From a bacterium (GTDB taxonomy: Bacteria; UBA8248; JACPRG01; G963555815), in NCBI GenBank assembly GCA_965218795.1, contig OZ244653.1, positions 5,088,001-5,152,000 on the forward strand: a stretch of 64,000 nucleotides of DNA, written 5' to 3'. The notes beneath the pieces are model-generated. The model made no database searches. It was not told the origin of the DNA and was given only the letters and a program-made list of their open reading frames with translations. Shown one piece after another: positions 1 to 64,000 of this stretch; the first letter of the stretch is position 1, and each line of letters starts with the position of its first letter. A program made the position numbers and the translations under genes.

Positions 1-279
1 TGTGACTTGAACAACAGAGAAGCGTCCTCTCTCTGGCTGATTCGGATAGAGGAGATAGTCTCCCACTTCGACTCGGGTAAGGAATCCCAAGCATCTCTTG
101 GCAGCTTGTTCGTCTTCATTCAGCGTCTCTCCCTGCTTGATCTTCCTAAGAAGCAAGCGCAGGTCGAGATAGTCTTCGTAGGACCAACCTATCCTCGCTC
201 GGCCGGCTTGCAGTTCATCGAAAACACCGGGAATTGGCTGTCCGTCGTGTACTGTTCTCACCACAAAAACTGCCGGCAC
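1..279 (-). CDS. 5' part of a probable restriction/defence protein (N-terminal domain resembling that of Mrr-type nucleases); runs off the window edge
   Basis: Not in the ORF track. AGGAGG RBS then GTG at 279; open frame MPAVFVVRTVHDGQ...RARIGWSY...FLTRVEVGDYLLYP...FSVVQVT. Pattern resembles the N-terminus of the 51853 protein. Lower GC than its neighbours. Confidence 0.55.
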   Translation of the reverse strand, partial: MPAVFVVRTVHDGQPIPGVFDELQAGRARIGWSYEDYLDLRLLLRKIKQGETLNEDEQAAKRCLGFLTRVEVGDYLLYPNQPERGRFSVVQVT

Positions 280-540
280 CTTTGCCACCTCCTATTTTAT
301 TGGGTTTTGCGAAGGAGATACATCGTTTCTCGATGGGTTAAGCGAAAATGGGCGGTGAATTTCGGAGGAGATACATGATTTTTTGCTGGTGCCGCGCGCC
401 CTGGTCGGACGCTTGATCTAGTGGACTCCGTACTTATCTATGCTGATGCTCTCTTTTTCGTCCTGGTTTCCGCCACCTGAGACCGATTGCGGGACCATCG
501 ATGCCGGAGCCAATGGTGCGGGGGAAGCGAAAATGTCCGG

Positions 541-1347
541 TCAGCCCTTCTGCTTGGCCTCTTCCCAGAGGGCGTCCAAGGTCTCCGGATCCGCCTCCCG
601 CGGAGAGAGGCCGCGCTTGGCGAGGCTCTCTTCGATGTAGCGGAAGCGCTCCATGAATCGGGAGACCGAAACACGCAGGGCCCCCTCGGCGTCCGCCTTC
701 AGGTGACGGGCGACGTTGACCACCGAGAAGAGGAGATCCCCCAGCTCCCGCTCGATTTCGCCCGGTCCTTCCCCCCGGACGGCGGTCTCGAGTTCGCCGA
801 CCTCCTCCCGGACCTTCGCCATCGGCCCATCGGCCTCCTTCCAGTCGAACCCGACGCGGCCCGCTTTCGTCTGGACCCGCTGGGCCTTGAGCAGCGCGGG
901 CAGGGACGACGGGACGCCGTCGAAGACCGAGGGCGGCCGGTCGGCCTCGCCATTCTCTCCGCTCTCCTTGACCCGCTCGGCCAGCTTGATGGCCTCCCAG
1001 TTCCGGAGAACCTTGTCGGGGGTGTCGGCCTGGACGTCGCCGAAGACGTGGGGGTGGCGCCGCACGAGTTTTTCGTGGACGCGGCCCACGACGTCCTCGA
1101 TGGTGAAGCGGCCCTCCTCGGTCCCGACCTGCGCGTGGAAGACTACCTGGAGGAGAAGGTCGCCCAGCTCCTCCACGAGCTTGTCTTCAGAGCCTTGTTC
1201 GATGGCCTCGATGACCTCGTGGGCTTCTTCGATCAGATAGGGCCGCAGCGTCTTGTGGGTCTGTTCCCGGTCCCAAGGACACCCTCCCTCGGCGCGGAGT
1301 CGGGCCATGATTTCGACCAGATCCTCGAAGGGCCTGGGCTGGGTCAT
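541..1347 (-). CDS. mazG: Nucleoside triphosphate pyrophosphohydrolase MazG
   Basis: GCPWDREQTH, EEAHEV, EELGDLLLQVVFH and a second ELGDLLF domain. Confidence 0.95.
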   Translation of the reverse strand: MTQPRPFEDLVEIMARLRAEGGCPWDREQTHKTLRPYLIEEAHEVIEAIEQGSEDKLVEELGDLLLQVVFHAQVGTEEGRFTIEDVVGRVHEKLVRRHPHVFGDVQADTPDKVLRNWEAIKLAERVKESGENGEADRPPSVFDGVPSSLPALLKAQRVQTKAGRVGFDWKEADGPMAKVREEVGELETAVRGEGPGEIERELGDLLFSVVNVARHLKADAEGALRVSVSRFMERFRYIEESLAKRGLSPREADPETLDALWEEAKQKG

Positions 1348-1515
1348 GATTTCGGTTTCCTTTCGGGGAATTTTGGCGTATATTAGGTATTATCCATTCG
1401 ATCGATGCATTATACGGTCTTTCGGGTCATCCGCAAAGTGAGAGATTGTATTTGCGGATAGCCACGATATTTTGTGTAGATTTATAAAAAAATATCAACA
1501 TCTGGTATTTTTTGC

Positions 1516-1545
1516 TTGACTATTGAATTAACGGGGCGCTATCGT
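1516..1545 (+). promoter_or_regulatory. Putative sigma70 promoter of mutL
   Basis: TTGACT-18 nt-TATCGT in the AT-rich divergent intergenic region. Confidence 0.4.
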
Positions 1546-1617
1546 CGCGATACTCCGAATCGAGTCCGCCCGGAAATGCCGTTGCCTGGCCTCCCGTCAT
1601 CAGGGTGCTCATGACCC

Positions 1618-3537
1618 ATGGAGACGCGAATACATGTCATGCCGGCGCCGCTCGCGAACCAGATCGCCGCGGGCGAGGTCGTCGAGCGTCCGGCTTCTGT
1701 CGTCAAGGAGCTGATCGAGAACGCGCTGGACGCCGGAGCCCGCCGCATCGAGGTCGAGGTCGCCGGGGGCGGGACACACCGCATCCTCGTGGCCGACGAC
1801 GGCGAGGGGATGGCGGGCGAAGACGCCTTGCTGGCCTTTCACCGCCACGCCACGAGCAAGGTCCGGCGGGCCGAGGACCTGCACGCGCTCTCCACCCTCG
1901 GCTTCCGGGGCGAGGCCCTGCCGAGCATCGCATCGGTTTCGCGCACCACCCTCATTACGCGCCCCCGCGCTTTTGGCGGGGAAGGCTCCGCTCCTTCGAT
2001 CGGGACGCGGGTCATCGTCGAGGGCGGAAAGGAAGTCGGCGTCCGGGAGGCCGCGGCGCCGTCGGGCACGACCGTCGAAGTCCGGGATCTTTTCTACAAC
2101 ACCCCGGCGCGGCGGAAGTTCCTCAAGAGCGAGCGGACAGAGGTCACGCGGGTCGTCGAGGCGGTCACGAACGCCGCCCTGACCTTCCCGGGCGTCGCCT
2201 TCCGCCTTCGCAGCGAGAAGCGGATGCTCATTGATTGGCCCCCGGCGGACCGGGCGGGACGCGCGCGCGCGGTCCTTCAGGGCCGGGAGGCCGAGGGACT
2301 GTTTCCCCTGCCCGAGCCGCGGGGGCCGGGCGAGTCCGTCCGGGTCGAGGGGTTTGCGTCCACGCCCTCCGTCACCCGCGCGGGGCGCTCCTGCCAGCAT
2401 GTGATCATCAATGGCCGCTACGTCCGGGACCGCACGGTCGTCAACGCGTCGTACGACGTCTACCGGGGGCTGATCCCCGCCGGCCGGCACCCGCTGCTCT
2501 TCCTCTATCTGACGCTTGACCCGGCGGACCTTGACGTCAACGTCCATCCGGCCAAGGCGGAGGTCCGGTTCCGGGATGCGGGTCGCGTGTTCCCAGCGGT
2601 CCGCCGCGCGCTGGGCGAGGGTTTGGTTCGGGCCTCGGGGGTCATCGGCGTGACCGGTCCGGCTCCGCCCGCGGATGACGCTGCCGAGCCGCCGCCCTCC
2701 CCGGAATCGGCAACAGGGGCGAAGGTCTATCCTCTGCGGCGTCCGGCGGACAGGACCGAGCCGGGGACCTCCACCCGGCCCGGGCGCTGGAGTTTCACGG
2801 TGCCGGCCGGCCGGGCGGCCGGGTCGGGACGCGTGCCGGGCTGGGCCCGGGGCCCGGCCGCGGCTTCCGCGGAACCGGCTTCCGAACCGGCGCCGGAGGC
2901 CCTTCCTCCCGGCGACCCGCTGCCGCTCCTGGACGCGGCGGCCCCCAAGCGCCTGCTCTCCGAGGTCCGCGTCATCGGCCAGCTCCACGGGACGTTCATC
3001 CTGCTGGAGCATCCGTCCGGGCTTCTGGTCATGGATCAGCACACGGCGCACGAGCGGGTGCTGTTCGCGCGGCTGAAGGAGAAGGCCGACGCCGGGCGTG
3101 TCGAGCGCCAGGCCCTCCTGCTCCCCGTGGACCTGGAGGTCTCGCCCGCCGAGGAAGCGTTGCTGGCCGACCGGCTCGGCGACCTGGAGCGGCTCGGGCT
3201 GGTGGTGGAGCCCTTCGGTCCGGGAGCGTTCATCGTGCGGGAGGTCCCGGCCCTGCTCGATTGCGTGAGCCCGACCGATCTCGTCCGTGAGGTCATCGAA
3301 GGAATGGACGAGGGGGGCGGGCGGAGGAAGGACTTCTCGGACTTGGCGGAAGGTCTGATCGACCGGATGGCCTGCCGGGGGGCGGTCAAGGCCCGTCACC
3401 CGCTGGAGAAAGAGGAGATCGAGCACCTGGTGCGCGAGTGCCTGGAGCTGGACCTTTTGTTCACGTGCCCGCACGGCCGGCCCATTACGCTCGTCCTGCC
3501 GAAGGAGGAGGTCGAGCGGCGGTTTTTGCGAAGGTGA
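1618..3537 (+). CDS. mutL: DNA mismatch repair protein MutL (endonuclease-type C-terminus)
   Basis: NQIAAGEVVERPASVVKELIENALDA, GFRGEAL, DVNVHPAK, DQHTAHER, ACRGAVK, CPHGRP. Confidence 0.97.
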   Translation: METRIHVMPAPLANQIAAGEVVERPASVVKELIENALDAGARRIEVEVAGGGTHRILVADDGEGMAGEDALLAFHRHATSKVRRAEDLHALSTLGFRGEALPSIASVSRTTLITRPRAFGGEGSAPSIGTRVIVEGGKEVGVREAAAPSGTTVEVRDLFYNTPARRKFLKSERTEVTRVVEAVTNAALTFPGVAFRLRSEKRMLIDWPPADRAGRARAVLQGREAEGLFPLPEPRGPGESVRVEGFASTPSVTRAGRSCQHVIINGRYVRDRTVVNASYDVYRGLIPAGRHPLLFLYLTLDPADLDVNVHPAKAEVRFRDAGRVFPAVRRALGEGLVRASGVIGVTGPAPPADDAAEPPPSPESATGAKVYPLRRPADRTEPGTSTRPGRWSFTVPAGRAAGSGRVPGWARGPAAASAEPASEPAPEALPPGDPLPLLDAAAPKRLLSEVRVIGQLHGTFILLEHPSGLLVMDQHTAHERVLFARLKEKADAGRVERQALLLPVDLEVSPAEEALLADRLGDLERLGLVVEPFGPGAFIVREVPALLDCVSPTDLVREVIEGMDEGGGRRKDFSDLAEGLIDRMACRGAVKARHPLEKEEIEHLVRECLELDLLFTCPHGRPITLVLPKEEVERRFLRR

Positions 3538-3541
3538 GGGA

Positions 3542-4426
3542 TTGCAGGATGTGGATCGCGCAAGTGTCGGATCGGACAAGGTGAGTGAATCTCTGCAAAC
3601 GGGAGACAGTTCAGCGGCCCCATTCCTTAAATGGGCCGGTGGCAAGACACAACTTCTGCGACAGTTCGAGCCGTTTTTCCCGAAGAAAATGAATCGATAC
3701 ATCGAACCGTTTCTGGGAAGCGCTGCCGTGTTCTTTTTTATCCAGAAGCGATTCAGGCCGTTCCAGATGATTCTGGCGGACAACAATGATGAGCTGATCA
3801 ACGCGTACAGCGCTGTACGGGATGACGTAGAGAAATTAGTTGCGTTCCTGAAGGAACATCGGGAACGACACTGCAAAGAATACTATTATGAGATCCGGGC
3901 GATGAGACCCAAGAATCTTGCCGTGACTCAGCGCGCAGCGCGTTTCATTTATTTGAATAAGACCTGCTATAACGGTCTTTACCGTGTAAACTCCCGCGGA
4001 GAGTTCAATGTCCCGATGGGAAGCTATAAGGATCCAAAGATTTTCGACCCCGTCAATATGCGCTTGGTGAGCCGATGTCTTCAACACGTGCAACTCGATT
4101 GTCGGACATTCGATGAGTTTGCAGGTTTTGCCGAAAGCGGAGATTTTTTCTATTTCGACCCGCCTTATCACCCATTGTCCGCGACATCGAGTTTTACATC
4201 ATATACTCCCGAATCCTTTACGATGGAGGATCAGCAGCGTCTCAGTCATGTATATCGAAAACTGGATAAAAAGGGATGTCTTCTCATGCTAAGCAATAGT
4301 GACAGCGAATTCATCCGCAGTCTTTATAAAGGATTCAAGCTGGAAACGGTTCAAGCCCGAAGGGCCATTAATTCAAATGGACAACGGCGCTCATCCATTT
4401 CTGAATTGTTGGTCAAGAATTACTGA
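3542..4426 (+). CDS. Dam-family DNA adenine N6-methyltransferase (start codon uncertain)
   Basis: FLKWAGGK, YIEPFLGS, YNGLYRVNSRGEFNVPMG, YFDPPY, LSNSD; lower GC than flanks. Confidence 0.92.
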   Translation: MQDVDRASVGSDKVSESLQTGDSSAAPFLKWAGGKTQLLRQFEPFFPKKMNRYIEPFLGSAAVFFFIQKRFRPFQMILADNNDELINAYSAVRDDVEKLVAFLKEHRERHCKEYYYEIRAMRPKNLAVTQRAARFIYLNKTCYNGLYRVNSRGEFNVPMGSYKDPKIFDPVNMRLVSRCLQHVQLDCRTFDEFAGFAESGDFFYFDPPYHPLSATSSFTSYTPESFTMEDQQRLSHVYRKLDKKGCLLMLSNSDSEFIRSLYKGFKLETVQARRAINSNGQRRSSISELLVKNY

Positions 4427-4516
4427 AACAGCGGGACATTGGATAGAATGGTGTGTTCCCCAGGCTGATGATCTAGAGAAGGTCAGCCTATTGCCGATGA
4501 AGATAAGAGATGGGCA

Positions 4517-5320
4517 GTGAGTAGCAGTCGCATTGCCAAAGAGTTTGGTTTCACTGCTCGACAAGCGAGTTATTACCGTCATGCAGCAGAGACCCTTGGG
4601 TTGGTCAGGAAGAATTATTCTTTGACATCGTTGGGTAAGAAATATGTAGAACTGACTGGAGAAGGAAGGAGGAAACTTCTACTTGCACGGGTATGCACGT
4701 TGCCTTTAGTGAAAGAGATATTAAGAAGCGAGAAGAGGGGTGTAGAGATAAATGTTCAACGGATAGCAAATATCATTCAACGAGAAACAGGTTTAGCGCG
4801 AACCACTTCTCGTAGGCGGGCGCAGACTCTTATGGCTTGGTTAACGCCGCGAACCCTTATGGAAATTCGATCCTGCGATCTGCCGGATGCATCACAACCC
4901 CCGGCTCCTCCTGGGCCTGACATCATGAGAAGGATCTCTAGTTTAAACCGGAAATATCAACACATGGTACCGGAAAGGAGAGAACGTGTTTCAAACGAGG
5001 TAGAGCGGGCACCTCAAGTCTCCCGGTGGCTCAAAGTATTTCGAGATTATACCTGTCAAATTTGCGGTACCGAAGGGTTCCACACGAAGGATAACAGCAG
5101 GTACGTCGAAGTTCACCACATACAAGAGTTACACAAGCTTCTGCCCAAAAGCCTGTGTAGCGAAAATGTACTCGTCGTTTGTGCGAATTGTCATCGCAAA
5201 ATACATTTTGCAGATGTCGAAATCAGTGCCGATCCCAATGCCCCCCGAGTTCTTCGAATTTCGATCAACGACAATGAGTTCATTGTCGAGCGAAATGCGA
5301 TAAGCGAAGAGGTTCTATGA
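4517..5320 (+). CDS. Winged-helix plus HNH endonuclease; N-terminus apparently cut off by a frameshift near 4515
   Basis: C-terminal CQIC...EVHHI...VVCANCHRKIH HNH motif; N-terminal RQASYY..AAETLGL..RRAQTLMAW helical domain; its expected PQADD-type start lies in another frame at 4455-4515. Confidence 0.8.
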   Translation: MSSSRIAKEFGFTARQASYYRHAAETLGLVRKNYSLTSLGKKYVELTGEGRRKLLLARVCTLPLVKEILRSEKRGVEINVQRIANIIQRETGLARTTSRRRAQTLMAWLTPRTLMEIRSCDLPDASQPPAPPGPDIMRRISSLNRKYQHMVPERRERVSNEVERAPQVSRWLKVFRDYTCQICGTEGFHTKDNSRYVEVHHIQELHKLLPKSLCSENVLVVCANCHRKIHFADVEISADPNAPRVLRISINDNEFIVERNAISEEVL

Positions 5321-5475
5321 CGGATGACACTGGAATATCGCTTAAGCATTGAACTCCCGAAGTTGGATGACACGCCGTCCCCTCGGACGGCTTCCGTCGG
5401 CCTTCGGGAGAGCCGTGTCCACGATGTCGGGTTGACCCGCGAGGCCCCGAACCGCCGGGGGAACGGAAATCCGTC

Positions 5476-6135
5476 ATGAAGGACGAAGCGCTCCGAAGCT
5501 ATCCGACGATGACGGCCCTGCTGGAGAAGGAAATCGAAGGCGTGGATTTCGAGATCGAAATGGTCGAGCGGGGCTCATCCGTGGCGGTCCTGGCGCTGCA
5601 CGGCGGGGCCATCGAGCCCGGAACCGATAGCCTGGCCAGGGCCGTCGCCGGGGAGGACTTCAGCTTCTACGCCTTCCGCTCCCTGGTCCCGGACAAGGGG
5701 AGGCTTCACCACGTGACGAGCCACCGTTTCGACGAGCCCCGCTGCCAGTCCCTCGCCCGACGCGCGCGTGTCGCGTTGTCCATTCACGGTCACGACGGCG
5801 CGCCGCCCTGGGTGTTCCCCGGCGGGCGCAACATGGGCCTGCGGAAGATGGTCATGGACGCCCTGATCCGCCGCGGCGTTCCGGTCCGTTTCGCCCCGCG
5901 GCTGCGGGGGATGCGCAAGCGCAACGTCGTCAACCTGCCGGAGACGGCGGGCGTCCAGCTCGAGGTCACCTGGGGATTGCGGCAGGAATGGGTAACCCCC
6001 CTGTCCGTCGAAGCCTGGGCGGAGGGCCGCCTGACGGACCGCGGCGCGGAGGTCGTTTCGTCCCTGCGCGATGTGCTGCGGGCCGCCGACGGCGGCACGG
6101 CCGGATCCCGGGCCGCGGGCGGAGAATCGGAATGA
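5476..6135 (+). CDS. Poly-gamma-glutamate hydrolase family protein (DUF867/YjqB-like)
   Basis: ALHGGAIEPGT, HVTSHRFDEP, LSIHG, GVQLE motifs. Confidence 0.85.
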   Translation: MKDEALRSYPTMTALLEKEIEGVDFEIEMVERGSSVAVLALHGGAIEPGTDSLARAVAGEDFSFYAFRSLVPDKGRLHHVTSHRFDEPRCQSLARRARVALSIHGHDGAPPWVFPGGRNMGLRKMVMDALIRRGVPVRFAPRLRGMRKRNVVNLPETAGVQLEVTWGLRQEWVTPLSVEAWAEGRLTDRGAEVVSSLRDVLRAADGGTAGSRAAGGESE

Positions 6136-6968
6136 AAGAGGTCGCGCCGGGCGTGTTCGCCGAGACCGAATATCGCGGCTGCAACAACGGCTGCATCGTG
6201 ACGGAGGCGGGTCTCGTCCTGGTCGACCCACCGATGTGTCCGACGCACGCCCTCGACTGGAAGCGGGCCGCGGGCGGACTCGGCGAGATTCGGTTCCTCA
6301 TCAACACCGAGCACCACGGCGATCACGTGGGCGGCAACTTTTTCTTTCGGGAGGCGACCCTCGTCGCGCACGCCGTCACTCGGGAGAACACGCCGGAGGG
6401 CATCGGCACGCTGGCCTTCTGGAGAAGCCGGATGGAGGAAGCGGATCCGGAAGGTCTCCCCCTCCTCGAGGATTATGCGATCACCCTTCAGGACCTGACG
6501 TATGACGAAGGCATGACCCTGCATCTCGGGGGGAGGGAGATCCGGCTGATCCATAAGCCCGGCCACACCGGAGGCCAGACGCTGGTCTACCTGCCGGACG
6601 CGAGGGCGCTCCTGCCCGGGGACAACGTATGCAACGACTGGCCGCCGCTGCTGCAGTCGGGGGCGGCCGGACATTGGCTGGACTGCCTGGACTTTGTCGA
6701 GGCGATGGACGTGGATGCGATCGTGCCGGGGCACGGCGAGCCTTGCGGCAAGGAGGCGATTGCGCTCCTCCGCAGGGACATTCACGAGTTGATGAATCGC
6801 GTGCGGGACTGCATCGCCAAGGGCGCTTCGGAGGAAGAGACCCGATCGGCGGTTCCGTATGACCGTCGGTGGAGGTCCGTCCCGGAGGTTTTCCACGAGC
6901 GATACGCCATGCTGTTCGACAAGGGCGTCGGAAACCTCTACCGCGAGCTGGGCGGGGCCAAGGCGTGA
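6132..6968 (+). CDS. MBL-fold metallo-hydrolase
   Basis: NTEHHGDHVGGN, PGHT, GD, PGHG; ATGA overlap with the upstream stop. Confidence 0.9.
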   Translation: MKEVAPGVFAETEYRGCNNGCIVTEAGLVLVDPPMCPTHALDWKRAAGGLGEIRFLINTEHHGDHVGGNFFFREATLVAHAVTRENTPEGIGTLAFWRSRMEEADPEGLPLLEDYAITLQDLTYDEGMTLHLGGREIRLIHKPGHTGGQTLVYLPDARALLPGDNVCNDWPPLLQSGAAGHWLDCLDFVEAMDVDAIVPGHGEPCGKEAIALLRRDIHELMNRVRDCIAKGASEEETRSAVPYDRRWRSVPEVFHERYAMLFDKGVGNLYRELGGAKA

Positions 6969-7555
6969 ATCTGGAATCCGTCGACATCAACCGGATCTTC
7001 CGGGACGTGCGGGAGGTGGAGGAGTACAAGTCCCTCCGGTCGGCCTTTGCGCACCTGAACGCCCAGCGCGTGACGATGATGACCTACGCGCTGACGCTTT
7101 TCGGCGCCGTGCTCGGGTTTCTGATGCGGGGCCAGCCGCCGATTCCGTGGGAGTACAAGTCGCTCGTGCTCCTCCTCCTCCTTGGAGCCTTCGGCCTCAG
7201 CCAGCTTCGCTTCAGCCGGTACGCCTGCATGGTCGCGGCCTACCTCCAGGTCTATCACGAGAAGGACTCTCCCGCGCTGGGTTATCACACCCGAATGGGA
7301 AAGTTCGAGCCGTTTCGCCGCAGCATCCATTTGTACAACTACGCCGTGGTGTACACCGCCCTGGGGGTCGTCGCCGTAGGGCTGCCGCCCCTCATCTTCC
7401 AAGGGACCGGGACGCTTTTCACGCAAGGTTTGATCGGCGCGGTGACCGTGGCGTACTTCATCTTCAATGTACTCATGTACGGCCGCGAATTCCCCATCGT
7501 CGAGTACATCCGCGAGTGGGAGAAGGTGAGGGAACAGGAGGAAGCCGCGGCATGA
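6965..7555 (+). CDS. Hypothetical membrane protein (about 4 TM segments)
   Basis: Hydrophobic stretches; GTGA and ATGA overlaps with both neighbours. Confidence 0.75.
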   Translation: MNLESVDINRIFRDVREVEEYKSLRSAFAHLNAQRVTMMTYALTLFGAVLGFLMRGQPPIPWEYKSLVLLLLLGAFGLSQLRFSRYACMVAAYLQVYHEKDSPALGYHTRMGKFEPFRRSIHLYNYAVVYTALGVVAVGLPPLIFQGTGTLFTQGLIGAVTVAYFIFNVLMYGREFPIVEYIREWEKVREQEEAAA

Positions 7556-9120
7556 GCTCCCGCGTTCTGGTTCTCGACTTCGGCTCGCAGTACACGCAGC
7601 TGATTGCCCGGCGTGTGCGGGAGCATCACGTCTACTGCGAAATCCTCCCCTGCACCGCCGGCCTGGATGAGGTGCGGGACTTCCAGCCGCAGGGGCTGAT
7701 CCTCAGCGGCGGCCCGTACAGCGTCTACGAATCGGATGCCCCCCCTTGTCCCCCCGACGTCCTGGAGATGGAGCTCCCGGTTCTGGGGATCTGCTACGGT
7801 CTCCAGTTCATGGCCCACCATCTGGGCGGAAAGGTCCACCCGGGCGCCAAACGGGAATACGGCCCGGCCGAGCTCGACCTCCTGAACGACAACGGACTGT
7901 TTCACGGCGTGGAGAGCCCGACCCACGTCTGGATGAGCCACGGGGACAAGCTGGACGCCTCCCCGCCGGGATTCCGGGTCATCGCTCGGACGGCCAACGC
8001 GCCCATCGCCGCCGTCGGCCACGGGGAGAGAAAGCTCTACGGGCTTCAGTTCCACCCCGAGGTCGTCCACACCCCGCAGGGCAAGACCATCCTGGGGAAT
8101 TTTCTGTTCGGGATCTGCGGGTGCCGGCCGGACTGGACCATGGCCTCCTTCATCGAGACCTCGCTGGAGGCCATCCGGGAGGAGATCGGCGAGGGCGGAA
8201 GCGTTCTCCTGGGACTGTCGGGCGGGGTGGACAGCGCGGCGGCGGCGGCGCTCCTCCACAGGGCCATCGGCGAGCGCCTCACGTGCATCTTCGTCGACAA
8301 CGGCCTGTTGCGGGAAGGCGAAGCGAAAAAGGTCCTTGCCCTGTTCGGGGACCGTTTCGGGTTTGACCTGAAATTCTCGGATTCGTCCGATCGATTTCTC
8401 GAGGCGCTGGCCGGCGTGACGGACCCCGAAGAGAAGCGAAAAATCATCGGCCGCGTTTTCATCGAAGTCTTTGACATGGTGGCTGAGGAGGCCGAGCGCG
8501 AACGCGCAGGAGGGCCCTGCCCTACGCCGGTCACCCACCTCGCCCAGGGGACCCTCTACCCCGACGTCATCGAGAGCGTTTCCTTCCGGGGCCCCTCAGC
8601 CACCATTAAATCTCACCACAACGTCGGCGGGCTGCCCGAGCGGATGGGGCTCGCGCTTCTCGAGCCGTTTCGTGAGCTCTTCAAGGACGAGGTTCGCGAG
8701 CTCGGGCGCGAGCTCGGCCTGCCCGACGAGATCATTCTCCGTCAGCCCTTTCCGGGTCCCGGTCTGGCGGTCCGGATCCTGGGGGAGATTACCCGCGAAA
8801 GGCTGGACGTTCTGCGCGGGGCCGATGCCGTCCTTTTGGAGGAGGTGCGCGCGGCCGGGCTGTACGAAAAGGCCTGGCAGACCTTCTGCGTCCTTCTTCC
8901 GGTGCGGACGGTGGGCGTGATGGGGGATTGCCGGACATATGAGAACGTCGTGGCCATTCGGGCCGTCACCAGCCTGGACGGGATGACGGCCGACTGGATG
9001 CGCCTGCCGGATGAGCTCCTGGCCCGGGTGTCGGGCCGAATCATCAACGAGGTCAAAGGAATCAACCGGGTCGTTCTCGACATCACATCCAAGCCCCCGG
9101 GTACGATAGAATGGGAGTGA
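7552..9120 (+). CDS. guaA: GMP synthase (glutamine-hydrolysing)
   Basis: LDFGSQYTQLIARR, GICYG, QFHPEV, SGGVDS, IKSHHNVGG, KPPGTIEWE; true start at 7552 inside the longer ORF. Confidence 0.98.
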   Translation: MSSRVLVLDFGSQYTQLIARRVREHHVYCEILPCTAGLDEVRDFQPQGLILSGGPYSVYESDAPPCPPDVLEMELPVLGICYGLQFMAHHLGGKVHPGAKREYGPAELDLLNDNGLFHGVESPTHVWMSHGDKLDASPPGFRVIARTANAPIAAVGHGERKLYGLQFHPEVVHTPQGKTILGNFLFGICGCRPDWTMASFIETSLEAIREEIGEGGSVLLGLSGGVDSAAAAALLHRAIGERLTCIFVDNGLLREGEAKKVLALFGDRFGFDLKFSDSSDRFLEALAGVTDPEEKRKIIGRVFIEVFDMVAEEAERERAGGPCPTPVTHLAQGTLYPDVIESVSFRGPSATIKSHHNVGGLPERMGLALLEPFRELFKDEVRELGRELGLPDEIILRQPFPGPGLAVRILGEITRERLDVLRGADAVLLEEVRAAGLYEKAWQTFCVLLPVRTVGVMGDCRTYENVVAIRAVTSLDGMTADWMRLPDELLARVSGRIINEVKGINRVVLDITSKPPGTIEWE

Positions 9121-9140
9121 GGCCGGCGCGGACGCCGGCC
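9121..9140 (+). terminator. GC-rich hairpin right after the guaA stop (no U tract)
   Basis: GGCCGGCG-CGGA-CGCCGGCC perfect 8-bp stem. Confidence 0.35.
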
Positions 9141-9195
9141 CCGGCCGGAGGCGCCGACGCATGGAACGTCGGATTCACTCATCTCAGGAGGGGGC

Positions 9196-9543
9196 ATGGA
9201 GTTTCTTTGGGCGGACGACGAAGCCGTCTTCATGATCAACGTGATCACCGTACCGGAAGCTGAGGCTGACGCCTACCTGGAACGGTGGGACGCCATGACG
9301 GATTACATGCGGCGACAGAAGGGGTTCATTCGGACCAACCTCTACCGCCGGTTCGACAACCCGGAGCGTTGGGTGAACGTCGCCGTGTTTGAATCCACCG
9401 AAGCGATCCGCGCGGCCTTCTCCACCGAGGAGTTCGACCGCCTGTCGGAGGGCTTTCCGGGATACCGGGACATCGGGGTCTACGCGCGGGTTCGCTCCGC
9501 CGAGCATGCTGAGAATATTCACACCGAAAGGCCGTATCCTTGA
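9196..9543 (+). CDS. Antibiotic biosynthesis monooxygenase (ABM) family protein
   Basis: INVITV...YMRRQKGFIRTNLYR...WVNVAVFES; AGGAGG RBS. Confidence 0.8.
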   Translation: MEFLWADDEAVFMINVITVPEAEADAYLERWDAMTDYMRRQKGFIRTNLYRRFDNPERWVNVAVFESTEAIRAAFSTEEFDRLSEGFPGYRDIGVYARVRSAEHAENIHTERPYP

Positions 9544-12500
9544 AGCGCGCCGATTTCTGTCACCTTCATCTTCACACCCAGTACAGTCTGCTGGACGGGG
9601 CCAACCGGCTCGACTCCCTGATGAAGAAGGCGGAGGCCCAGAAGCTGCCGGCCCTGGCCGTCACCGACCACGGCAACCTCTTCGGCGCGGTCAAGTTCTA
9701 CAAAAAGGCGCTTGATCACGGCATCAAGCCCATTCTCGGGTGCGAGCTCTACATCGCCCAGGGGAGCCGGTTCGACCGGACGCCGCCCTCGGGCGACGGA
9801 GCCGTGGGGCTCAATCACCAGCTCCTTCTCGCCATGGACGAGAAGGGCTACCGGAACCTCCTCGCCCTCGTCAGCAAGAGTCATCTGGAGAGCTTCTACT
9901 ACAAACCCCGCATCGACCGGGACCTGCTGGAGGAACACGCCGAGGGTCTCATCGCGACGACCTCGTGTCTCAACGGCCCGGTGCCGCAGGCGCTCCTACA
10001 GGAGAATGAGGAGCTTGCGGAGAGGACCGCGCGGAATTTCGCCGAGCTGTTCGAGGGGCGGTACTACGTCGAGCTTCAGGACCACGGCCTGGAGGAGCAG
10101 AAACGAGTCCTCCCGGGGCTCGTGGCCCTGGCCCGGAAGCTCGACCTTCCCATGATCGCCTCCAACGACTGTCACTACCTCGATGCCGGCGACGCCTTCG
10201 CCCATGAAGTTCTCTTGTGCATCCAGACGGGAAAGACCATCAATGACGCCAATCGGTGGCGGTTCCAGACCGACCAGCTCTACGTGAAGACCCCGGAAGA
10301 AATGGCCGGCGTTTTCTCGGACTTTCCCGAGGCCCTGCAGAATACCGTCAAGGTCGCCGAACGCTGCAACGTCGAGCTGGAGTTCGGTGGACGCCACCTG
10401 CCTCATTACCGGACGCCGGACGGCAGCAGTCTGGACGACTTCGTTGACCGGCTCGCCCGGATCGGCCTGGAGCGGAGACTGGAATCCAAAGGCCTCGCGC
10501 CGGGCGTCTCGCGTTCGGAATATGAGGAACGGCTGGCGTTCGAGCTGACGATGATCCGGAAGATGGGATTTTCCGGGTACTTTCTGATCGTTTGGGATTT
10601 CATCGACCACGCCCGCAAACGGTCCATTCCCGTCGGGCCGGGCCGAGGGTCGGCCGCGGGCAGCCTGGTCGCTTATTCACTGGGGATCACCGGCCTCGAC
10701 CCCATCCGGTACCGTCTGCTGTTCGAGCGATTCCTCAATCCCGAGCGCGTCTCCATGCCCGACATCGACATCGATTTCTGCATGGAGCGGCGGGACGAGG
10801 TGATCGAGTACGTCAACGAGAACTTCAGCCGAGAGAACGTAGCCCAGATCATCACGTTCGGCAGCATGATGGCCAAGGGCGTCATCCGCGATGTCGGACG
10901 GGCGATGGACATCCCCTACGGGGAGGTGGACCGGATTGCCAAGCTCGTTCCCGGTCGCCTGAACATCACGCTCGACGAGGCGCTGAAAGAGGAGCCCCGC
11001 CTTCGGGAGATGAGCGAGAGCGAACCCAGGGTGGAAGAACTGGTCAAGACCGCCCGAACCCTGGAGGGACTCTCCCGCCACGCCAGCACACACGCCGCCG
11101 GGGTCGTGATCGCCCCGCGCCCGCTGATGGAGATCGTCCCATTGTCAAGGGGCGCCAACGGCGAGACGGTCACCCAGTTCGACATGAACGACGTGGAATC
11201 CCTGGGTCTGCTGAAGATGGATTTCCTGGGCCTCAAGACCCTGACCGTCCTGCGGAAGGCCGAGGAGATGATTCGAGCCGGTGACGCCGAGACGATGGGG
11301 AAGCCGGATTTCGACGTCGAGAGGGTCCCGCTCGACGATTCTGAGACGTTCCGCGTTTTCCGTGAGGGCCGCACGGCCGGTATCTTCCAGTGTGAAAGCC
11401 GGGGGATGCGGGAAGTCCTCCGGAAGATGAAGCCCTCCACCTTCGAGGACATCATCGCCGCCGTCGCCCTGTACCGGCCGGGTCCGCTGGGCAGCGGGAT
11501 GGTGGACGACTACATCCACCGCAAGCAGGGGAAATCCCCCATCGACTATGAGCTTCCCGAACTTGAGCCCATCCTTCAGGAGACCTACGGAATCATCGTC
11601 TACCAGGAACAGGTGATGCAGATCGCCAGCGCGCTGGCCGGATTCAGCCTGGGGGAGGCCGACTTGCTGCGCCGGGCGATGGGAAAAAAGAAACCCGAGG
11701 AGATGGCCCGCCAGGAGGAGAATTTTCGAAAAGGGTGCGCGGAGCGGGACGTGCCGGCCGACAAGGCCAAGCGCATCTTCGAGCTGATGGCCTATTTCGC
11801 GGGTTATGGATTCAACAAATCCCACAGCGCGGCCTACGGCCTCGTGGCCTATTGGACGGCCTACCTGAAACATCATTACCCGCGCCAGTTCATGGCCGCC
11901 CTGCTCACCTGCGATATGGACAACACCGACAAGGTGGTGAAGAACATCGCCGAATGCAGGGACATGGGAATCCCCATCCTGCCGCCCGACATCAACAAAA
12001 GCGGCAAGCAGTTCACGGTCCACGAGGGCGGCATCCGCTTCGGGCTTGCGGCGATCAAGAACGTGGGGGCCGGGGCCGTGGACGAGATGCTCCGGGCCCG
12101 AGAGGACCGCGGTCCCTTCGAATCCCTGCTTGCGTTCACCCGAAGGGTGGATCTGCGGCAGATCAACCGGCGGGCGCTCGAGAGCCTCATCAAGTGCGGG
12201 GCGTTCGACTCCACGGGGGCGCGCCGAGCTCAGCTGATGGCGGTCCTGGACACCGCCCTTGAGCGGGCCGCCCAGGCCCAGCAGGACCGGATCACGGGCC
12301 AGGCGCATCTCTTCGGAGGGGAAGAGGAAGCCGAGACCGAAAATCCGTCCCTTCCGATGGTCCAGGAATGGGAAGAGAAAGAGCGGCTGACGCATGAGAG
12401 GGATGCGCTTGGATTCTTCATCACGGGCCATCCGCTTTCGCGCTTCGAACGGGAGGCGAAGTTACTGGCGACGGCGACGACGGCGGGTCTGTCGGAGGTC

Positions 12501-13013
12501 AATGGAAGCCGAAAGGTCCGGATGTGCGGTGTGGTCAACGCGCTCAAGGTTCAGACCACGCGCCGGGGTGATCTGATGGCCCGGTTCAATCTGGAAGATC
12601 TGGAAGGCGTGGCCGAGGTGATTGTTTTCCCCGAATGTTATCGGGATTCCTCGGAGACCTTGGACAGCGATGAGCCGATCCTCCTTTCCGGGACCATCGA
12701 TCCGGGGGAGAACGGAGTCGTCGTCAAGGCCGAGAAGATTGTTTTGCTTTCCGGAGCCGCGAAAAAACTGGGCCGGGGGATCCTGATCCGATTGCCGGCG
12801 GGGGGGAAGAGCCGCGAATGGATGCGGGCCCATCTGATTGATCTGAAGGAGATCCTGGAGGAGCACCGCGGCACGACGCCCTTGAGCCTCCAGTTCGATT
12901 TCGACGGTCGCGTGGAGACCCGTCGCTACCGGCACTTCGGGGTGGACCCCTCGGGGGAGATGATCGAGCGGGTCGAAAGCCTCTTGGGAAAGCGGTCCGT
13001 CCGGTTGGAATAG
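9540..13013 (+). CDS. dnaE: DNA polymerase III alpha subunit
   Basis: HLHLHTQYSLLDG PHP domain, GPGRGSAAGSLVAY, PDIDIDF, YGFNKSHSAAY, OB fold. Confidence 0.98.
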   Translation: MKRADFCHLHLHTQYSLLDGANRLDSLMKKAEAQKLPALAVTDHGNLFGAVKFYKKALDHGIKPILGCELYIAQGSRFDRTPPSGDGAVGLNHQLLLAMDEKGYRNLLALVSKSHLESFYYKPRIDRDLLEEHAEGLIATTSCLNGPVPQALLQENEELAERTARNFAELFEGRYYVELQDHGLEEQKRVLPGLVALARKLDLPMIASNDCHYLDAGDAFAHEVLLCIQTGKTINDANRWRFQTDQLYVKTPEEMAGVFSDFPEALQNTVKVAERCNVELEFGGRHLPHYRTPDGSSLDDFVDRLARIGLERRLESKGLAPGVSRSEYEERLAFELTMIRKMGFSGYFLIVWDFIDHARKRSIPVGPGRGSAAGSLVAYSLGITGLDPIRYRLLFERFLNPERVSMPDIDIDFCMERRDEVIEYVNENFSRENVAQIITFGSMMAKGVIRDVGRAMDIPYGEVDRIAKLVPGRLNITLDEALKEEPRLREMSESEPRVEELVKTARTLEGLSRHASTHAAGVVIAPRPLMEIVPLSRGANGETVTQFDMNDVESLGLLKMDFLGLKTLTVLRKAEEMIRAGDAETMGKPDFDVERVPLDDSETFRVFREGRTAGIFQCESRGMREVLRKMKPSTFEDIIAAVALYRPGPLGSGMVDDYIHRKQGKSPIDYELPELEPILQETYGIIVYQEQVMQIASALAGFSLGEADLLRRAMGKKKPEEMARQEENFRKGCAERDVPADKAKRIFELMAYFAGYGFNKSHSAAYGLVAYWTAYLKHHYPRQFMAALLTCDMDNTDKVVKNIAECRDMGIPILPPDINKSGKQFTVHEGGIRFGLAAIKNVGAGAVDEMLRAREDRGPFESLLAFTRRVDLRQINRRALESLIKCGAFDSTGARRAQLMAVLDTALERAAQAQQDRITGQAHLFGGEEEAETENPSLPMVQEWEEKERLTHERDALGFFITGHPLSRFEREAKLLATATTAGLSEVNGSRKVRMCGVVNALKVQTTRRGDLMARFNLEDLEGVAEVIVFPECYRDSSETLDSDEPILLSGTIDPGENGVVVKAEKIVLLSGAAKKLGRGILIRLPAGGKSREWMRAHLIDLKEILEEHRGTTPLSLQFDFDGRVETRRYRHFGVDPSGEMIERVESLLGKRSVRLE

Positions 13014-13131
13014 CCGTCTTCGGCTCTTCGCCTGCGTCGACCGGCGTGCTGTCGGTTTGAGCTTCGGCCAAACGCCCAGGTGCGCCCGCTTTGCTGGACT
13101 GCCCCATCCTTGTGGTTTAATCTGACTCATT

Positions 13132-14373
13132 ATGTCCAACGTCCTGGCCGTCATCATGGGAGGTGGGCGGGGTACCCGCCTGTATCCGCTGACCAAAGTC
13201 CGGAGCAAGCCGGCAGTCCCTTTGGGGGGGAAGTACCGTCTGATCGACATCACGATCAGCAACTGCCTCAATTCCGGATATCGGAAGGTATTCGTCCTCA
13301 CCCAGTTTCAGTCGGCTTCCCTGAACAGCCACATCACGGGCACGTATCGGTTCGACCCCTTCGCTCCCGGATTCGTCGAGATTCTCGCCGCCGAGCAGAC
13401 CGATGAAAGCCAGGAATGGTATCAGGGAACGGCCGACGCGATCCGGAAGCACCTCCATCGCCTGCTGGACCCGCCCCACGATTTCTATCTGATTCTTTCG
13501 GGTGATCACCTGTACCGCATGGACTATGGGGACATGGTGCAGCAACATGAGAGAACCGGCGCCGATGTGACGGTGGGGGTATATGCGGTCACCCGTGAGG
13601 CGGCCAAGGAATTTGGTATCATGCGGCTGGCCCCGGGCGGCCGGATCATCGGGTTTGTGGAAAAGCCGAACGATCCAATGGTGCTGGACGACCTGGAACT
13701 CCCGGAGAGCGATCCGCTCGTTCAAGGTCAACGCGATCGGACCCGGCGTTTTCCTGGGTCCATGGGGATTTATGTTTTCAGTCGGATGGCGCTGGAGAAT
13801 GCACTCGGGAGTATGACCGAGTGGGATTTCGGCAGGCACATCATTCCGGGTCTGTTGGACCGGATGCGCGTCATGAGTTATCCATTCCAAGGGTATTGGG
13901 AAGACATTGGAACGATTCGGGCATTCTATGAAGCAAACCTCCGGCTCACTCAGCCCGACCCGCCTTTCTGGTTCTACGAAGCCGCCGCTCCAATCTATAC
14001 CCGGCCCCGCTACCTTTCACCAACCCGGATCGCGGACTGCAGGGTTTCGGACTCCCTCATCGCGGATGGGTGCTTTCTCGAGGGGGCGGAGGTCAGCCAT
14101 TCGATACTGGGGATCCGAAGCGCGGTTCGGAGGGGATCCCGTATGCTCCGCACGATCGTGATGGGAAGGGAATCGTTTCAGGGCCAGGGGGGGATCGGAG
14201 AGGATTGCACGATCGAAGGGGCGATCCTGGATCTGAACGCCCAAATCGGCGAAGGAGTCGAGATCCGCGGGCGCCCGGATCGACCGGATGAGGACGGCGA
14301 AAGCTATGTCGTCCGGGATGGTATCGTCGTCGTTCCAAAAAATTCGAAAATCCCGGCGGGGACGAAGATTTAA
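13132..14373 (+). CDS. glgC: Glucose-1-phosphate adenylyltransferase
   Basis: [45 protein letters not shown]. Confidence 0.96.
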
Positions 14374-15128
14374 TGACGCCAGGAGGCAGAAGCCGGACAA
14401 TCGTTTGGGAGATGCTGGGACGCGTGGACTACGAGCCCGCCGAAGCGCTCCAGCACCGTCTGCGCGAGGAGCGCATCGCCGGCCGGATACCCGACATGCT
14501 CCTCCTGCTGGAGCATCCCCCCGTCCTGACCATCGGGCGGGGCGGAAACGCCGAAAACATCCTCGCCTCTGCTGAAACCCTCAGCGCCCTGGGTATCCGA
14601 ACGCATATGATCGGCCGGGGGGGAGACGTGACCTATCACGGACCGGGGCAGATCGTCGGCTATCCCATCATGGACCTGCGAGACAAAGGGCGAGACGTAC
14701 ACCGCTACCTTCGTCGTTTGGAAGATGTTTTCATCAGGCTCCTGGCAGGGCGGGGCATTGCGGGACATCGGGTGCGGGGGGCCACCGGCGTATGGGTAGG
14801 CGACAGGAAGATCCTGGCCATCGGGATTGGGGTCCGAAAATGGGTGACCCTCCATGGATTCGCCTTCAACGTGTCCCCGGATCTGAGGCATTTTCAGCTG
14901 ATTCGGCCCTGCGGGTTTGAAGCGGAGCAGGTGACCTCTCTCGCTGATTTGAAACAACGGGATGAACTCTGGCAAGATTCCGAATGGGATCTCGCCGGGT
15001 TGGCAGGCGAGATTGTCCACGCGTTCTCGGGCGCGTTTGAGCTCAAGCCGGTCAGGGTGTGTGAATCAGGTGGCGACGTATGGGAGATCATCCGTCCTTA
15101 TTTCGTGGAGGAGGCGGCCGTCGATTAA
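14373..15128 (+). CDS. lipB: Lipoyl(octanoyl) transferase
   Basis: LLEHPPVLTIGR, RGGDVTYHGPGQ, KILAIG, HGFAFNV, PCG. Confidence 0.95.
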   Translation: MTPGGRSRTIVWEMLGRVDYEPAEALQHRLREERIAGRIPDMLLLLEHPPVLTIGRGGNAENILASAETLSALGIRTHMIGRGGDVTYHGPGQIVGYPIMDLRDKGRDVHRYLRRLEDVFIRLLAGRGIAGHRVRGATGVWVGDRKILAIGIGVRKWVTLHGFAFNVSPDLRHFQLIRPCGFEAEQVTSLADLKQRDELWQDSEWDLAGLAGEIVHAFSGAFELKPVRVCESGGDVWEIIRPYFVEEAAVD

Positions 15129-15240
15129 GTCCGTTGTCGGAGACCGTGCATGTCATCGAGCCAGCCGCATCGACACTGTTGGATAAGAGAATGAGTCACG
15201 CCAAGCGAGGTGAACTTTGAATCGTCGACCCGCAAATCGA

Positions 15241-16113
15241 ATGCCCGGGCCGTTTCGGTTTCCATTCTGGGTACTGGCAGTGGGGATGGCCTTCGCCGTG
15301 ACGGCGGTATTGGCGGCGGAAGCCTTGGGGCTCGAGATCGACGTGATTCGATCACAGATTCTGGGCGTGGAGATGAAGGACATTCCGCTGAAGGCCTGGA
15401 CCCTGATCCGTCGCGGCGGACCGGCCATGTATCCCATCATCCTTTGTTCCATCCTGGCGCTCGGGGTGTTTTTCGAACGGTCCGTCAATCTCAGGCGGAA
15501 ACGCATCATCCATCAGGATTTCCTCTCCGACATCCGGCGTTTTTGGACACGGCGGGACGTGAATCAGGCCCTCCAGCTGTGCTGGGCCCACGACATTTCG
15601 ATTTCCCGTATCCTGCGGGCGGGACTTTTACGCCACCGCATCTCCCTGGCGGATATGGAGCGGGCCATCGAGGCGGCGGGACAGCACGAGATCTCTCTGC
15701 TGACGTCCAACCTGCGAGCTCTGGGCGTCGTGGCCAACCTGACGCCCATGCTCGGTCTGCTCGGCACCGTCATCGGGATGATCAAGGCCTTTACCGCCAT
15801 CTCCCAAAGCGGAACGGGCAACCCGGGACTGGTGGCGACGGGGATTTCCGAGGCGCTCTTGACCACGGCGGCCGGTCTCATTGTGGGGATTCCCTCCCTG
15901 GCGGCGTACCATTACTTTCGAGCCAAGATTGACCGCTACGTCTATGAGATGGAACACATCAGTCTGGAAATCCTGGAAGATGTGAGCCGTGAGCATGTGT
16001 CAGAAGATGGCCTGTTGCCTGCCGAGTCGACCGCAGCGGCGGCGGAAAAGCCGACGGAATCCGAGCGATGGGGCGAGGAAACCCCCGGTGGGGGAGGCGA
16101 CCGTGCGATTTGA
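15241..16113 (+). CDS. MotA/TolQ/ExbB proton channel protein
   Basis: PMLGLLGTVIGMIKAF, GISEALLTTAAGL. Confidence 0.93.
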   Translation: MPGPFRFPFWVLAVGMAFAVTAVLAAEALGLEIDVIRSQILGVEMKDIPLKAWTLIRRGGPAMYPIILCSILALGVFFERSVNLRRKRIIHQDFLSDIRRFWTRRDVNQALQLCWAHDISISRILRAGLLRHRISLADMERAIEAAGQHEISLLTSNLRALGVVANLTPMLGLLGTVIGMIKAFTAISQSGTGNPGLVATGISEALLTTAAGLIVGIPSLAAYHYFRAKIDRYVYEMEHISLEILEDVSREHVSEDGLLPAESTAAAAEKPTESERWGEETPGGGGDRAI

Positions 16114-16510
16114 CATAAGCTCGGAGGAAGACTTCAGCCTTTCGCTCACTTCGTTGATCGATGTCGTCTTTCTTCTGCTGATCTTCTTTATGGTTTCCAC
16201 GACATTCATCGATTTCAGCCGCAGGCTGGACATCCGTCTCCCGGAAGCCAAGGCGGGATCCGTGACCGGGGAGCGGGCCCGGCAGTTCCTGATTGAAGTC
16301 GGAAAGGACGGCCGGATCACCCTGAACGGAAAAGATGTGAGCCTGCCCCTGCTGGAGCGTCGATTGGAGGCGTCCCGCGGGACGGAAGGACGGACCGCCC
16401 TCGTCCGCGCGGACCGGAGTCTCCCCTATGGGTTGATTATCCGGGTGATGGGTCTCTGCCGCGCCGCGGGCATCGAAGACATCGGCGTTGCCGTCAAAGG
16501 GGACGGATGA
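16103..16510 (+). CDS. ExbD/TolR biopolymer transport protein
   Basis: LTSLIDVVFLLLIFFMVST, ALVRADR; GGAGG RBS before GTG. Confidence 0.93.
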   Translation: MRFDISSEEDFSLSLTSLIDVVFLLLIFFMVSTTFIDFSRRLDIRLPEAKAGSVTGERARQFLIEVGKDGRITLNGKDVSLPLLERRLEASRGTEGRTALVRADRSLPYGLIIRVMGLCRAAGIEDIGVAVKGDG

Positions 16511-16930
16511 AAACAGGGGGGCCTCCTGGCGTTTGTCGGGCTGGGAATCCTGACGGGGCTCCTTCTCACCATTTTGGAATGGTCGATTCTACTTTTCGGA
16601 TGGCTGGGCCCGGAGCGAATGCGCGGCTCGATGGCTTCGGGCTATGGATGAGCTCGCTCCTGATGGACCTCCCGCTGTGGACAATTGTCTCCCTCTTGTT
16701 TCTTGGGGTTGGCAGACTGATTCGCCGAAAAGGCGGAAATGAAATCACTTGGAGCGGTGTTTGAGCTGGTTGGCTCACGGTCGCAACTCTTGCCTTTTGT
16801 TTCGAACATATCGGTTGGGTCGATCTCGACCTCGCCTCCCGGGTTTTCTCCTCGTTCGGCCGCCTTCCGTATCTTGTGCTGTGGGTCCTCCTAATCAACA
16901 GGGTTCATGGCGCTCCAAGTCGCCATTGAA
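16507..16930 (+). pseudogene. Degraded membrane-protein gene
   Basis: Hydrophobic segments (LLAFVGLGILTGLLLTILEWSILLFGW; LPLWTIVSLLFLGVG; LPYLVLWVLLI) lie in different frames with an internal stop; ATGA overlap with exbD. Confidence 0.45.
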
Positions 16931-17026
16931 GAAGTGCGTCGATGAGATCACCGCTTCGGGCGGCATCGATTTCAATTTCACGAGAACGAGGGACGCCGGC
17001 GCGTTCCCGGAAAGAAGGGAATCCCT

Positions 17027-17650
17027 ATGGAGTTCGCCCCGCTTGATCATGCCACCGTGCGAATCATCATGATCCGTCACGGTGAGGTGGAAAACCATGA
17101 CGCCGGAATTTTCAACGGCCAGATGGATGTGGATATCACCCCAAGGGGCGTAGAGCACATGGAGCGCGCGGCTGAATTTCTCTCCGGGGCGGGGATTGCA
17201 AAGATCTACTCGAGCGACTTGGTGCGGACGGTTCGTGGTGCGGAGATTATTGCGCAACGGCTCGGATTCAACGGGACTCGGGAGGCGGTCCCGGAAATCC
17301 GGGAGATCCACCTGGGGGAGTGGCAGGGGCTTTCGGGCGAGGAGATTGATCGCCGTTACCCGGGGATGCGGGAGGAGCGGTTCCCCGAAATCGCAACGTT
17401 TCGAATTCCAGGCGGCGAGACCGTGGCTGAATTATCCGAGCGGGTGGTTCCCGCCGTTACGCAGATTGCCCAAAGGCACCGGGGCGAAGCCGTTGCCATC
17501 GTCGCGCACGCGGGCCCCAACCGAATGGTGCTTTGTCACGCCCTCGGACTGGGGCTGGATCGCGTCTATCACATTCAGCAGGATTACGGCGCAATCAATG
17601 TCATTGATTTCTCCCCCAACCATTCCACCGTCCTCATGATGAACGGATAG
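17027..17650 (+). CDS. Histidine phosphatase family protein (CobC/PGAM-like)
   Basis: IRHGE, YSSDLVR, REIHLGEWQG, VAHAG. Confidence 0.92.
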   Translation: MEFAPLDHATVRIIMIRHGEVENHDAGIFNGQMDVDITPRGVEHMERAAEFLSGAGIAKIYSSDLVRTVRGAEIIAQRLGFNGTREAVPEIREIHLGEWQGLSGEEIDRRYPGMREERFPEIATFRIPGGETVAELSERVVPAVTQIAQRHRGEAVAIVAHAGPNRMVLCHALGLGLDRVYHIQQDYGAINVIDFSPNHSTVLMMNG

Positions 17651-17733
17651 GGCGTCCGGTCAGCGGGCGGTCATCACAAGGGGAATAGCCGCAAAGGCGT
17701 TGAAGCGCCGATGACCCCGGAATCCCGTCCGAC

Positions 17734-18216
17734 GTGCGCGCTCATATGAGACGACTCGATTCACCGGTTCGGGGCATTGTCAAGGCATTGCGGGATGTCG
17801 TTCGAAAGTCGGCCCCGGCGCTCGAAGAGGTGATTCGCCGGGGACGCCTCTGCTACCGAAATCGTGATGATGTTTGCGCCATCGCAGCGCACAAGTCGCA
17901 TGTCAGCCTTCAATTCTGGAGAGGAAGCGGGCTGTCCGACCCGGAGGCGCTGCTCGAAGGAACCGGCAAGGGGATGCGGCGCATCAAGATTGCCGGCCGG
18001 TTGAGTCCGTCGCAGCCCCGATCGGAGCAAAGGGCGAAGCGTCGCCGACTCGAGCCTGGGGCGGAGACCGGGGGGGCAGACCCTCCAGGCCCCGATCTCC
18101 GCTTGCGTCGGCGGACGTGGCGCTCAAATCGCGGCTACGCCTGGAAGGGTGAAGACGTTCCCCTGACGTGGACAGTCAACCCCCCATCCGTGTTCCCTCC
18201 ATACTGCGCGACCTGA
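17734..18216 (+). pseudogene. DUF1801/YdhG-like protein, ends probably degraded
   Basis: APALEEVI..G..CY, KSHVSLQFWRG..LSDPEALLEGTGKGMR core; C-terminal extension looks non-homologous. Confidence 0.6.
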
Positions 18217-18365
18217 GAACCGGGGATCACGGAGTGTCCGCCAGGCTTGACACTGCTCAGCCTGCCTCATTAGGATGCTTCCAATATTGAATAAGGGGCT
18301 TTCCCGGTCAGCAGCAGTAATTGGATGGAGCAATCCGGCTGGCTCATCAACCATGGAGAAAAGTG

Positions 18366-19574
18366 ATGAAGTGCTTGAAAGCCGCCTTTCAACGGGGGGT
18401 GACCTTTTTTCTGATGGCGGCCTGGGGAATCTTCCTGGGCGCGTTGCCCGTTTCCGCTCCACCGGCCTCGGCTGAGGGTCTTCACGCGCCTCACGGGGCG
18501 TCGACCGGTTTGGCCTTTGTGGTCAACCGTGACTCGAATGACGTCGCGGTTATCGACACGCGGACAAGGCAGATCGTCGGCCGATTTCCTGTGGGGGAGT
18601 CTCCTCACATGGCGGCCGTTTCCCCGGACGGACAATTCGTGTATACGACGGGCCAGGAAGACGACACGTTGACGGTCACCCGCCTGCCGGATTTCCATAC
18701 CGTCACAAAGGTTCGAGTCGGCAGAGGCCCTGAGCACCTCGACGTGGCCCCTGACGGTCAACGCGTTTACGTTGCCAACTTCGAGGGGGGGACCCTCTCC
18801 GTCGTGGATGCGCGAGAGCTCCGGGAGACCCGGCGGCTGGCCGGCTTCAGACACCCGCACAACATCACCATTTCAAAGACAGGGCATCGGGCCTATGTCG
18901 CCAATCTGGGTTCGGACCAAGTCCACGTCGTTGACATGCTGGAACAGACCGTCGCGCACTCTTTCAACGCGGCGAGTCCCATTCGGTTGGCGGGCCTCGA
19001 AAATAACGCCGCCCGCCGCGGGATCGTCAACGTCACCCTGACCCCCGACGGCCGCTTCGGGTATGCCGCACACGGTGACGGGGGAGAGGTCGCCGTCATC
19101 GATGTGACGGCCGATCGCGTGATCAAGTACATCAAAACGGGAAGGAGCCCCTGGCGCGCGTTCGCCACGCCGGACGGCAAGCGGATGCTGGTCCCGAATC
19201 TGGGTGACCGAACCGTATCGGTGATCGACACTGAGAAACAGAAGGTGGCCGCCGTTTTGCCCGGATTGAAAGACATGACGGGGATTAATCCGGGGACGGA
19301 CGGGCGGTTGGCCTTCGTGATCGGTCGTGCGGAGAATGCAGTGCGGGTCCTGGACCTGGAAGCGAACCGGGTGGTCAAAGACATTCGAGTGGGACGGTCC
19401 CCTGAGACCGCAAGCACCACCCCGGACGGCCGCTACATGTATGTCGCCGCCAGCGGATCGAATGAGGTCTGGGTCATCGACACCCGGCGTCTGGCCGTCG
19501 CTTCAGTCATTTCCGGCGTCGGCAGGCATCCGTGGGCCGTGGCCATCGCGGGCGGCGTCAATTATTGCCACTGA
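18366..19574 (+). CDS. Secreted YVTN/YncE-type beta-propeller protein
   Basis: Signal peptide; repeated VG..P....(S/T)PDG..YV.N blades; ends in GGVNYCH. Confidence 0.9.
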   Translation: MKCLKAAFQRGVTFFLMAAWGIFLGALPVSAPPASAEGLHAPHGASTGLAFVVNRDSNDVAVIDTRTRQIVGRFPVGESPHMAAVSPDGQFVYTTGQEDDTLTVTRLPDFHTVTKVRVGRGPEHLDVAPDGQRVYVANFEGGTLSVVDARELRETRRLAGFRHPHNITISKTGHRAYVANLGSDQVHVVDMLEQTVAHSFNAASPIRLAGLENNAARRGIVNVTLTPDGRFGYAAHGDGGEVAVIDVTADRVIKYIKTGRSPWRAFATPDGKRMLVPNLGDRTVSVIDTEKQKVAAVLPGLKDMTGINPGTDGRLAFVIGRAENAVRVLDLEANRVVKDIRVGRSPETASTTPDGRYMYVAASGSNEVWVIDTRRLAVASVISGVGRHPWAVAIAGGVNYCH

Positions 19575-19737
19575 TATCAACAGTGGAAACAGAGCCGACG
19601 GCAATTGGATTTGGAAATTTAGTATCATTCACCCGGTAACGGAGAAGGTTGCCGGGTGTTTTTTTGGAAGGTTTGGCCGCCTCGATGTTTTGCGGTGCGG
19701 CCTTGAGAGGGTCCAACCAAGTATCTGGTTTCGTCCG

Positions 19738-20934
19738 ATGACCGATTGGATGCTCCAAATTACTGTCATCCTCATCGGTGCGCTCGTAGCTGCGGAAATT
19801 GCGCGCGCCCTCAGGCTTTCCTCCGTGCTGGGCGAACTGACGGTCGGGATTCTGCTCGGAAGCTCCGTTCTGGGGTGGTTGCCCGAGAGTCATCTTTTGG
19901 AGGTTCTGGCAGAGCTTGGCGTCATCTTCATGATCTTCATGGTCGGCCTGGAGACCCGATTCGATCACATCCGGAAAGTCGGCAAGGAGGCCACGCTCGT
20001 CGCGATATTCGGCGTCTTGTTTCCCTTTTTCGGCGGCTACGGAATCGGCTTGGCTTACGACTTCAATACGCCGACTTCGCTCTTCCTCGGGACCATCCTG
20101 GCCGCGACCAGCGTGGCCATCACCGCACGGGTCTTTATGGAGATGGGCAAGGTCCATACCTCCGTCTCTCAAACGATTCTGGCGGCGGCTGTCATCGACG
20201 ACGTTCTCAGCCTCCTGGTCCTGACGGTGATCCTCGCAACGACAGGAGCCGGCGAAAGCGCCTCGGTGGGGTGGGCGGTCTCCAAGGTCGTTCTCTTCCT
20301 TGTTGTCGTTTTCCCTCTTTTTTGGTGGGTTGTCCCCAAGGTCGTTCAGCCCATCATGAGATACGGCGGTGACCGGACTTTCCTGGCTTTTGTCATCGGT
20401 TTGTTGTTCCTGTTTTCCTACCTGGCCCACGCATCGGGATTGGCGGCTATCGTGGGCGCTTTCCTCATCGGCATGGTCCTGGCCGAGACCAAGGGGCAAA
20501 TTGAAATCATGGAGCAGATTCGTCCGATCTACGTCTTTCTGGCCCCGGTGTTCTTTGTCGTGACAGGCGCTCAGGTGCACATGGGCCTGTTGGGGAAGGT
20601 CCTTGGGTTTACGGTCCTGCTGACGGTGGTTGCCATCCTGACCAAATGGCTGGGGTCGCTCGCGGCCGGGGCGATGACCGGGATGAACGTCCGAAAGGGA
20701 ACCCTCATCGGTGTGGGGATGGTCCCCCGCGGTGAGGTGGGGCTGATCGTCGCCTTGATTGGAGCGAAGGCCGGCATCCTCTCGAAAGAAATGTTCGCCG
20801 CGGCCGCGATGATGTGCCTGGCCACGACGTTTATCGTTCCCTTATGGCTGAAGTGGCTCGCCGGCGTGTTCCCGAAAGAGATGGATGAGGTCTCGCAGGC
20901 GGCTGCCCCCGCTTCCCACGGGATGGAAACCTGA
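19738..20934 (+). CDS. Cation:proton antiporter (CPA2/NapA-like)
   Basis: LAELGVIFMIFMVGLET, ATSVAIT, AAVIDD, GMVPRGEV; many TM helices. Confidence 0.93.
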   Translation: MTDWMLQITVILIGALVAAEIARALRLSSVLGELTVGILLGSSVLGWLPESHLLEVLAELGVIFMIFMVGLETRFDHIRKVGKEATLVAIFGVLFPFFGGYGIGLAYDFNTPTSLFLGTILAATSVAITARVFMEMGKVHTSVSQTILAAAVIDDVLSLLVLTVILATTGAGESASVGWAVSKVVLFLVVVFPLFWWVVPKVVQPIMRYGGDRTFLAFVIGLLFLFSYLAHASGLAAIVGAFLIGMVLAETKGQIEIMEQIRPIYVFLAPVFFVVTGAQVHMGLLGKVLGFTVLLTVVAILTKWLGSLAAGAMTGMNVRKGTLIGVGMVPRGEVGLIVALIGAKAGILSKEMFAAAAMMCLATTFIVPLWLKWLAGVFPKEMDEVSQAAAPASHGMET

Positions 20935-20935
20935 G

Positions 20936-21349
20936 ATGAAAGTCAAGGATGTCTTTCAGACCATCACGAAGGGCCCGGACATCGTTCGCGAAAGCGACTC
21001 CATCCAAGACGTGATCCAACAGGTCTCCAAGGATATCAGGACTCGCTCCGTCTTTGTCGTCAATCAAGAGGAAGAGCTGGTTGGCATCATCAACGTTCGG
21101 GACCTGTTGCGCGTGGCGGGCGCCAAATACCTGCAGCGCCATACCCTGACGGTGATCCCCTACCTGACGGCACAGCGGGCCGCCGACATCATGCAGACGC
21201 CCTTCTCCGTTTCTCCTGAAGACGAGATCGACGACGCCCTCCGTTTGGCGGTCACGCATGATCTCAAGGATATTCCCGTGGTGGAAGGGGGAAAGGTCAT
21301 CGGAGATCTGAACTGCTTCGAGATCCTGTTGAACGTGGAGTTCGAATGA
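20936..21349 (+). CDS. CBS-domain protein (likely antiporter regulator)
   Basis: VVNQEEELVGII and IPVVEGGKVIG CBS pair; 1 nt after the antiporter stop. Confidence 0.88.
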   Translation: MKVKDVFQTITKGPDIVRESDSIQDVIQQVSKDIRTRSVFVVNQEEELVGIINVRDLLRVAGAKYLQRHTLTVIPYLTAQRAADIMQTPFSVSPEDEIDDALRLAVTHDLKDIPVVEGGKVIGDLNCFEILLNVEFE

Positions 21350-21369
21350 GCGGGCGAGGCCGGGCCCGG

Positions 21370-21545
21370 CAGGCTGCGGAAAAACGATGCCGGCAGGCCG
21401 TTTCGAGCGACCGCATCGTGGGTGGGCAGTCTGACCAAGGCGGCGCTGCTTCGAGGACCGTAACGCCTTGCGTCGTCACGGCGCCCCTTCGAGGTTGCGC
21501 ATTCTGGCGAGATTGAAGGCCGCGGCGGTGAGATGAACGTCCAGC
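21370..21545 (-). mobile_element. Right-end remnant of an IS5/IS1182-like element
   Basis: Minus strand LDVHLTAAAFNLARMRNLEGAP* resembles a transposase C-terminus and is followed by TTTTTCCGCAGCCTG, a typical terminal repeat. Confidence 0.6.
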
Positions 21546-21600
21546 GCAGTGGAGCAAAGTAGGGGATGTGGACCCCTGCCCAGGGGCAGGCTGGGGTGGC

Positions 21601-21810
21601 TGGATTGAGCCTGCCCCCGAAGGCTTCAGTCGGGGGCGGGAATGACGATAATTGCCGCCCCGCCTCCTCCGCAAAAGAGATCACCTGCATCCTGGATTCC
21701 CGCTTGCGCGGGAATGACGAGCAAAAGGGTTGGACAGGGGGAATTCGACGGGGGTGTGGGAATTCCGCGCTGTCTGAGCCGTTTGTCATTCCTGCGCATG
21801 CAGGAATCCA
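21601..21810. repeat. Cluster of REP/dRS3-like palindromes (GTCATTCC-N-GGAATCCA family)
   Basis: TGGATTCCCGCTTGCGCGGGAATGAC 21693-21718, GTCATTCCTGCGCATGCAGGAATCCA 21785-21810, expanded copy 21601-21646. Confidence 0.8.
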
Positions 21811-22016
21811 GAGCATTCGAAGAAGGGTGTTACGGAGTTTTTCGCTGATGTGGAGTCCCGCCCCCGACGAAGACATTGCAGTGGATCAAAGAATAATTGT
21901 GGATGCGATCAGAAAAAAATCGCGCTCATAAGGGCGACGGGCCTGAAGCCCGCCCTACCGAGATCTGGTGCGCGGTTTCATCCGCATCGGCGGGCTGTAG
22001 CAAGATGGGGGAGAAG

Positions 22017-22910
22017 ATGATGTTACTTGTCAGGCCGTTCTTCATGGGGTTCTGCCTGTGGCTGGCCGCGTGGGTGAGCGCAGCCCCGGCGTTGGCGGGG
22101 GTTTCATGCGAGGGCTGGAACACGTCGTGGTTCTTCCAGCGTGCCGGCGCGGCGGACATCTCCCGTTGCTTGAATACCGGGGCTGACCCGAACGCGCGGG
22201 ATGAAGACGGATTGACACCCTTGCACTATGCGGCGACGGAGAGCAAGACCCCGGCAATCGTGACGGCCTTGGTGAGGGCTGGATCTAACCCGAACGCGCG
22301 GGATAAAAGAGGATGGACACCCCTGCACTTGGCGGCGGTATTCAGCAAAACCCCTGCGGTCGTGAGTGCCCTGCTGGATGCCGGGGCCGAAGTGAACGCG
22401 CGGGATGAAAGAGGATGGACACCTCTGCACTGGGCGGTGGAATACAGCAAAACCTCGGCGGTCGTGACCGCTCTGGTGAAGGCCGGTGCTGACCCGAACG
22501 CGCGGGATGAAGACGGATTGACACCCTTGCACTATGCGGCGACGGAGAGCGAGACCCCGGCAATCGTGACGGCCTTGGTGAGGGCTGGATCTAACCCGAA
22601 CGCGCGGGATGAAAAAGGAAGGACCCCCCTGCACTATGCGGTGTTGAAGAGCACAACCCCGGCAGTCGTGACGGCCTTGGTGAAGGCCGGTGCCGACTTG
22701 AACGCGCGGAGCAAAAGCGGAGCGACACCCCTGCACCTGGCGGCGTTGGAGAACAAAACCTCTGTGATCGTGGCGGCGTTGCTAGACGCCGGGGCCAATC
22801 CTGCGGCGAGAGACAAAGAGGGCAAAACGCCGTGGGATCATATAAAAGCGGATTCCCCGCTCAAGGGGACGGATGTCTACTGGCGGCTGAACGATGGGCG
22901 ATTCAAGTAG
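22017..22910 (+). CDS. Secreted ankyrin-repeat protein
   Basis: Signal peptide, CEGWNT..FF cap, six 34-aa GADPNARD..G.TPLH.AA repeats. Confidence 0.95.
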   Translation: MMLLVRPFFMGFCLWLAAWVSAAPALAGVSCEGWNTSWFFQRAGAADISRCLNTGADPNARDEDGLTPLHYAATESKTPAIVTALVRAGSNPNARDKRGWTPLHLAAVFSKTPAVVSALLDAGAEVNARDERGWTPLHWAVEYSKTSAVVTALVKAGADPNARDEDGLTPLHYAATESETPAIVTALVRAGSNPNARDEKGRTPLHYAVLKSTTPAVVTALVKAGADLNARSKSGATPLHLAALENKTSVIVAALLDAGANPAARDKEGKTPWDHIKADSPLKGTDVYWRLNDGRFK

Positions 22911-23033
22911 CCCTGAACCCTAAAAATCCTTTCCTTGACCCTGGCTTGTTGTTCAAGTGGGCTGGGCGGCTCCCTATAGGCTCTCCCGGACTCGGATAAC
23001 AGAGGGGAGGAGCCGTGACAACGGCAGAGAAGA

Positions 23034-23217
23034 TGGATTCCCGCCTGCGCGGGAATGACAGATGGGTGGGGTTGCGTGACGCTGTTTCGTCATTCCTGCC
23101 TCCTGCCGGATACATGCAGGGGCAGGCCCGCGGGAAGGACGGGCTGGAGGTCACGTGGCCCATGTTCGTCATTCCTGCGCAGGCAAGGAACAGGGGGCAG
23201 GCGGCAGCAGGAATCCA
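23034..23217. repeat. Second cluster of the same palindromic repeat family
   Basis: TGGATTCCCGCCTGCGCGGGAATGAC 23034-23059; interrupted copies starting at 23089 and at 23168-23217. Confidence 0.8.
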
Positions 23218-23264
23218 GGCAACAGAGGGCGGGCTGTGAGAGAAGGACCTGAGCGCGTACCTGA

Positions 23265-23403
23265 AGACGCCTCGTCAAGACGCCTCGTCAAGTTCTACAA
23301 CAGCGAGCGCCCTCATCAGGGCTGTCGCAACATGGGCAGACGACCCATCGACACGGTCAGGAAGTTTATCCACCCTGTCAGGAAAGAAGCCTGGTCGTTC
23401 ACA
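23265..23403 (+). mobile_element. Right-end remnant of an IS481-like element
   Basis: LVKFYNSERPHQGCRNMGRRPIDTV resembles a DDE transposase C-terminus; ends in ...ACA; 13-bp tandem duplication GACGCCTCGTCAA at its left edge. Confidence 0.65.
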
Positions 23404-23446
23404 TAACCGTTGCAAAATCAAGCGGAATCCACCGGTCGGAAAAACG

Positions 23447-24631
23447 TTACACAATACCCCGCTCGCGCAAGGCGGCAATTTCCTCTCCGCCCATTCCCAA
23501 AAGCTCTTCCAGAACGGATTCGGTGTGCTCGCCGAGACCGGGCGCTCCGCGCTCGACGCGCCCCGGGGTGCGATCCAGACGCAACGGGGAGTTCACGAAG
23601 GGATAGCGGCCAATGCCGGACTGCTCCCGTTCAACAACCATCTCGCGGTGGCGGACCTGTGGGTCGGAGACGACCTTGTCGATGGTATTGACCGGTCCGC
23701 AGGGAATCTCAATGGCCGTCAGGGCGTCCAGCCATTCCTCGGTGGAGCGGGCGCGGAACAGTTCCGTCAGGGCGGCTTCGAGGGCATCCCGGTTGTAGTG
23801 GCGATCACTCCTCGCAAGAAACCGCTCATCCTTCCCCAGGTCCTCGAGACGGAGTTCCCGGCAGAACCGGCCCCACTCCTCATCTTGGACGATGGCGACG
23901 GCGATGTGGCCGTCCGCGGTCGAGAAGACTTGAAAGGGGGCGGAAAGCGGATGCCGCGACCCCAACGGCTCCGGCGTCTTGCCGGTCGCGAAATACCGGG
24001 CGATGGCGTTTTCACAGAATGCGACCTGTGCGTCCAGCATGCTGAGGTCCAGGCGCTGGCCCACTCCGCTCTGTTCTCGTTCATAGAGCGCCGCGAGCAT
24101 CCCGACACTCGCCCAGACCGAAGCGGCGAGATCTCCGATGGAGTAGCCGGCCCGGACGGGTTCTCCACCCCGCTCGCCGGTGATGCTCACCAGCCCGCCC
24201 ATGGATTGGAGGATCAGATCATAAGCCGGCCGTTGGGCGTAAGGTCCCGTCTGTCCGAAGCCGGTCACGGAGGCGTAGATCAGGCGGGGATTTCTCTTGC
24301 GGAGGGTCTCCGCCCCCAACCCCAGACGATCCATCACGCCCGGACGAAAATTCTCCACAACGATGTCGCTCCGGTCGGCGAGGCGGGCGGCGACATCCCG
24401 GCCCTCGGGCTCCTTGAGGTTCAGGGTGATGCTCTTCTTGCCGCGATTGACGCTGATGAAATAAGCGCTCTGTTCATTGACGAAGGGAACCGAGTCCCGC
24501 GACAGGTCTCCTTTCTCCATGCGTTCCACCTTGATGACCTCAGCCCCGAGGTCCGACAGAATCATCGTGCTGTACGGGCCGGCGAGAACCCGGCTGAAAT
24601 CCAGGACGCGTATGCCTTTCAGGGCACTCAA
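23447..24631 (-). CDS. CaiB/BaiF family III CoA-transferase
   Basis: LKGIRVLDFSRVLAGPY, NRGKKS, VENFRPG, GFGQTGP, PGLGEHT; TTG start after AGGGAG. Confidence 0.93.
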   Translation of the reverse strand: MSALKGIRVLDFSRVLAGPYSTMILSDLGAEVIKVERMEKGDLSRDSVPFVNEQSAYFISVNRGKKSITLNLKEPEGRDVAARLADRSDIVVENFRPGVMDRLGLGAETLRKRNPRLIYASVTGFGQTGPYAQRPAYDLILQSMGGLVSITGERGGEPVRAGYSIGDLAASVWASVGMLAALYEREQSGVGQRLDLSMLDAQVAFCENAIARYFATGKTPEPLGSRHPLSAPFQVFSTADGHIAVAIVQDEEWGRFCRELRLEDLGKDERFLARSDRHYNRDALEAALTELFRARSTEEWLDALTAIEIPCGPVNTIDKVVSDPQVRHREMVVEREQSGIGRYPFVNSPLRLDRTPGRVERGAPGLGEHTESVLEELLGMGGEEIAALRERGIV

Positions 24632-24826
24632 GGTTTTCTCCCTGCCGGGGTTGCAAAGGGTCAAGGATCGACGACGGGGCTCGCCTTCTCTCTGATCCTC
24701 CGAAGTGAGGCCCGGAGCGCCCCGGGTCTCGTCCACTGCGAAAACAGCGATTCTATTCTAAGATATAGCGGCAGGGGAAAATGATCCTGTGTCTTGTTTT
24801 GTCAAGGAGCGCGGAGGAGACGGAGT

Positions 24827-25225
24827 GTGGCCCGGAGAAGGATACTCAAGACCAAGGTGTTCAGCGTGGAGGAAGCCAATGCGCTTCTCCCTCGGCTTCG
24901 GGAGCTTTTCGAAGGGGTTCACCGGGATCTTCGGACTCAGGATGAGATGGAACCGGAAATCCGGCGCGCGGCGGAACAGGCGGAACGGGGTGGGGGGGGA
25001 GCCCCGGGAGGGACCCGCTATCTCGAGAGCGTCCTGCGGATGAAAAAGCGGCTGGCGGAGGTCCGGTCTCTCGGCGTTGAGGTCAAAGACATCCGCAAAG
25101 GTCTGTGCGATTTCCCACACCGGCGGGGAGGGAAATTGGTCTATCTCTGCTGGCATACGGGGGAGGAAAAGATAGGGTTTTGGCACGAGATCCAAAAGGG
25201 GTTCGGGGGCCGGCAGGCGATCTAG
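24827..25225 (+). CDS. DUF2203 family protein
   Basis: FSVEEANALLP, VKDIRKGLCDFP, YLCWHTGE, FWHE..GFGGR. Confidence 0.88.
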   Translation: MARRRILKTKVFSVEEANALLPRLRELFEGVHRDLRTQDEMEPEIRRAAEQAERGGGGAPGGTRYLESVLRMKKRLAEVRSLGVEVKDIRKGLCDFPHRRGGKLVYLCWHTGEEKIGFWHEIQKGFGGRQAI

Positions 25226-25230
25226 GGCCT

Positions 25231-25563
25231 GTGGAATGGCTGCGGTGGGCTTCCCGAACGCCCGGTGTGATCCAGGCGATGATGCGCCGCGGGGCCGCGT
25301 TGGTTCTCTGTCTCGGCGTGTGGTCGGCGGCAATCTTCCTGGTTTACGATTCGGCGGATCGCCTGATGGGCGGAGGCCGGGAAGGCCGGGAGATGCTGAC
25401 CGGGGTCCTGACGTTTCCGTTCTCGATCCTGGTGCTCGTTGGCGCGTTGGCCATGAGCGTCCGGCTGGTCCGGCGTTGGCCCATCATGCAGGAGGAGCTT
25501 TCCCCGGGAGAGCCGGAAGGGGGGGACAATCCCCCGCATAGCAGATCCGACGGGCCTGAGTGA
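25231..25563 (+). CDS. Hypothetical small membrane protein (2 TM)
   Basis: Two hydrophobic helices; follows DUF2203 directly; start uncertain. Confidence 0.55.
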   Translation: MEWLRWASRTPGVIQAMMRRGAALVLCLGVWSAAIFLVYDSADRLMGGGREGREMLTGVLTFPFSILVLVGALAMSVRLVRRWPIMQEELSPGEPEGGDNPPHSRSDGPE

Positions 25564-25788
25564 ACCCCGGTTGGAAGCGGACGTCGGATAGGATGGGGTT
25601 CCTGTCCAGGGGGGCTTTTGGGGGGAGGCGACGCGCCTCCGCGATATTCCGGGGTCTCAAGAGCGCCGCCGCCGGGCTGGGTAAGAGTATCGAACATGAC
25701 GAAAGTCTTGTGTCCGACGCAATCGGTGCAGGCCGCGCTTTCTCTCTGAATTCCCAAAGAACAGGGGATCACTGAGCGGCGGGTCCCG

Positions 25789-25817
25789 TTGACAAATCTC
25801 CGGCCCATGGATAACTT
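25789..25817 (+). promoter_or_regulatory. sigma70 promoter of the tRNA gene
   Basis: TTGACA-17 nt-TAACTT about 20 nt before the tRNA. Confidence 0.65.
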
Positions 25818-25835
25818 GGGAACGCTCGGCATTCA

Positions 25836-25910
25836 GGGGCGTTAGCTCAGCGGCAGAGCGCTGTCCTCACACGGCAGATGTCAGTGGTTCAAATCCACTA
25901 CGCCCCACCA
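25836..25910 (+). tRNA. tRNA-Val(CAC)
   Basis: Acceptor GGGGCGT/ACGCCCC, anticodon arm CTGTC-CTCACAC-GGCAG, GGTTCAAATCC T-arm, encoded CCA; 75 nt. Confidence 0.97.
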
Positions 25911-25998
25911 TGATTTTTTTCGCGTCGATTTGACGGACCCGGGGGAGAGGCGACATTGGACTCCTCTACGGAATTGAAACGGCTCGAATAGGCCTGAC

Positions 25999-26700
25999 TC
26001 ACGAACCGGAAGCCGCATAAACCGTTCGGTCTTCCATTCCCGCCTCGAGAAATCCCTTCTGCCGTTCGGCGCACTTGTTGCACGCCCCGCAATGCAACTC
26101 CCCCTGCGGATTGATACACGAAAAGGAAAGCTCCAGGGGAAGATTGCGCCCAAGAAGGGTGACAGCCTTCTTGGTGAGTGCCGCAAACGGTCGGGTAATG
26201 CGAATCGGGGAATCCATGGCCGACGAGAGCGCCGCTTCCATGAGCCCGAAAAACTCCGGCGTAGCGTCGGGGAAAGGGTTGTGAGCCAATACGCCGATGG
26301 CGATTTGGGGAATGTCCCGCATGGCGCAAAAAACGGCCGCCTTGGTGAGGAGGAGGACGTTTCGTCCGGGCAGATAGACGGCCGCGTCCTCGGTCTCGGC
26401 CCCCGGGACCTTCTCGCCCGTTGTGCTCCAGTGGGCTCCGTAGAGGTCTTCGACCGGCAGGTCCAGGATCGTCAGCTCGCGAATGGAATCGATCTCCAAG
26501 GCCTCGAGAAACCGGCGAAGCCAACGGGTTTCGACACTCTCCCAGCGAAGCCCCTGGCGGATGAAGACGGGATAGACGGCCGGATGGCGCTTGGCCTCCT
26601 CCTCCGCCAGGATGCAGGAGTCCAGTCCCCCGCTCACCAGTACGCAGATGGGCCGAGTCTCGTCGGATTGACCCGTCGGAATCGGGGGAGGGGAAATCAT
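25999..26700 (-). CDS. queC: 7-cyano-7-deazaguanine synthase
   Basis: VSGGLDS, YLPGRN, FPD, SFSC...HCGACNKCAER. Confidence 0.9.
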   Translation of the reverse strand: MISPPPIPTGQSDETRPICVLVSGGLDSCILAEEEAKRHPAVYPVFIRQGLRWESVETRWLRRFLEALEIDSIRELTILDLPVEDLYGAHWSTTGEKVPGAETEDAAVYLPGRNVLLLTKAAVFCAMRDIPQIAIGVLAHNPFPDATPEFFGLMEAALSSAMDSPIRITRPFAALTKKAVTLLGRNLPLELSFSCINPQGELHCGACNKCAERQKGFLEAGMEDRTVYAASGS

Positions 26701-26818
26701 CAGTGGTCCCTTCGGTGACCCGATCCTGCGATTCGGCTTCTCGTCATGCCCGGTAAATGGGGACGAATTCGCTCATCCCCCCAACGCATGCTGAAGTCAA
26801 CCCGTGCCGGGAGATTCG

Positions 26819-27979
26819 CTACTGCGTCCTTCCCCTGGCGGTGACGGGCCAGACCGCTTCGACCCGGCCGTTCCGTTCGGCAAAGGCCTCGTCGTACAGG
26901 TTGACCGTCGGACAGATATGGGTCGGAATGATCCGCACCTTATCGCCGATCCGCATGCCTGATTTCTCCGGGACCCGAATGACCCCGTGTTCATCGGACA
27001 TGTCGGTGATGATGAATTCGGGGCGCCCCTGCACAATCCCGAGACCATCGGTATGCATCATCGTGCCTTCCGGCCGCAGGTCGATGCTCAGGGCCTTGGC
27101 TCCCGCGTCCATGATCAGACGGTCCGGTGCCGGACGGTTGACGACAGTTGCAAGAACAAACGCCGCGCACCAGTCACAGTGGCCAAGAATTCCGGCCATC
27201 GAGGCGTCACAGAAAATCGACGTTCCCACCCGGACCTCGTCGATGCCGGACGGATATCCGCCGTTCCCTCCGTCGAGCATGGCGCAGTAGAACGACGGCG
27301 TTGACCCAACGCTGACGCGACACGGCCCGCCGGTCGCCTCCCGGATGGCCTCGGCCGTTTCCACCATCAGCGTCTGCGCCCTTCGGGCCTCGGCCGCAAG
27401 GCCCTCGAGCGAACCCGCCGCGTAATCGTGCCCTTCGTGCGTGAAGATGCCGCGAAGCTGGACGCCGGGTGCGTTCCGGACCTGTTCGGCCACCTCGACG
27501 GCGGCCTGAACCGATGGCCGGCCCTGGCGGCCCTGTCCGGTATCGATCTCGATCATCACGTCCAGCGGCTCATTCTCGTGGACGAAGGCTCCGGAAAGAA
27601 TGTCTACATGGTCCGGAAGGTCCACTCCTACGCAGAGACGGCACTGCCGGGAGAGCGCGATCAACCGGCGAAGCTTCGGCTCCCCGACGATGACGTGGGC
27701 GATGAAGATGTCCGCGATGCCGTTGGCCGCCATCACCTCGGCCTCGCCGATCTTGGCGGCCGTGATCCCCACGGCTCCCCCGCCAATCTGCCGGTGTGCA
27801 ACGGGCGGCATCTTGTGAGTCTTGATGTGGGGGCGCAACTCGACACCGGCTTTCGCAGCCAGGGAGGCGGCCCGCCGAATGTTCTCTTCCATTGCGTCCA
27901 GGTCGATGATCAGCGCGGGGGTGTCGAGCGCAATCGCCCATCGGCCGATCATTGGGGAGGCGAAGCTCGAATGATTCAT
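26819..27979 (-). CDS. D-threonine aldolase / D-serine dehydratase-like PLP enzyme (alanine racemase fold)
   Basis: LDTPALIID, RPHIKTHK, THEGH, GSTP, DAGAKAL, SDEHG, HICPTVN. Confidence 0.9.
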   Translation of the reverse strand: MNHSSFASPMIGRWAIALDTPALIIDLDAMEENIRRAASLAAKAGVELRPHIKTHKMPPVAHRQIGGGAVGITAAKIGEAEVMAANGIADIFIAHVIVGEPKLRRLIALSRQCRLCVGVDLPDHVDILSGAFVHENEPLDVMIEIDTGQGRQGRPSVQAAVEVAEQVRNAPGVQLRGIFTHEGHDYAAGSLEGLAAEARRAQTLMVETAEAIREATGGPCRVSVGSTPSFYCAMLDGGNGGYPSGIDEVRVGTSIFCDASMAGILGHCDWCAAFVLATVVNRPAPDRLIMDAGAKALSIDLRPEGTMMHTDGLGIVQGRPEFIITDMSDEHGVIRVPEKSGMRIGDKVRIIPTHICPTVNLYDEAFAERNGRVEAVWPVTARGRTQ

Positions 27980-28025
27980 CGTGCGAGACCTGGGGATATC
28001 CTGCGATCAAGCCGAAGGTTCGGAA

Positions 28026-29003
28026 CTAGTGCGCCTCGACGCCCGGATAGTAAAGGTGCGGCTTGGCCTCATGGGCCTTGCCGATAATTTCTTCCACCGA
28101 ACCACAACCCCGTTCGGCCAGGTAATCTCGAATGCCGTCGATAATCTTCGGCATGACCATCGGGTCGTAAAAATTGGCCGTTCCGACCTGGAGGGCCCGG
28201 GCTCCCGCCAGGAGATACTCCAGGGCGTCCCGGGCGTTCTCGATACCGCCGCACCCGATGACCGGAGCGCCCAGCTTTTCCACGACCATCCACACGTGGC
28301 GGACGACCATGGGCCGAATGGCGGGACCGGATAGACCGCCCGTTGTGAAGCCCAGGATCGGTCTCTGTTCATCCACGTCGATGGACATCGCGGGGTAGGT
28401 GTTGCCGATGCAGAGCGCGTCCGCGCCTCCCTCCATGGCCGCGGAAGCCATTTCGACGATATCCGTCACGGCCGGTCCGAGCTTGGAGATGATGGGGATG
28501 CCCGCGGCCTCCCGGCACATCTTCGTCACCCGAAACATGGATTCCGCGCTGTTGGCGAAGGGGGCCGCCTCAGCGTGGTTCGGACAAGAGAGATCGAGCT
28601 CAATGGCGGCGATGCCTTCCTGTCCATTGAGCTTTTCAGACGCCCGTTGAAAATCCTCCTCCAGGAGGCCGCCAATGCTGGCGATGACGGCCGCTCCGGT
28701 TTGCCGCATGAATGGAAGCTGCTCGGCGATAAACTGCTCCGTCCCCTTGGAGGGGGTACCGATGGCATTGAGCATGCCCTCGGGGGTTTCCTGAACCCGA
28801 TCGGGAGAGTTTCCGGGCCGTGTCAGGTCCATAAAGGTCTTGTTGACGATCCCCCCCAGGATTCCCAGATCGTAGGCGTGGGCGAACTCGCGTCCGTAAT
28901 TGAAGCAGCCGGACGCCGGCATCACTGGGTTTTGGAGATGGATCCGCCCCAGATGGGTCTCCAGAGCGGGGGAGGGCGCGCCGTGATCGTTCCGATCGTT
29001 CAT
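28026..29003 (-). CDS. pyrD: Dihydroorotate dehydrogenase type B, catalytic subunit (PyrD-like)
   Basis: NPVMPASG, GMLNAIG, LSCPN, GGLSGPAIRP, IGCGGI, QVGTA. Confidence 0.88.
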   Translation of the reverse strand: MNDRNDHGAPSPALETHLGRIHLQNPVMPASGCFNYGREFAHAYDLGILGGIVNKTFMDLTRPGNSPDRVQETPEGMLNAIGTPSKGTEQFIAEQLPFMRQTGAAVIASIGGLLEEDFQRASEKLNGQEGIAAIELDLSCPNHAEAAPFANSAESMFRVTKMCREAAGIPIISKLGPAVTDIVEMASAAMEGGADALCIGNTYPAMSIDVDEQRPILGFTTGGLSGPAIRPMVVRHVWMVVEKLGAPVIGCGGIENARDALEYLLAGARALQVGTANFYDPMVMPKIIDGIRDYLAERGCGSVEEIIGKAHEAKPHLYYPGVEAH

Positions 29004-29878
29004 GGGTGATTTCCCCAATCCAGAATCACGGACTCCGCTGGAAACGCGGGTCCCTCCATGCATACGAGACCATAGCGGAAGTTTCCGTCAGGTCCGAGGA
29101 GCGGTGCGGCGCAGCCCACACAGATGCCCGTTCCGCAAGCCATCCGGTACTCCAGGAAGATGTATCCGCGGACTCCGTTATCCGATGTGACCTCCTGAAC
29201 CAGCCGGCCCATGCGGCGGGAGCCGCAGGTGAAGAGAAAGCCAATCAGGCCCTGCCGGAGCCACTCGTCGACCACTTGGGCCGGTTGATCGGCAGAGTCA
29301 CCCGCTTCGTCCGTCGCTGTGACAATCTCCGCGCCGAGTTCACGGAGCGTTTCCACACCGAGCAGAAGTCGGTCTTCTCGTGCGGACACGAGCCCGTAGC
29401 AGGGTAGGCCGATGTCCTTGCATCCTTGGGCGATCCGAACCATGGGGGTCACGCCGGCTCCTCGGGCAATAAAACCGACGCCCGGCTTGCAGTCTTCGAG
29501 ATCCAGCCTCGCTCCGGCGGGTGCGACAACTTCGATCGGGTCGTCCGTACGCAAACCCGCGAGTTCAGCCGTCCCCTGGCCCTTGATCTTGATGAGAACC
29601 TCGAAAGTGCCTTGGTCCGGATGGGTCCGGTAGACGTCGAAAGGCCGCGGCAGGAGCATTCCGTCCCACTTCCCGGGTCGGAGCATGACGAACTGACCCG
29701 GTCCGGTCCACTGCGCCGCATGGGGCGCTTCGATCTCCAACAACCAATACTTTTCGGCGATGTGGTCCACCCGGACCATCCGGCCCGTTTCGGCCTTCCA
29801 ACGGGCTTCCGCCGGAAAGTCGTTGGGCGGGATTGAAATGGAGTGATTTGGTTCGGCCACCTCATGACCCCCGAACAA
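29000..29878 (-). CDS. pyrK: Dihydroorotate dehydrogenase electron-transfer subunit (PyrK-like)
   Basis: PGQFVML..RPF, GAGVTP, MACGTGICVGC...VCMEGP 2Fe-2S motif; overlaps pyrD. Confidence 0.85.
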   Translation of the reverse strand: MFGGHEVAEPNHSISIPPNDFPAEARWKAETGRMVRVDHIAEKYWLLEIEAPHAAQWTGPGQFVMLRPGKWDGMLLPRPFDVYRTHPDQGTFEVLIKIKGQGTAELAGLRTDDPIEVVAPAGARLDLEDCKPGVGFIARGAGVTPMVRIAQGCKDIGLPCYGLVSAREDRLLLGVETLRELGAEIVTATDEAGDSADQPAQVVDEWLRQGLIGFLFTCGSRRMGRLVQEVTSDNGVRGYIFLEYRMACGTGICVGCAAPLLGPDGNFRYGLVCMEGPAFPAESVILDWGNHP

Positions 29879-30121
29879 GGAGAGGGACCTATGCCCCCTC
29901 GTACAAATTCCCTGAATGGATTGAAAAGCCTTTCATTGTGGATTTTTAGAGGGTTTCCGGAGGTCCGTCAAGCCATGCGGAAGCCGTTCACGGCGAAACC
30001 GGATAGACGTATCCATTGATTTTGTCTTCCGAATCCGGGTGGGGACCGCGTCATTGGAGGTAATGGCTATTTTTCGGATGGATCCAATCCAAATCCTGGA
30101 AAGCCTGAATCAGCGTCATGC

Positions 30122-30811
30122 TCAATCTTCAAAGATTCCCGACCCGCCGCTGAGGACAATGTTGAATTCTCCTTCTAGCTGGTCGGCGCCGTGGGTGGGG
30201 GAGCCATTCAACGCGACGATGATGGAATGTCGGGCCTTCTCATCTCGAATTCGGCGCAGCAGCCAGTCCCTGTCATTTCGAGGTTCGCCTTTTACGTACA
30301 TTTGGGTCGTTAGACGCCGAGAACCCCTGGCATGAACGGCGCAATGAATGTGCGGAGTACGGCCGGGATACGGCACTGGCTTGATCGTCCGGAATCGGTA
30401 TCGGCCGTCGGCATCCGTCAATGTTTGTCCATACCCCTGGAAATTACGGTCTCTGGGTCCACGGTTTCTGTCCTCGGAGTGGATATACCGGCCAAAGGCG
30501 TCGCATTGCCAGATTTCGATTCGTGCTTGGCGAATGGGACGGCCGTCTGTGTCTCGAACCCGCCCGAGGATGTGAGTCACCTGCCCCTTCGCCAGGTCGG
30601 AACGCCCCTTGACGCTCAACAGGTCATTATCCCGATCCAGAGGAAGAAGATCAGGGTAAAAGGGACCTTCTGTCTGACGAGGAGTGGGGGTGAACGCGGG
30701 AGCGCTGACGGCATTTTTCGGCGGGAGTACAATTCGTCCCGCCATCGCCGCTCCGGTGAGCAGAAATCCTCTGCGGGAGAGGACTCGCGAGGGGTTGGCA
30801 TTTATCGCCAA
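30122..30811 (-). CDS. Tat-exported intradiol ring-cleavage dioxygenase-like protein
   Basis: SRRGFL Tat motif, EGPFYP, IEIWQCDAFGRY, PVPYPGRTPHIH. Confidence 0.9.
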   Translation of the reverse strand: MAINANPSRVLSRRGFLLTGAAMAGRIVLPPKNAVSAPAFTPTPRQTEGPFYPDLLPLDRDNDLLSVKGRSDLAKGQVTHILGRVRDTDGRPIRQARIEIWQCDAFGRYIHSEDRNRGPRDRNFQGYGQTLTDADGRYRFRTIKPVPYPGRTPHIHCAVHARGSRRLTTQMYVKGEPRNDRDWLLRRIRDEKARHSIIVALNGSPTHGADQLEGEFNIVLSGGSGIFED

Positions 30812-30854
30812 GCCGTCATCTCCTCGGATAGAGGGATTTTCGTTCTCGGTTCAT

Positions 30855-32555
30855 TCACCGCAATCTCGGGAGCTTGCTTCCGAGCCCTTTCCAATCAGGA
30901 TAAGCATCGTCGTGGGCGGCCTTTACGTCCAGAATGCACGGGCGACCCGAAGCCAGCGCCCTCTTGAAAGCCGGGACGACCTGCCGGGGGGATTCCGCAC
31001 GTAATCCCAGCCCGCCCATGGCTTCCGCCAGGGCGGCGAAATCCTGGACGGGCGTCTTGTCCTCGAACGTCCGTCCGAAACCTTCGAGCTGAAACTGATG
31101 CACCATGCCGAAGTGGGCGTCGTTCATCACGACCAGAACCACTCCCAAATCGTGGCGGACGAGAGTCGGGAAATCCGATAAGGACATCCACAGGCTTCCG
31201 TCACCTATGATTGCGGCGACGGGAAGCCCGGGATGGCAGTATTTGGCCGCCGCCGCTCCCGGCAGGGCAAATCCCATTCCGCTCCAGACGCCCGAATGCT
31301 GGAAGTAGTTTGCATGCGGCGAAGGCGTCAGTTTCCAGGCCCAGTAGCTGGCGTGGCACACGTCACAGACAAGAATTCCTTCCTCCGGCAGGGTTTTCAG
31401 AATCTCGTTGATCGCCCATCCCTGGTGGATACGCCCGCGAGGTCTGCGTGAGCCGACCCTTGCCTGATTCAGAAGATACCGAAGGACGGCTTGGCGGCCT
31501 TTGCCGACAACCTCTTCCGTCCATCGCGAGGCTCCTCCGCTCTTTATCTTGACCGACTCCAGGAGACTCGCAAGCCCTCGCCCGAGATGCCCGTTTTCCG
31601 AAATCCGGGCGTCCGCCAGCCGTTGCGCTTTCACGTCGGTCCCGATGAAGTATTTGACCGAGTCCTGCGAGACGGACACAATCTGATGCCAGAAGGCGCT
31701 CTCCGCGCGAAGGCCCGCGGCCAGCACCGCGTCCGCAGACCCGAGGACGGATTTTACCCAGGGATCCGTGCTCCAGAAGCAGAGGTACCCCGCGTACCAG
31801 GGGTTTCGTGAGGGCACGACACCCAGGGCATCCCGGGTCGCCACGACCGGCGCCCGCAGGGAATTCGCCAGAGCAGCCAGCTCATCTCCCGCGTCGTCGC
31901 GCAACACTCCCTTTCCCGCGACGATGACGGGGCGGCGGGACCGAAGAAGGCCGTGCGCAATGCTTTTCAGGTTCTCCGGATCCGGTCTTTGGGGTCGGAC
32001 CGGACGGGGAGAGTACGGGGGCAGGGGGCCACGGGGGAGCCTCAGGACGTCCAGGGGGGCCTCGATGGAGACGGGACCGGGCCTCCCCGAGCGCGCCTCA
32101 TGAAAAGCCCGCCGCAGAACGGTGCCGACGCTTTCCATCGAATCGATTCGGGCGCTCCACTTCGTCACGTCCCGAAAGGTCCGCATGAGAAAATCCGGAC
32201 GGTCGACGCCGTGGAAGACCTCCCGGGGCGCATTCCGTGGAACCGAACCGGAGATCTGAACGACCGGCGAGGTTGCGTCGTAAGCCTGAGCCAGAGCGGT
32301 CACCGTGTTCGTGGCGCCGGGGCCTCCCGTCACCAGACAAACGCCGGGCCTGCCCGTCAGGCGTCCATACATATCGGCCATTTGGGCGGCCGTCGCTTCA
32401 TGGAGAACCCCCACGTGCCGGATGGGAGATTCCCGGAGGGCGTCATAAATGGCGAAGACGTGCGTTCCTGGAAGGCCGAAGACCGTTTCTACCCCTTCGG
32501 CCTGCAGAGCCTTGATGATCGCCTGACCGACGTTGAGTCTTTGAAAAGGGGTCAT
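30855..32555 (-). CDS. Thiamine pyrophosphate-dependent enzyme (acetolactate synthase-like)
   Basis: VFGLPG, HE, GPGATN, MGFALPGA, GDGS...MND TPP motif; start MTPFQ at 32555. Confidence 0.9.
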   Translation of the reverse strand: MTPFQRLNVGQAIIKALQAEGVETVFGLPGTHVFAIYDALRESPIRHVGVLHEATAAQMADMYGRLTGRPGVCLVTGGPGATNTVTALAQAYDATSPVVQISGSVPRNAPREVFHGVDRPDFLMRTFRDVTKWSARIDSMESVGTVLRRAFHEARSGRPGPVSIEAPLDVLRLPRGPLPPYSPRPVRPQRPDPENLKSIAHGLLRSRRPVIVAGKGVLRDDAGDELAALANSLRAPVVATRDALGVVPSRNPWYAGYLCFWSTDPWVKSVLGSADAVLAAGLRAESAFWHQIVSVSQDSVKYFIGTDVKAQRLADARISENGHLGRGLASLLESVKIKSGGASRWTEEVVGKGRQAVLRYLLNQARVGSRRPRGRIHQGWAINEILKTLPEEGILVCDVCHASYWAWKLTPSPHANYFQHSGVWSGMGFALPGAAAAKYCHPGLPVAAIIGDGSLWMSLSDFPTLVRHDLGVVLVVMNDAHFGMVHQFQLEGFGRTFEDKTPVQDFAALAEAMGGLGLRAESPRQVVPAFKRALASGRPCILDVKAAHDDAYPDWKGLGSKLPRLR

Positions 32556-32593
32556 TTGGAATCCCGGAATGCGTTGTGTTCTTGGGTCAATCG

Positions 32594-33562
32594 CTATGGG
32601 AGCTTGGGGAAGATTTTTCTGGCGTTCTGATGAAATACGCCTTCCTTGACATCCCGGGCCCAATCCATATTTTCGAGAAGCTGGATGGGCGGGGTCATGG
32701 ATTTGTAGAAGGGGTAGTCCGTTCCGAAAAGAAATCGCCCGCTGCCCACCACCTCTTCCGCACAGCGGAGGCTGGCCGGCTGGAAGCCCAGACAATCGTA
32801 AAAGAGGCGCTCCAGGTAGTAGGACGGGGGGTGGGGGAGGGCATCGTACGGTCCGCCTCGCGCCTGGGAAGCCTCCCACCGGCCCGCCAGATAAGGGACC
32901 GTCGCCCCCATATGCGGTATGACCCAGGGAAAATCCGGAAACCGCTCCAGGACCCCTTTGAACAACAGGCGCGCCACGGCGGCTGTCGTGTCAAACATGA
33001 ACCCGACAGCCGAGATGAGGAAGAAATCCCCGAGCATTTCGGCCCCCTCCGGGACCATGGGATGGATGAGAACCGGAAGACGAAGCCGGTTCAACTCCTC
33101 GTAAACCGGCCAAAACGCTTCATCATCGAGTGAGCGGCCCGCCACGTTAGCACCCACCGTCATCCCCCACATGTCCAGGTCCTCGACGCACCGGCGAAGC
33201 TCAGCAAGCGACGCGTCGGGTCCGCCCGTCAGAGGAAGGCAGCAGAGCCCGCCAAAGCGGTCCGAGTGTTGATGGCAGGCCTCGGCAATGGCGTCGTTGG
33301 AGATTCGGGCCATCGCGGTCGCCGCTTCGGCGTCATTGAAATAAACCATCGGACCCACCATCGAGAGGATCTGACAGTCCACCCCTTCTTCGTCCATCTT
33401 CTCGAGACGCCCCTCCAGCGACCACATCGTGGGATCCGGGAGCAGCCGGGTCTGCATGTGCCTCCGCCAGAAAGGATCACGCTCCGGGCGGGCCGTGGCG
33501 AATTCAACCGCCCGTTCAAGATACTCACGCGAAAAGAAGTGCCCGTGCACGTCCACTCTCAT
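32594..33562 (-). CDS. Amidohydrolase-2 family (ACMSD-like decarboxylase/hydratase)
   Basis: DVHGH, LIHP, PHMG, FGTDYPF. Confidence 0.9.
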   Translation of the reverse strand: MRVDVHGHFFSREYLERAVEFATARPERDPFWRRHMQTRLLPDPTMWSLEGRLEKMDEEGVDCQILSMVGPMVYFNDAEAATAMARISNDAIAEACHQHSDRFGGLCCLPLTGGPDASLAELRRCVEDLDMWGMTVGANVAGRSLDDEAFWPVYEELNRLRLPVLIHPMVPEGAEMLGDFFLISAVGFMFDTTAAVARLLFKGVLERFPDFPWVIPHMGATVPYLAGRWEASQARGGPYDALPHPPSYYLERLFYDCLGFQPASLRCAEEVVGSGRFLFGTDYPFYKSMTPPIQLLENMDWARDVKEGVFHQNARKIFPKLP

Positions 33563-34590
33563 GGGTGGGAACTCTCTTGATCGGGAAATTCCGGAATCAC
33601 CTCGTCGGCAAACAACCGGAGCGACCGCGCGACCTTCTCCGGGTCCGTACCCGGAAATTGCATCCGGACGACGAGATGCGTATGCCCCAGGACCTCCTTC
33701 TGTTCCTGAATTCTCTTGACCACGGTATCTGGCGAGCCGATGAGAAAGCGGTTTTTCAGATGGTCGAGCGAGCGCTCCGCGGGCGGGATTTCATGTCCGT
33801 CGTCATCCGTCAGATGCCCCCACTTCATGTACTCTCCATAGAGGTACAGTACGCCGTCCCGCGCCGCGGCCCACGCTTCTTCGTCGGTATCAGCCACCAA
33901 GGCTTCCCTGCGGAGGATGATGTCAGGTTCGATACGCTCTTTACCGGCTTCCGACCAGGCGGCCCGGAAGACGGGCGCCCGTTTCGCGATGACGCCGAAC
34001 GCCGTGACCGGGTCGATATACCAGCCATCAGAGAGACGCGCCGCCCGACGGATGGCTTTGGGCGCCTTGGCCGCGGTCCAAAAGGGGGGTCTCGGCTGCT
34101 GGACCGGCCGGGGCATCAGCGTCACCTCCCGCATCGGGAAAAAATCTCCGTCGAAGTGGATCTTCCGTTCGCTGAGCAGCAGGTGAAGGAGTTTCAGGGA
34201 TTCCTCCATGCGGCCCCCGCGTTCCTTGATAGGGACGTGGAACACCGCAAACTCTTCCGGCCGGTAGCCCAACCCGAACCCCAGCGTCAGGCGGCCGCCC
34301 GACAGGTTGTCCACCACTGCGGCCGCTTCCGCGACGGCCATGGGTTGATAGAGCGGGAGGAGCAGGATGCCCGTGGCCAGTCGAATGCGGGTGGTCCTGG
34401 CGGCGAATGCGGCGAGCACGGTCAGCGGGGCCGGAAAGTACCCGTTGTCTTCGACGAGATGGTGTTCACTGACGAGGGCGTAATGAAAACCGACTTCGTC
34501 CGCCAGCTCGACCTGGTCCAGAATCGTACGGCAGATCTGCGTCCACTCACCGGTGAGAGACTGGATGCTGTACGTGATCCCGAACTGCAT
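33559..34590 (-). CDS. LLM-class flavin-dependent oxidoreductase
   Basis: SEHH, TTRIRLATG, LSGGRLTLGFGLGYRPEEF, PRPVQQP. Confidence 0.92.
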   Translation of the reverse strand: MQFGITYSIQSLTGEWTQICRTILDQVELADEVGFHYALVSEHHLVEDNGYFPAPLTVLAAFAARTTRIRLATGILLLPLYQPMAVAEAAAVVDNLSGGRLTLGFGLGYRPEEFAVFHVPIKERGGRMEESLKLLHLLLSERKIHFDGDFFPMREVTLMPRPVQQPRPPFWTAAKAPKAIRRAARLSDGWYIDPVTAFGVIAKRAPVFRAAWSEAGKERIEPDIILRREALVADTDEEAWAAARDGVLYLYGEYMKWGHLTDDDGHEIPPAERSLDHLKNRFLIGSPDTVVKRIQEQKEVLGHTHLVVRMQFPGTDPEKVARSLRLFADEVIPEFPDQESSHP

Positions 34591-34614
34591 GATTGCGCCT
34601 CCCTCGGTGGCCGG

Positions 34615-35550
34615 TCAGGATGAGGAGGGTGGCGGGGCCAGCTCAGTCCGCTTCCCCGCCTTGAGAACGTGACTCGGAAGGTCGTGGTTCACGAGCCCGC
34701 TCGCAAAACGGGCGCATTCCAAAAGCCTCTCGAGGTCGATGCCCGTCCGCACGCCCATCTCCTCCAGCATGTAGACCAGATCTTCCGTTGCGATATTCCC
34801 CGTCGCTCCCGGCGCATAGGGGCAGCCGCCGAGACCGCCGACGGAGGAATCGTAATGCCGGACCCCCGCCTCCAGACCCGCCAGGACATTCGCGAGGCCG
34901 GTCCCCCGGGTGTCGTGGAAGTGAAGGGTCAGCGCGACGTCGGGGAACTCCCTCGGAATGGCCCGGACCATCCGGCCCACCCGGACCGGGTTGCCCATGC
35001 CGGTCGTGTCTCCCAGCAGAATCTCCCGGATCCCCAGTTCGTAGTAACCGCGGATGACCCGAAAGACTTGATCGATGAGCACCTCGCCTTCGTAAGGACA
35101 ACCAAAGGCCACGGCCACGGACCCTTTGAGCGAAACCCCGGCCGCGGTCGCAACGTCGACGACGCCCTGGATTTGATGGAGCGAGTCCGCGATGGACATG
35201 CGGACGTTGGATTGGTTGTGCGTTTCCGTGGCCGAAATGAAAATGCCGATCTTGTCGACCCCCGCCTGCACGGCCCGCTCGGCCCCCTTCGCATTGGGGA
35301 CGATACACTCGTACCGAACCCCCGTGACGCGATCCAGACCGGCCATCACCTGCTCCGCGTCGCGCAGTTGAGGGATGGCCTTTGGATGGACGAAAGAGGT
35401 CGCCTCGATTCGCTGGAAGCCGCAACGCGACAACCGGTCGATCAACCGAACCTTGTCTTCCGTCTCGACCCATCCGTCTTCGGCTTGGAGCCCGTCGCGG
35501 GGACCGACCTCTCGGACGAATACCTCCGCGGGCAGGGTGACGTTCGCCGT
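34615..35550 (-). CDS. Hydroxymethylglutaryl-CoA lyase family; apparent ACG start
   Basis: EVGPRDGLQ (upstream of the ORF-track start), FGCPYEG, DTTG, HFHDT, GGCPYAPGATGN. Confidence 0.9.
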   Translation of the reverse strand, partial: TANVTLPAEVFVREVGPRDGLQAEDGWVETEDKVRLIDRLSRCGFQRIEATSFVHPKAIPQLRDAEQVMAGLDRVTGVRYECIVPNAKGAERAVQAGVDKIGIFISATETHNQSNVRMSIADSLHQIQGVVDVATAAGVSLKGSVAVAFGCPYEGEVLIDQVFRVIRGYYELGIREILLGDTTGMGNPVRVGRMVRAIPREFPDVALTLHFHDTRGTGLANVLAGLEAGVRHYDSSVGGLGGCPYAPGATGNIATEDLVYMLEEMGVRTGIDLERLLECARFASGLVNHDLPSHVLKAGKRTELAPPPSSS

Positions 35551-35617
35551 GTCCTGTCTCCTTCCGTTCGGAATGTTGATGAAACCAAGGTTGGTTTACC
35601 CTTTGTCGGCTTGGGGT

Positions 35618-36394
35618 TCACTGACCTCGGAAGCTCGGCTTCCGCTTCTCCGCGAAGGCCCGCAGGCCCTCGTTCCGGTCTTCCGTGGCGAGGGTCACGT
35701 TATACCCGTCACGCTCGAGTTTCAAACCGCTTTCCAGATCGATGTCCATCCCGGTATCGATGGCCCGCTTCGCCTCCCGAAGGGAAATGGGCGCGTTGGC
35801 CGCAATCGCCCGAATGGTTGTTTCCACTTCTTCATCCAACCGATCGGCCGGGACGCTCTTGAGCGCAAGGCCCATGCGCTCGGCTTCCGCCGCATCGATC
35901 CGCCGGGCCGTGAAGATCATCTCCTTCGCCCTGGCGCGTCCGACGGTCCGCGGAAGAAGCTGGGTCCCCCCTCCGCCCGGAATAATCCCAAGCGCGGTTT
36001 CCGTCAAGCCGAAGACAGCGCTATCGGCGGCGATGATAAAGTCGCAGTTCAGAGCGAATTCCATTCCCCCGCCCAGGGCATACCCCCGCACGGCCGCGAT
36101 AATCGGCTTCGGAAAGAAGGTGACAAGAGCGTGCGCCTCCTCCAGCATCGACCGGAGGGCCCGGACCTTCTCCATCGGCAGGGTTTTTCGCTCTTTCAGG
36201 TCGGCGCCCGCGCAGAAGGCCCGATCGCCTGCGCTCCGTAAAACGGCCGCCCATACCCCTTCCTCCCCCGGCAGCCTTCGGAAGACATCGATGATCTCCT
36301 CCACCATGTCCCAGTTGTAAGCGTTCAGGACCTCGGGCCGGTTGAGCGTGACGTAGGCAACATGCTCTCGCGTCTCGACTTCCACGTGACTCAT
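35618..36394 (-). CDS. Enoyl-CoA hydratase (methylglutaconyl-CoA hydratase-like)
   Basis: LNRPEVLNA, AFCAGADLKE, GGGMEFAL, ETALGIIPGGGGTQ. Confidence 0.93.
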   Translation of the reverse strand: MSHVEVETREHVAYVTLNRPEVLNAYNWDMVEEIIDVFRRLPGEEGVWAAVLRSAGDRAFCAGADLKERKTLPMEKVRALRSMLEEAHALVTFFPKPIIAAVRGYALGGGMEFALNCDFIIAADSAVFGLTETALGIIPGGGGTQLLPRTVGRARAKEMIFTARRIDAAEAERMGLALKSVPADRLDEEVETTIRAIAANAPISLREAKRAIDTGMDIDLESGLKLERDGYNVTLATEDRNEGLRAFAEKRKPSFRGQ

Positions 36395-37806
36395 CGTCGG
36401 GGCGCCATCGTTCCCCGGTTCCCTCTTTTTGAGAACCGTCTCAGGTATCGGCCGCGGTGATCGGTTTCCGTGAGCCTTCCGTTCTCCTGGATCACCTCGC
36501 CGCCTGCAATCGTGATGACCGGCCAGCCGCGGCTGACGAATCCTTCGTAGGGCGTGTAATCGGCATGGGAATTCAGCATCTCCGTCGAGACCCGAACCCT
36601 TCTTTTGAGGTCAAGCACCATCAGGTCGGCATCAGAGCCCTGCCGAATGATTCCCTTCCGCGGGTACAGTCCGTAGGTCCGCGCGGTGTTGCAGGAGGTC
36701 ACCTCCGCCATCCGGGGAAGCGAGAGGCGGCCTTTGGCGACCCCTTCGGTGAGCAGGATGGGAACGGTCATTCCGACGCCCGGCAGGCCGGGCCGTGCGG
36801 TCCAGAGGTCATGGCCCTTCACTTCCATTTTGAAGCTGCAGTGGTCCGAACCCAAAAAGTCGACGGAACCCGAGGCAAGGCCTTTCCATAATTCCCGGAT
36901 GTCCCGCTGCTCCCGGAGAGGCGGATTGACCTTTCCGTCTGATCCGGCCAATCGGTCCTTGGTGAGATAGAGGTAGTGACCGCACGTCTCCACGGCAACG
37001 CCTCCCGCCTTGAGAAGCCGGGACCGCCGGTGGTGCTCGACGATGGGGACGCCCGATCCAATGCTCATGTGTGGGATGGTGATCGAAACTCCCAAGTGCT
37101 CGGAAAAGAGAAGGACGCGCTGGATCCCGTCCTCCTCGGCCAGCCGGGGCCGCGAGTCGTGCCAAGCCTCTCCGTCGGTGCGGCCGGCGGCCTCCAGTTC
37201 CTCCCGGACGACTTCGATCACTTCCATGTTCTCGGGATGGATCACCACGCGCGCGCCCGGGATGCGAGCCACCTCGCGCAGTCCGCGATACAGAAATCCA
37301 TCCCCGACCCCCTGGAGGTAGGTGGCGTCCTTTCCCTTGTAGGCCATGAAGAACTTGAAAGAGGAAATGTCGAATTCCTTCGCGCAGGCGGGGATTTCGG
37401 AAAGGTGCTCCTCGCTCATGATGACGGCGTGGATGCCGATGTCGATCCGGGAATTGTCTTCAATCTCACGGATGCGTTGGGGAATGATGACGCGATTGGA
37501 GCCCGGCTCAATGAGAAAAACGATCAGGGACGTGACTCCGCCCGTCGCGGCGGCCCCGGATTCGGTGCGGCAATCGTCCGCGAAGGACTGCCCGTAACGC
37601 CCCATGTGGACGTGGGCGTCGATCATCCCCGGCAGGATGAGTTTTCCCCGGCAGTCGATTCGGCGCCGGGCCTTCAGGTGGGAGGAATCGGCCAGCAGCG
37701 CGGCGATTCGGCCGTTCCGGATGGCCACGTCTTCCCGGTACACACCGTCGGGACGGACGGTCTGCCCCCGGGTCAGAACGAGGTCGTAGGTCACGGGCCG
37801 GGTCAT
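36391..37806 (-). CDS. Cyclic amidohydrolase (dihydropyrimidinase/allantoinase family)
   Basis: PGMIDAHVH, SFKFF, HPEN, KVNPPLR, GSDH, GSDAD. Confidence 0.9.
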   Translation of the reverse strand: MTRPVTYDLVLTRGQTVRPDGVYREDVAIRNGRIAALLADSSHLKARRRIDCRGKLILPGMIDAHVHMGRYGQSFADDCRTESGAAATGGVTSLIVFLIEPGSNRVIIPQRIREIEDNSRIDIGIHAVIMSEEHLSEIPACAKEFDISSFKFFMAYKGKDATYLQGVGDGFLYRGLREVARIPGARVVIHPENMEVIEVVREELEAAGRTDGEAWHDSRPRLAEEDGIQRVLLFSEHLGVSITIPHMSIGSGVPIVEHHRRSRLLKAGGVAVETCGHYLYLTKDRLAGSDGKVNPPLREQRDIRELWKGLASGSVDFLGSDHCSFKMEVKGHDLWTARPGLPGVGMTVPILLTEGVAKGRLSLPRMAEVTSCNTARTYGLYPRKGIIRQGSDADLMVLDLKRRVRVSTEMLNSHADYTPYEGFVSRGWPVITIAGGEVIQENGRLTETDHRGRYLRRFSKRGNRGTMAPRR

Positions 37807-39002
37807 ATCACTCCCTCCCGCCGCAAGGTATCGACCTCCTCGGCCGAACGGCCGAGCAGACCCGTGAGGATCTCGGCGGTATGCTCCCCCAGTTCCGGGG
37901 GGGCCGATCGGATCCGGCTCGGGGTCTCGGAAATCTTATAAGGCCAGTCAATGGCGCGGATCGTGCCGATGGCAGGGTGGGGGATCTCCTTCACCATCTC
38001 CCGGGCGATGACCTGCGGATGGGAAAAGACCTGGTCGAGCGTCTGGACCGGCGCGCAGGGGACGCCCTCCTGTTCCAGCCTCTCCAGCCATTCCGCGGCG
38101 GGCCGCTTCAGGAGATGCTCCACGAGCATCGGCTCAAGGACCTTCCGGTGATCCACCCGCTTGCGCGTGCTGTTGAAGCGCTCGTCGGCGATGAGATCCT
38201 TGCGCTCGATGGCACGGCAGAACCCCGGCCAGTGGGCGTCGCTTGCAATGATCATGATGTAGCCGCCGTCCTTCGTCAGGTACCCGGAAGAGGGGACCCG
38301 CTGCGGGTCTCCGCTGCCCCAGCGTTTCGGGAGTTTTTCCTCATGGAGATACTCAAAGGCCTTCACGGCCAGAAAAGCGATCTGACTGTCCAGCATGGAG
38401 ACATCGATATGCTGGCCCTTCGGCCCGTCCTTCGAAGTCCGTTCCCGGTGGAGCAGAGCGCCGGCAATGGAGAAGGCCGCGAACATCGCCCCCGCCAGAT
38501 CCGCTGTGGCGACTCCCACGCGGACAGGGTGGCGGTCCGGCTCTCCGGTGAGGCTCATGATCCCCGACATCGCCTGGAGAATCGGATCATAGCCCCGCCG
38601 CCGGCCCAAAGGGCCCGTCTGACCGAAGGCGGAGACGGAACAGTATACGAGGTCGGGATTGATCTTCGATACCGTTGGAAAATCAATCCCGAGGCGTTCT
38701 GTGACCCCCGGCGTAAAGTTCTCCAGCAGGACGTCGGAATGTTGGATGATCTCCCGGGCGATCTCCTTGCCGCGCGGCTCCTTCAGGTTGATCGTCACCG
38801 AGCGTTTGCTCCGGTTGAAGCTCATGAAGTATCCGCTCTTTTCCTTGTAGAAAGGCGGCCAGAGCCGGGTTTCGTCCCCGTGGCCGGGGGCTTCGATCTT
38901 GATGACGTCCGCGCCGAGCTCGGCCAGCATCATGGAGCAGTACGGCCCGGCCCAAACGCGGGAAAAATCCGCAACGCGTATGCCTTCAAGTAGATCTGTA
39001 AT
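37803..39002 (-). CDS. CaiB/BaiF family III CoA-transferase; apparent ATT start
   Basis: LEGIRVADFSRVWAGPY lies upstream of the first ATG; NRSKRS, ENFTPG, FGQTGP, PELGEHT. Confidence 0.88.
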   Translation of the reverse strand: MTDLLEGIRVADFSRVWAGPYCSMMLAELGADVIKIEAPGHGDETRLWPPFYKEKSGYFMSFNRSKRSVTINLKEPRGKEIAREIIQHSDVLLENFTPGVTERLGIDFPTVSKINPDLVYCSVSAFGQTGPLGRRRGYDPILQAMSGIMSLTGEPDRHPVRVGVATADLAGAMFAAFSIAGALLHRERTSKDGPKGQHIDVSMLDSQIAFLAVKAFEYLHEEKLPKRWGSGDPQRVPSSGYLTKDGGYIMIIASDAHWPGFCRAIERKDLIADERFNSTRKRVDHRKVLEPMLVEHLLKRPAAEWLERLEQEGVPCAPVQTLDQVFSHPQVIAREMVKEIPHPAIGTIRAIDWPYKISETPSRIRSAPPELGEHTAEILTGLLGRSAEEVDTLRREGVI

Positions 39003-39059
39003 GGCTCGTTCTCGGTGCGGGGCCGGCCTTCAGGGTCTCCGATGGAGTCCATCCATCCA

Positions 39060-40220
39060 TCAGCTGTTCGCCCAGGTGGCGCGGCCCTTTAACACTTCGT
39101 ATGCGATCATGTTGCGGTGAAGCTGCGGCGGACCGCTTCCCAGGACGATCCCCCGGGCGTCCCGGACGAACCGCTCCACCGGAAACTCCTTGTTGTAACC
39201 CCAGCCGCCGTGCATCTGAAGCGCCCAGTCCGTCACCTTCAAGGCCACCTCGTTGGCGAAGAGCTTTGCGCTGGAGGACTCAAACCGGGAGGGGAACCCC
39301 GCCGCACCGTTCATGGCGGCGCGGTAGGCGAGGAGCCGGGCGGCCTCAATCTGGGCCGCCATGTCGGAGATCATCCAGCGGATGCCCTGAAAGTCGGATA
39401 CCGGGTGACCGTAAGGTTCGCGGACCTGGACGTATTCCACAGCGGCGTCAAAGGCCCCCTGGGCAATCCCCACCGAGATGGCGGCGTTCAGACAGCGTTG
39501 TCCGTTGAAGGCCGACATGATCTTGCGGAACCCGCCCTCCGGGACGAGGATGTGCTCTTCGCCGATCGGGCAGTCATCGAAGATCACCTCCCGCGAAGGA
39601 CAGCCCCGGAAGCCCATCATTTCCTCGGGTTTCCCGAAGGATAGCCCCGGCGTCCCTTCGTCCACCAAGACGCAGCCGATGCCGTCAAGCTCCGGCGTCC
39701 CGTTGAACCGGCTGAACACCATGTAGACCCCGCATTCGCCCGCCCGGCTGGTCATGGCCTTCCGGCCTTTGAGCTTTAATCCGCCGGGGGTTTCCGTCAC
39801 ATTGGTGGTAATGCGCGTTGTGGCGGAACCGGCGTCCGGCTCGGTGATCGAAATCCCGGTCAGTATCTCTCCCTTCGCGATGCGCGGCAGATACTTCTCC
39901 TGTTGGGCCTCGGTCCCGTAATGATTCAAGAGCTGGGTGCAGATTCCGAGCTCCGCCATGAGGACCATGGCCGTGCTGGGGCAGACGCGGGCGACCTCTT
40001 CGCAGACGAGGACGGCCTCGAAACCGCCCTGTCCCATGCCGCCGTATTTTTCCGGAACCGTCAGCCCCATGATCCCAAGTTCCGCCGCTCGGCGGACCGT
40101 GTCCCATGGGATTTCAAGACGCTCGGACGTTTCAATCGCCTTGGGCTTGAGCTCCTTTTCGGCGAACTCGGCGATTGTTTTTCTCAGCAGACGGTGAGGT
40201 TCGTCCAGGCTGAAGTCCAT
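39060..40220 (-). CDS. Acyl-CoA dehydrogenase family protein
   Basis: VPEKYGG, ITEPDAGS, QMHGGWGY, ERFVRDAR. Confidence 0.93.
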   Translation of the reverse strand: MDFSLDEPHRLLRKTIAEFAEKELKPKAIETSERLEIPWDTVRRAAELGIMGLTVPEKYGGMGQGGFEAVLVCEEVARVCPSTAMVLMAELGICTQLLNHYGTEAQQEKYLPRIAKGEILTGISITEPDAGSATTRITTNVTETPGGLKLKGRKAMTSRAGECGVYMVFSRFNGTPELDGIGCVLVDEGTPGLSFGKPEEMMGFRGCPSREVIFDDCPIGEEHILVPEGGFRKIMSAFNGQRCLNAAISVGIAQGAFDAAVEYVQVREPYGHPVSDFQGIRWMISDMAAQIEAARLLAYRAAMNGAAGFPSRFESSSAKLFANEVALKVTDWALQMHGGWGYNKEFPVERFVRDARGIVLGSGPPQLHRNMIAYEVLKGRATWANS

Positions 40221-40227
40221 GGCATTC

Positions 40228-40971
40228 TCATGACTCCCGCATCCGGGGCGCTTTCCGATGACGGGCGGAGCCTCCGGTTGCCGGACGGGTTGGGGGGAGC
40301 TGGACCGGACGGAGAGAGGACGCGCCTTCCTGCATCCGCTCCAGGACGTTTTCCCTGTTCTTCTTCAGATGACGCTCGAGCGCGGCTTGCGCCCGGCCAA
40401 AGTTCTTCCCCTTCAGGGCCGACATCAGAGCCTCATGCTCTTCCAGCGCCTGGCGGCCGCGTGAGGGAGAGAGTCCGTTGATTCGCCGTTTCAGGTTGAT
40501 CCGATCGAAGATCTGGCCGAGTTGATCCGTCAGGGTGAGGTTCCCGGTGAACCCGGCCAGCGTCACATGAAACTTCCGGTCGCACCGGAGGCGGTCCAAA
40601 TCGCTGCCCAGTGCCACTGCCCTCCGGTAGTTGGATTGAGTCGAATTCAGGGCTCGTATCCCTGTGCCGGGCAAGGGCTTTTTCAACCGCTTCAAAACAT
40701 GGCACTCCAATGCTTCCCGGATTTCGAGGAGTTCTTCGACCTCCAGCCGGGTGGAGTCCGCCACGAAGTAGCCCCGGTTTTGGATGTGTTGTACGTACCC
40801 TTCCCGGGAAAGCTGGCTGAGGGCCTCCCGCAGGGGCGTGTGGCTGACGCCCAGACGCTCGGTCAGGGCTTGATGAGATAGCTTGTGGCCGGGCAAGAGC
40901 TCAGAGGTCAGGATGGCCTCCCGGAGACGATCGTAGACCTGCTGACTCAAATCCCGGGTTCTTGCAGCCAT
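40228..40971 (-). CDS. GntR-family (FCD) transcriptional regulator
   Basis: VYDRLREAI...LGVSHTPLREAL...RGYFV HTH; DRKFH and EEH FCD motifs. Confidence 0.92.
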   Translation of the reverse strand: MAARTRDLSQQVYDRLREAILTSELLPGHKLSHQALTERLGVSHTPLREALSQLSREGYVQHIQNRGYFVADSTRLEVEELLEIREALECHVLKRLKKPLPGTGIRALNSTQSNYRRAVALGSDLDRLRCDRKFHVTLAGFTGNLTLTDQLGQIFDRINLKRRINGLSPSRGRQALEEHEALMSALKGKNFGRAQAALERHLKKNRENVLERMQEGASSLRPVQLPPTRPATGGSARHRKAPRMRES

Positions 40972-41002
40972 CCGCTGAATCTTCTCCGTGAGTATAATTA
41001 TA

Positions 41003-41034
41003 ATAAATATTATAATATTTATCCGCTCTGTCAA
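41003..41034 (-). promoter_or_regulatory. Promoter with overlapping 20-bp perfect palindrome (candidate GntR operator)
   Basis: Minus strand TTGACA-16 nt-TAATAT; ATAAATATTATAATATTTAT at 41003-41022 is its own reverse complement. Confidence 0.7.
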
Positions 41035-41089
41035 TCCCTGATGCCGGGTTATTTCTTGATGATGATGTATTTCTTGGGAGCTGCGAGAC

Positions 41090-41142
41090 GAAAGCTTTTC
41101 GGAGGGAGCCAGAGGGGCGGCTTTCCAAAAAAGCCCCCCTGG
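41090..41142. repeat. Hairpin repeat related to 51007-51057
   Basis: GAAAGCTTTTCGGAGGGAGCCAGAGGGGCGGCTTTCCAAAAAAGCCCCCCTGG versus GAAAGTTTCTCGGGGGGTCGAGGGGGGCGGCTTTTCAAAGAAGCCCCCTCG. Confidence 0.65.
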
Positions 41143-41154
41143 AGGGGATCCGAG

Positions 41155-42147
41155 TTAGAGTTTCCAGGTCTCTGCCGTGTTGGGCGCAAAGAGCTCCTCG
41201 ACTCCGACCCGCCGGGCCGTCAGGCCCTGTTCTTCGGCGTACCGGCAGAACGTTTCCAGCGTCTTGCGATTTGATTCGACCCCGTAGGGCCAGAAGTCGT
41301 CGCCCATTATCCGGCGGGTCTCATCGGCCTCCGCCACCTGCCATGGCAGCATCGTGATCAGCCAGCCCGGGTCGCCCAGCATCCGCTCGATGTCCTCTTT
41401 TGCCTCCTGGAAGGCATGGAGAAGGCTCTGCGCCAGCCAGGGGTTTTCCTCGTAGACGTCGCGCCGGAGCGCCAGGGTATGCATGATGGGGAAAAGCCCG
41501 GTCTTGCGAAAGTACGCCTGCTCCGCGTTTCGAAAATCCGGGAAGAGCCGCTTCACGCGCGGATCGCCCGCGAAAAAGGCGGAGGGGGGGTGGGCGCAGA
41601 ACAGCGCGTCGATGTCCCCTTCGCAAAGCGCCCGGTTCAGCGTGTCGTTTTCGGGAATGGACTCTAGGCGGATGGAAAGCGGCAGATCGAGATCGACGCG
41701 CTCCTTTCTTCCGGGCACTTCCTGGCCGCCGTTCACCCAGATCACATCCTCCGGGGCGACACCGTACTCGTGGTGGAGGAGACCCCGCATCCAGACGCAG
41801 GCGGTCATGGCGTATTCGGGGATGCCGATGCGACGGCCCTTGAGGTCTTCCGGTTTTTCGATACCGTTTTCGGCGCAAATGAAGATCCCCGAATGGCGGA
41901 AGACGCGGGAGGGAAAGACCGGAACCCCGACGAAGGGAGCGTCGCCTCGGCCGATCAGCGTCGTGTGGGCGCCGAGGGACATCTCGGACGCGTCGAACTC
42001 CTGGTTCTGGCACATTCGCCAGAAGATCTCGGCCACGTGCAGGTCGAGCCAGTTCAGGTCCGCCCCCTCGATGGAAATTCTGCCGTCCGCCAGGGCGCGG
42101 GTTCGATCCGAGATGTGACAGGCGATGGTGAGCCGCAGTTTACTCAT
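41155..42147 (-). CDS. 4,5-dihydroxyphthalate decarboxylase-like protein (periplasmic-binding-protein fold, no signal peptide)
   Basis: DRTRAL, EFDASEMS, PVFPSRVFRHS, GIPEYAMTA, FPIMH, FWPYG. Confidence 0.85.
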   Translation of the reverse strand: MSKLRLTIACHISDRTRALADGRISIEGADLNWLDLHVAEIFWRMCQNQEFDASEMSLGAHTTLIGRGDAPFVGVPVFPSRVFRHSGIFICAENGIEKPEDLKGRRIGIPEYAMTACVWMRGLLHHEYGVAPEDVIWVNGGQEVPGRKERVDLDLPLSIRLESIPENDTLNRALCEGDIDALFCAHPPSAFFAGDPRVKRLFPDFRNAEQAYFRKTGLFPIMHTLALRRDVYEENPWLAQSLLHAFQEAKEDIERMLGDPGWLITMLPWQVAEADETRRIMGDDFWPYGVESNRKTLETFCRYAEEQGLTARRVGVEELFAPNTAETWKL

Positions 42148-42159
42148 CGTAGGTCCCCC

Positions 42160-42549
42160 TTATGGCTCCGGGTTCTCCGCGGGCGGTCTGGACCGCACGT
42201 CGGCCGCGTTCCCGGTGGGTGGGGCGAAGATGCCGAGAAATCGGAGGATGCCGTCGCCCGCGTTGACGTGCCGGTGCTCGACGTTCGGCGGAATCAGGAT
42301 TCCCTGTCCGGGTTCCGCCCGATGAAGCGTCTCTCCCGCCTCTACGCCCGCAACGCCCTCGAGGACGAAGAGGGCCTCCGGATGATCGCGGGTGTGCGCT
42401 TCGGACGTGTCGCCCGGGGCCAACTCCACGTGGTACAGCTCCAGTCCGGGGTGACCCGTCTCCGGGTCCAGGAGGACGCGGGTCTTCCGGCCGCCCGCGC
42501 CCAGGTAAGCGGTGACGTCTTCCGGGGATATGATTCGGACTTCGGCCAT
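42160..42549 (-). CDS. Cupin-domain protein
   Basis: HTRDHPEALFVLEG...PPNVEH. Confidence 0.88.
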   Translation of the reverse strand: MAEVRIISPEDVTAYLGAGGRKTRVLLDPETGHPGLELYHVELAPGDTSEAHTRDHPEALFVLEGVAGVEAGETLHRAEPGQGILIPPNVEHRHVNAGDGILRFLGIFAPPTGNAADVRSRPPAENPEP

Positions 42550-42556
42550 GAGCGGC

Positions 42557-43912
42557 TTACCCGATCGAGCGAGGGATGAATTGCCCGGTCCCCGGGGTCG
42601 CCGTCACCTCGCCCTCTTCCATGACGACCTGCCCGCGCAGGAGGGTCTGTACAGGCCAGCCTTTGAGGGTCTGCCCGTCGAACGGGCTGTAATCGGATCC
42701 CTGGTGAAGGTTCTTGTTGGCGTCGACGACGACGGCCTTATCGAGATCCACGATGGCGATGTCGGCGTCCGAGCCGACGGCGAGGACCCCCTTCTTCGGG
42801 TACAGCCCGAAGATTCGCGCGGGCTGGCAGGCGGTGGCTTCGACGACGCGCTCCAGCGTCAATCTTCCCTTGTTCACCCCCTCGCTGAGCAGCGCGGGAA
42901 GAGAAGTCTCGATCCCCGGCATCCCCACGATGGCGGACCAGAAATCCTCCTTGTGGCGGAGGGAGGTCGGGGCATGGTCGGAACCCACCGTGGACAGCGC
43001 GCCCTCGGAGAGACCTTCCCACAGGGCGCTTGAGTCCCCGGCTTCCCGGAGGGGCGGATTGATCTTTCCGATGACCGGATCGAAATCCTTGGTGAGCGTG
43101 AGATATTGCGGACAGGTCTCGCCGATGACCCGCATTCCCCGGGCCCGGGCCTCCCGCACGATACGCACGCCATTCCTGATGGTGATGTGGACGATGTAGA
43201 GCGTGCAGCCGGCCGCTTCTGCAAGGACCACGGCGCGGTTCATGGCCTCCTCTTCGCAGAAGGGAGGGCGCGTTTCGGTCCAGGCAATGTCCGTTCGATC
43301 GCTGGCCTTCAGCTCATCGCGCAGCTTGAAAAAGACCTCGATGTTCTCGGCGTGGACCATGGCGATGGCCCCGGTCCCCAGACGTCCCACCTCGCGGAAC
43401 CCGCGAAAGAGCACCCCGTCGTCGATCCCCTGGAGCGGCGGCTTGGCTTCCTCTCCCCGATAGGACATCCAGAACTTGAAGGACGTGATCCCCTGACGGG
43501 CGAGCTCGGGGATCTCGGCGATGTGATCCTCGCTCACGATCCCCCCATGGAACGTCCCGTCCGAAAGGGCATGAGCGTCGAAGAGCGACCGCATCTCGGC
43601 GAAGTGTTCCAGCAGGCTTCCGGTCGAGAGAATGAAGTGGATCAGCGTGGTCGTTCCCCCCGCTACGGCGGCACGGCTGGAGGTCGGGATGGCCTCCTCC
43701 ATGGGCCAGTCGGGCCAGTGCATGTGGACGTGGGGGTCGATCCGGCCGGGTAGGACGAACTTCCCGCTTGCGTCGATCTCGCGGGCGCCGGAAAGGGATT
43801 CCGACGGCGATGTGATGGCCTCGATCGTCTCACCCCGGATGCCGAGGTTCCCTTCCGTCCGTCCGTTTGAATGTACCAGTGTCCCGTTTTTTATGACGAG
43901 GTCATAGCTCAA
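42557..43912 (-). CDS. Cyclic amidohydrolase (dihydropyrimidinase/hydantoinase family)
   Basis: PGRIDPHVH, SFKF, HAEN, KINPPLR, GSDH, KKGVLAVGSDAD. Confidence 0.9.
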   Translation of the reverse strand: MSYDLVIKNGTLVHSNGRTEGNLGIRGETIEAITSPSESLSGAREIDASGKFVLPGRIDPHVHMHWPDWPMEEAIPTSSRAAVAGGTTTLIHFILSTGSLLEHFAEMRSLFDAHALSDGTFHGGIVSEDHIAEIPELARQGITSFKFWMSYRGEEAKPPLQGIDDGVLFRGFREVGRLGTGAIAMVHAENIEVFFKLRDELKASDRTDIAWTETRPPFCEEEAMNRAVVLAEAAGCTLYIVHITIRNGVRIVREARARGMRVIGETCPQYLTLTKDFDPVIGKINPPLREAGDSSALWEGLSEGALSTVGSDHAPTSLRHKEDFWSAIVGMPGIETSLPALLSEGVNKGRLTLERVVEATACQPARIFGLYPKKGVLAVGSDADIAIVDLDKAVVVDANKNLHQGSDYSPFDGQTLKGWPVQTLLRGQVVMEEGEVTATPGTGQFIPRSIG

Positions 43913-44913
43913 GAATTTTTTCCTCCGGCACCTTCTACCCGGAACCCGGGGATGACTTCCCGGCCGAACATCCGTACGCTCACCACCTCTTCGTTGAAGG
44001 GCAGATGCTTCACGATGAAATGGTTGACGCCGATGTCGAGAAAGCGCTGGAGGCGCCGGGTGATGTCCTCCGGCGTCCCGATCAGCGTCTTTTCCGCCAC
44101 CTCCTCCAGCGACAACTCCATGTCGTGATGGATGGCGAAATAGGGCGCGACCTTTTCGACCTCGCGCCGGATCTTATCCTCATCCCGCGTGCAACAACCG
44201 TAAAAGCCGACCCCCCACATGAACTCGTCCGGGTCGCGGCCCAGCTCGACCGCGCGGGATTTGATCGCGGCCATCCCTTCCTGCATCTGTTCGATCCGGC
44301 CGCCCCAGGGCATCCAGCCCCGCGTATGTTTGGCGACGCGTTCGAGCGTTTTCCCGACGTCCCCGCCCGAGACGATCGGCGGTCCCCCGGGAGAATAGGG
44401 CTTCGGCTCGAACGAGATGTCCTGGAACCGGTAGAAGTCGCCCTCGAAAGAAACGTTGTCCTGAATAAACAGGGCCTTGAGAATATCGAGCTCTTCATCC
44501 GTCATCCGCCCGCGTTTGTTGTACGGGATTTCACAGGCGTCGAACTCCGGCTTGTAACCGCCGACACCGAAGCCCAGGATGAGCCGGCCTTTGCTGGCGT
44601 GATCCAGCGTTGCGATCAGGTTCGCCAGATGAATCGGATGGCGCATCGGAAACAGCAGGACCGACGTGCCCAGGTGAATCCTCTCCGTGATCGAACTGAG
44701 GGCGGCCAGGACCATGGTGGCCTCGAAGATCCCCTTCGTGCCGAAGGCGGCGCTCAGACCCGGCGGAGCGAGGAAGTGGTCGGCCACCCAGGCTGAATCG
44801 AAGTCCAGCGCCTCGGCCTCGCGGGCGAGCGTTCGCAGGTGGTCGAACTGGACGACGGGGTAGCCGTCATTGGGGAGCAAGAGTCCGAAGTGGGGGTCGA
44901 TTGCGTTGGCCAC
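43909..44913 (-). CDS. LLM-class (possibly F420-dependent) oxidoreductase with its own start
   Basis: AAGGAG RBS plus GTG at 44913; FDSAWVADH, LGTSVL, GRLILGFGVG. Confidence 0.85.
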   Translation of the reverse strand: MANAIDPHFGLLLPNDGYPVVQFDHLRTLAREAEALDFDSAWVADHFLAPPGLSAAFGTKGIFEATMVLAALSSITERIHLGTSVLLFPMRHPIHLANLIATLDHASKGRLILGFGVGGYKPEFDACEIPYNKRGRMTDEELDILKALFIQDNVSFEGDFYRFQDISFEPKPYSPGGPPIVSGGDVGKTLERVAKHTRGWMPWGGRIEQMQEGMAAIKSRAVELGRDPDEFMWGVGFYGCCTRDEDKIRREVEKVAPYFAIHHDMELSLEEVAEKTLIGTPEDITRRLQRFLDIGVNHFIVKHLPFNEEVVSVRMFGREVIPGFRVEGAGGKNS

Positions 44914-45882
44914 GAAAGTCTCCTTCGTGATGTGCGCCGGATGGGTTCCGGATGAGCGGCCGGAACCCGTCCGCGAGGGGGGCTCCGAGATCAGCCGGTA
45001 AAGATCCGGGCGGCGCTCATCGAAGTAGGGAAGGTTGCCCCGGGCCTCGGCGATTCGGTCGAGGTCCAAGGTTGCGCGCAGAATCATCGGTTCATCCGGA
45101 GGCGCTTCGGCGAGCAGGCCTCCATAGGGATCGATGACACAGCTTCGGCCGAAGAACCGGGTTTCCACTTCTCCGACCCGCTCGATTCCCGCCTTGTTGC
45201 ACCCCGCGACAAAATACAGGTTCTCCAAAGCTCGGGTCCGCAGTTCGATGTGAAACATTTCCTCCGCGGTCGCCGAGGGAGAGGGGGCCCAGGCCGGCAC
45301 GTCGGCCACCATGAAAACGACCTCCGCCCCCTGAAGCGCCAGGGTGCGCCACCCCTCGGGGAAGCGCCGATCGTAACAGACCAGCAATCCCACACGGGCC
45401 TTCGGCGTGTCAAAAACGGCGAAACCCTCACCTGCGGAGAAAAAGTGATGCTCGTCAACGCCGGTCTTGGGTGTGGCGGCCAGATGGGTTTTGGAAAAAC
45501 GGACCGTTTTTCCACCCCCTGGGAGGCTGCCTGACACGGGGGTCCCCTCCGGGCCTATCAGGACCACGCTGTTCAGCCGTTCTCCGGTATCCGGGAGGAG
45601 TTCATAGAAGGGGTAGACGATGTGGCACCGGATCCGGCGCGCCCGCTCGCCGACCTCCCGGATGGCTTCGGAATCCAAGAGGAGGGCATACGGCACGTGC
45701 TCGACCTGAGGATTCCTGGGGAAATAGGGAGTTGTCGAGAGCTCATTGAGACAAATGAAGTCGGGAGACGCCGTCCCGGCCTCTTCGATCAGCCGTAGGT
45801 TTTCCCGCAGGTTGTCGGCGAGGTCAGGGCCCGCGGGGCCCCTCTGGATCAATGCGACTTCAATGGTTCGCGGCCGACTCAT
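43909..45882 (-). CDS. Carbon-nitrogen hydrolase (N-carbamoylase/beta-ureidopropionase-like) reading in frame into an LLM oxidoreductase
   Basis: Nitrilase triad NEL / KTH / VCYDRRFPE, and RRPDLY; no stop before the LLM domain. Confidence 0.8.
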   Translation of the reverse strand: MSRPRTIEVALIQRGPAGPDLADNLRENLRLIEEAGTASPDFICLNELSTTPYFPRNPQVEHVPYALLLDSEAIREVGERARRIRCHIVYPFYELLPDTGERLNSVVLIGPEGTPVSGSLPGGGKTVRFSKTHLAATPKTGVDEHHFFSAGEGFAVFDTPKARVGLLVCYDRRFPEGWRTLALQGAEVVFMVADVPAWAPSPSATAEEMFHIELRTRALENLYFVAGCNKAGIERVGEVETRFFGRSCVIDPYGGLLAEAPPDEPMILRATLDLDRIAEARGNLPYFDERRPDLYRLISEPPSRTGSGRSSGTHPAHITKETFVANAIDPHFGLLLPNDGYPVVQFDHLRTLAREAEALDFDSAWVADHFLAPPGLSAAFGTKGIFEATMVLAALSSITERIHLGTSVLLFPMRHPIHLANLIATLDHASKGRLILGFGVGGYKPEFDACEIPYNKRGRMTDEELDILKALFIQDNVSFEGDFYRFQDISFEPKPYSPGGPPIVSGGDVGKTLERVAKHTRGWMPWGGRIEQMQEGMAAIKSRAVELGRDPDEFMWGVGFYGCCTRDEDKIRREVEKVAPYFAIHHDMELSLEEVAEKTLIGTPEDITRRLQRFLDIGVNHFIVKHLPFNEEVVSVRMFGREVIPGFRVEGAGGKNS

Positions 45883-46156
45883 TCGCTGAAATCCCAATTG
45901 TGTTAAATTGCGCTGTACCGGATGATCGTGTTCATGTTCCTCTGACCCCGACGGCCGAGAATCGGAGCATCCCATCCTCGCTGTGCAGACTGCCATTTGA
46001 ATACAAGCATGGGGTGAATGGACACCCCACGCTAGCAAAGGGGTCAAAATGGTGTCAAGAAACGCCGCCGCTCGATTGACTGGGAGAGTCGGGTATCGGC
46101 AAGGGTCGGACGCTTAGTATGGGTCCCTTGGACGCTGTTGCGGATGGAGAAACCCG

Positions 46157-46840
46157 ATGAAGAAGATCATCGACTTGAGTCTTCTGGTGGAAGAAGGCGT
46201 ACTCATCCCTTTTCCACCGGAAAAGACGAGCCTTATAAGAAAGAAGTGGTGAAAACCCACTCCTCCGTGGGTGTTCATGGGACCGTGGTGGAGATGTACC
46301 TGCGCGTGGGGACACACGTGGACGCCCCGCTTCACTTTATTCCCGGAGGGGATACCATCGATTCCCTGTCTCTGGACCGGCTGGTCGGTGACGCAATCGG
46401 CCTGGATCTCCTGAATAAGGAAGGTCAAGTCGCCATTTCCAAGTCGGACCTGGAAGGTGCGGCGGACAGACTGCAAAAAGACGGGATGACCTGCGAGCGG
46501 GGTGATCCTGTGCACCGGTCACCATGAGAGGACCTGGGGGAGTTTCGATTACTGGAACCAGTCTCCATACCTCACCGGGGAGGCGGCCCAGTGGATTGTG
46601 GATGAAGGCTTTTCCGCGGCGGGATACGATTTCTTCCAGGAGATCCCGGGCAATCTTCGGAAGCCCGACGAACCGGGTCCGATCCATACCAGGATTCTTG
46701 GGAATTCGATTTACAATATCGAGTACCTGACCGGTTTGGATCGGGTGGCCGGCAGGAAGTTTTGGCTGTCGGCGGCGCCGCTTCTCCTCAAGGGCGTGGA
46801 AGGCGGGCCGGCTCGCGCGTACGCCGTGCTGGATGAGTAA
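46157..46840 (+). pseudogene. Cyclase/kynurenine formamidase family gene with two frameshifts
   Basis: MKKIIDLS (frame A), GTHVDAPLHF (frame B), VILCTG...IEYLTGL...GVEGGPARAYA (frame C); shifts near 46200 and 46500. Confidence 0.85.
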
Positions 46841-46929
46841 GCGACGGTTCGAGGCTGTTTGGAACGGCCAGATCCCTGGCGTAAGCCGAGAACCAAAGGA
46901 ATCATCGGGACGTCGAGAGGGAATCGCCC

Positions 46930-48312
46930 ATGTCATTTGCTGATCCGCGGGATTTCTTGGCCTGTCTGGAGGAAGAGGGGGATCTGATCCGGATTTCCGA
47001 GTCCGTGGATGTTCTCTACGAGATTTCGGCCTACATCCGGAAGACCTCTGACCAACAGGGTCCGGCGATCCTCTTTGAGAAGGTCAAAGGCCACGACATG
47101 CCAGTGGTCGGCGGACTCTACGCCGCCCGGCGCAGGGTCTTGCGCGCCCTCGGCTTCCAGGAAGAGGAAATCGTCGAGCGATTCAAGCAGGCGGCCGATC
47201 ATCCCATCGCTCCGGTTCTCGTAGAGGAAGCGCCATGCCAGGAAGTCGTTCTGGAAGGGGAGGCGGTCGACCTGAACCGCTTGCCCATTCCCACATATTG
47301 TCTCCAGGACGGCGGCGCGTTCATCACCCACGGCGTCCAGATCTCCAAAGACCCGGAAACGGGAGCTCGGAACGCGGGCATTTACCGCATGCAGCTCAAG
47401 GGACGAAACCGGCTGGGCCTTTTCTCTAATGTTCAGCAGCACTGCTACATCCATTATTCGAAGGCCGAGGAGCGGGGAGAGGGGCTGGAGGTTGCCGTTG
47501 CCATGGGCACGGACCCGATCATCATGCTGGGCACCCAGGTGAAGGCGGACTACGGGATGGACGAGCTCGCCCTCTCCGGAGGTCTCAGCGGGGAAGCCGT
47601 CCAAGTGATGAAATGCCGGACGGTCGACCTGGAAGTCCCCGCAACGAGCGAAATTGTCATTGAAGGCAGGCTGATACCGAATTTCCGGGAAGAGGAGGGG
47701 CCGTTCGGGGAGTTTTCCGGGTATTACGGCCCGGCGTCCGAGCGGCCCGTCATGGAAGTGACGGCCATCACGCACCGCGCCTCGCCCATCTATCACGCGG
47801 GCCTGACGGGCGTCCCGATGACGGAAAATCATTTTCTGAAGCAGATTCCCAGCGAGGTCACCCTCTACCGCGAGCTGAAATCCAAATTCCCCGAGGTGAA
47901 CGACGTTTCTTTCCCCGCCTCCGGTTGCAGCGAGTATCATTGCTACATCTCGATGACTCCCCGTTACAAGGGGCAGCCTCGCAACGTCCTCCTGGCCGCG
48001 TTGGGAAGCTCACGGCGTCCGAAGCTCGCGGTGGTCGTGGACGAGGATGTGGACGTCTACGATGACGTCAAGGTGCTCTGGGCCCTCAGTACGCGGATGC
48101 AGGCCGACAAGGACGTGATCATCGTCCCGGCCGCCGGGGGCGCCCCGCTGGATCCGTCCACCCCGGAGCCGGATGTAACGGCCGTGATGGGGATCGACGC
48201 CACGAAGCCCTTCAACGAGGAATTTGCGGAAGTGCCCGAGATTCCGGGCCTCGAGAATGTCCCCGACCTGTTGAGCATGGCGCGGACCCTGGGGAGCAGG
48301 CTCAAGGCATGA
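46930..48312 (+). CDS. UbiD-family (de)carboxylase
   Basis: GPAILFE, NAGIYR, EGPFGEFSGYY, VVDEDVD, WALSTR, GIDAT. Confidence 0.93.
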   Translation: MSFADPRDFLACLEEEGDLIRISESVDVLYEISAYIRKTSDQQGPAILFEKVKGHDMPVVGGLYAARRRVLRALGFQEEEIVERFKQAADHPIAPVLVEEAPCQEVVLEGEAVDLNRLPIPTYCLQDGGAFITHGVQISKDPETGARNAGIYRMQLKGRNRLGLFSNVQQHCYIHYSKAEERGEGLEVAVAMGTDPIIMLGTQVKADYGMDELALSGGLSGEAVQVMKCRTVDLEVPATSEIVIEGRLIPNFREEEGPFGEFSGYYGPASERPVMEVTAITHRASPIYHAGLTGVPMTENHFLKQIPSEVTLYRELKSKFPEVNDVSFPASGCSEYHCYISMTPRYKGQPRNVLLAALGSSRRPKLAVVVDEDVDVYDDVKVLWALSTRMQADKDVIIVPAAGGAPLDPSTPEPDVTAVMGIDATKPFNEEFAEVPEIPGLENVPDLLSMARTLGSRLKA

Positions 48313-50654
48313 ACCGGCCGGAAGAGGGACCGCATCGCCTCTCCACACGCATCACTCGACAGGATGAGAATATGGAACCGCTCAGGGTCGTCGGAAAACC
48401 CATCCCGCAGATCAATGCGCCGGAAAAGGTCCGGGGATACGCCAGGTATGTCGGAGATATGCAATTACCCCGGATGCTCCACGCCAAACTGCTCCGGAGT
48501 CCCCACGCCCACGCCCGCATCCTGGGTATCCGGGCGGACAAGGCCCTGCAGGTCCCCGGCGTTGCGGCGGTCGCCACGTCGGACGACACGCCGAAGGTGC
48601 CCTGGGGCGTGGTCAAGAATGACCAGCAGATCCTCGCGGTCGATAAGGTCCGTCACATCGGGGAGGAGGTTGCGGCCGTCGCCGCCGAGACCGAGGAAGC
48701 CGCGCTGGAGGCGGTCGAGCGTATCGAGGTGGAATACGAGGTCCTGCCGCCCGTCTTCGAATTGGAAGAGGCCCTCGCGCCCGGTGCGCCGGAAGTCCAT
48801 GAGGGAACGGGAAACGTGTCCCGGGAGCTCCGCATCCGCCACGGCGACGTCGAAAAAGGGTTTTCAGAATCCGCCGCCGTGCATGAAGAGACCTATACGA
48901 CGCCCCATCAGTTTCAGACTTACATGGAGCCGCTGGGCGCCCTGGCCGATATCGACGGGCAGGGCCGCATCACGCTGTACGTCCCCAGCCAATCCATATA
49001 CTTCACCCGGCGTCTCGTGGCCCAGGCCCTCCAGCTTCCCTCGACGAAGATTCGGGTCGTGCAGACCTGCGTGGGAGGCGCTTTCGGGGGCAAGCTCGGC
49101 GAAGATCCCATGGGGCACATTGCCTCCCTGATGGCGCTCAAGACGGGCCGTCCCGTCCGCCTCCTCAACAACCGTCTCGATGAATTTCAGGCCTCGCGGC
49201 CCCGGATGCCGGCGAAAATCCGCCTCGGAATGGGCGTGCGGGATGATGGAACCCTCGCCGCGAAGGAGGCGCAAATCCTCGGGAACAACGGGGCGTACAC
49301 GTGTTTTTCATACGAAGTGATCCAGGTGACGGCCACGAGGATGGACAATCTGTACCGGCAAGAGAATCTCAAGGTGGACGCCACGCTCGTCTACACCAAT
49401 CTCATTCCGGCGGGCGCCTTTCGCGGGTTCGGCAACCCGCAGATGTCCTTCGCGATGGAATCGCACATGGACGTCCTGGCGGAGAAGCTGGGCATGGATC
49501 CGGCGGAGCTCCGGCTTCGGAACGCCGTCCACGCAGGGGACGTCACGATCCACGGATGGGAACTGGGAAGCTGCGGGATCCAGGAGTGCATCGAGAAGGC
49601 GACAGAGGCGATCGATTGGAAGTCGCTTCGCTCGGCGAAGCAGGATCGGGAAGACGGCCGCTACCGGACGGGCATCGGCCTCGGCTGCGCCGTCCATTCA
49701 ACCTCCAGCCGGCAGCTCTCCAATTGGGACGGCTCGACGGCGGTCGTGAAGGTAGACGACGACGGAAAGGCCCAGGTCATCTGCGGCGAGGGGGAGCTGG
49801 GCCAGGGCGCGCAGACGGTCATCGCCCAGATTGCCGCCGAGGGACTGGGCCTGGAGGTGGACGACATAAGGGTCTCCGCGGCGGATACGGAGAACACGCC
49901 GCTCTGCTTCGGGGGCTACGGAAGCCGCCTGACGCTGATGGCGGGCAACGCCGTCCAGCGCGCGGCCGAAGGCTGCAAGAAGACCCTCCTGAACGTCGCC
50001 GCCGAGCAGTTGGAGGTTTCGCCGGGCGACTTACAGTTGGATCGCGGGATGATCTTCGTTCAGAGCGCGCCGGACAGGAAGATGACCATCGGCGATGCGG
50101 TGGCGGCGAACCTGCTCCGCGCGCAGGGGGACATCGTCTATCATCAGGCCACGTGGGACGCCCCCACCGTGACGCCCGACGAGGAGACCGCCTATGGCCG
50201 GACGACCGTGGCCTGTTCGTTCGTTTGCGTGATCGTCGTCGTCGAGGTGGACACCGAGACGGGGCAGGTCCATCTGAAACACATTGTCGCGGCCGACGAC
50301 CTGGGCAAGGCCATCAATCCGCTGACCGTCGAGGGGCAGGTGCAGGGGGAGCTGGCGCAGGGGCTGGGGTACGGCCTGTTTGAAAACGCCGTCGCCGAGG
50401 GAGGGCAGTTCGCCGGCGGAAACCTGGCTGATTACACTGTCCCCAAGGCCGACTCCCTTCCGGAGATCACCTCGATTTTCGTCGAATCCCTGGACCCGGA
50501 CGGTCCTTTCGGGGCCAAGGGCTGCTCGGAATGCGCGCTCGTCCCGACTGCGGCCGTCCTGGCGAATGCCGTCTACGACGCCGTCGGCGTTCGAATCACC
50601 TCCCTCCCCATCCGGCCGGAAATCATCCTGAGGGCCATGGCGGATCAGGTATAG
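48309..50654 (+). CDS. Xanthine dehydrogenase-family molybdopterin-binding subunit
   Basis: LRSPHAHA, GGAFGGK, AFRGFGNPQ, GQG, EGQVQG, GAKGCSE; start may be at 48372. Confidence 0.93.
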   Translation: MNRPEEGPHRLSTRITRQDENMEPLRVVGKPIPQINAPEKVRGYARYVGDMQLPRMLHAKLLRSPHAHARILGIRADKALQVPGVAAVATSDDTPKVPWGVVKNDQQILAVDKVRHIGEEVAAVAAETEEAALEAVERIEVEYEVLPPVFELEEALAPGAPEVHEGTGNVSRELRIRHGDVEKGFSESAAVHEETYTTPHQFQTYMEPLGALADIDGQGRITLYVPSQSIYFTRRLVAQALQLPSTKIRVVQTCVGGAFGGKLGEDPMGHIASLMALKTGRPVRLLNNRLDEFQASRPRMPAKIRLGMGVRDDGTLAAKEAQILGNNGAYTCFSYEVIQVTATRMDNLYRQENLKVDATLVYTNLIPAGAFRGFGNPQMSFAMESHMDVLAEKLGMDPAELRLRNAVHAGDVTIHGWELGSCGIQECIEKATEAIDWKSLRSAKQDREDGRYRTGIGLGCAVHSTSSRQLSNWDGSTAVVKVDDDGKAQVICGEGELGQGAQTVIAQIAAEGLGLEVDDIRVSAADTENTPLCFGGYGSRLTLMAGNAVQRAAEGCKKTLLNVAAEQLEVSPGDLQLDRGMIFVQSAPDRKMTIGDAVAANLLRAQGDIVYHQATWDAPTVTPDEETAYGRTTVACSFVCVIVVVEVDTETGQVHLKHIVAADDLGKAINPLTVEGQVQGELAQGLGYGLFENAVAEGGQFAGGNLADYTVPKADSLPEITSIFVESLDPDGPFGAKGCSECALVPTAAVLANAVYDAVGVRITSLPIRPEIILRAMADQV

Positions 50655-50828
50655 GGATTCTGGGGTTCGCTTCAGAGGACATTTTTCTTTTTGGGGGACA
50701 TTTTGGGCACTTGCGTGCCGGCCATTTCGTGGATGAGAGTCTTTCTGAGAATCATGGCCTCTGTGGCGCACGTCCATGCGACAGCTTGATGAGCAGGCAT
50801 GCAAGTGCATCAAGCTGACACGATGTGT

Positions 50829-51057
50829 CCCCCCCCCCCCCCCCAACCCCCCTGAAAAACTTTCATTTCGCGATGGAGGACCGCCCATGTACATGGGCGG
50901 TCCTCCATCGCAACAGCTTTCCTCATTGTTTATGTTCCGCGCCGGCAGACCCGTGTTCAGCGGACCCGCCCATACCGCGAGCAGGCCGAGCATTCGCTCG
51001 GCCGTCGAAAGTTTCTCGGGGGGTCGAGGGGGGCGGCTTTTCAAAGAAGCCCCCTCG
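50829..51057. repeat. MITE/REP-like foldback element with an internal 42-bp perfect palindrome
   Basis: Arms CCCCCCTGAAAAACTTTC / GAAAGTTTCTCGGGGGG; palindrome at 50870-50911. Confidence 0.7.
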
Positions 51058-51127
51058 AAATAATACTTCATGATTAAGAATGGTGTCCCCATAATTCCTG
51101 GATTCGGTCAGCCCATAAGAGCCAATC

Positions 51128-51331
51128 ATGGAACACGAGATCATCCGGAAGTTTCGGGAGAGGATGCGGGCGGCCGGATACGATGCGTTGATCGCCCTCT
51201 CCCCGTCCGTTCTGTCATTCCGAGGCCTGCCCCAGACACTTCCCCCGAAGAATCTTCTCTTCCCCAAAATACGTGTCATCTGTCAGGTCATTGCCCTGGA
51301 CCGCATCCGCGCTGCTGTGCAGCGTACGTAG
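51128..51331 (+). pseudogene. N-terminal fragment of an M24/creatinase-type peptidase
   Basis: RERMRAAGYDALIALSP, then similarity is lost. Confidence 0.4.
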
Positions 51332-51733
51332 GGGCGGGTCGGAGCCTGTGTCCCGAGCGAACGCGAGTGAGCACCCGCCCGCTCTCTGCATTTCGAGCGA
51401 GGGGCGCTTGGCCCCGACGAAAAATCCCGCCTTTTCGATTTCCTCCCTCCTTGAATCTGCGGTATTTGCGGATTCTTGTCGTTTCCCCTAACCGGTTTCC
51501 CCGTCCGCGGACCTGTTTTATCATTGATTTTCCCGATAAAAGTGCAAAGATTCCGACCAACGGCAGTTCCTTGGATAGAAAATACACTTGAGTCTGGGGT
51601 ATTTCGTATTATATTCGTATTTATGGTTTTTGAGGGAGGAAGCCGAGTGGAGTATGTCCGGATCGGATTATCGAAATTACCGATAGATTCCGGTCGCTGA
51701 GGCCCTTCGGTTAAACATTAAGAAAAGACCAAA

Positions 51734-51797
51734 CAAAGCCAAATAGTTGCTGAAAAATAAGGAAAGTTGATTTGGCTTTGAGCGGGGAAAGCCAAAT
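51734..51797. promoter_or_regulatory. Three copies of AAAGCCAAAT (inverted plus direct) upstream of the Mrr-like gene
   Basis: CAAAGCCAAAT 51734-44, ATTTGGCTTTG 51770-80, AAAGCCAAAT 51788-97. Confidence 0.5.
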
Positions 51798-51852
51798 ATT
51801 CGGGTTTCAGTTATCGGGAAAATCAATGAAAAAATGATTCGGGAGGCAAAAA

Positions 51853-52554
51853 ATGGCGCTTTACTTGGTGAGAGCGGGTAAGCATGGTGAGCATGAACAA
51901 CGGTTCTTACAGAGGAACCGTATCTATCTGACTTGGGGGGGACTCAAGCATGATCTAAGCAAGCTTGAGGACAAACCAGCACTGAGAAACCTGCTTGAGG
52001 TAGTCTACCCAGATGCCTCCAAAGGGAGAATTAGTAGTTTTACCGGCCAAATTTGGATTTTCGCAAAGAAGATTCAACAAGACGACTGGATCGCCCTTCC
52101 AAGCAAACTCAAACCTGCAATCCATATTGGAGAGGTCGTTGGCGAATATGTCTTTCACAAAGACGAAAAAGACCCGTATTTCCATTCCAGAGAGGTTAGA
52201 TGGATAGAAACCGATATTCCTCGCTCCAATTTTGACCAAGACGTCTTGTATTCTCTAGGGGCTCAAGGGTCAATCTGCCAACTCAGACGAAACAACGCCG
52301 AGGCTAGAATTCGTGAGATGGCGGGAAGTGGGTGGAAAGCTGGCTCGCTACCCCTGGATTTGGGGGATGAGGATGAAGAGGAATCCGAAGGTCCCGTGGA
52401 TCTTGAAGAGATTGCCCGGGACCAGATTGCTCAACTAATCACCGCAAAGTTTAAAGGGCACGGACTTGCACGACTTACTGAAGCATTGCTGAAGGCCCAA
52501 GGTTACACAACATTCAAGAGCCCAGAGGGGCCGGATAAAGGTGTAGACATTCTA
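51853..52554 (+). pseudogene. Mrr-like restriction endonuclease, truncated by IS630
   Basis: LVRAGKHGE N-terminus, [25 protein letters not shown]; cut before the QxK catalytic motif; lower GC. Confidence 0.88.
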
Positions 52555-53640
52555 GTGTACTGTCGCAGAAATTTTTTCACAAAGGCGTTTGATCTTTGCA
52601 AGGATGGAATCGGCCGTGGCCGTCCACACAAACGGCTGGGCGTTTTCGTTCCAGTGGTCGGTGAATCGGTCAATCCGGCGGATCAGTTCTTTCACTTTGT
52701 TGAAGGAGCCCCGTCGAATCGCACGTTGCGTGATGATGTGAAACCAGATTTCCACTTGGTTGAGCCAGGAAGCATACGTCGGCGTGAAGTGGAGTTGAAA
52801 CCGTGGGTGTCTTGCCAACCATTGCTTGATTTTGGCGTGCTTGTGGGTGGCGTAGTTGTCGATCACCAAATGAATGTCCAAATCCGGCGGCACCTGCTCC
52901 TCGATGTGGCGTAGAAACTGAAGAAATTCCTGATGACGATGGCGGGGCTTACACTGCGCCATGACTTCTCCGGTCTGGATGTCCAGCGCGGCAAACAGAG
53001 TCGTTGTGCCATGGCGCCTGTAGTCGTGGGTGACCCCTTCCACATAGCCCAAGCCCAAGGGCAGCAACGGCTGCGTGCGTTCCAGAGCCTGGACCTGGCT
53101 CTTCTCGTCCACGCACAGCACCATGGCATGCTCGGGCGGATTCAGGTATAACCCCACGATGTCGCGTACTTTCTCCACGAAGAAGGGATCCGTGGAGAGT
53201 TTGAAGTGCGCTTGTCGATGGGGCTGCAACCCGAAGGCACGCCAGATGCGATGCACCGTATCTTTGGATACACCCGTCGCCTGCGCCATGGAACGCACCG
53301 TCCACTGGGTCGCCTCGTTGGGACGCTCTTTGAGTGTCTTGTATACGACCTCGGCCACTTGCTCATCCTCAATCGATCGCGGCGCTCCAGGCCGCAATTC
53401 GTCATACAGGCCGATCAGGCCGCGGTCGAGATACCGCTGGCGCCATTTTCCCACGGTGGCACGATTCACGCCAAGCGCCTCGCCAACCGCACGATTGGGC
53501 TTGCCATCGGCGGCCAACAAGACAATCTGGGCACGGCGCACCAGCCCATGGGGTAGGCTGCGGGAATGGGCCATAGACTCCAATTGCTGTCGAGCATCAT
53601 CGCTCAACTCCAAAGCTTTCAGCGGGCGTCCCCGTGGCAT
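52552..53640 (-). CDS. IS630 transposase
   Basis: [52 protein letters not shown]. Confidence 0.96.
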
Positions 53641-53723
53641 AGGTTCCTCCTTGAAAAAGGGGTGATCAGGAAACCTATGCACAAACATGACTTTTGCCTA
53701 CTTATTCTTGAGACGAAACACTA
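52553..53723 (-). mobile_element. IS630-family insertion sequence
   Basis: Ends CTAGTGT...ACACTAG with TA at both sides; intact transposase inside. Confidence 0.93.
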
Positions 53724-54107
53724 GAGAGTCGCTACCGCTACTCCATCGGCCTCGTCTACAACACCTTCCCGACACCGTCCGGCTTCGTGGACGGGGACAT
53801 GGACAAGTCGAAGCTGGGGCCGCTGGCCCAGGCCGTCCTCGCCGCCCGCGAGAACCATCCCGGGGCGACCCTCGCCACCCTCTACGACCCCGACCTCATG
53901 CCGCCCGACCTCCGCAAGGCCCACCAAACCCTCGACCGCGCCGTGGACCGCCTCTACCGCCGCACCCCCTTCGCCTCCGACCGCGAGCGCGTTGAGCACC
54001 TCTTTGCCCTCTACGAGCGCCTGCAAGCTCCCCTCGCCGTCCAAGGTGTCCCCAAACGCAAAGCCAGACAGCGCGCGACCGGTGGGATGAGTCTTCTTAG
54101 GGTCTGA
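53721..54107 (+). pseudogene. 3' end of an MmeI-like type IIL restriction-modification gene (copy 1)
   Basis: LESRYRYSIGLVYNTFP...LATLYDPDLMPPDLRKAHQTLDRAVDRLY...ERVEHLFALY. Confidence 0.88.
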
Positions 54108-54196
54108 GCATCCTTCCCGCGCAGCCCGTCTCGAATGCTTTGGTCAAGGGGCGGGAACCAAGGCGCCACCGGAAGCGACCGCAACTCCTGACGGTC

Positions 54197-54222
54197 GTCA
54201 TTCCCACGTACGCGGGAATCCA
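54197..54222. repeat. Single GTCATTCC..GGAATCCA palindrome
   Basis: GTCATTCCCACGTACGCGGGAATCCA, same family as at 21.7 and 23.0 kb. Confidence 0.75.
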
Positions 54223-54434
54223 GTCTCCCTCACCCCCTTTGGGGTCAGGCCGAGGACCGGGACTGACGCTTCCCCCTGCGTCCCAGGTCCCAAGTAGTTT
54301 CGCTCGAATTACGTATAATATTGACACTTCCCCATTGTCTGTCAAGAGAAGTTTTCGTTTTTATTTTGTTTTACAGGGTTTTCCGGATGTTTGATTTTTT
54401 CTTCGGGGTGTACCAAATCTGTAGTTTGAACGAA

Positions 54435-54755
54435 CTCTACAACACCGCGGCCATGGACACGCCCCCCGGCCGCCGGCGAAGAGGAACTGGAATGCCTCGC
54501 CCCCACGCCGATGCCGTCCTCGGCGCCCGCGAGAACCATCCCGGCGCGACGCTGGCCGACCTCTACGACCTTGACCTCATGCCGCCCGATCTTTGCAAGG
54601 CCCGCCAAGCCCTCGGCCGCGCCGTGGACCGGATATATCGGCCCGGCGGCTTCGCTTCGGAGCGTGAGCGCGTCGAGCATTTGTTCATGCTCTATGAGAA
54701 AATGCGTGCGCCCCTTGAGGCTGGGGTGAAGATGAAAAGGAGGGGGAGGGGGTGA
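54435..54755 (+). pseudogene. 3' end of an MmeI-like gene (copy 2, degenerate)
   Basis: LYNT...AVLGARENHPGATLADLYDLDLMPPDL...RAVDRIY...ERERVEHLFMLYEKM. Confidence 0.85.
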
Positions 54756-55534
54756 ACGACCCACATGTAGTCGCGTTACTTTATCGCGTCGAGCATGGCG
54801 AATCGGTTGACTATAGCGAGGCGGAGCCGCTTGTTCGCGAAGAACCCGCGTTTCGGCTGGAAGTCAAAGACAACAAAGTTCGTTTTGAGTTGAAGGACCA
54901 CTACGCGAGCGAAGAGGATGCGCGAAATGCCGTTGAAGACTACATTCGCGATTGGGAATTTGACGCTTGCCTTGAGAAAGGGCCGGACTCCTTTCGGTTA
55001 AAATTCGACAGAGCGAAGATTATAGACCGGAATCCGACACTAGGTGCGTGTCGTCTCGCCGCCGAGGTAACAGCTACAGGCTATGGCTCGTCTACACTCA
55101 CCATTGGGTTCCGCAGTTATCCTTCGCCCCCATCGGACATCAGGATCGACGCCGCTGTTCAGACGATGTTTGATCGGTACATGAATCATCTGCGAAGGCT
55201 CGAGCTACTTCCGGGGATGGCTAATTTTTGCCTTACTATGCTGGAGGATATGGCGGAACGGGCAAAACAGGGGAGGGAATCTAAGCGCAAAGCCGCTTCT
55301 CGATATTTTCAGATCGAAATGAAAGTCCTCCAGGAAATTGGTCGTCTTTCCTCCACAAAAGGCGGCCCCTTGGGGGCGCGAAAGAGCGAGGGCGTCTTCC
55401 ATGACCTGACGAACGAAGAAAGTGGCTTTCTCCGGGTAGCTGTCAAGAAAATGATTCGCCGGGCCGCGGAGAAGGCTCATTCGCCGGGCAAAATACCCGC
55501 AAAAATCTCGCTGCCCGATCTGTCGCCGATATGA
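54752..55534 (+). CDS. Hypothetical protein
   Basis: 260-aa ORF, GTGA overlap with MmeI copy 2, lower GC; no family recognised. Confidence 0.8.
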   Translation: MNDPHVVALLYRVEHGESVDYSEAEPLVREEPAFRLEVKDNKVRFELKDHYASEEDARNAVEDYIRDWEFDACLEKGPDSFRLKFDRAKIIDRNPTLGACRLAAEVTATGYGSSTLTIGFRSYPSPPSDIRIDAAVQTMFDRYMNHLRRLELLPGMANFCLTMLEDMAERAKQGRESKRKAASRYFQIEMKVLQEIGRLSSTKGGPLGARKSEGVFHDLTNEESGFLRVAVKKMIRRAAEKAHSPGKIPAKISLPDLSPI

Positions 55535-55645
55535 GCAATGATGCTCCGACTTTCTCCACCGACATGACGTGAATTGACACGAGATTCCAAAGGGATAACA
55601 TGGAAACACCTGCCGCCACTTGGCGGACACATGATGGGGAAAGCG

Positions 55646-55891
55646 ATGGCGCGGAGCACTATCAACATTCTCGCCGAGTGGGATTCGGAGGCGCGGGTCT
55701 GGGTGGCCGAGAGCGAGGACGTGCCCGGACTCGCCGCCGAAGCGCCCACGCCCGAGGAACTGGAAGAGAAACTCAAGGTCCTCATTCCCGAACTGCTGGA
55801 CTTGAACGCCCATCTTCTGGATGACGCCGCTCCGCCGCGTCAGGCGAAAACGCATTTCAGCGCGTTCGATCGGGAAGTTCAGTTCGCCTGA
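55646..55891 (+). CDS. DUF1902 / HicB-like antitoxin
   Basis: AEWDSEARVWVAESEDVPGLAAEA.T.EEL...IPELLDLN. Confidence 0.88.
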   Translation: MARSTINILAEWDSEARVWVAESEDVPGLAAEAPTPEELEEKLKVLIPELLDLNAHLLDDAAPPRQAKTHFSAFDREVQFA

Positions 55892-55894
55892 TCC

Positions 55895-56088
55895 GTGGGC
55901 AATTACACCGGGGAATTGAAAAACTCCTGCGCGAGAAAGGCTGCCGTTTCGAGCGGCAGCGCAAGGGAGATCATGAAATCTGGTACAGCCCTGTTACGTC
56001 GAAGCGTTTTCCCGTCGATAATGAAATCAAATCCCGCCATACGGCCAACGCGGTGCTCAAACAGGCGGGTCTTCCAAAAGCCTTTTAA
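55895..56088 (+). pseudogene. HicA-family toxin with a 1-nt frameshift
   Basis: Adding one A in TTGAAAAAC gives MGNYTGELKKLLREKGCRFERQRKGDHEIWYSP...SRHTANAVLKQAGLPKAF*. Confidence 0.85.
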
Positions 56089-56118
56089 GCGAAAACGTCT
56101 CACCGGGGAGGAAGCGGT

Positions 56119-56667
56119 ATGAGTGAAACCGAAAGTACAGCAAGCGCTGCGTCGCTGGAAGCGCGGCTGCGCGACATCGAGGACAGGCTCGAAATCTACA
56201 ACCTGATCGCTTCGCACCCGCCGAGCGCCGACACCGGCGCCGACTATTACACCCGCGTCGTCTACACCGAAGACGGCGTCTTCGACCGTGGCGAAGGTCT
56301 CGACAGTGCAGTCGGCAACGAGGCCATCGGCGCCTTCACCCTGTCCCCCGAGCATCAGCGGGCAATTCACGGCGGCCTCGCCCACTGCGCCGGGCTGCCG
56401 CACATCGAGCTCAACGGCGATGCAGCCTATGTCACCTCGTACGTGCAGATCATCCACCGCGACGCCGAGGGCGCCGAACGCGAGCTGGCCAATCACGGCG
56501 CCTCAACCGGCTACCGCATCCATCGCGTCGTCGCCAACCGCTGGGAGCTGACGCGCACGCCCGGGGGCTGGAAGATCAAAAGCCGGAAGTTGCGCCCGCT
56601 CGACGGCTCGGCGCCGGCGCGCGATATCCTGGCCCACGCTCTGGCGCGCTACCGCCCCGCCGACTGA
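56119..56667 (+). CDS. SnoaL/NTF2-like family protein
   Basis: RLRDIEDRLEIYNL, YTEDGVF, GDAA, GGWKIKSR. Confidence 0.88.
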   Translation: MSETESTASAASLEARLRDIEDRLEIYNLIASHPPSADTGADYYTRVVYTEDGVFDRGEGLDSAVGNEAIGAFTLSPEHQRAIHGGLAHCAGLPHIELNGDAAYVTSYVQIIHRDAEGAERELANHGASTGYRIHRVVANRWELTRTPGGWKIKSRKLRPLDGSAPARDILAHALARYRPAD

Positions 56668-56669
56668 CC

Positions 56670-56845
56670 CGCAGAGCCCTGGACCGCGCCGTGGAGGGGA
56701 TCTATCGGCGCAATGGATTTTCCTCTGAGCGCGAGCGGAGCATCTGTTCGCACTTTATGAAAAAATATGCGCGCCGTTGGCAGCGGATATGACTGCGAAG
56801 CCGAAACGGGGGAGAAGGGGTAAACCGGCTGATCGTGCAAGGTAG
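56670..56845 (+). pseudogene. 3' end of an MmeI-like gene (copy 3, shortest, frameshifted)
   Basis: Not in the ORF track: RRALDRAVEGIYRRNGFSSERE / EHLFALYEKICAPLAADMTAKPKRGRRG...*. Confidence 0.8.
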
Positions 56846-57371
56846 CGCAGCGAATGGGATTTCATGCTCGGTTTGCGCCGATACCACTCGTCGAGGACAA
56901 CAACTGGCGCGATGAGTCTCAGCACCGTCTGAACATCTGCATGAGAGTCGTTACTGAGGAGAGAAGCTTTGAAAAGGAGCCCGAATGAACGACATACATG
57001 ACGTTTCCGATATGGAAGCGATCACCTACGCCGCCAGCAAGCTGGACGCGGCGGCCGCGCTGTCCGCATCCTATCACCCAGATGCATATAAACCACATGA
57101 AGGGCCCGACAGACAGCGGGAAAAGTGCTCGCCAACCGCCTCGACCCTGATGATCCATGAGCCCCTTTTCCCATGATGTCAGCCGTGAGATCTTGGCGCA
57201 TGCCTCAGCAAAAGATGTCGATGCGGATTTTTTCGACGCGTTCCGATCTTCGATCGGGCCCGGCCTTTCGCCCCTCGTCGATTGTTGCCTGAAGTTGCCC
57301 GTCTGACGCCTCGATTGCTATGATTTCCCGCGGCTTACGAACCCGAGACGATACCGCCACCGGAGAAGTGA

Positions 57372-58391
57372 ACGATCAGCCGCAATCCGAAACTGTATCC
57401 CGGAAAACTGCCGCAGGAGGTGCTCGCCCGTATCCTCGCGGATGAGCCCGTTCGCGATCCCCGTGTGATTGCCGGGCCCGCCGTGGGCTGGGATGCGTCG
57501 GTCCTGGACTTCGGCGACCGATATCTCATCGCCAAGACCGACCCCATCACCTACGCCACGGACGAGATCGGATGGTTCGCCGTTCACGTGAACGCCAACG
57601 ACATCGCGTGCATGGGGGGAACGCCCCGTTGGTTTCTGGCCTCCCTCCTGATGCCCGGGGAGTCCTCTGATGAGGCCCTGGCGGAGCGGATTTTTTCCGA
57701 TATCCGCAAGGGATGCGCCGAAGCCGGAATCAGCCTGGTCGGCGGGCACACGGAGATCACCCCGGAGCTGTCCCGCCCCGTCGTGGCCGGTGTCATGCTG
57801 GGGGAGGCGGAGCCGGATCGACTCATCACGCCGGAGGGAGGGCAGGCCGGAGACGTCCTGGTCCTGACGAAGGGAATTCCGCTGGAGGCCGTCTCCATCA
57901 TGGCCCGCGAGAAAAGGGGGGACTTGGTGAAGGCGTTCGGGGAGGAGCGGGTCGAGGCCGCGGCCCGGTTTCTCCATGAGCCGGGCATCAGCGTGGTCAA
58001 AGACGCGAAAATTGCATGCGAGACCGTTTCCGTCCACGCTATGCACGACCCTACGGAAGGCGGCTTGGCCACGGCGGTCAACGAGCTTTCACAGGCAACG
58101 GGCCTGGGCGTCCGGATCGACGGCGAGGCGATTCCGGTCCTGGAGGAAGGACGGCTCTTCTGCGCCCATTTCGGCATGGACCCGCTGGGATCCTTTGCCT
58201 CGGGAGCATTGCTGATCTGTGTCGACCCGTCCGAGGCCGACCGGCTCCTCGCCGCCTTGAGGGATGGAGGGGTGTCCGCGGAAGCCATCGGGGAGATGAC
58301 GGCCGCGGGGGAGCGGGTCATGATCCGGAAGGAGGGGAGGGAAGAGCCCCTCCCCATTTTCAACATGGACGAGATCGGAAAGATCCTTTGA
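57372..58391 (+). CDS. AIR synthase / HypE-like family protein; start uncertain
   Basis: PGKLP, KTDPIT, NANDIA, GGHTE, MHDPTEGG, SGALL. Confidence 0.88.
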   Translation, partial: TISRNPKLYPGKLPQEVLARILADEPVRDPRVIAGPAVGWDASVLDFGDRYLIAKTDPITYATDEIGWFAVHVNANDIACMGGTPRWFLASLLMPGESSDEALAERIFSDIRKGCAEAGISLVGGHTEITPELSRPVVAGVMLGEAEPDRLITPEGGQAGDVLVLTKGIPLEAVSIMAREKRGDLVKAFGEERVEAAARFLHEPGISVVKDAKIACETVSVHAMHDPTEGGLATAVNELSQATGLGVRIDGEAIPVLEEGRLFCAHFGMDPLGSFASGALLICVDPSEADRLLAALRDGGVSAEAIGEMTAAGERVMIRKEGREEPLPIFNMDEIGKIL

Positions 58392-59026
58392 CCACGGAAC
58401 GGAGCGGGAAGGTGTCAGCGGGAGGATACGAAAGCGTCTTGTTTGACTTCGACGGCACCATCACCCGGCCTTTCTTCGACTGGCCGATCATGAAGGAAGA
58501 GATGGGCTTCGAGGAGGACCTCTCGATCCTGGACTATATGGCCGAAGCGGAGGAGCCGGAGCGCTCCCGTGTGGAGTCCGTCCTCAACCGGCACGAGGCG
58601 GCGGCGCGGGATGCGGCGGAGTTGGGAGAGGGCGTTCGTGCCATTCTGGATTACCTGAGCTCCCGATCGGTCCCCGTCGGGATTGTGACCAACAACTCGG
58701 CCGCCAACGTCAATCCGGTTCTGGAGCGGTTCGATCTGCAGTTTCGGGCCGTCGTGACGCGGGACATTGGCTGCTGGAAACCCGATCCCCGGCAGGTGAT
58801 AGAGGCATGTAAGGCGATTGGCGATTCGCCTTCTCGGGTGATCCTGATTGGGGACGGACGGTATGACATGCTGGCCGGCCGGGCGGCGGGCACCCACACG
58901 ATCGGACTCCTGAACGGTCCGTGGAAGCGAGAGGAGTTCGCAGCGTTGTGCGACCATACCGTTGATTCGCTGATCGAGGCAATCCCGATCCTCGATCAAC
59001 TCATCCAACGGCCTCGGAGGATGTAG
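58388..59026 (+). CDS. HAD-family hydrolase
   Basis: FDFDGT, VTNN, KPDP, IGD..YD...GRAAG; TTGA overlap. Confidence 0.92.
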   Translation: MTTERSGKVSAGGYESVLFDFDGTITRPFFDWPIMKEEMGFEEDLSILDYMAEAEEPERSRVESVLNRHEAAARDAAELGEGVRAILDYLSSRSVPVGIVTNNSAANVNPVLERFDLQFRAVVTRDIGCWKPDPRQVIEACKAIGDSPSRVILIGDGRYDMLAGRAAGTHTIGLLNGPWKREEFAALCDHTVDSLIEAIPILDQLIQRPRRM

Positions 59027-59193
59027 GTTCGAAGAGCCTCAACGTCCCCCATGAACAAGATGGCAAGAGAGCGGTGAGTCGATTCGGAAAAGGACGAGAC
59101 GGTGAAATAGAGAACGGCGACGAGCGGGAACAAAGCGATGAGGGTCCAATGTTTGAGCCCGCTTCGGGAGTGGGGGAGGGGGGAGGAATCCAT
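58996..59193 (-). pseudogene. N-terminal fragment of a TVP38/VTT-type membrane protein
   Basis: One TM helix then GDVEALRTYIL; truncated where it meets the HAD gene. Confidence 0.4.
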
Positions 59194-59336
59194 CGACCGT
59201 CCGGATCCATGGAGGGCTTGCCGTCAGCAGGCTGAATTGGACATCGGATCACTGCGAAATCGAGTGGACGTGATTTTCCCCGCCGTGGAAAATCCGAGGC
59301 CGTGAGCGGATCGGCAATCCGGCCCCGAGATGGTTC

Positions 59337-60443
59337 TCAAGGGACGACGCGGATGCGCCCCGGCTCTCCGTCTTCCAGCACCTTCCCGATCACGGCGGGC
59401 GTCGGCACACCGGCCTCCTTCATTTTTTGCACGAGCAAATCAGTCTTGGCGGCCTCGACTGCGATCAGAAGCGGACCGGACGTCTGGGCGTCGGTGAGGA
59501 CGGCGTACTCCGTGTCGCCGATGCCGTTTTCCAGCTGTACGAAGCCCCCGACCCAATGACGGTTGCGTTCTCCGCCTCCTTTCGTACCGGCAATCGCGTG
59601 GGGTTCGATTCCTTCGAACTTGGGCACCGCGTCGTAGGAGATCTCTACCATCACGCCGCTCGCCTCGGCCAGGTTATGCGCATGGCCCAGCAGACCGAAT
59701 CCGGTAATGTCCGTGCACGCTTCCACACCCACCTCGACCATCACCTCGCTGGCCTTCCGGTTGAGCGTCTTCATACCCACGACAGCCTCCTCGTAGACAT
59801 CGTCGCGAATATTCTTGCTGCCGTTCCCGCCGGTGAAGGCGCCGAGCATCCTTCCGAACCCCGTCCGGGTCTTCCGCGTATTCGTGATGATGCCGGTGCC
59901 GATCTTCTTGGTGAGGACCAGAGCGTCTCCCGGTTTGGCCCTCTGGTTGGTGACCATCTCCCTTGGATCCACGACGCCGGTGATGGCGATTCCGTACTTG
60001 GGCTCCGGATCATCCACGCTGTGGCCGCCGATGATCACGCCCCCCGCTTCAGCCATTTTTTCCGCGCCGCCGCGGAGGATATGTCCCAAAGGTTCCAGGC
60101 CGAGGTTGCACGGGTAGGACACGAGATTGAGCCCCGTCGCCACTTTGGCACCCATGGTGAAGCAATCGCTGATAGAATTCGCCGCCGCGATCGCCCCGAA
60201 GTCATAAGGGTCGTCCACGATGGGCGTGAAGAAGTCGACGGTCTGGACGATGGCCAGGTCTTCCCGGAGTTTGTACACACCGGTATCGTCGCCGGCATTC
60301 GTCCCGAACAGGATGTTGGGATCGGTAAAGCAGGGCAGCCCTTCCAGGGCCACTCGAAGGTCCTCAGGACCGAGCTTGCTCCCTCACCCGCCGGCTTTCA
60401 CGAGACTGGTCAGCAGGATTTTCTCTTCGCTGGCAGTAGGCAA
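59337..60443 (-). CDS. selD: Selenide, water dikinase with selenocysteine at codon 20
   Basis: GGAG + TTG 60443; MPTASEEKILLTSLVKAGG-U(TGA 60386-60384)-GSKLGP; DDTGVY, QTVDFFTP, GGHS, DITGFGLLGH, DAQTSG. Confidence 0.95.
60354..60386 (-). promoter_or_regulatory. Candidate bacterial SECIS element
   Basis: After the TGA: CTCG-GTCC-TGA-GGAC-CTT-CGAG hairpin with G in the apical loop. Confidence 0.7.
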
Positions 60444-60731
60444 CGAATTTTCTCCATTTCGTTGAAGGAGCCCGGCCGGAGATAATACTCAAACGGGCAT
60501 CCGGGGCGGACACGATGGTAGACCTGCAAAGCCCGATATGTCTCGTCGAATCCAATCTGTTGATGGCCTCGATCCCGAGGCCGTATTCATTTTTAATATA
60601 TCACGCCCCATTCGGCTTGTCTTTACCGATTTCCGCCTGGGAACGAGCAGTCGCCCGTCGGCTGAAAAAAGTTACAAAGAATGACGCAGATCATATTTTT
60701 GCTGTGGGGGCTTGAGCTATCTTCACGCATA

Positions 60732-60844
60732 GGGGAATAACTGTGAGGCCCCGGTAACAGCATCTTCGCGGGTGTCTCTCCCCCGACCGACTGCGGAAGC
60801 CGGGTGCCGGGCCGGGACACCCACAGCCTTCTCATTCCGCCCCC
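60732..60844. ncRNA. Candidate structured RNA between selD and the Mo-hydroxylase gene
   Basis: Nested complementarity GGAAT/ATTCC, CTGTG/CACAG, CCCGG/CCGGG plus alternative GGGTGTC/GACACCC; no family recognised. Confidence 0.35.
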
Positions 60845-61087
60845 ATCGATTGACTTCCCAATCCCCGACAAATATTTTCCGATTTTTCGATCGGGCGTCG
60901 AAAGGTTCGGAACCCCATCCCGTAAAGGCCGAATCCCAGCCTATCCCTCTTGAAAACACCTGTGATATCATCAGTTTCTTGGGAATACCTTATCACCGCC
61001 AAGTGGCCTCAATGTCATTAGATGGCGATAATGGACAATTGAATTCTCTTGATTTTGTGGGACGCAAAGGTGTCTCGGAGGATTGAA

Positions 61088-63364
61088 ATGAATCAGAAGA
61101 CAGCGCCCATCCAGAGGGCGGGTGATCATCGGACCGTTGGCCATCCCTTGGCGCGGTTGGACGGGTCAGAGAAGGCGCTGGGAACGGCCGCGTTTGGAGA
61201 CGACGTCTCGTTGCCCGGAGAACTGATCGGCCGGGTCTTGCGAAGCCCGGTTCCGCATGCGCGGATTGCTCGAATCGACGTGGAAGCCGCGCGGAAAATT
61301 CCGGGTGTCCACGCGGTGGTGACCGGCCGGGAAATTCCCGACGCGCTTTACGGGCCGATCATCAAAGACCGCCGGGCGCTGGCGCGCAAAAAGGTTCGTC
61401 ACGTGGGAGATCCCGTGGCGCTGGTGGCTGCGGAGGACGCGAATGCGGCGGATGCTGCGCTGGCCGCAATCTCCGTGGAGTACGAAGATCTTCCCGCCCT
61501 GCTTGATCCATTGAAGGCGCTGGCGGAAGAAGACATTTTGGTCCACGAGGAGATCGCCGAGTACGAAGGCCCTTCGATTTATGAGAGAAGGGGGAATATC
61601 TGCACGGTCCGTATCGATGAGCTCGGAGACCCCGATGGGGCGTGGGAGCAGGCCGAGATTGTCATCGAAAATGAGTTCGTCACCCACGAGGTTCACGCCG
61701 CGTACATCGAGCCCCATGCCGCACTGGCCTCGGTGGACCGGGCCGGGAAGGTCACGATCTGGACGACGACCCAGGGATCCTACGGCTGCCGGGATCAGAC
61801 GGCCCGGGTGATGGGACTGCCTCCGCACCGGGTTAATATCATCCCGACGGTGGTCGGTGGCGGTTTCGGAGCGAAGATGCCGGTCCTGATCGAGCCGCTG
61901 GCCGCGCTGCTCGCCAAGGCGGCCGGCCGGCCCGTGAAAATCCTCTACAGCCGGGAGGAGGATTTCGAGGGAAGCACCCCGCGCCATGCCACCATCATCC
62001 GCTCGAAGATTGGGGCCGACGGCAAGGGCAATCTGATCGTCCGCGAGGTCGAGTTTTACATGGACACCGGCGCATATGCGGAACTGGCCCCTAATATGGC
62101 CCAGACCCGCGCCCAGATGGCGGTCGGCCCGTACCGGATTCCCAACGCCAGGACCAGCATCTATGCCGTCTATACCAACAAGCCCAGCTGCGGCATCGTG
62201 CGTGCGCCCGGCGGCCCTCAGCTCACCTTCGCTACGGAAAGCCAGATGGATGAACTGGCCCGCCGGAGCGGTTCCGATCCATTCGAGATGAGGGAACGAA
62301 ATTCCCTGCGCCGCGGAGACGAGGGTCTGGAAGGGCGCCTCAATTTCACCATCAGTCTTCCCGAGACCCTCCGCAAGACGAAAGAGGCCTCCGGCATGCC
62401 CCCCAGCGGGGATGACGGTCGGCTTTACGGCCGAGGCGTTGCAAGCAGCTTCTGGAAGGGACCCGCGGGCGCCGCCAGTTGCAGCGTTCGGCTGGAAGAT
62501 GACGGTTCAGCCCATATTATCACCGGTTCCATCGACATCACGGGCTCCAGCACCTCGCTCGCCCAGGTGGTGGCGGAAGAGTTGGGCCTGGATTTGGATC
62601 GAGTCCACATCGTGACGGCGGACACCGATTCCGGATCGCTGACCCCAGGGAGCGGGGGCAGCCAGATTACACGGTCGCTGAGCACGTCCGCCCAGCAGGC
62701 TGCGTTGGCGGCGAAGCGGCAGATCCTGGAAGTGGCGGCCCAGAAGCTGGAAGCCCGGCTGGAGGACCTCGTCCTGGCCGACGGGCGTGTGACGGTGGCC
62801 TCATCCCCCGACGTCAGCATTCCACTGACGGATGTCTTGTCCGAGTCCAAAAAAGTTCGTGGACCCGTCTTCGGACACGGCGCTTCTCCCAACCTTCCCG
62901 CTGCGCCCATCTATGTGACGCAGGTCGCGGACGTTGCGGTGGACCCGGAAACGGGGGAGGTGGAGATCCTCCGGATGGTCTCGGCGCAGGACGTGGGGTT
63001 CGCCATCAATCCGATGAGCGTCGAGGGCCAGATCGAGGGGGGCGTTCTTCAGGGGGCCGGGTACGCGACGATGGAAGAAATGAAGTACGAAAACGGACGT
63101 ATGCTCAATCCCGATCTCGACGGCTACATCCTGCCGACGGCCCAAGACGCCTTCGACATCGTTCCCATCATGGTGGAGGAGCCAGCCCCCGAGGGCGCTT
63201 ACGGGGTCCGGGGGGTGGGTGAACCGCCCATCATCTGCACGCTGGCCGTCTTGTCCAACGCCGTGTTCGACGCCACCGGGGTGCGCGTGACTCAGCTTCC
63301 TCTGAGCCCTGAGCGGGTGCTGAAGGGTCTGCGCGAGAACGGAAAGGCGGAACGGGCTGTCTAA
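61088..63364 (+). CDS. Xanthine dehydrogenase-family molybdopterin-binding subunit
   Basis: LRSPVPHA, YIEPH, VGGGFGAK, RAPGGPQ, EGQIEGG, RGVGE. Confidence 0.93.
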   Translation: MNQKTAPIQRAGDHRTVGHPLARLDGSEKALGTAAFGDDVSLPGELIGRVLRSPVPHARIARIDVEAARKIPGVHAVVTGREIPDALYGPIIKDRRALARKKVRHVGDPVALVAAEDANAADAALAAISVEYEDLPALLDPLKALAEEDILVHEEIAEYEGPSIYERRGNICTVRIDELGDPDGAWEQAEIVIENEFVTHEVHAAYIEPHAALASVDRAGKVTIWTTTQGSYGCRDQTARVMGLPPHRVNIIPTVVGGGFGAKMPVLIEPLAALLAKAAGRPVKILYSREEDFEGSTPRHATIIRSKIGADGKGNLIVREVEFYMDTGAYAELAPNMAQTRAQMAVGPYRIPNARTSIYAVYTNKPSCGIVRAPGGPQLTFATESQMDELARRSGSDPFEMRERNSLRRGDEGLEGRLNFTISLPETLRKTKEASGMPPSGDDGRLYGRGVASSFWKGPAGAASCSVRLEDDGSAHIITGSIDITGSSTSLAQVVAEELGLDLDRVHIVTADTDSGSLTPGSGGSQITRSLSTSAQQAALAAKRQILEVAAQKLEARLEDLVLADGRVTVASSPDVSIPLTDVLSESKKVRGPVFGHGASPNLPAAPIYVTQVADVAVDPETGEVEILRMVSAQDVGFAINPMSVEGQIEGGVLQGAGYATMEEMKYENGRMLNPDLDGYILPTAQDAFDIVPIMVEEPAPEGAYGVRGVGEPPIICTLAVLSNAVFDATGVRVTQLPLSPERVLKGLRENGKAERAV

Positions 63365-63400
63365 CGGGCTAAACCGCTTGACCTGGAGGCTTCAGCTCGG

Positions 63401-64000
63401 ATGGCCGATACCCTGATCGAGGTGTTTGAACACAGTACGCGCGAATATGCGGACCGAATCGTCTCCGAACGGGAAGTGGAGAGGGCCGGGCTCCGGGCGT
63501 ATACCTACGGTGAGTTCGGAAGAAAAAGCCGGGGCGTCGCCGGGCAGCTTGTGGAACTCGGCATGCGGCCCGGAGACAAGGTTGGCGTCCTGTCGGACAA
63601 CCGGCCGGAGTGGGGGGTCGCCTTCTTCGGCGTCCTGCTGGCCGGCGGAATCGTTGTTCCTCTGGATATTCATCTGAAGGCGGCCGAGGTCGCCAACATC
63701 CTGGCCCGCTCGAAAGCGCGCGCCTGTGTGGCGGGCCAGGAGGCGCTGGACACACTGGAGGAGGCGCGCTCATCCGCTCCGGCTCTGGAGCACGTTCTTT
63801 CGATGGATGACCCGGGTTTCGGCCCGGAACGGGAGGACGCCCCCGAGGTTCCGCCGGCCGATCCGAACGGCGTGGCCGTGATTCCATTCTCATCGGGTAC
63901 GACCGGCGTCCCCAAAGGGGTCATGCTTTCGCATAAGAACCTGGTCAGCAACGTCGCCTCTGTTCTTGATCTCTGCATCTTTGGTACCGAAGCCACCCTG
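63401..64000 (+). CDS. AMP-binding long-chain acyl-CoA synthetase (5' part, runs off the window)
   Basis: Not in the ORF track; MADTLIEVF...GDKVGVLSDNRPEW...FSSGTTGVPKGVMLSHKN. Confidence 0.9.
   Translation, partial: MADTLIEVFEHSTREYADRIVSEREVERAGLRAYTYGEFGRKSRGVAGQLVELGMRPGDKVGVLSDNRPEWGVAFFGVLLAGGIVVPLDIHLKAAEVANILARSKARACVAGQEALDTLEEARSSAPALEHVLSMDDPGFGPEREDAPEVPPADPNGVAVIPFSSGTTGVPKGVMLSHKNLVSNVASVLDLCIFGTEATL

What the first reader, a model, noticed from the sequence alone, without database searches (positions are those of the whole stretch)
53721..56845. Three staggered copies of an MmeI-type 3' end interleaved with cargo genes: a possible cassette-accretion hotspot
Seen: the same C-terminal segment of a type IIL (MmeI-like) restriction-modification gene occurs three times in the same orientation (53721-54107, 54435-54755, 56670-56845). 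The copies are mutually diverged, progressively shorter and more decayed, each with a different basic tail. Different DNA follows each copy: a palindromic repeat; a hypothetical gene translationally coupled by GTGA plus HicB/HicA plus SnoaL; and an unassigned fragment. Known: in MmeI enzymes the specificity region lies just upstream of this conserved end. Inference: foreign alleles repeatedly recombined at the conserved 3' end, replacing it and bringing their downstream genes. This would build an integrase-free array in which the RM gene end serves as the homology arm and could also swap specificity.
Basis: partly seen in the sequence, partly recalled or inferred. Interest (0 to 1): 0.75.

Follow-up and report, generated by a model that had tools for sequence, protein, structure and literature searches.

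The report
Stranded MmeI gene tails, recombination scars
The three repeated ends of a restriction-modification gene are real: the first is the cut-off end of a whole gene split by a jumping element, and the other two are likely scars left when DNA from related bacteria recombined in through this shared gene and brought neighbouring genes along, a pattern common in this bacterial class and uncommon in the other genomes checked.

Summary
Confirmed: three same-strand, diverged MmeI 3' ends.

Correction: copy 1 is not a displaced end. Its 813 missing codons lie 2.4 Mb away beside an identical IS630, swapped reciprocally with an Mrr-like gene; another sample has both genes unsplit. The array is one gene plus two remnants.

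Cargo follows whole genes in some genomes and remnants in others. The copy 2-to-SnoaL block matches another family's locus at 75-91% and joins copy 3 at a microhomology. One clade is rejected (AU p=2e-5).

Against: remnants lack the specificity residues; some are internally collapsed whole genes; no within-species variation was seen.

Likely mechanism: anchored illegitimate recombination ('C-terminal displacement'), known from Rhs and T6SS arrays, plus later exchange at remnants. I found no paper on it for MmeI; this scan noted it before at another RM gene (e1-8757484).

The parts
51853..52554 (+). 5' 234 codons of an Mrr-like restriction gene (PADLOC PDC-S02), cut at the IS630 target; its 3' half is at G000:C1:2735871-2736202
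   Evidence: (E 2e-88); whole without IS in run X6
52552..53724 (-). IS630-family element with CTAG at both ends; one of 10 identical copies; site of a reciprocal exchange with the copy at C1:2734701-2735873
53721..54107 (+). Copy 1: severed 3' end (MmeI residue 805 onward, E806/R808 type) of a third whole MmeI gene whose first 813 codons are at C1:2732265-2734703
   Evidence: contiguous with the 5' part in run X8
54196..54221 (.). REP-like palindrome ATTCCC-N8-GGGAAT, a genome-wide repeat
   Evidence: (78 copies)
54246..54436 (.). Dispersed non-coding repeat of this genome (5 other copies, 69-75% alike); abuts the 5' edge of copy 2
54466..54755 (+). Copy 2: remnant of the MmeI C-terminal helical domain with a 1-nt deletion; 84% to gene B of the same genome; its purine-rich tail overlaps the next start
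54752..55534 (+). 260-aa gene, no Pfam or PADLOC hit; predicted C-terminal HEPN-like helical domain; directly behind an MmeI end in 4 of 5 other class copies
   Evidence: best Z 8.1, rmsd 3.4, 103 aligned
55631..55891 (+). HicB-like antitoxin (DUF1902); 91-92% nt to G048 and G021
55895..56088 (+). HicA toxin gene, frameshifted relative to G021
56119..56667 (+). SnoaL-like gene; 82-83% aa to genus g7 copies beside MmeI loci versus 72% to the same-genus G001 copy
56668..56691 (+). Joint between donor post-SnoaL DNA and MmeI: 16 of 24 bases alike with a 7-base GC core
56668..56845 (+). Copy 3: short MmeI 3' remnant with a 4-nt deletion; inferred to be the oldest, resident gene end
56846..57419 (.). 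Unassigned DNA, no match in the genome or fetched loci
57420..58391 (+). AIR-synthase-family gene, the vertically inherited right flank (81% aa to G001, 46-47% to genus g7)

Best explanation
The locus is one MmeI-type restriction-modification gene, now split by an IS630 exchange, followed by two stranded 3' ends that are likely scars of sequential displacement, in which DNA from a related bacterium would pair with the conserved MmeI gene and join at its far end by microhomology. Shown: the IS630 split; the remnants and their decay; the foreign affinity of the copy 2-to-SnoaL block; a microhomology at the SnoaL/copy 3 joint; shuffling of tail-plus-cargo units and of TRDs among class genomes. 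Inferred order: copy 3 was the resident end; a block [MmeI end, 260-aa gene, hicB, hicA, snoaL] entered in front of it; a later allele (gene C) displaced copy 2; IS630 then cut gene C. Also inferred: once a remnant exists it can serve as a right-hand homology arm for ordinary double crossovers. Long displaced copies would be lost by recombination with the intact gene, leaving only short, diverged C-terminal pieces. The remnants are non-functional by-products; specificity changes come from crossovers on both sides of the TRD, not from the remnants.
For: IS split. Non-monophyly: AU p=2e-5. Window 54501-55827 aligns at 77% to G048's intact MmeI end, 260-aa gene and hicB; hicB/hicA/snoaL are 87-92% to G048/G021, while flanking core proteins are 46-62% to those genomes. 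The donor 24-mer after the SnoaL stop has its best ungapped match along gene A where copy 3 begins, for 4 of 4 related donors (one tie). The same cargo follows intact genes and remnants: the 260-aa gene (G048 intact; window, G020, G037 remnants), a HEPN-like gene (G021, G035 intact; G036 remnant), hicBA (G011, G028 intact; G021, G050, G034 remnants). G033 r2, r3 and G036 r2 share one 5' junction but have different tails and cargo. 6 of 12 class loci carry 10 downstream remnants, all same-strand. TRD is decoupled from MTase and CTD. The same model is proposed for T6SS arrays (PMC5361080, passages) and rhs (PMC2935791, passages).
Against: The microhomology margin is thin: 16 vs 15 of 24, only tied-best in gene B, and the donors are kin. 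A deletion joint would also show microhomology. Three relatives' remnants (G021 r1, G050, G034) keep the MmeI promoter/leader, so they are collapsed whole genes. Copy 2's 5' edge abuts a resident repeat and its body is closest to the resident gene B, so its joint is not a clean donor joint. c2+c3 as a clade is not rejected (p=0.27). No copy-number variant was seen in three studies of this species. DNA uptake by this organism was not tested.
Confidence: 0.55

Rival explanations
1. Whole MmeI-plus-cargo units were inserted in tandem, and the older gene copies then collapsed by internal or 5' deletions, leaving only their last codons.
For: G021 r1, G050 and G034 remnants are MmeI leader fused to 3' end, with three different joints. 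Partial leader copies lie upstream of the G021 gene. L194 holds two whole genes in tandem, 95-100% alike. G000 holds other MmeI debris from the start and middle of the gene.
Against: No leader match was found near c2 or c3, but that model came from genus-g7 leaders and did not detect G000's own leaders either. Copy 3 starts 1 base after the SnoaL stop, where donor and MmeI sequence overlap. No TRD-bearing intermediate was seen behind any of 12 class genes.
Confidence: 0.25
2. The array is a selected, self-extending cassette system: remnants are kept as recombination arms and ribosome-binding tails so that defence cargo and specificities can be shuffled.
For: Strong class enrichment, 6 of 12 vs 2 of 66 (kin not independent). 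Shared junction with different cargo. Several cargo genes hit candidate defence families (PDC-S50, PDC-S31, TIR).
Against: Remnants carry stops and frameshifts and have scattered start points. A gene start within 80 nt follows 12 of 22 remnant ends and 6 of 12 whole genes, so no enrichment. The 260-aa family lies beside MmeI in 0 of 30 metagenome loci. The array looks static within the species.
Confidence: 0.1
3. Tyrosine-integrase elements carrying MmeI and cargo accumulated in tandem by site-specific integration and then decayed.
For: A convergent tyrosine integrase lies 0.6-2.4 kb downstream of MmeI in 7 of 74 non-class loci, and its 3' fragment precedes G033 r2/r3 and G036 r2.
Against: No piece of that integrase in the 64-kb window (best E 0.25). 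No tRNA at the array or in 15 of 17 loci. Remnant boundaries are not constant as att sites would be.
Confidence: 0.08
4. Local tandem duplication of one gene end followed by divergence.
For: Copies are adjacent and co-oriented; c1 and c2 are 82% alike locally.
Against: One clade rejected for c1+c2+c3 and for c1+c2 (p about 2e-5). The within-window copies rank 21st to 83rd of 89 as each other's neighbours. The DNA between copies is unrelated.
Confidence: 0.02

Closest known systems
Sequential displacement arrays at Vibrio cholerae T6SS loci by homology-facilitated illegitimate recombination (Kirchberger et al. 2017, PMC5361080; passages read)
   Same: Conserved upstream anchor, new module inserted in front, old 3' end and its downstream gene pushed back, no integrase, later ordinary homologous exchange.
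   Different: The anchor here is a restriction-modification gene. The stranded piece is the conserved C-terminal domain, and the retained downstream genes are mixed cargo rather than immunity genes with an obvious benefit.
rhs C-terminal displacement and orphan tips (Jackson et al. 2009, PMC2935791; passages read)
   Same: Intact gene followed by co-oriented 3' fragments of variable length; the same tip-plus-neighbour is attached in one genome and detached in another; fragments decay.
   Different: rhs orphans keep the variable functional tip and are about 92% alike to the upstream core. Here the variable part (TRD) is absent from all 12 array remnants, and they are 56-84% alike to intact ends.
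MmeI-family Type IIL RM enzymes (PDB 5HR4; Callahan et al. 2016, PMC4833311; passages read) and Type IIG TRD allelic swaps (Furuta et al. 2010, PMC2853133; passages read)
   Same: Gene B aligns to MmeI over 1-916 (E 4e-278). TRDs vary between conserved flanks: gene A has K-D and genes B and C have E-R at 806/808, predicting G versus C at position 6.
   Different: The passages read describe TRD replacement, not accumulation of stranded 3' ends with cargo.
Integron cassette arrays (general knowledge; compared in PMC5361080)
   Same: Ordered array of small accessory genes, each next to a repeated element, newest at the front (inferred).
   Different: No integrase, no attC-type palindromes, no constant boundary; the repeat is decayed coding sequence.

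Membership tests
MmeI-family Type IIL gene (source of the repeats) | MmeI_C helical-bundle domain following the TRD | tested here: met
   PF20467 E 8e-30 (c1), 4e-21 (c2); c3 by DNA HMM E 5e-29
MmeI-family Type IIL gene (source of the repeats) | Single ORF with nuclease, spacer, MTase, TRD and CTD | tested here: not met
   In this assembly gene C is in two pieces 2.4 Mb apart; a contig of run X8 runs across the break without the IS; c2 and c3 hold the CTD only
MmeI-family Type IIL gene (source of the repeats) | Restriction and methylation activity at a defined site | not testable with these tools
   No methylome or assay
HFIR / sequential-displacement scar | Homologous anchor on one side of foreign DNA | tested here: met
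   Block begins in MmeI sequence and is colinear with the G048 intact-gene locus; foreign affinity
HFIR / sequential-displacement scar | Short GC-rich microhomology at the far joint (criterion recalled from the HFIR literature, not read here) | tested here: inconclusive
   16 of 24 with a 7-base core, best site in gene A but by one base; only one window joint is clean; deletions give the same mark
HFIR / sequential-displacement scar | Displaced ends of different ancestry, co-oriented downstream of the current gene | tested here: met
   AU test; 10 of 10 downstream remnants co-oriented at 6 loci
HFIR / sequential-displacement scar | Uptake of DNA and RecA-dependent one-sided integration | not testable with these tools
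   Uncultured organism; competence genes not examined
rhs/CDI-type orphan module array | Orphans carry the variable functional tip that can be recombined back | tested here: not met
   All 12 array remnants start at HMM position 167 or later, past residues 806-810 at about position 135-150
Integron / site-specific cassette array | Tyrosine integrase at the array | tested here: not met
   No hit to the MmeI-associated integrase family in the window; no integrase-type Pfam hit among the 10 proteins of 51853-58391 scanned
Integron / site-specific cassette array | attC-like sites with constant cassette boundaries | tested here: inconclusive
   Boundaries vary and repeat and Rfam scans show none, but no attC model was run

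The most novel reading that the evidence does not exclude
In this bacterial class the MmeI gene works as a self-propagating, integrase-free gene-capture platform. Each stranded 3' end is a reusable homology arm, so tail-plus-cargo units and new recognition domains move between loci, genera and families in one step. The arriving enzyme's own cuts in the not-yet-methylated chromosome drive the recombination, which would explain why the arrays are frequent in this class and rare elsewhere.
Probability: 0.15. Interest if true: 0.72.

Novelty: new variant of a known kind. Interest (0 to 1): 0.42.

Why it matters
It shows a restriction-modification gene acting as a landing pad for gene acquisition without an integrase, with both sides of the exchange visible in sequenced genomes: the same cargo stands behind whole genes in some and behind scars in others. 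The stranded tails give a countable record of one-sided recombination in uncultured bacteria and point to uncharacterised genes enriched for candidate defence functions, such as the predicted HEPN-like 260-aa protein. The mechanism itself is already described for rhs and T6SS loci, and earlier notes of this scan report the same scar at other genes, so the advance is a new setting and a lineage-level enrichment, not a new machine.

Tried and rejected
1. First idea that IS630 deleted the 5' part of copy 1's gene: rejected; the part is present at C1:2732265-2734703.
2. Assembly mis-join as the reason for the repeats: rejected for the array, since contigs of runs X1, X5 and X6 (3 studies; one may be the source sample) cover 53930-55766 and 56550-57163 with 0-8 differences per contig. 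No contig spans the whole stretch, and contigs break at the IS, so a mis-join at the IS pair in this assembly is not excluded.
3. The 260-aa gene as an obligate MmeI partner: 0 of 30 metagenome loci.
4. Remnants kept for translational coupling: no enrichment over whole genes.
5. G004's apparent remnant: a transposon-like insertion with terminal inverted repeats and a short duplication, carrying MTase and REase genes; not counted as displacement.
6. L187's hit was dropped as an artefact of my masking of a frameshifted gene.
7. Rfam scan of 50500-57500: no match.
8. Foldseek on the 260-aa model: nothing at E 0.001; its N-terminal domain was barely tested. ESM Atlas gave no result.
9. No RNA holder listed.
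10. Literature searches (listings and abstracts' starts only) showed no paper on arrays of MmeI 3' ends; PMC12707154 has no occurrence of 'MmeI' or 'illegitimate'. Subscription papers and supplements were not seen.
Full report
Observation. The three segments are real MmeI C-terminal sequence on the + strand. Copies 1 and 2 hit Pfam MmeI_C at E 8e-30 and 4e-21. A DNA HMM built from the last 480 bases of 11 intact genes finds all three at E 7e-71, 5e-68 and 5e-29. They are 70-82% alike in local alignments. Copy 2 has a 1-base and copy 3 a 4-base deletion. The DNA after copy 1 is a genome-wide palindrome (78 copies) plus a dispersed repeat found at 5 other places.

Copy 1 is a severed gene, not a displaced end. 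It starts at the CTAG target of an IS630 present in 10 identical copies. An open frame of 813 codons of MmeI at G000:C1:2732265-2734703 stops at another copy of that IS, and the DNA beyond that copy reads as the missing 3' half of the window's Mrr-like gene. The two genes have exchanged ends across two IS copies. In sample S6, a contig of run X6 covers both halves of the Mrr-like gene with no IS, and a contig of run X8 runs from the 813-codon part straight into copy 1. The native structure is therefore one whole gene (gene C) plus two remnants. The genome also holds two intact MmeI genes, A and B, 96% alike over the first 2 kb and about 50% in the TRD, plus other fragments.

Relatives. 14 of 61 genomes searched match MmeI_C. 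Of 12 near-complete class loci examined (10 in relatives, plus A and B; one is frameshifted), 6 carry downstream remnants: 3, 2, 2, 1, 1 and 1. All 10 are co-oriented, against one 65-base piece upstream. Among the 79 best GTDB loci of gene B, 5 are class loci already counted and 66 others have 3 kb or more downstream. Of those, 2 have a downstream piece and 1 has a whole tandem copy; one hit was dropped as a masking artefact. Among plasmids, 323 records give 328 places. The arrays are thus frequent in this class and uncommon elsewhere in what was searched; Fisher's p of 9e-5 overstates this, because kin are not independent. Several of the closest MmeI relatives bear sponge-symbiont names in their record titles, so a sponge habitat is an inference.

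Cargo moves with the gene end. The 260-aa gene overlaps the stop of an intact MmeI gene in G048 and follows remnants in G020 and G037, as it does in the window. In G004 it follows a transposon-split end. A HEPN-like gene follows intact genes in G021 and G035 and the second remnant in G036. hicBA follows intact genes in G011 and G028 and remnants in G021, G050 and G034. G033 r2, G033 r3 and G036 r2 share one 5' junction, inside the end of a convergent tyrosine integrase gene, yet have different tails and cargo; this is best read as recombination between remnants. Outside the class the 260-aa family lay beside MmeI in 0 of 30 loci. Its model has mean pLDDT 87, and the C-terminal half resembles HEPN domains (Z 8.1, rmsd 3.4, 103 aligned; 6 of the top 10 titles name HEPN or a known HEPN toxin entry), a middling score for a helical bundle. 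Some cargo in relatives hits candidate defence families; much has no hit.

The window's block is foreign. Window 54501-55827 aligns at 77% with G048's intact gene end, 260-aa gene and hicB. hicB, hicA and snoaL are 87-92% alike to G048 or G021, which belong to another family whose core flank proteins are only 46-62% alike, against 81-82% for the same-genus G001. SnoaL occurs in 16 of 23 genus-g7 genomes and is closer to those beside MmeI loci (82-83%) than to G001's copy (72%), so it is a passenger from the donor's neighbourhood. Right after the SnoaL stop the sequence passes into copy 3. The donor 24-mer has its best ungapped match along all of gene A at that point for 4 of 4 related donors (16 of 24 in three, a tie at 15 in one); in gene B it is tied best for 3 of 4. 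In G048 the same post-SnoaL end is joined into hicB instead, so one-sided joints here are not special to MmeI.

Ancestry of the copies. A tree of 27 ends rejects copies 1+2+3 and 1+2 as a clade (AU p about 2e-5) but not 2+3 (p=0.27). Copy 2 groups with gene B and copy 1 with an orphan of G014, both 100/100; copy 3 is unplaced (bootstrap not fully settled, 315 columns). TRDs are decoupled from their flanks: G011/G028 95/59/93% and G021/G048 92/55/91% for MTase/TRD/CTD, while G020 and G048 share a TRD at 88%. Gene A has K-D and genes B and C have E-R at MmeI 806/808, which predicts G versus C at position 6 (PMC4833311, passages). All 12 array remnants begin downstream of those residues, so they store no specificity.

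Mechanism. Best supported (0.55): sequential displacement. Incoming DNA would pair in the conserved MmeI gene and join at its far end by microhomology, pushing back the old end and its neighbour, as proposed for V. cholerae T6SS arrays (PMC5361080, passages) and, by circular intermediates, for rhs (PMC2935791, passages). Existing remnants would then serve as right-hand arms. Long displaced copies would loop out against the intact gene, which would explain why only short ends persist; this step is inference. The main rival (0.25) is whole-gene insertion followed by collapse, which is what three relatives show directly, since their remnants keep the MmeI leader. Both routes probably operate in the class. 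An integrase route (0.08) has no trace in the window. A selected cassette system (0.1) lacks support from coupling (12 of 22 remnant ends versus 6 of 12 whole genes) and from within-species variation, none being seen in three studies. Local duplication is rejected.

Novelty and score. The process is known. My searches (listings only) found no account of it at MmeI genes, but earlier notes of this scan describe the same scar at another restriction-modification gene and at many other genes; I could not check their DNA. The term 'C-terminal displacement' and the Vibrio paper came to me through those notes. The microhomology criterion for HFIR is recalled. Verdict: new variant of a known kind, interest 0.42.

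Noticed in passing
G000:C1:2732265-2736202 and window 51853-54107: Reciprocal exchange between two co-oriented IS630 copies 2.4 Mb apart inactivated two restriction genes at once (MmeI gene C and an Mrr-like PDC-S02 gene); a single inversion cannot give this orientation.
   Followed up: partly
G000:C1:1179108-1181906 and 1591102-1593888: Two intact MmeI genes 96% alike from about 190 bp upstream through the MTase, with unrelated TRDs (K-D vs E-R at 806/808): a recent intragenomic copy with a specificity swap.
   Followed up: yes
L050:8212-9353 (G000:C1:3672208-3673352): A fourth orphan MmeI 3' end, next to an IS-like repeat, overlapping the start of a 304-aa gene with no Pfam or PADLOC hit.
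   Followed up: partly
L131, L135, L158, L167, L168, L178, L185: A tyrosine integrase lies convergent 0.6-2.4 kb downstream of MmeI in 7 of 74 non-class loci; the same family has pieces in 42 two-kb bins of G000. Possibly an MmeI-carrying integrative element.
   Followed up: partly
L039:8830-11638 (G004): Transposon-like unit with 11-base terminal inverted repeats, carrying a transposase-like gene, an MTase and an REase, inserted in an MmeI 3' end with a short duplication; it mimics a displacement scar.
   Followed up: partly
window 55895-56088; L044, L046: hicA is frameshifted in the window and deleted or truncated in G035 and G048, while hicB or its 5' part remains.
   Followed up: partly
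window 54246-54436, 50690-51060 and 51600-51850: Three different dispersed non-coding repeat families of this genome, one with a perfect 42-base palindrome at 50870-50911; no Rfam match.
   Followed up: no
L041:2743-3006: Two partial copies of the MmeI promoter/leader upstream of the intact G021 gene, a possible mirror-image scar at the 5' end.
   Followed up: no
L041, L042, L044, L046 downstream of the arrays: A family of small predicted membrane proteins starting MTEYEAAS or MTEFQQAT recurs at many spots near these loci in genus g7; no confident Pfam hit.
   Followed up: no
L059 upstream of 6001: The 260-aa gene family occurs behind the 3' end of another member of the same family, a similar tandem pattern without MmeI.
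   Followed up: no
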